A DNA stretch of 34,021 nucleotides from Macrostomum lignano. Taxonomy: Eukaryota. Below are positions 1 through 34,021 of the stretch, one piece after another (the stretch's first letter is position 1; each line of letters opens with the position of its first letter). The translations under genes and the position numbers were made by a program. The stretch spans positions 1 to 34,021 of the forward strand of contig NIVC01003247.1 of assembly GCA_002269645.1 (NCBI GenBank), read 5' to 3'. Below the pieces are notes generated by a model that saw nothing but the letters and a program-made list of their open reading frames with translations, searched no databases and was not told the DNA's origin.

Positions 1-146
1 CCACAAGCTACTCCACCCAGTCTACTCTACCACAAGCTACTCCACCCCAGTCTACTCTACCACAAGCTACTCCACCCCAGTCTACTCTACCACAAGCTAC
101 TCCACCCCAGTCTACTCTATCACAAGCTACTCCACCCCAGTCTACT
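1..146. repeat. 30-bp minisatellite (ccacaagctactccaccccagtctactcta), ~5 copies, truncated by window start
   Basis: Near-perfect head-to-tail copies read directly from the sequence. Confidence 0.95.
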
Positions 147-528
147 AGCATTGTGAGCACTAGCAATCAGCTAGTACCCTAGCAAGCCGCTAACAGTTAA
201 TGGCGAAAGCGAAAATGGAAAATAGTTCATTAATTGCAGCTCAAGAGGACTCGCAATTTATTTCGCTCGTTCGTTTTTACAGCTAAAAAGCTTTTAAAGC
301 AACGTTACAGACAGAATTGCAGACCCAGTAGGGCTTATTGATGCATGGCAGAGCAGCAAAAAGCGGGCTGATTAAATTGCAATATTTTTAATTGCCAATG
401 CCTAGCAGTTGATATTCGATTTGCAAATGGGAAATACTCGTTTTTGTAATGAGAAATACTTGTGTCGGAGTGGATGGGAATGGATGATGGGTCGGCTGAT
501 ATGGTAGTCTCCGCATCCATGAGCTGCT

Positions 529-1106
529 CCTTCAGTGAGTCCCCGCCCCCACACTTCAGTGAGTCCCCGCCCCCACACACTCAGTGAGTCCCCGCCCCCA
601 CACACTCAGTGAGTCCCCGCCCCATACCTTCAGTGAGTCCCCGCCCCCATACCTTCAGTGAGGCTCCGCCCTCATACCTTCAGTGAGTCTCCGCCTCATA
701 CCTTCAGTGAGTCCCCGCCCCCATACCTTCAGTGAGTCCCCGCCCCATACCTTCAGTGAGTCCCCGCCCCCATACTTCAGTGAGTCCCCGCCCCCATACC
801 CTCAGTGAGTCCCCGCCCCCATACCTTCAGTGAGTCCCCGCCCCATACCCTCAGTGAGTCCCCGCCCCCATACCCTCAGTGAGTCCCCGCCCCCATACCT
901 TCAGTGAGTCTCCGCCCTCATACCTTCAGTGAGTCCCCGCCCCCATACCTTCAGTGAGTCCCCGCCCCCATACCTTCAGTGAGTCCCCGCCCCCTTACCT
1001 TCAGTGAGTCCCCGCCCCATACCTTCAGTGAGTCTCCGCCCCATACCTTCAGTGAGTCCCCGCCCCCATACCTTCAGTGAGTCCCCGCCCCCATACCTTC
1101 AGTGAG
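529..1106. repeat. ~25-bp C-rich minisatellite (ccttcagtgagtccccgcccccata), ~23 copies
   Basis: Direct tandem copies of 23-25 bp. Confidence 0.95.
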
Positions 1107-1400
1107 CCCGCGAGTTTGAGTTGTTCTGCATCCAAACGGCCACACGCTTAAACACAATAAAGTCAATCCTGACTGTGTGGTTTTCTGACAGATCTGTCAA
1201 TCAAAACGATCTGTTATTCTGTCTGGCGCCTGTCTGCAGCTTCGAGCATTGGTTTGTAAAATTTCATGGCTCTATTGCAGAATGTTCACATTTTAATTTG
1301 ATTGCTTTGATAAGTTTTAATTAACAGAGGGAATCAAGATGACTAGCGAATATCTATAGCAGGATTAAAGCTAAGGATTAGCGATAATAACTCAACTTAC

Positions 1401-4400
1401 CGCCTTGGACCGAACTTTCATCACCATGCTGCGATGCTTCTTAAGCTGAAACTTCTTAATCCTTGGCCTGAAAAGCAGCGTTTGTTTTGGTTGCATCGTT
1501 TAACCAAGGCAATGCTTGTGTTTAGGCTAAGGTATTGCTTGTGTTTGAGCTAGGCAATGCTTGTGTTTAAGCTAAGGTATTGCTTGTGTTTGAGCTAGGC
1601 AATGCTTGTGTTTAAGCTAAGGTATTGCTTGTGTTTGAGCTAGGCAATGCTTGTGTTTAAGCTAAGGTATTGCTTGTGTTTGAGCTAGGCAATGCTTGTG
1701 TTTAAGCTAAGGTAATGCTTGTGTTTGAGCTAGGCAATACTTGTGTTTAACCAAGGCAATGCTTTTGTTTAACCAAGGCAATGCTTGTGTTTAACCAAGG
1801 CAATGCTTGTGTTTAAGCTAGGCAATGCTTGTAGGCAATGCTTGTGTTTAACCAAGGCAATGCTTGTGTTTAAGCTAGGCAAAGCTTGTGTTTAAGCTAG
1901 GCAATGCTTGTGTTTAAGCTAGGCAATGCTTGTGCTTAACCAAGGCAATGCTTGTGTTTAAGCTAGGCAATGCTTGTGTTTAAGCTAGGCAATGCTTGTG
2001 TTTAAGCTAGGCAATGCTTGTGTTTAAGCTAGGCAATGCTTGTGTTTAAGCTAGGCAATGCTTGTGTTTAAGCTAGGCAATGCTTGTGTTTAACCAAGGC
2101 AATGCTTGTGTTTAAGCTAGGCAAAGCTTGTGTTTAAGCTAGGCAATGCTTGTGTTTAAGCTAGGCAATGCTTGTGTTTAACCAAGGCAAAGCTTGTGTT
2201 TAAGCTAGGCAATGTTGTGTTTAAGCTAGGCAATGCTTGTGTTTAACCAAGGCAAAGCTTGTGTTTAAGCTAGGCAATGCTTGTGTTTAACCAAGGCAAT
2301 GCTTGTGTTTAAGCTAGACAATGCTTGTGTTTAAGCTAGGCAATGCTTGTAGGCAATGCTTGTGTTTAACCAAGGCAATGCTTGTGTTTAACCAAGGCAA
2401 TGCTTGTGTTTAAGCTAGGCAATGCTTGTGTTTAACCAAGGCAATGCTTGTGTTTAACCAAGGCAATGCTCGTGTTTAAGCTAGGCAATGCTTGTAGGCA
2501 ATGCTTGTGTTTAACCAAGGCAATGCTTGTGTTTAAGCTAGGCAATGCTTGTGTTTAACCAAGGCAATGCTCGTGTTTAAGCTAGGCAATGCTTGTAGGC
2601 AATGCTTGTGTTTAACCAAGGCAATGCTTGTGTTTAAGCTAGGCAATGCTTGTGTTTAAGCTAGGCAAAGCTTGTGTTTAAGCTAGGCAAAGCTTGTAGG
2701 CAAAGCTTGTGTTTAAGCTAAGGCTACCAGAGCAATATAAACCCAACACACTACGGAAAGGCAGAAATGCCGCTCACCAGAAGAAGCAGGCCTGGCTGCC
2801 GGAAGCAGACTGGCTGCGCAGCACAATGCCAGTTGTCTCAATGCACAGAGTGGACAGGCTGCCGTCATCAAGCTGGAAATTTCCGATTCAGATTGACAAT
2901 TTTTCAGCACAAATAAAAGCACTTTAATTTTAGCAGGATCTGCAACTTACTAGGACGCGGAAATTCACTCTGCCGTAGCCTTCCAACCATTTCACGTGAC
3001 TGAGGAACTGGTACTCCGCCCTGCTGGCTGGCAGACCCCTTGATTAAGGGAGGAGGAGGTGAGGTATGAGTATAACAGCGCTGTCGGCAATTCTGGCCAT
3101 CCGTTGACTACTGAGCACACACGGTACTGTAAGCAGGCACGCATTGAACCAGGGGTCGTGGCGCGACATCGAAGCGCAGGCGAAGGGGGGGGACAGACGC
3201 AGACTCACTTGAACATGCGGTACATGCTAGCCACCTCGGAGTCGATGCCGGGCCGCAGGTCGGCAAACAGGCTGTAGTTGTTCAACGGGAAACCCATCTG
3301 GTGGTCGAAGTCGCCGTGGTAAGCTAAAATATTTTTGTTTTAAATTACGAGCTCGTAATTACTTTGGTAGGCAATACTGATTACCTGCGCTACATCTAGA
3401 TGAGATCCTGAACTCACAACTACATCTAGGGGGAGATCCTGAACTCACAGCTACATCTAGGGGGAGATCCTGAACTCACAGCTACATCTAGGGGGAGATC
3501 CTGAACTCACAGCTACATCTAGGGGAGATCCTGAACTCACAGCTACATCTAGGGGGAGATCCTGAACTCACAGCTACATCTAGGGGGAGATCCTGAACTC
3601 ACAGCTACATCTAGGGGGAGATCCTGAACTCACAGCTACATCTAGGGGGAGATCCTGAACTGACAGCTACATCTAGGGGGAGATCCTGAACTCACAGCTA
3701 CATCTAGGGGAGATCCTGAACTCACAGCTACATCTAGGGGGAGATCCTGAACTCACAGCTACATCTAGGGGGAGATCCTGCACTCACAGCTACATCTAGG
3801 GGGAGATCCTGAACTCACAGCTACATCTAGGGGGAGATCCTGCACTCACAGCTACATCTAGGGGGAGATCTGAACTCACAGTCACAGCTACATCTAGTGG
3901 GAGATCCTGCACTCACAGCTACATCTAGGGGGAGATCCTGCACTCACAGCTACATCTAGGGGGAGATCCTGCACTCACAGCTACATCTAGGGGGAGATCT
4001 GAACTCACAGTCACAGCTACATCTAGTGGGAGATCCTGCACTCACAGCTACATCTAGGGGGAGATCCTGCACTCACAGCTACATCTAGGGGAAGATCCTG
4101 AACCTACAGCTTCACCCTACCGGAGATTTTGAAACCCAGCAACATCCCATGGGAAATTTCTAAAATCCAATTTCCAAAATTGGAAAGCCAGAGTGCACTG
4201 CGCGACTCACACTGCAGCATGAGGGCGGCAAGGCGTGGCGCTTTGTCCCGCGGCACAACCACCGCCCCAGATTGAATGTCCTGAATAGTCTGAAGGAACA
4301 CCTGCAGTCTGCGTGACAGCGTCACGCAGTTGAGGAATTATTTAGGTTAATAAAAAAGCTGCGAAAATTATTCGTTCTGAATCGAAAGCCCGAGTTTTAA

Positions 4401-7400
4401 GCTGGTTAGACTGTTGAAACAGAAGGAAAGAAATATTGAGTGTAGCATCTGGACTAACTATCAGTCATGGACATCTAGGTAATAAAATTGGGATTGAACA
4501 CCAATCATTCAAGGACATCTAGCAAACCAAATTCGGATTCGACACTAACCATTATTCAAGGACATCTGACAAATCATTTCGGACTGGACATAGACCTAAG
4601 TGAAATTCTTCTCTAGTCTCAAAGCCATCTGACAAATAAGAGCTGGACTGGAAAATGATCAACATTCATTAGAATTTGTTTCTCACTATTCACAAGGACA
4701 TCTATCTAGTAGAAACTTGGACTAGCGTCTGCAAAAAACCTTGAACAATATTAGTAATTATGTATAATTATGTAGGCAACAGAAGTGCATCTAGAAAATG
4801 CCACAGATATAGAAGCTCCACATGGCGCTATGAAAAGAAACTACTTCCGTATTAAAAAGGATATCCGCATATATTTAGCCGGCTAAACAGACAAATTTAC
4901 CGTGTTGTCTCGGACAGCTCCCGGCAGGGGTCGTTGGGATAAAACCGGATCGCCAGGAACAGCTGACAGGACTTTTCCCCAACCAGGTCGGACAGACCGC
5001 CACCTGCAGGGGATCCGGCAGAGGGGGGGGTGGAGGCGATGAGCAAATTGAGACAACAGAATGGGAAGTCTGGCCCCATTCCAAATAACGAATGCGGCAG
5101 GGTATAAGAAATGGATGCATGGGGAAGCGAGAAGGGCAGACAAACATCAGGGCGAGAGAGTCCCTCCATTAAACTGGGACTCTTTGGGATTTTAAACTGG
5201 TTTGAAGCAATAAGCATGGAGCCACATCGCACGGTGCAGCCATCCTGAAATCATTATTTAATGAGATACTCTCAAGAGGTGACGGCGGAGAAACACCCAG
5301 AAACACAGAAATGCGGCATCAAGGAAGCCAAGAAGGTGGCCGCATCAGACTGGTTGCTACAGTCAAAAGCCCGCACAGTTTAGCTAAAAAATCATTGCCT
5401 CGCTTTTTTAAAACGAAAAAGCCGCGCGGAACTTCTTCTATTAGAAGAGGAAATTTAAGGAAATTGGACCAAAGTGATCGGAACAAGCAGAAAACGGATG
5501 GCCAGAAGAGTGAGTGTTTCCATTCTTAGACAGCTAACGCAGGAATTCGAGCTCAATTCTCTTCAAATAAGCGCGCAGATTGCTCCTCGCCGCTGCAAAA
5601 ACCAATTTCCAAGTCTTGGCGCAAAAGCAGCCCAAAACTGGCTGCTGAAAACTTATGACTGAGAATAGGAAACAAATCCATTTCCCCTAGACAGGCCAGA
5701 GTCTGGCTATATTTGGGAACGTGTTTAAACCCGTCTTTTTTATCTCAAAGCTAAGAAGCTTTCAATAACTATAAAAGCAAAAGATAAAAAGCCGCAACAC
5801 GGATGCTAAGGATGTTGCTTTTAGAAGAGCCAAAAATGACGTGGAAATTAATGTCGTCTTCCACCTCCACCGAAAAGCAGAGACACCTAAGAGAAACAAC
5901 CATTCTAAAAGTAATTAACTCTCTTACTGAACTGCATTGACCCCTGTCTGTACTACCCCAAGCCTTGCATTGACCCCTGTCTGTACTACCCCAAGCCTTG
6001 CATTGACCCCTGTCTGTACTACCCCAAGCCTTGCATTGACCCCTGTCTGTACTACCCCAAGCCTTGCATTGACCCCTGTCTGTACTACCCCAAGCCTTGC
6101 ATTGACCCCTGTCTGTACTGGGCAAAGCCTTGCATTGACCCCTGTCTGTACTGCGCGAAGCCTTGCATTGACCCCTGTCTGTACTGGGCGAAGCCTTGCA
6201 TTGACCCCTGTCTGTACTACCCCAAGCCTTGCATTGACCCCTGTCTGTACTGAGCAAAGCCTTGCATTGACCCCTGTCTGTACTGGGCAAAGCCTTGCAT
6301 TGAACCCTGTCTGCACTGGGCGAAGCCTTGGATTGACCCCTGTCTGTACTGCGCGAAGCCTTGCATTGACCCCTGTCTGTACTGGGCGAAGCCTTGCATT
6401 GACCCCTGTCTGTACTGGGCGAAGCCTTGCATTGATCGCTGTATGTACTGGGCGAAGCCTTGCATTGACCCCTGTCTGTACTGGGCGAAGCCTTGCATTG
6501 ACCCCTGTCTGTACTGAGCCAAGCGTTGCCATGACCTCCCTTGTAGTGGCTCGTACCAATTTCCTTTACCCTAACTATGAAGCAATAAATTCAGGAAATG
6601 AACGTTTCCGAAAAGCCAGCCAAACGTGGCGGAACTGCAACACCCCGATAGAGTTGCCAAATCGCAAATAGACGGATTTTCAGAAAAACACCGTGAAAGA
6701 AAGAACCCAATGTACGTTGCTGAAAACGACACAATAGACGGAAAACTTACGACAGCATTTAACTAAAGAGTGGACACTCTTGCGAACGTTGACCCATTGC
6801 TGAAATTTGGGAAAGGGTTTGGACAGAGTTTACATGTGATTTCAGAGACACAGCAGACTTTTAGGTGCAAAAACTCACCAGAGTCTTCCTCGAGTCCTGG
6901 TATCTCAGGCCAAAGAACTGCTGCTCGGGCACGCCGATGGAGTTCAGTACAGCGCGGAGCAGATCCTGGCCCTTGTGGTTGCCCTGCGAAACGGGGAAGG
7001 CAGCGGGAACCACAAAAAATGACTGCCAGCCCAACCCTTACACTAACCCTAACCTAATCTTCGGCAGTCCAATGTCAGGTGCCCGAGTCAGCGATGGTTA
7101 AATTAGTAAAAGCGATACTTATAGTTATAATAGACTGTATGGTCATCGCGGATGAAGGAATAGAATGGATTGCTAATCTATAGTCATCGCGGATGAAGGA
7201 ATAGAATGGATTGCTAATCTATAGTCATCGCGGATGAAGGAATAGAATGGATTGCTAATCTATAGCCATCATTATTGAAGGAATAGAATGGATTGCTAAT
7301 CTATAGCCATCATTATTGAAGGAATAGAATGGATTGCTAATCTATAGCCATCATTATTGAAGGAATAGAATGGATTGCTAATCTATAGCCATCATTATTG

Positions 7401-10400
7401 AAGGAATAGAATGGATTGCTAATCTATAGCCATCGCGGATGAAGGAATAGAATGGATTGCTAATCTATAGCCATCGCGGATGAAGGAATAGAATGGATTG
7501 CTAATCTATAGCCATCATTATTGAAGGAATAGAATGGATTGCTAATTATCTATAGCCATCGCGGATGAAGGAATAGAATGGGTTGCTAATCTATAGCCAT
7601 CGCGGATGAAGGAATAGAATGGGTTGCTAATCTATAGCCATCACGGATGAAGGAATAGAATGGATTGCTAATCTATAGTCTCATCACGGATGAAGGAATA
7701 TAATGGATTGCTAATCTATAGCCATCAGGGATGAAGGAATAGAATGGATTGCTAATTTATAGCCATCGCGGATGAAGGAATAGAATGGATTGATAATCTA
7801 TAGCCATCAGGGATGAAGGAATAGAATGGATTGCTAATCTATAGTCATCGCGGATGAAGGAATAGAATGGGTTGCTAATCTATAGTCTCATCACGGATGA
7901 AGGAATATAATGGATTGCTTATCTATAGCCATCGCGGATGAAGGAATAGAATGGATTGCTAATCTATAGCCATCAGGGATGAAGGAATAGAATGGATTGC
8001 TAATCTATAGTCATCGCGGATGAAGGAATAGAATGGATTGCTAATCTATAGCCATCGCGGATGAAGGAATAGAATGGATTGCTAATCTATAGCCATCAGG
8101 GATGAAGGAATAGAATGGATTGCTAATCTATAGTCATCGCGGATGAAGGAATAGAATGGATTGCTAATCTATAGTCTCATCACGGATGAAGGAATATAAT
8201 GGATTGCTTATCTATAGCCATCGCGGATGAAGGAATAGAATGGATTGCTAATCTATAGTCCCATCACAGATGAAGGAATAGAATGGATTGCTAATCTATA
8301 GCCATCGCGGATGAAGGAATAGAATGGATTGCTAATCTATAGCCATCGCGGATGAAGGAATAGAATGGATTGCTAATCTATAGCCATCAGGGATGAAGGA
8401 ATAGAATGGATTGCTAATCTATAGTCCCATCACAGATGAAGGAATAGAATGGATTGCTAATCTATAGTCATCGCGGATGAAGGAATAGAATGGATTGCTA
8501 ATCTATAGCCATCGCGGATGAAGGAATAGAATGGATTGCTAATCTATAGCCATCAGGGATGAAGGAATAGAATGGATTGCTAATCTATAGCCATCGCGGA
8601 TGAAGGAATAGAATGGATTGCTAATCTATAGCCATCAGGGATGAAGGAATAGAATGGATTGCTAATCTATAGTCATCGCGGATGAAGGAATATAATGGAT
8701 TGCTAATCTATAGTCCCATCACAGATGAAGGAATAGAATGGATTGCTAATCTATAGTCATCGCGGATGAAGGAATAGAATGGATTGCTAATCTATAGTCA
8801 TCGCGGATGAAGGAATAGAATGGGTTGCTAATCTATAGTCCCATCACAGATGAAGGAATAGAATGGATTGCTAATCTATAGTCATCGCGGATGAAGGAAT
8901 AGAATGGATTGCTAATCTATAGTCATCGCGGATGAAGGAATAGAATGGATTGCTAATCTATAGCCATCGCGGATGAAGGAATAGAATGGATTGCTAATCT
9001 ATAGTCATCGCGGATGAAGGAATAGAATGGATTGCTAATCTATAGTCCCATCACAGATGAAGGAATAGAATGGATTGCTAATCTATAGCCATCGCGGATG
9101 AAGGAATAGAATGGATTGCTAATCTATAGTCCCATCACAGATGAAGGAATAGAATGGATTGCTAATCTATAGTCATCGCGGATGAAGGAATAGAATGGAT
9201 TGCTAATCTATAGCCATCACGGATGAAGGAATAGAATGGATTGCTAATCTATGGTCCCATCACGGATGAAGGAATAGAATGGATTGCTAATCTATAGCCA
9301 TCATTATTGAAGGAATAGAATGGATTGCTAATCTATAGCCATCGCGGATGAAGGAACAGAATGGATTGCTAATCTATAGCCATCACGGATGAAGGAACAG
9401 AATGGATTGCAGACAGGCCCAAGCTCAAGCAGAAAGTACACCAGCTATCTGTAATGACGTGAAGCGACACCTGGCGGAGGGGGTTGAAAATTCAATCACT
9501 CTCAGGCAGGCTGACAGACCTAAGTGAAACAGGTGATTTTTGCTCCGTAAACGCGGGGTTTAAAAATGCAGCCAGCCCAGGCAGCTCACGGATGCGGCAG
9601 GTGACAGGCGGATCAACGCCGCGCACATCCGCGATCTGCGACAGCTCAGTTGCTATGCGGGAATGAGATGCAGCTAGCGGGGAGGCTGGGAGTTCCAGCT
9701 CAAGCCGCCCGTGACCAGCTGCAATAGGGGCGCTACAATTCCATGTGCGCGGTAACATTTTTGGGACTCGTGCATGGAGATTGGTTTCGGTTTTGCTGAG
9801 CAATTCTTGCCTGAGTGCCAACTCAAGCCAGATTGTACAGAACTCACCAACAATACCATTAGCAATTTCAGTCTTCGCATTAAGGGACCGTCTTTACAGG
9901 TTGTAGGCTAGTGAGGGGGTTTTAGCTTAGTTATGGGTGGTAGCCTTATTATGGGTGGTAGCCTAGTTATGGGTGGTAGCCTAATTATGGGTGGTAGCCT
10001 AGTTATGGGTGGTAGCCTAATTATGGGTGGTAGCCTAGTTTTGGGTGGTAGCCTAGTGAGGGGGTTGTGGCCTAGTGATGGGGTTGTAGCCTATTGGTCA
10101 AAGCGTCGGACTCACGACCTAAAGGTGGTTAGGGGTTCGATTCCCGATCCACTCGGAAAAATTTTTGTCCTTGAGCAAGACACTGAGCTCTACATTGCTT
10201 CAGTTCACCCAGCTGTAAAATGGGTGCCAGCATTAGCTGGGGTAATTGAGGCTGTGTGTGGCGACCCTTCCTGTGTAATTGGGGCAGCTGTAATTAATTA
10301 TTATTATTATTCTTACAGCTCGTACGAGTAGGAACTGGCCCAGATCGTACAGAAATTTATAAAAATCTAGTTTGCATTAGGACAGCACAATGTCGATCCC

Positions 10401-12886
10401 GCTAAAAGTGCAAATTTAGTTTGCAAATTAACAGAAGAATGAAGCCACCGTGGATAAAATAATTAAATTAACAAGTCGCAAACAATGGCTTCATCACAAC
10501 CAGGGGAACAGGCAATTCAGCAAGTGTAAAATTAGCATTATTCATATGAAAACAGAGAAATGCACGACAGGGTTGAAGAGTGGAGAGAAAGGAAAGAGTG
10601 GAAACCAATTGATTCTTAATTCAACTGCTGTAGACATGCAGTTGCAGTCTATTCTATATTTTTCTTTTTTGCTTACACAAGCCACTGCTATGCTCGCACT
10701 GTCTATGGGAACAAAAACCATGGGAAGAGACGAGGGGGAGTCAAGACTAACGCCTGGTGATATTAATCTTATTAAAATGATATCTAAACCTTGTACATTG
10801 CACACACAGTGCTGAGCATTTCTGGGCCAGCCTCCCAGATCCTCAGTTGCTGGGCCAGCCTCCCAGATCCTCAGTTGCTGGGCCAGCCTCCCAGATCCTC
10901 AGTTGCTGGGCCAGCCTCCCAGATCCTCAGTTGCTGGGCCAGCCTCCCAGATCCTCAGTTGCTGGGCCAGCCTCCCAGATCCTCAGTTGCTGGGCCAGCC
11001 TCCCAGAGTGTCAGTTGCTGGGCCAGCCTCCCAGATCCTGTTGCTGGGCCAGCCTCCCAGATCCTCAGTTGCTGGGCCAGCCTCCCAGATCCTCAGTTCA
11101 CAGATCCTCGCGCGTAAAGCCTTCATTCTCTCAGCCTTTTTAACGCTTCATGGGCTTTCCCCAAAGCCAAATTATGCACCAGTGTAGCCATATAATCTAT
11201 TTAATAAGCGCTTACTTTCTTCGATGCGAGCTGCAAACAGGATCTCCAGGCCTGTACTCGCAGCACACAATAGCCGTTGCATCCGCCGTGAAATTATTCT
11301 ATTTTTCTATTTTTCGCCTTTACGAATTTCTGCCATTCAGCTCGCAGTGAATTGAATAATGGCTTCCATGTAGCTTAAAGAATAACTGCGAGGATTCGGC
11401 AGCTATCTGCCCAGAAATGCGCGTTTCTTCTCTGCAGGCGGCGGCTTGTCTTTTTTGATTAGACTGCTACTGTCTGAATTGGCGATTCGTTAACATAAAC
11501 CATGGGAAGAGAGGAGGAGGGAGTCAAGACTAACGCCTGGTGATATTAATCGTTATTATAATAATATCAATAGACATTGTACATTGCACACACAGTGCTG
11601 GATCCAGATCTTTACTTGCTGGGGCAGCAATTTCTCGTAAAAGTGAAAAGCCTCGGGTCTTGCCGTTTGCCGGAAAAGGCACTGCTGCCCTGGTCCTGAT
11701 ACTAAATAAATATTATAAAATAATATTCGAAGGAGGGCTGCGGGCACCATGGCAACGCCTTCGGCGATATCGTCGCACTACCAACGCTGAATCAGTTCTG
11801 TCCACTCAGCTGGCTCCTGAGCACACACAAGTTCGCCAATACTGTACTCAGGCACAGCACTCATACACAGGCTCTCACAGGGTGTACATCGGCCCTTGTG
11901 ACTTCTGATCTTCAGGCGTGTGCACTCTCTGTGCCTTGGGGGCTTGGCCATCACGGGGGTGTGACTCGCACGAACAAAATGAATGTGTTTGCGCACGGAA
12001 TCTGCTCTGCCGCCCCCACCTTTCCCAACGCAAATTAAGCAACGGCAGGCGAGACCGCACGGTCTCAAAGTCGGTGACACAGTGCTGCGGCGCCGACTAA
12101 ATCCGCTCAAGGGCGAGACTCCGTTCGAGTGGGCACCCTGGCTGGTCGAGAAGGTCAAGGGCGACTCGATGACCATTCGGCAGGGCGCCAGAGTTTGCAG
12201 GCGGCACTGCACTGACCTGAAGCGGGTAGCGCCGGGTACTGAGCCCGATTTTCCTGTCGGGGAGCCCGCACCTCCGATCCTACAAGCTGCAGGGAGCGAA
12301 CCCGCGACCTCTCCAATTGCGCTGCGACCACACCCCCGAGAGGCCAAGGTGAGAGTGAACTATAGGGTTTAACTATAACTCGCGCTTGGCAGACTGACGC
12401 TAATATCTTTGGGTGCGCTTTGATTTTGCTTTTGCATCGCGAGCTTGCGAAAAGATTGTCACTCTCTGGCTAATGCACTATAATCAGTAACATTTTGTTG
12501 AATAATGTTTCTTTGCAATATTTATTTGTGGTATCTTTCATTTTTTAAAAAACCTTTTGCAGTTGCACTTTTAATCCGATATGAGGAGAGATGTAGTGTA
12601 CGCTCTGCGCGGTAATAATGTACGGCTGGCTTGGTCGATGAATTCGTAGCAATATTCTTATTACGCAATACTCTCGTGCCTATAAATATATTGAATTGAG
12701 CAGTCGGCTCAGTTAAGTACATCGTTTTTCTCTCGCCAAAACTAAATAGCTAGTCTGAGTCATTACAATCCCATCCCGATCCTAGCTAAAACTTTTTCCC
12801 ACACTCTACTCACGGGCAGGGAGAAGGCCTTCTTATTCCCGTCCAACAGTTGGACGTAGAAGTCCACCTCTCGGGTGGAGGCGGCG
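1401..12886 (-). CDS. FERM-domain (band 4.1/ERM superfamily) protein, spliced; 5' and 3' ends unresolved
   Basis: Exons (minus): 12886-12814, 6983-6879, 6799-6751, 5003-4901, 4308-4211, 3323-3209, 3038-2951, 2872-2778, 1467-1401. All are AG/GT-bounded with matching phases (793 nt, ~264 aa). The translation carries ordered FERM motifs: FYVQLLDGNKKAFSLP, KGQDLL..FFGLRYQD, QWVNVRK, LFLAIRFYPNDP, RLQVFLQTIQDIQSG, RLAALMLQSYHGDFD, AEYQFLSHVKWLEGYG, FFWPRIKK. Compare band 4.1 motifs VKFYPPDP, LQLRQDI, AWPKILKIS. Confidence 0.92.
1499..2724. repeat. 22-bp minisatellite (gcaatgcttgtgtttaagctag / ...aaccaag), ~55 copies, fills FERM intron 1468-2777
   Basis: Direct tandem copies; the first part alternates two variants as a ~45-bp dimer. 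Confidence 0.95.
3389..4110. repeat. 31-bp minisatellite (ctcacagctacatctagggggagatcctgaa), ~23 copies, FERM intron 3324-4210
   Basis: Period 31 seen directly (e.g. 3421 vs 3452). Confidence 0.95.
4460..4730. repeat. Decayed ~45-50-bp tandem repeat (caaggacatct... core)
   Basis: Recurring ggacatct/gccatct and ggact/ggatt motifs at irregular ~45-50 bp spacing. Confidence 0.55.
5933..6530. repeat. 33-bp minisatellite (gccttgcattgacccctgtctgtactaccccaa), ~18 copies, FERM intron 5004-6750
   Basis: Period 33; it produces the 11-aa repeat ORFs in the track. Confidence 0.95.
7135..9410. repeat. 41-bp minisatellite (atctatagccatcgcggatgaaggaatagaatggattgcta), ~55 copies, with 43-bp variants
   Basis: Direct tandem copies over 2.3 kb. 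Confidence 0.95.
9800..9899 (-). ncRNA. Spliced-leader (SL) RNA-like gene or pseudogene; leader 9899-9857 ending in ATG, followed by GT
   Basis: Minus strand reads CTGTAAAGACGGTCCCTTAATGCGAAGACTGAAATTGCTAATG|GTATTG. It matches the M. lignano SL as I recall it (..CCGTAAAGACGGTCTCTTACTGCGAAGACTCAATTTATTGCATG) at about 26/28 nt in the core. It ends in the terminal ATG typical of flatworm SLs, followed by a GT donor and two hairpins. No clear Sm site is visible. Confidence 0.65.
9900..10079 (+). repeat. 18-19-bp tandem array (tagcctagttatgggtgg), ~10 units, derived from the SINE 5' end/A-box
   Basis: Units grade into the SINE head (ggttgtggcctagtgatg -> ggggttgtagcctattgg). Confidence 0.85.
10080..10311 (+). 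mobile_element. tRNA-derived CORE-type SINE, copy 1 (internally deleted)
   Basis: A-box tagcctattgg and B-box ggttcgattccc. MIR-core-like segment gtccttgagcaagacact...cttcagttcacccagctgtaaaatggg. (att)n tail. Homologous to 27224-27535. TSD tct(t)tacag at 9891-9899 and 10311-10318 encloses the SINE plus the upstream array. Confidence 0.88.
10715..11600 (+). repeat. Local direct duplication, 10715-10814 ~ 11497-11600
   Basis: Both copies share aaaccatgggaagag...ggagtcaagactaacgcctggtgatattaatc...ttgtacattgcacacacagtgctg. Confidence 0.9.
10822..11108. repeat. 28-bp minisatellite (gctgggccagcctcccagatcctcagtt), ~10 copies
   Basis: Direct tandem copies. Confidence 0.95.
11790..11950 (-). repeat. 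Dispersed hairpin-containing element, copy A (homologous to 28109-28290 and 28509-28810)
   Basis: Minus strand gccaagcccccaaggcacagagagtgcacacgcctgaagatcagaagtcacaagggccgatgtacaccctgtg aligns with gccaaccctcaaggcacacagagtgtacatgcctggcgattagaaagtcaaagggccagtgtacaccctgtg at 28510. Confidence 0.8.
12030..12372 (+). mobile_element. Ty3/Gypsy LTR-retrotransposon integrase C-terminal fragment
   Basis: ORF 11983-12372 contains KQRQARPHGLKVGDTVLRRR..KGETPFEWAPWLVEKVKGDSMTIRQGARVCRRHCTDLK. This resembles the integrase C-terminal (GPY/F, SH3-like) module of K02A2.6-like Gypsy pol. No RT, RNase H or LTR is seen. Confidence 0.7.
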
Positions 12887-13802
12887 CTAAATATGCTGCA
12901 CATTGTGACTTCCGCTGCCGAGCAAGTTTACAAGCTTTTTTAATTGCGGCGCAGTAGCACCATAAATTAATAAGTTAACAAACAGATAAATCTAAAATTC
13001 TATAACAGATTCTTTTCTACAGATAATTCTAATAACTGGAAAGGTTCCAGTTAAAACAAATTCAAATTTGAAATGAATCAGAACCTATGGAAAGTCTCAG
13101 CTTAAAAAAGGCCAGCTTCAAGGCGACAACCACATTTGAATCATATTCAACGATAGTTAGATCACGGGAGATTGATGCCCGCAGTTTTATAGTTGAACAG
13201 GACAATGAACTGGTATGCCACAACAATGCTAACGGGATGCAGAAGTCACAGTCATCATATGTGAACTCTCGCTAATCTCTCACCATAAGATAGGACACAC
13301 AAGATTTATATTCTAATTAACATTTTTACTTTCTTGTAACAAAATTCAACGCCAATTAATGTAATTTAGGCGTGTCGGCTTGCTGCAATTGGTGATTACA
13401 GGCACTGAAACAGTCACGGGGCAAGAGGCTCTGGCCTGTAATAAGGCCAGACTTATGCCCAGTAGCACATGGACGCGACGTGGTCCATTCTTCTAATTAA
13501 CGGAGTCACGCAAAATAAGATAAGGGAGAAAGAGGAGGGCGAGTTGTCAGGAATGCCTCGTGATGAGGCATAATAATGCGGCTAGTTTGTCATTTTCATT
13601 GCAGTGGGAAAATTCCTGCTCGCATCCCCATAATCAGCAGAATTTTCCGAGATTGGCGGGGCTTCAGAGACAAAAAACACAGCATTGATTGAATGAGCAC
13701 AATGCACACTGCACTGTGAATGCGATAGCTTGAAGATGTCTAACTCTGGTTATTGAATTTTGTGAGACAATGAAATTTCTGGTATTCTATAGAAGATTAC
13801 TA

Positions 13803-14875
13803 TGCGGGCACAGTGTGTGGGCACAGTGAATAGGGTAATGCGCGGGTACAGTGTGTAGGGGAATGCGGGCACAGTGAATAGGGTAATGTGCGGGTACAGT
13901 GTGCAGGGGAATGCGGGTACAGTGTGTAGGGGAATGCGGGCACAGTATGCAGGGGAATGCGGGCACAGTGTGTAGGGGAATTCGGACACAGTGTGTAGGA
14001 GAATGCGGGCACAGTGTGCAGGGGAATGCGGACACAGTGTGCAGGGGAATTCGGACACAGTGTGTAGGGGAATGCGGGCACAGTGTGTAGGGGAATGCGG
14101 GCACAGTGCGTAGGGGAATTCGGACACAGTGTGTAGGGGAATGCGGACACAGTGTGCAGGGGAATGCGGGTACAGTGCGTAGGGGAATTCGGACACAGTG
14201 TGTAGGGGAATGCGGACACAGTGTGCAGGGGAATGCGGGTACAGTGCGTAGGGGAATTCGGACACAGTGTGTAGGGGAATGCGGACACAGTGTGCAGGGG
14301 AATGCGGGTACAGTGCGTAGGGGAATTCGGACACAGTGTGCAGGGGAATGCGGGTACAGTGTGCAGGGGAATGCGGGTACAGTGCGTAGGGGAATTCGGA
14401 CACAGTGTGTAGGGGAATGCGGACACAGTGTGCAGGGGAATGCGGGTACAGTGCGTAGGGGAATTCGGACACAGTGTGTAGGGGAATGCGGACACAGTGT
14501 GCAGGGGAATGCAGGTACAGTGCGTAGGGGAATTCGGACACAGTGTGCAGGGGAATTCGGACACAGTGTGCAGGGGAATTCGGGCACAGTGTGCAGGGGA
14601 ATTCGGGCACAGTGTGCAGGGAATTCGGCACAGTGTGCAGGGGAATTCGGACACAGTGTGCAGGGGAATTCGGGCACAGTGTGCAGGGGAATTCGGGTAC
14701 AGTGTGCAGGGGAATTCGGACACAGTGTGCAGGGGAATTCGGACACAGTGTGCAGGGGAATTCGGACACAGTGTGCAGGGGAATTCGGACAGTGTGCAGG
14801 GGAATTCGGACACAGTGTGCAGGGGAATGCGGGCACAGTGTGCAGGGGAATTCGGGCACAGTGTGTAGGGGAATG
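13803..14875. repeat. 23-bp minisatellite (cacagtgtgcaggggaattcgga), ~46 copies
   Basis: Direct tandem copies; source of the overlapping repeat ORFs. Confidence 0.95.
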
Positions 14876-15880
14876 TTTAATCCATGACACCAAAAGGGGA
14901 TCAATCCCGTTTTATTTATCACAATTTCGCCCACCCTCTATGACGCCGAAGAACTGATTTGTCTAAAACACGTTTTCTTGATCATTTTAATAGCAAGGGT
15001 CACAAATCATAAATATAAATACGTATTAGCTTGCAGCCGAAGCTACTACCTTTTATTTTCTGAAAAAAACAATGTAAAAAGATGAAACAAGGATAATCTG
15101 TGGTGAAGTTAACTGTTACATCATTTGCGATCTGCTAGTATAGCGGCCATGCCATCTGCTTCAGTTGTCCATGGCTTCAATCACTCCCAGTATCAAAAAG
15201 TTGTTATATTATTATAAGAACTAAAAGCTGCGTGATCAGCGTAACAAGGAAATATCTGCATGACGACACGACCAGGTTAAGGACGGTGTACAAAGCTGTG
15301 TGCGGTACAAACGACAATAGATAATTCATGATAGGTTGGAATTGGGGTTAAAAATTTTACGAATGGTGCAGTTAAGATTACAGAATAAGTGCGAGTAGGC
15401 GCTGAGGCCACCGAAAACATTTCTTTTCAGTCTCGAATGTGACACATGTAACTTCAAACGTGGCCTTTTTTTACTGTGACTGGGGTGAAAGCCTAATAAC
15501 GTACTAAAAATAGTCGTCTGTGGTCTAAAGTCACCAAAAGTGACATAAGTAAAGCAAAATGAGGCAGCAGTTTGATCAGCTCAGACAAGAGAACCAAGAT
15601 CTACAACACCAAGAGTCATCACGCGATGCCTTACACAAGAATTTTAGAGCTCGACTGTTCAGTTTACGTTCTGTTTAGTTTATTCTCTTTAGTGTTGAAG
15701 GTGCTCTCTGACATATACTGAGATTCTACTGAGATTCTATCAATAGACGCGATTGGCCACATTTGAAATCACTTGTGGCACATTCGGGTTGAATAGATTT
15801 AGTTACTCTCACGTAATAAAGTACTTGTCTGAAGCGAGAGCATAGACAGACATTCAGTTCAGTGCTAGTCTGTTTAACAT

Positions 15881-17186
15881 TCAAACGCGACTGATTGGCC
15901 GCAGCGCGATCGTCTCGCCATCGATGGCCGCCTGGCGCTGCTTGTAGGCGTCGCCGCCAGCCCGATTGCGACGTGCGGCAGCGGCGCAACGACGGCGACA
16001 GGCCGGCAGCTTGACCAATTCGTACAGGTCCTGCCGGAACCTGCTGTTCGATATGCAGTAAATAAAGATGTTAAGAAAGCTGTCTAACAAAGTAGCAAAT
16101 TTGGACATGCCGACGATGAGCGCGTCCAACTTTTTATTGCTAATCCGACCGTCCACTATCTTGCTGATGAACAGCGGAAACTCGAGCACTAGAAAGGTGA
16201 CGCATAGAATTATCACCAGTAGGTTGCCTCTGGTGCCCTGCTGACTGGATTGTCCTCCTCCTCCTCCTCCTCTGGCGCTGCTGCCGCGGCCCTGAGAAGC
16301 AGAGTAGGACGAAGCGTTCTTTCGCAAGGATTGTTGAAAGCGGCGATGCCGGCGCAGGCCCAGTATAATGCGGGCGCTGAAGTAGCAGACGACTAGAATT
16401 GGGCCGCCAGTTTGGAACAGCAGCAGCGCGCCAATCAGATAGATATTGTTGAAGGCGCTGTAGAATGGCTGGCGCATTCGCATGTCCAGCGAGTCTAACG
16501 AATACACACCGTCTGGGCGCTGCAGGCGACGCAGGTAAAATAGAAAAGCGCGGCATTGAAATTGCTAGCGAGGCAACAACTATGGCCGCTAGGATAGCGT
16601 GAACTCGGGACACGCTGGAGAATACTTTGACAGGTTTCATAGCGCGGCAGACGGCTTCAAAGCGGAATGTTGAGATTAGCACAACCAGCCAGTTGCGACC
16701 GATGTGAAAGCTGGTCTGGAGCACAATCAGCAGGTTGATCAACACGCAGAATACTATGCTAGAGTCTATGCCGGAGAACGACAGAGCCGAGCTAAACAGA
16801 CTGTACTCGGTGATGTGATACATAAGGAAAAAGAAGTGGAAAAGAATTTCCAGCAGTGACAGCGCTTTGAGCAGCAGTACAACTATGCACTGCACAGTTC
16901 CGCTCGAGACATCCTGCTTACTGAATACAGCGAATGACAGCGCATTGCTGACGATATTCAAGGCGTTGAATGCGCAGAAGGCGGTCGAGTACGGTCTCAA
17001 CGTGGCGGCAAAGTGGCAATTGCGCTGCTGGATAACGTCGCAGAAGTCAGCGGAGCCCAGGCACAGCAGGGAGTTGAGCGAGCTGGGAGCGAACAGCCAA
17101 GGATGGGTGGACTGAAGCTCGGACTGGTTGGCCGAGCACTGGCCAACGCTAGAGTTGCCAAGGCTGAAGTTGCCTATGCAAGGCAT
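15881..17186 (-). CDS. Intronless class A (rhodopsin-like) peptide-type GPCR, ~434 aa once a +1 frameshift at ~16537-16547 is corrected
   Basis: ATG at 17186. N-terminal sequons NFS/NSS/NQS. TM1 ..NIVSNALSFAVF, TM2 LLKALSLLE, TM3 NWLVVLISTFRFEAVC, TM4 ..ISMPRF. After the shift: TM5 FQTGGPILVVCYFSARII, TM6 CVTFLVLEFP, TM7 LDSFLNIFIYCISNSRFRQDL. The two track ORFs (16140-17186 and 15881-16507) are joined by removing 1 nt. Confidence 0.88.
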
Positions 17187-19956
17187 TTTGCTGGCTTATT
17201 GACCTGCTAGCTAGGAAGCTTTACAAATTATCTTGTTGTGTTTATCCTCTCTGACTTGCTGGCTCTTGACGTTCAAAAATTAGCCTTTATGAACCAATAG
17301 AATACCAAAGTATGACTGGATTTTACAAGGACGGAGGCCCTGATTGGCCAGAGTTTACAGCCAATGCGAACCATTCTAGCTGATCTTTTCTTTCAATTTT
17401 TCATCACATTGTTAACAAGAAGACACTCTAAATTTTATCTAGACCTTGCAACAAAGTAGGATAATAAGCTCTTCCCAGGCATTAATACATAAGCTCACAG
17501 ATATGAGCTTTAGCTGCTTCTACTGATGCCAGGGTTATTTGGCATCAAACATAAAATATTAGCAGAAACTCTGTCAACAGTTTGCCATTTTGAGCAATTC
17601 TAATTTTCACGCAGTTTTCCTAAGCTATCTACCGAAAGTAGTGTATTGAGAACAACATCTTTAAGCGAGGCTTATTAATTAGGAAATATACTATCATATG
17701 CGCCTAAGTCATAGTGCTCAAGCTGGTGCAGGTGCTGCTACTGATGCTGTAGGCATCCTACTGGTGGGGGACAGGAATGTATTATAGCTGTTGTTGCCTG
17801 TTGTCTGATATTGGTACCCCACATTTAGTTTGGCAGTGTGGCCTATGTTTTTGTCTAGATACTCCCTTATGACACTAATGCTTTGATATGAGCTGACAGG
17901 TAAGTTGCCACCTTTTAAAGTGCACAGTAAATTCTAGCTCAGTATTGACTTTTGAGTCACACAATGCAGAGTTAAGCTGGGTGAGAAGGGATTGGGAAGA
18001 GTAAAGGACAAAGATTGGATAGATTGAAGCTTCTGCCTGGTTTTTATTGTTTTTTTCAAGCATTTTTAATATCATAATTTGTTGGCCATGTGATTGACAC
18101 TAGTCAAGACACTGGGGAAAAGGTAGACTAGAAGTAAACATATCCAGATATGTTAGTTGCTAATGACTGAGTGCAATTGCTTGTTAAATTAGTTTATTTT
18201 AACAATCTTTGTATACTTTGTCTATAGAAATAGTTTGATGATTTTAAAATTTGGCCCTAGCCTAGTTCTAGCAAATATATAAGCCAAAAACTAACAATAT
18301 ATATGTAGCTTTAGTTGAGAGTTGGATTATTTAGAATGCACATATAATTATTTTATATGATCATAATTTTATACATGCAAAGTAAAAATAAAAACAATAG
18401 TTGTTATTGACTTGACTTATGCACCAATGAGCAGTAAGACTACATATTTACTTTATGCACAAATGGTACACAATCTTATCTAACTTAATTAGCTTTCCAT
18501 ACCATTGCTATTTATTTTCCATCTTAATTCATTTGCAATGATTATGCTATCATCTTTTTACAATATAATTATTATGTATAAAATTGATCTTGAGGCATTG
18601 AGCAAAAATTAAAATAGTATAACATATATTAAATCAATCTATATGCTTTCACTAAAAGTCAATAAAGTTTATTACTAAGCAACTTTATTACTAAAGAAAA
18701 AATGATATTGTACAAAACTAAAACATGTATAACTGCTAATTGACCCAACCAATATGGCTAGTATAAATTATAGCAAACCAGGGATAAATTATAAAATTGA
18801 TAATTTTGGATAGTTTTTAACAAATTTTGAGAAACAATTAAATATTTTTATTTTGTTTTTAGATACATTACATTTTCTTTTCAGATAGAAATAAGTTGCA
18901 TAACTAGCATAATTTTAGTTGAGACTTGAGGTAGCATATATATAAATGACTAAGTATATAAATGTATTCAATATATTAAATAGCAGATCATCTAAATAGC
19001 CTTAGTCTATGGTAATCATATAATTTCTTAACTTTACCCTAGCTTAATCATACTAAGACTTATTATCTCTATCTTTATATATTAGATGCCATGTTTTAAG
19101 AGTTAATGATTTAGAACCTAGTTAGAGTTATACCTATTAAATTTATATCCACTATACAAAAAATAAGTGATTAGTTCAGGTTGTACTTTATACATCAAGT
19201 GTGCAGAACAAAAAATTTACCAAGAAAGGCATACAGAACAATTGATTTTCTGCCAGAAGAGTATGCATATTGTTAGAATAAAATGTAGCAATACTGCCAA
19301 TAGTGATACTAGCACCAGTATTAATTTAATAATGAAGTTCTGCACATATGCCTATTTAATTTTTTTATTTTCTATGCTTTGAAGCATCCTTCTAGGCTTC
19401 TATATACACAATAATGGGAAAGAGATAAAGTAAAGAATTAACAGAAAACGTCAAGGACTATTCTACACTAGTATAGTATAGTATAGTCCTAATTGAGAAA
19501 ACGTGTGTGCCGAATGCAATTTAAACTAAATAAGATATGCCTTAAGTCTCATTGCAAGTAATTACTTCAAAAATAGTTTTTTAAGTTTTAATATTTTCTA
19601 GTTTCTTTTTTTCTGTCGCTTCTAAGTAACTGCTCGATAACCTAACTTTATTATAAACACTTTTGTTTAAAACTTTTAAAATACGTGTATCCAATTATTA
19701 TATGCGGATAATCTCTTATTTCGAAGAGAGGATTCTTTTCATAATTTTTTTGTATAAAAATGTCTCACAATAGATCGATTTCTTTTAGGATACATTTGTT
19801 CTTTTTCATTTTTGATACTTTTTACGATTTAATACGAGTAATATTTTGACATGGCCAAGGTCATAATAAATTTCCGAGTTGTCATGGTCAGCAGCCAACA
19901 TTTGTGGCTTCTTTACTCGAACGATTGCTGCACTGATCTCGCAGTCCTATTCCTAC

Positions 19957-20036
19957 CGCATTGGCTTGTAGCCAATAAGTTTCAAATACTGCACTGCAGG
20001 CTGCATCAGCGACAGGACAAAGACGACGCCGAAGTG
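19957..20036 (-). CDS. Candidate upstream exon of the FERM gene (HFGVVFVLSLMQPAVQYLKLIGYKPMR; ATG at 20006)
   Basis: Bounded by TAG and GTAGGA, coding-like codon usage, and a phase-2 donor that fits the phase-2 acceptor at 12886. No homology support. Confidence 0.35.
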
Positions 20037-21103
20037 CTATACGTCGGACATACATTAAGAACTGTAGCTGTTTGTATTAAGCTATATACACATTGTATAG
20101 GCTAGTTGCAAGATTTTAATTGGTTTGAACTCAGAAACAAGAGATTTACAGTGTAATTATTTAGTTGGCGTTTAAGGGGCTGCTTTCGCATTGGGATCCG
20201 ACAGAAACTGCAAGCGCTCTGTCAATTAACCGCCATCACTCTCGTACGAGTATATCTCGGACAACAAACTTCTCAGGGAATATTAAACAGACCGGTCCCT
20301 CGTGAACCTTTACCTGCCTGGTTCGTCTCAAGCTACTAGCTGATGCGCATATGTATGCGTGAGTGAAGGCAGCCAAATTTAATTACAAGCTGTCCGTCTT
20401 ACAACGATAAAATAATTATTGTAAATTGCGACGTTTGTCGATCACGCCAGTTATTAACAAACTGAAGCAAATTTCGAGGATTATTTTGGCACGCATCTAT
20501 TCCAAAGAAGTTTCTGTGATCGAAACCACTCTACAATAGCGCATTTTTTTCACGCAAACACTGTCCATCCATCCATGCACTGGTGGCCAGTGGAGTTGCG
20601 GCTTCCATACGAGTATCACTGCAAGCAAACGGCTGGTGGGCATTTCTGTATCAGCAGAGACAGAGAGGCAGCAAGGGGAATCGGTTCGGTATAATTGTCT
20701 ACCTTGGCCTGTCCCTGCGATTGCCGGCTCGGTATACCCAGCAAGGACGATCGGGAGCCACTGTATCGCGCGTCCCGCACTCGCAGCTTGTGCCCCTCCC
20801 CAGGGGCCAACTTGGCTGCTTCTGCGCGATTCGTAGCCGCCCAGGGGTCGAAGCCGGCCTGTTTAGAACGAATAGGGGCAGATAGCATAATACCCACTCT
20901 GCGCTGCCCTCGTGTCCCTGCGCGCAAGCGAATCCAACTGATCCCCAGCAGCACCCCGTCGCCCAGCGGGGAGCAGAGGGCAGTCAGATTTTCTTTAATC
21001 GAGTCCGTCGCAATTTCGAGAGCTCTCAAGGACCAGTCGGTAGGTCGGGCCGCGCGGTTGCCCCAGCACTTGGCTGAGGCGGACGGTGGCGGCTTCAGCG
21101 ACA

Positions 21104-24100
21104 ATGGCGTCGGTGCCGGCTGTTCAGTCCTTGCTGCTGTTGCTGCTGTTTCTGTTGCTCAGCTTGCGCGGTACAGCCGGTGAGCTTACTGTAGTACATA
21201 CGAATCCCATATACGTTCCGTCAAAAATACAGACCTTTTACGCGTAAGTTCTGAAGACTGCCGGAAATCAAGAGACAGTCGATCTGCAAGCAGTTACGTC
21301 CATGTACCACAGGGTGTACAGCAGCCCTGACTTTCTCAACGTCAGCCATGTACAATTTCTGTGCCTTGGTGGTTGGCCTTCATTGGCGAGAATCGCACGA
21401 CAAGCTTCAGGCATATTTTCGTGCGCCTGACCCAAAATAAGCAAAAAAGCACAAATTTAAATCTAGGAGGTTAGTGTTAGCGCTGAGCCACTCCAGAAAG
21501 GCAGGCATTCCTTAAACCACACCTGAACACTAATTACGGACACACTTGAAATCGAGCGGTATGGTCCTGTAGCTGCACCCTCTGCTCAAATTGCAGCTGG
21601 CTGCGTCACTAGTCAATTACATGCATGACGTCATTGGGTAATTCTATTGAGTAAATAATTTTTTTCATTTGTTTAGTCCTCCTAAGAGTTTTGCGGCTCT
21701 CACCAGCAGCTGCACAGCATGCTAATTATCTGTCTATCTTGATCATATATCTGGATTTGCTGGGTTCAAATTAGCCATAAGCCGACTGCTCAAGCAATAA
21801 ACACCGGATCACTATTCAAAGACTACTCAAGTTTCTAAGAATTCAAATAATTCAAAGAAAATTTTAGGAGGCCAGGTTTTTCCGTAAAAATACATTATGG
21901 AGATAGGAGATTTTCATTTTTTCAGCACAAAAATTGTTACTTTTTTACAGGAGGCAGACCCAATGTTCATCTTTTAATATGTCCTATCTCCGTAAATGAA
22001 GATGAAAATCTCCTATCTCCGTAATGTATTTTTACGGTAAAACCCGGCCTGGTAAAACCCGGCCTCCTAAAATTTTCGAATAAACTTAGTCATTCTACTT
22101 GAGTAGTCTGTACTACTACGCTCGTACTCGTAGAAACATTCCTCGAACTACCACATCCAAGATAGCAGATGGCAATCAACCTTTCTCGATGCCGTTCCAG
22201 TTCCTGCTCGATCTGCATGCACCAAGACCTGCGACCTGTTCAGCCAGGAGTGCCTGGATGAGCAGTGCATATGTAAACGGACCTGCCGGACGACTGGGCA
22301 CGAGTCTCGGGTTGGTGCGATTTCCTGGAATTATACCTGCAGTTTTTTACCGCATTTAAAAGTACATGTATACTTCTGTTGGAAATATTAAGTCAAATAA
22401 AAACTAAAACAATTTAGTTAGATCTTAGTTTAGAATTCAGATACTTTCATAGGGGACTCCATATATAGTAACTGTATTAATAATATAAGTATCAGTGTAA
22501 ACTTCAGTGGTCCTTGTACTAAGCACAGCTACTCACCAAAAAACATCAATCTCCGGTAATAATCGTCAAAACGTTTTTCGGTAGCTAGCTGATTAGTACG
22601 TTAAAATAGTGCAGCAGTTTTTTAAGGTTATCTCAGTAATTATAAAGAAAGTAGCATTGGAGCCTGCTGTCAGTAGCATATCATGATTGAACCACCCTAA
22701 CCCAAGCAGGTTTGCACAAAGAAAGGTTTCGAGTATCAGTCCAGGTGTCATTTCTTCCGCGACCAATGCCTGTGCAAAAGCCGCAGTGGGGACTGCCAAC
22801 ACCAGGGCGTGGAGAAGGACTACATTCTCATGTACAGCGCATGCCGGAGAACGGCCGGATTCTCCAGGGCGACCAGTTGTGAGACATGTGAAATCTCAAA
22901 CCTATTTCAACATCATCTGAGAACATTATAGTTTATCTTAAAACCTAGCCCGTTGTAACAGTATCGCTTTTGACCATCTAAATGGGAATTTGGACAATCA
23001 AAACGGGACGCCATAGACATTCAAGCCAGCCCACCGATCTCACCCTAGTCATGGACTTAAGCAGTTAAGCAAAGTCTACTGAGGGAAGCTTGGCCATAGA
23101 CTATAACTTTAGGCATTCAATACGGGAATCGGACTGAGATTTTATAGCTCTCTGTCCCTCCCTCCCATGTTTGCTCGTCTTTGGCCTGAAAGCGACCCAA
23201 TTCAATGGCGCCACCAATTCCTGTAGCAGATCTGTCAGCAGCTGACTGATGCGATTGAACAGAGGGCCATCCATCGCAGGGGCTGCAAGAATCTTGCAAA
23301 TCAAGAAAGCAACCGCATTCCGAATCGCAAATACATTAAATTTGGGCGAATTCCCATTTTGATTGTTCATTCCACATTCTAAGGTTGTGTATTCCCAAGC
23401 AGCCCAAGTCTGTGGTCTGGCTTGAATGTCTATGGCGTCCTGCTTTGACTGTCCGAATTCCCATTTGCGTCGTAGATCTTCAAAAGCGATACGAGGTGAG
23501 GAGAGGAGAGAGGAGAGGAGAGGAGAGAGGAGCGGCGAGGAGAAGAGAGAGGAGAGGAGAGAGGAGAGGAGAGTTCCCTCGTAGTGTTTAGTGACTTTAA
23601 TAAAACGCACAGTCAGGTTTTCGTCATAAAGTTCCCTACGATAGCGTTTCCCGGGATGTATTTTTGCCATAGACATAGAACACCGAGTCGGGATTGTTCA
23701 TTTATATCAGGCGGACTTTGATTGCCTCGCTATACAGTATTTTTGTGTTTAGGACAACCGATCCGGAGTCCAACGAACTTTTGTGCAGAACAGAAGCATC
23801 CAGCTGTTCCATAAATAAGGGTTATAAATTCTGTAACCAGGGGATTATGCTAATTTGGAAAATGCTTACTTAAAGTGCCCTAGCATAAACAGTAGAATAT
23901 TAACGAAGAGTTTCACTCGAACAACCAGACATTCAGCAACTTCCCTTTGTTTTTATTGCATCTTTGCCAGCTGAAACAGTCGCAGCCCGGCCGCTGTCGG
24001 ATCCTCAGTGCGACAATTACAGCAGCAGACTGGCCGCCTGGTTGAGCTACGCACTCACTCTGAAACTGGTGAGCAGGCGGATTTGCTGGCTACTCCGGAA

Positions 24101-27100
24101 GCACAGCAATAGGATTTTAAAGTGGAAAGCTGCTCTACAACCTGAAAGAAAAGGAATAAAAGGAGGATAGCTACAGACAGGAGAGACTGCATGTAAAAAG
24201 AGGGAGAAGAGACGAAAGGAGATAGGAGAGAGGAGAGGAGAGAAGAGAGGAGAGGAGATGAGAGGAGAGGAGAGAGGAGAGGAGAGAGGAGAGGAGAGGA
24301 GAGGAGAGGAGAGGAGAGGAGAGAGGAGAGGAGAGAGGAGAGGAGAGGAGAGAGAAGAGGAGAGGAGATGAGAGAAGAGGAGAGAGGAGAGGAGACGAGA
24401 GAGGAGAACGGGGCTGAGCCAGTCAGCTCATCACTGAACCTGCCCTGCTGCAAACAGTCCGAGTCGATGGTGTCGCTGCACGACTTCGAGGCAGATGAGT
24501 ACACCAACGGCCTGTACACCAACGAGCTGCTGGTCTTCGCCCACTGTCGCACCGGGCCCGCAGAACGGTCGAGTTGCTGAACTTCTACCCCGTGGAGACT
24601 GTGCAGTTCGATAACCGCATTCCGTCCATGTGGTTCTGCCTGCTGGACTCCGACATAAACGGGTGAGCAGCAGGTTGCATAGTGGGTCACAGAGACTTCT
24701 GTACCAGTATATCTGGACGAGAAGCCTTCTTAATTCAGTCGAGTGTTCAAAACTCGAGTAGCATCACTTTGAAATTAAATGCAGCAGTGTGAAGCTAGAC
24801 CCACTTCCGGTCCAGGTGTATAGTGCTCTTTGACCTAGTGAGATATTGGGGTGGGGTGCGGGACGACTTCCAGTCCAGGTGTATAGTGCTCTTTGACCTA
24901 GTGAGATCGTGGGGTGGGATGCGGGACGACTTCCAGTCCAGGTGTATAGTGCTCTTTGACCTAGTGAGATATTGGGGTGGGGTGCGGGACGACTTCCAGT
25001 CCAGGTGTATAGTGCTCTTTGACCTAGTGAGATATTGGGGTGGGATGCGGGACGACTTCCAGTCCAGGTGTATAGTGCTCTTTGACCTAGTGAGATATTG
25101 GGGTGGGGTGCGGGACGACTTCCAGTCCAGGTGTATAGTGCTCTTTGACCTAGTGAGATATTGGGTGGGGTGCGGGACGACTTCCAGTCCAGGTGTATAG
25201 TGCTCTTTGACCTAGTGAGATCATGGGGTGGGGTGCGGGACGACTTCCAGTCCAGGTGTATAGTGCTCTTTGACCTAGTGAGATCATGGGGTGGGATGCG
25301 GGACGACTTCCAGTCCAGGTGTATAGTGCTCTTTGACCTAGTGAGATCATGGGGTGGGGTGGGGTGAGGGTGAGACACGAAAAATAAATATTTTATGCTT
25401 TGCTAATTACCGACGTACCTGCAGAGTCAAGCACTCGATTCCGCATTAGTCTGTGAGGCATTCGGTACTTTGAAAACTAAAAAAGTTGCTACTCGACTGG
25501 ATTCGAGCAATCCAAGAATTGGTTAGGAAAATATTTTTCAAATGAAAATTGTCAACTCGCGTCTCCGCGCCCCGCAGCTGGCTGGATGAGAAGGAGATGG
25601 ACCAGCTGACTCGGGTGCTGCTGCCGCAGGACGCCTGCATCGAAGCCTTCCTGACCGGCTGTCTGCAGGGCGGCCGCTCTGCCGGCCTGGCAGCCTGGCA
25701 GGGCCCGGACTGCTTCCGGCTGAGAGAGGGTAACATCGCACGGGAGTTGAGGGAGTAAGCGGATGGGACAGCGAGACTTCCAGGTTGGAGTCTGAGGGTT
25801 AGAGGGATGGGGGAGAGTCTGAGGATTAGAGGGATGGGGGAGGGTCTGAAGATTAGAGGGGTGGGGGAGAGTCTGAGGATTTGAGGGATAGGGGAGGGTC
25901 TGAGGATTAGAGGGGTGGGGAGAGTCTGAGGATTAGAGGGGTGGGGAGAGTCTGAGGATTAGAGGGGTGGGGAGAGTCTGAGGATTAGAGGGGTGGGGGA
26001 GGGTCTGAGGATTAGAGGGGTGGGGGAGAGTCTGAGGATTAGAGGGGTGGGGGAGAGTCTGAGGATTAGAGGGATAGGGGAGGGTCTGAGGATTTGAGGG
26101 ATAGGGGAGGGTCTGAGGATTAGAGGGATAGGGGAGGGTCTGAGGATTAGAGGGGTGGGGAGAGTCTGAGGATTTGAGGGATGGGGAGAGTCTGAGGATT
26201 TGAGGGATGGGGAGAGTCTGAGGATTAGAGGGATGGGGAGGGTCTGAGGATTAGAGGGGTGGGGAGAGTCTGAGGATTAGAGGGATGGGGGAGGGTCTGA
26301 GGATTAGAGGGGTGGGGGAGAGTCTGAGGATTAGAGGGATAGGGAGGGTCTGAGGATTAGAGGGATAGGGGAGGGTCTGAGGATTAGAGGGATAGGGGAG
26401 GGTCTGAGGATTAGAGGGGTGGGGAGAGTCTGAGGATTAGAGGGATGGGGAAGGCTCTGAGGATTAGAGGGGTGGGGGAGAGTCTGAGGATTAGAGGGAT
26501 GGGGAGAGTCTGAGGATTAGAGGGGTGGGGAGAGTCTGAGGATTAGAGGGATGGGGAGGGTCTGAGGATTAGAGGGGTGGGGAGGGTCTGAGGATTAGAG
26601 GGGTGGGGGAGAGTCTGAGGATTAGAGGGATGGGGGAGAGTCTAAGGATTAGAGGGATGGGGGAGAGTCTGAGGATTAGAGGGGTGGGGGAGAGTCTGAG
26701 GATTAGAGGGGTGGGGGAGAGTCTGAGGATTAGAGGGGTGGGGGAGAGTCTGAGGATTAGAGGGGTGGGGGAGAGTCTGAGGATTAGAGGGGTGGGGGAG
26801 GGTCTGAAGATTAGAGGGGTTTGGGGAGAGTCTGAGGATTAGGTAGAGGTTTAAGAGTGAGGCGAGGCTTGGATGGATGGTCTAAGCAAGGAGGGGGATG
26901 GGATGGAGGTGAGGCGGAGGTAGGGAGGGATCGGGGAGACGGTGCTACCCTGTAGTTAAGCGTTAGAAGGTGAACTGTGTAAGTTAAAGAGAATTGTAGA
27001 AAAAAATTAAATGCAAGGCTTCGGAAATTCTGCTGCAAAAATTTCTGACAAAGGGCAGTCATGAATTTCCAGCTACAAATTAGCGCTACAACCCAGTCGC

Positions 27101-27642
27101 AAAGTTTATCGCAACAAAACAATTGCCTCGTGTCTTCAAAGCGCCGATGAAGTGATAAAAATAGACAGAACTTTTTGCGATGGGGAAGGCTACACAGTAC
27201 TCAGATGTAGAGCTTGAAGCAGTTGCCTAGTGGTTGTAGCCTAGTGGTTAGAGCGTCTGACTCACGACTGAAAGGTCGGGGGTTCGTTTCCCGATCCACT
27301 CGGAACAATCTGTGTCATTGAGCAAGATACTTTAACTCTGCATTGCTTCAGTTCACCCAGCTGTAAAATGGGTGCCAGCATTAGCTGGGGTAATTGAGGG
27401 TGTGTGGCGACCCCCAGTCCTTGGACTGAACAGCCGTACGCAGCCTTCAGATGCGCCGCGCAATAGCTGCGGCTGAGCTGTCGGTTGCACATCTGCCCAT
27501 TTGGGGCAGGTGTAATAAATAATAATAATAATATTAAGCAGTGAGCAATGGATGCCTAGCTGGAAATTAATTTTACATTCTGACCAACAAATAACAAAAT
27601 TTTTGTTTTGCAGGCGACATCCAGCCGTCCTGCGACCTTTGA
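21104..27642 (+). CDS. SPARC: SPARC/osteonectin (BM-40)-like secreted protein, 7 exons, ~247 aa
   Basis: Exons 21104-21179, 22201-22310, 22710-22878, 23971-24068, 24458-24567, 25578-25729, 27614-27642, with consistent phases. Signal peptide MASVPAVQSLLLLLLFLLLSLRGTA. Follistatin/Kazal module C..C...QEC....CICKRTC..VCTKKGFEYQSRCHFFRDQCLC..C..YSAC. EC domain YSSRLAAWL ... VLLPQDACIEAFLTGC ... CFRLREGDIQPSCDL*. This parallels FPxRMxDWL, PLIPMEHC..FF..C and the invertebrate C-terminal Cys. The exon 3 and exon 5 donors are less certain. Confidence 0.85.
21820..22109. mobile_element. MITE/foldback-like inverted repeat in SPARC intron 1
   Basis: Arms 21858-21917 and 22002-22076 (aaaattttaggaggcc..ccgtaaaaatacatta..ggagataggagattttcat and its reverse complement), plus outer agactactcaag / cttgagtagtct. 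Confidence 0.8.
22961..23492. mobile_element. MITE-like element with ~70-bp imperfect terminal inverted repeats in SPARC intron 3
   Basis: The left arm gtatcgcttttga..aaatgggaatttggacaatcaaaacgggacgccatagacattcaagccag is the reverse complement of 23417-23492, including an exact 23-bp stretch. Confidence 0.8.
23498..23572. repeat. (GAGAG)n polypurine microsatellite
   Basis: Direct reading. Confidence 0.9.
24200..24410. repeat. (GAGAG)n polypurine microsatellite in SPARC intron 4
   Basis: Direct reading. Confidence 0.92.
24806..25370. repeat. 63-bp minisatellite, ~9 copies, SPARC intron 5
   Basis: Period 63 (24871 vs 24934); gives the 21-aa repeat ORFs. Confidence 0.95.
25787..26842. repeat. 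26-27-bp G-rich minisatellite (gggagagtctgaggattagaggggtgg), ~40 copies, SPARC intron 6
   Basis: Direct tandem copies. Confidence 0.95.
27224..27535 (+). mobile_element. tRNA-derived CORE-type SINE, copy 2 (longer, likely full-length), 7-bp TSD aagcagt
   Basis: A-box tagcctagtgg (duplicated), B-box ggttcgtttccc, core gtcattgagcaagatact..ttcagttcacccagctgtaaaatggg, (aat)n tail. TSD at 27217-27223 and 27536-27542. Confidence 0.9.
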
Positions 27643-28108
27643 TCTGGCCGGCACTGGGAATTCGAATGCGGAACTGACCCCAGCGCAGCAACTGGCCGCT
27701 GATACAGAGTAAACACGTCATACTATCTCACTCATCGAACACTTTCACCCGTTTGTTGTGCTTCTCTGATTAATCAACAAGATTATAGTTCTATTTGTGT
27801 TCTCTCAACATTTTTTTAAACGAAACCGATAGCTAACCGGAGCTGGAAGGTGGAGTGGCAGCCATGGCCAGCTGAAGAAAAAGGACGCTAAGCTCGATTT
27901 TCTTAGAATCGGATTTTTCTAGCGGTCTTGGGTTGATCAAAGAAGTTTTTTCAAGCTTACACAAACAGCTTCAATCAAGCAGGGGTTGTCGCAACTTTAC
28001 TAAACAAAATGCAATTAAGAAAATACTACAATGAAATCAGTCTATTTGTGCCTAGATATGGAGTTTTGGGAATTCGGGAATGTAATAGGGGGATTAAAGG
28101 TTTTTGGG

Positions 28109-28290
28109 GCCAACCCTCAAGGCGCAGTGAAGTGTACATGCCTAACGATAAATAAAGTTAGGGCTGCTGTACACTCCTGTGTGAGTGTGTGCCTGTGCGT
28201 ATGACTGCGTACGTATCCGCGCGCTTGTGCGCCTGCTCAGGGGAGTCGGCGGAATGGGCAGCAATGCCTCTCGCCGGTTGTGTGACAATG
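28109..28290 (+). repeat. Dispersed hairpin-containing element, copy B
   Basis: Shares gccaaccctcaaggc..agtgtacatgcc..tgtacac..ctgtgtgagtgtgtgcctg and a downstream gcggaatgggcagcaatgcctc block with copy C. Confidence 0.8.
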
Positions 28291-28508
28291 TCGCTTAAAG
28301 TGCGGGTGCAGGGTGCACACAAAGTATTATAATTAGCTAAAACCAACGAATTGCGAGTTTTTTTTACAGAGATTTGATTTCACCTGAAACGAGTCAGGCG
28401 GTAAATTATAAGCTTAAATCAGTACAGAAAATACACTAAGAAACGTGCGCAAATATTCATTTAAGGCTTTTATGCTCGAAAATTTGTTGTGCGAGTCATA
28501 CCCATTAG

Positions 28509-28810
28509 AGCCAACCCTCAAGGCACACAGAGTGTACATGCCTGGCGATTAGAAAGTCAAAGGGCCAGTGTACACCCTGTGTGAGCGGGTGTGTGAGTGT
28601 GTGCCTGCGTACAGCATTGGTGCTAACCTATACTGCGCTACCTAAGGGCTACCGGGCGAGCGACAATCCACCTCCTGGACTCTCCGGAGGGGGACCGCGC
28701 TGCGGACACCGGCGCCACCGGAACTCCCTGCGCGACACCGCAGCACCAGCTGCCCGTGGTCGCCAGGGGCTAGCGAAATGGGCGGCAACGCCTCCTCGCT
28801 GTTTCCGGAC
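28509..28810 (+). repeat. Dispersed hairpin-containing element, copy C
   Basis: 15-bp stem cacacagagtgtaca / tgtacaccctgtgtg (1 mismatch); homologous to copies A and B. Confidence 0.8.
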
Positions 28811-29103
28811 GCACGGAGCCCCCTGCAGCTGAGTCTAAGTCTAAGTCTCCTATCTCTACAGCACTCTACTTATTAAAACAGCACCCTCCTATTCTAGACT
28901 ATTTTGGGTGGCCACTAGCCTACCTCACGGGCAGCAAAATGGCAGTGCGAAAAAAACATAAAAAGGTCATATTCTTATCAAATACAGTCAACAGGATTCT
29001 GGGAGCAAAAATTTACAAAATCGTGTTAGGTATTTTTGGTCATATCAAGGAATGCACTTTATGACGCTCATCCCATGACCTTATAGTTGGAAAGGTAGCG
29101 CAT

Positions 29104-33252
<4,149 letters not shown>

Positions 33253-33707
33253 CTGCTCGGGATTCGGGATCACGAGGCGCGGGCCGGTCGGTGCAAGCTC
33301 CCTAATTAATTTCGCCGCAAGCCCCAGAGAAAGTCATTATCCGCTTTGAATCCCCCCGGGTTGAGGCAATTTTCCAGCAGCGCATTCGCCAGATTTTTAC
33401 TTTGTCGAACTAATTTCGAGAGCCCGCCGTCCTGGCAGGATAATCAGCGGCTATTTGAATGCGGAGTCTCGCATTCGAAGGGATTGCAAAGCTCGCTAAT
33501 CGCTTAATTAGGGAGCGGAGGAGTTGAATTAGCGATGAGCCGTCTCGTTCGAGTTTTTCAAAGAGGCCAAACTTGGAGTGCATCGAACTTGTCTGCGCGA
33601 AGGCGGAGTTCGAACTGCCGAAGGTAGATGAGATTTGAGGAGGACTGGCTGCCGGTTCAATGGCAGAAAGTTTTCCCTTGGGCGAATGAAAGTAACGAAA
33701 TTAGGTT

Positions 33708-34021
33708 CCAATGACCAGCTGGAAGTCATTGGAACTAGATCTCAATGACCAGCTGGAAGTCATTGGAACTAGATCTCAATGACCAGCTGGAAGTCATTGA
33801 ACTAGATCTCAATGACCAGCTGGAAGTCATTGGAACTAGATCTCAATGACCAGCTGGAAGTCATTGGAACTAGATCTCAATGACCAGCTGGAAGTCATTA
33901 GAACTAGATCTCAATGACCAGCTGGAAGTCATTAGAACTAGATCTCAATGACCAGCTGGAAGTCATTAGAACTAGATCTCAATGACCAGCTGGAAGTCAT
34001 TGGAACTAGATCTCAATGACC
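33708..34021. repeat. 34-bp minisatellite (aatgaccagctggaagtcattggaactagatctc), runs off the window end
   Basis: Direct tandem copies; each unit has an internal inverted repeat aatgac/gtcatt. Confidence 0.95.

Follow-up and report, generated by a model that had tools for sequence, protein, structure and literature searches.

The analysed window is the entire contig NIVC01003247.1 (34,021 bp) of the Macrostomum lignano assembly GCA_002269645.1. Its minus strand carries a gene for a FERM-domain protein, in which exon 1 runs from the ATG over positions 12814–12903 and is followed by the donor GTGAGT (12813–12808), and exon 2 (6879–6983) is preceded by the acceptor AG (6985–6984). The two exons join in phase, and the joined peptide matches Pfam FERM_N (E, 1.2e-8) with the match crossing the junction; two word-index protein searches with the FERM exon peptides returned nothing, and an exact look-up of two local ORFs gave no record. 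A neighboring intronless GPCR ORF matches M. lignano BOX15_Mlig023911g3 with 100% identity. Intron 1 of the FERM gene (12813–6984, 5.8 kb) harbors an element resembling the exon of a spliced-leader (SL) RNA gene, lying in the sense orientation between the exons at 12903–12814 and 6983–6879, just as had been proposed from the sequence beforehand. The intron is otherwise packed with satellites.

The SL-like exon occupies 9857–9899 on the minus strand, corresponding to nt 2–44 of a 44-nt copy that is restored when an inserted element is removed (see below), and terminates in an ATG (9859–9857). Read from 9899 to 9857, the minus strand is CTGTAAAGACGGTCCCTTAATGCGAAGACTGAAATTGCTAATG, with the variant leader 3' end ...GAAGACTGAAATTGCTAATG and GT directly following at 9856–9855. 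For M. lignano, a 35-nt SL with the donor GTAAG has been described (PMC8629364), the published SL having the same sequence in three Macrostomum species, and the canonical exon is invariant across these three named species and the two SL RNA genes recovered in the present study. The 28-nt SL core GTAAAGACGGTCTCTTACTGCGAAGACT aligns to 9897–9870 of the minus strand with two mismatches (26/28), a match obtained in none of 100 shuffles and expected zero times by chance. The best alignment of the whole exon with the published 45-nt SL contains four substitutions and two indels (a 3-nt deletion and a 2-nt insertion, giving 44 nt versus 45 nt), with the same letter in 38 of 47 aligned columns and an identity of 93% in the 5' two-thirds. 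Judged by these alignments, the resemblance of the locus to the M. lignano SL exon is a real homology, far beyond chance. The original prediction thus gave the letters, the coordinates, the published leader, and the extent of the core match correctly; it had also described a 3' third diverged at constant length up to the terminal ATG, of which the ATG stands, whereas the length has changed through the two indels.

Close to its 5' end, the exon is interrupted by a tRNA-derived SINE of ~410 bp (9900–10311, plus strand) inserted in the opposite orientation. On the plus strand, the SINE starts at 9900 with the head-like sequence GGTTGTAGGCTAGTGA and continues with a tandem array in which its own 5' head recurs in 18-bp units (9923–10093, about nine copies), a tRNA-like head from 10080 with an A box TAGCCTATTGG (10087–10097) and a B box GGTTCGATTCC (10134–10144), a body, and an AT-rich (ATT)n tail (~10291–10311). 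Rfam gave a weak tRNA match over the head (10080–10145), and no intact tRNA was detected by ARAGORN. A second copy with 88% identity is located at 27232–27413; the A and B boxes, the simple-repeat tail, the target-site duplication, and the occurrence in several copies are those of a tRNA-derived SINE. The target duplication comprises 8 bp (7/8 identical), the plus-strand CTT-ACAG at 10312–10318 corresponding to CTTTACAG at 9892–9899. On the minus strand, the segment 10312–10319 holds nt 1 of the SL-like exon (G 10319) and the upstream copy of the duplication (CTGTAAG, 10318–10312). Deletion of 9900–10311 together with one copy of the duplication yields ...CGTACGA joined to GCTGTAAAGACGG, and the 5' end so restored is identical to the published SL 5' end save for one C-to-T change, confirming the earlier proposal on this point. 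The SINE thus breaks the exon after nt 7–8 and cuts it off from its former upstream DNA. Site specificity of the SINE for SL exons was considered and dropped, because the copy at 27232–27413 lies in an unrelated context outside any SL-like sequence and provides no evidence for it.

Another contig of the assembly, NIVC01004400.1, is a redundant copy of this region, with an identity of 93–98% overall and ~2% substitutions locally, and contains the identical SL-like segment with the same SINE at the same site. Since the fragment and the SINE are common to both contigs, both events predate the contig split. Over the 44-nt exon and the 43 nt beyond it, the two contigs do not differ at all, compared with ~2% in the flanks, a contrast that is not significant (about 1.8 differences would be expected). 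A third GPCR-bearing contig stops 1 kb short of the region.

As a reference for what should follow the exon in an SL RNA gene, we used two canonical genes recovered with a degenerate pattern spanning the canonical and variant cores, which, when run against public DNA, hit one metagenome contig and one contig of a bacterial MAG; viral contigs gave no match, and neither the variant leader string nor the SL RNA gene sequence was found in the literature. One gene lies at 615–723 of the metagenome contig Ga0302322_100095745 (L002), which also codes for an animal Na/K-ATPase beta chain, and the other at 1589–1697 of JAGQZA010000190.1 (L004), which is assigned to a Flavobacteriaceae MAG, evidently as contaminating flatworm DNA. 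Each gene is ~109 nt long and begins with a perfect 45-nt exon followed by the donor GTAAGACACCG, which folds back to pair with the exon; this is followed by a stem-loop GATCCA...TGGATC, the single-stranded (A/G)UAUUUUUAGCA, and a stem-loop AGCCC...GGGCU, so that there are three stem-loops with the single-stranded AUAUUUUUAG between stems II and III. The fold z-scores of the two genes are -3.3 and -4.6, and their differences fall mostly in loops. The SL RNA gene of M. lignano has been described with a matching architecture, as a 109-bp unit of which the deduplicated genome has eight copies (Ustyantsev and Berezikov 2021, PMC8629364). The two genes show that the whole 109-nt Macrostomum-type RNA, beyond the leader alone, is strongly conserved. 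All intron comparisons below refer to these two genes of Macrostomum type and to the published verbal description of the M. lignano gene.

The sequence that follows the ATG at the locus has little in common with this reference. The 14 nt after the ATG (9843–9856, minus strand) are GTATTGTTGGTGAG, which begins with GT and makes a poor donor: the locus reads ATG and then GTATTG, with T and T at positions +4 and +5, versus the M. lignano cis donor motif GT[G/A]AG and the SL RNA donor GTAAG (PMC8629364), so that GT is present as GTATT but a consensus 5' splice site after the AUG is not. Compared with the canonical GTAAGACACCGGTGA, these 14 nt have only GTA and GGTGA in common, and the post-ATG sequence, in the window as in the duplicate contig, showed no significant similarity to the canonical SL RNA introns under several scoring schemes (p about 0.5–0.9). 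The 100 nt upstream likewise had no significant match in the DNA preceding the canonical genes, which is a weak test as the L002 and L004 upstreams are also not significantly alike. Two small hairpins had been pointed out downstream of the exon, and their inverted-repeat arms are indeed found on the minus strand, the first as attgt (9854–9850) and acaat (9836–9832), and the second, gcttgagt-tggc-actcaggc (9809–9828), with arms at 9828–9821 and 9816–9809 and the loop tggc. The fold z-scores of the locus are -0.96 and -0.07, no better than those of shuffled sequence. The duplicate contig has 14 extra nt, CTTGA[TTTGTGCCTTTGGC]GTTGGCAC, within the second hairpin (between 9823 and 9822 of the window), and an indel at this place argues against constraint on that hairpin, to judge from the two copies. 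The window locus contains no Sm-type U-rich site, in keeping with the reservation attached to the original prediction.

A covariance model trained on the two canonical genes scored 134–138 bits on these genes themselves and 11 bits (E, 1.9) at 9900–9808 of the window, lower than two unrelated hits in the window, and the copy in the duplicate contig was not listed. In the covariance alignment, broken or non-standard pairs make up about half of stem I, and this stem, in which the exon pairs with the 5' splice site, is not formed at the locus any more than stem-loops II and III are. Rfam scans of the window, at the gathering threshold and at permissive E-values, returned nothing SL-like; these scans are uninformative, because they missed the canonical gene too. 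In a control run, no model of Rfam 15 detected the canonical Macrostomum SL RNA.

These results bear directly on whether the locus is a functional gene of a second SL RNA class, whose variant RNA would supply some mRNAs with the leader ...GACUGAAAUUGCUAAUG. Such a gene would be expected to retain the terminal AUG followed by GU, as the exon does, and the high identity of the 5' two-thirds, together with the precedent of several SL classes in other flatworms, for example planarian SL1 to SL3 (cited in PMC8629364), would be in line with it. In addition, the duplicate contig has GAUUUGUG, resembling a U1-type Sm site, 37 nt past the donor. This stretch, however, lies in a predicted stem rather than in a single-stranded region and within the 14-nt indel, and is deleted in the window. 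In both contigs, the SINE, inserted after nt 7, parts nt 1–7 and any upstream promoter from the rest, so that there is no intact transcription unit contiguous with an upstream promoter; the pairing of stem I has been lost with no compensatory changes, the covariance score is at noise level, and the fold and the donor GTATT, not GT[A/G]AG, depart from those of an SL RNA. Moreover, transcriptome-based studies and published surveys describe one M. lignano SL. We therefore consider a functional second class very unlikely. The same very low probability applies to the related idea that the locus, or its better-preserved duplicate in NIVC01004400.1 with GAUUUGUG, is or recently was an SL2-like leader gene serving a minor mRNA set that was missed by surveys relying on the exact canonical 35-mer. 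Neither a distinct trans-splicing leader nor an interference with host splicing, both of which had been envisaged, is supported, given the exon split by the SINE, the off-consensus donor, and the missing Sm site. Of the two readings put forward in the original prediction, an SL pseudogene is borne out by the exon homology, the intronic sense position, and the restored 5' end, whereas a second SL class is disfavored by the absence of SL RNA likeness beyond the exon; what had been called an isolated SL paralogue is better described as an exon-only fragment.

How the fragment may have arrived is suggested by a direct repeat of 15 bp around it, with the consensus TTCTGTAC[G/A]ATCTGG. The upstream arm TTCTGTACGATCTGG (10340–10354, minus strand) and the downstream arm TTCTGTACAATCTGG (9828–9842, minus strand), which closes 14 nt past the ATG, are identical at 14 of 15 positions; when the 80-nt flanks were shuffled 2000 times, 14/15 was reached once (p about 5e-4). 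With the SINE removed, the arms bracket 78 nt, consisting of 20 nt, the 44-nt exon, and 14 nt. Short direct repeats around a copy are as found with truncated snRNA-type retropseudogenes or inserted fragments, and the repeat-bracketed 78 nt suggest a truncated inserted fragment, as a reading of the local sequence. In such a copy, RNA nt 1 would come right after the repeat and the 3' end would be A-rich; at the locus, 20 unexplained nt separate the upstream repeat from SL nt 1, and no A-rich tail precedes the downstream repeat. Because of these 20 extra 5' nt and the missing A-tail, the mechanism of insertion is uncertain. The 60 nt upstream were also considered as a second degenerate SL unit, as in a tandem array, and this was rejected (p, 0.26–0.5).

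The repeat is also relevant to the possibility that a complete SL RNA gene paralogue, derived from a DNA-level duplication, once stood here and later had its 3' two-thirds scrambled or replaced, instead of having been truncated on arrival. This history would account for the GTA and GGTGA at near-canonical offsets after the ATG, and for the U-rich and GCC-UUU-GGC motifs lying in the duplicate contig roughly at the positions of the Sm site and stem III. These motif likenesses are, however, not significant in any of five scoring schemes, and an exon with ~90% identity beside unrecognizable sequence is not expected from a uniform neutral decay of the whole gene; furthermore, the downstream arm of the 15-bp direct repeat ends the segment 14 nt past the ATG. 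A formerly complete paralogue is accordingly unlikely, at a level only slightly above that given to a second SL class. An alignment by eye of the duplicate contig to the Sm site and stem III (GAUUUGUG with GUAUUUUUAG, and GCCUUUGGC with GCCCUUUCAUGGGC) was rejected, with permutation p of 0.5–0.7 in the five schemes.

Homology that ends at the exon end, as it would in a spliced product, could also point to a retrocopy of an SL-trans-spliced mRNA, that is, a recycled cDNA in which the GT after the ATG is coincidental. About 30% of M. lignano genes are trans-spliced (PMC8629364), and the copy extends to SL nt 1, both of which are compatible with this origin. It is opposed by the GTA after the ATG, which is what the unspliced gene has (a chance of about 1/64), by the lack of a poly(A) tract between 9856 and the satellite at 9410, and by the 20 extra nt that separate the SL 5' end from the upstream direct repeat. 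The long downstream ORF at 9893–9495 has no Pfam match, and a search of 1.84 billion representatives gave it no real relative and one match, to a repeat-inflated bacterial adhesin. In addition, the two contigs differ by frame-shifting indels. The parent exon, poly(A), and target duplication of a processed pseudogene are not assembled here, and the protein-level searches returned no parent. We regard a retrocopy as improbable, to about the same degree as the formerly complete paralogue.

Altogether, we conclude, with a probability of roughly 0.85, that the locus is a non-functional M. lignano SL relic, consisting of a copy of the SL exon and at most ~14 nt of the following sequence. With the exon split by the SINE and the rest of the SL RNA gene missing, both in sequence and in structure, the most likely reading is that of an inert relic, as opposed to a second SL; uniform decay of a whole gene would not be expected to leave an exon with ~90% identity beside unrecognizable sequence. 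In the proposed sequence of events, an SL exon fragment would have become lodged in intron 1 of the FERM-domain gene, probably as a short, 3'-truncated inserted piece whose target duplication would be the 15-bp direct repeat; a short truncated insertion is probable because the 78-nt segment is bracketed by this repeat. The fragment may then have drifted, acquiring four substitutions and two small indels relative to an exon that shows no other variation in the genus. The tRNA-derived SINE would subsequently have cut the exon after nt 7–8 in the opposite orientation, creating the 8-bp target duplication, with all of these steps being presumably older than the split of the two redundant contigs. 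The exon homology, the SINE with its target duplication, the missing SL RNA intron sequence and structure, the sense position in the intron, and the state shared with a second contig are direct observations, whereas the fragment insertion, the order of these events, and a lack of expression at the locus are inferred.

The result mainly concerns annotation: where M. lignano introns contain SL-like strings, neither SL RNA genes nor trans-splice sites should be annotated from them, and the present locus is a worked example. It may also serve as a small dated marker, in which the SL fragment and then the SINE are older than the duplication or haplotype split of NIVC01003247.1 and NIVC01004400.1. 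A functional second SL, if true, would alter the single-SL picture for Macrostomorpha. As a by-product, the analysis yielded two complete canonical SL RNA genes of Macrostomum type.

The relic can be compared with several known systems. The human U1, U2, and U3 'class III' pseudogenes are 3'-truncated snRNA retropseudogenes with flanking direct repeats of 16–19 bp; the locus is similar in containing a 5' part of the RNA with a 3' cut-off and a direct repeat of similar length (15 bp), but differs in having 20 extra nt before the first base and no A-rich tail, and the shared mechanism is putative. In dinoflagellate 'mRNA recycling', relic SLs derive from retroposed trans-spliced mRNAs, and the locus is likewise a genomic SL exon without the SL RNA intron; unlike those relics, it has GTA after the leader as in an unspliced gene, and no parent mRNA or poly(A) was found in the searches described above. 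Retroelements inside SL exons are known from the SL-exon-specific non-LTR retrotransposons SLACS, CZAR, and CRE of trypanosomatids and NeSL-1 of C. elegans; the locus resembles these in having a retroelement inside an SL exon near its 5' end, but the element is a tRNA-derived SINE, whose second copy (27232–27413) has no SL-like surroundings. With the canonical M. lignano SL RNA gene (PMC8629364), the locus shares the recognizable 45-nt leader and the ATG followed by GT, whereas it is without the GTAAG donor, the exon/5' splice-site stem, stem-loops II and III, and the single-stranded Sm-like site, and differs further in its SINE-interrupted exon, its solitary copy, and its intronic position. 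In parasitic flatworms, SL-RNA pseudogenes with no conserved donor and negligible usage have been reported from Schistosoma bovis, S. haematobium, and Fasciola hepatica (PMC12582326), and the M. lignano locus, too, is a divergent SL-like sequence with a degraded donor that is read as non-functional. Those are whole SL-RNA-like genes with measured transcriptomic usage, while here there is the exon only, known from DNA; the locus is a further example of an already known kind of object, the SL-derived relic.

At the 5' end of the tRNA-derived SINE (window 9900-10311, plus strand) that splits the SL-like exon, positions 9923-10093 hold about nine 18-bp tandem copies of the element's own 5' head (GGGTGGTAGCCTA...), the copy number of which differs between the window contig and L001 (NIVC01004400.1, a redundant copy of the window region). 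At the opposite end, an inverted repeat, CAGCTGTAA...(ATT)n...TTACAGCT (10281-10320, plus strand), covers the SINE tail together with the neighbouring target duplication; it may be coincidental, and it makes the 3' boundary of the SINE slightly less sharp.

Satellites predominate in FERM intron 1 and its surroundings (window 7144-9410, 10822-11098, 5933-6536, and about 13800-14900), the arrays comprising 55 copies of a 41-bp unit, 10 of a 28-bp unit, 18 of a 33-bp unit, and a ~23-bp array, and because of them long spurious ORFs run in several frames. Gene annotation is inconsistent between the redundant contigs: a 200-aa GPCR fragment is the sole gene called in window 5881-26483 of NIVC01003247.1, whereas one 655-residue gene is annotated across the counterpart in NIVC01004400.1 (L001:9297-16464). 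Elsewhere in the window, guanylate cyclase catalytic-domain exons (31751-33179, minus strand; Pfam, 1.8e-30) bracket a very long run of trinucleotide repeats, ~0.9 kb in extent, which reads as poly-L, poly-T or poly-Y depending on the frame.

Macrostomum-type SL RNA genes were found on two contigs outside the M. lignano assembly. The metagenome contig Ga0302322_100095745 (L002) carries a canonical one at 615-723 and an intronless Na/K-ATPase beta-chain ORF at 1774-2922 (Pfam, 9.8e-50), and its positions 154-191 match the SINE core over 39 nt. The source sample seems to have contained an uncharacterised Macrostomum-like flatworm. The other gene, a perfect one, lies at 1589-1697 of JAGQZA010000190.1 (L004), recorded as 'MAG: Flavobacteriaceae bacterium HKST-UBA79', and almost certainly entered the Flavobacteriaceae MAG bin as a flatworm contaminant. 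No family in Rfam 15 recognised the canonical Macrostomum SL RNA within L004:1500-1800, and the sequences from these two contigs would allow a model of it to be made.
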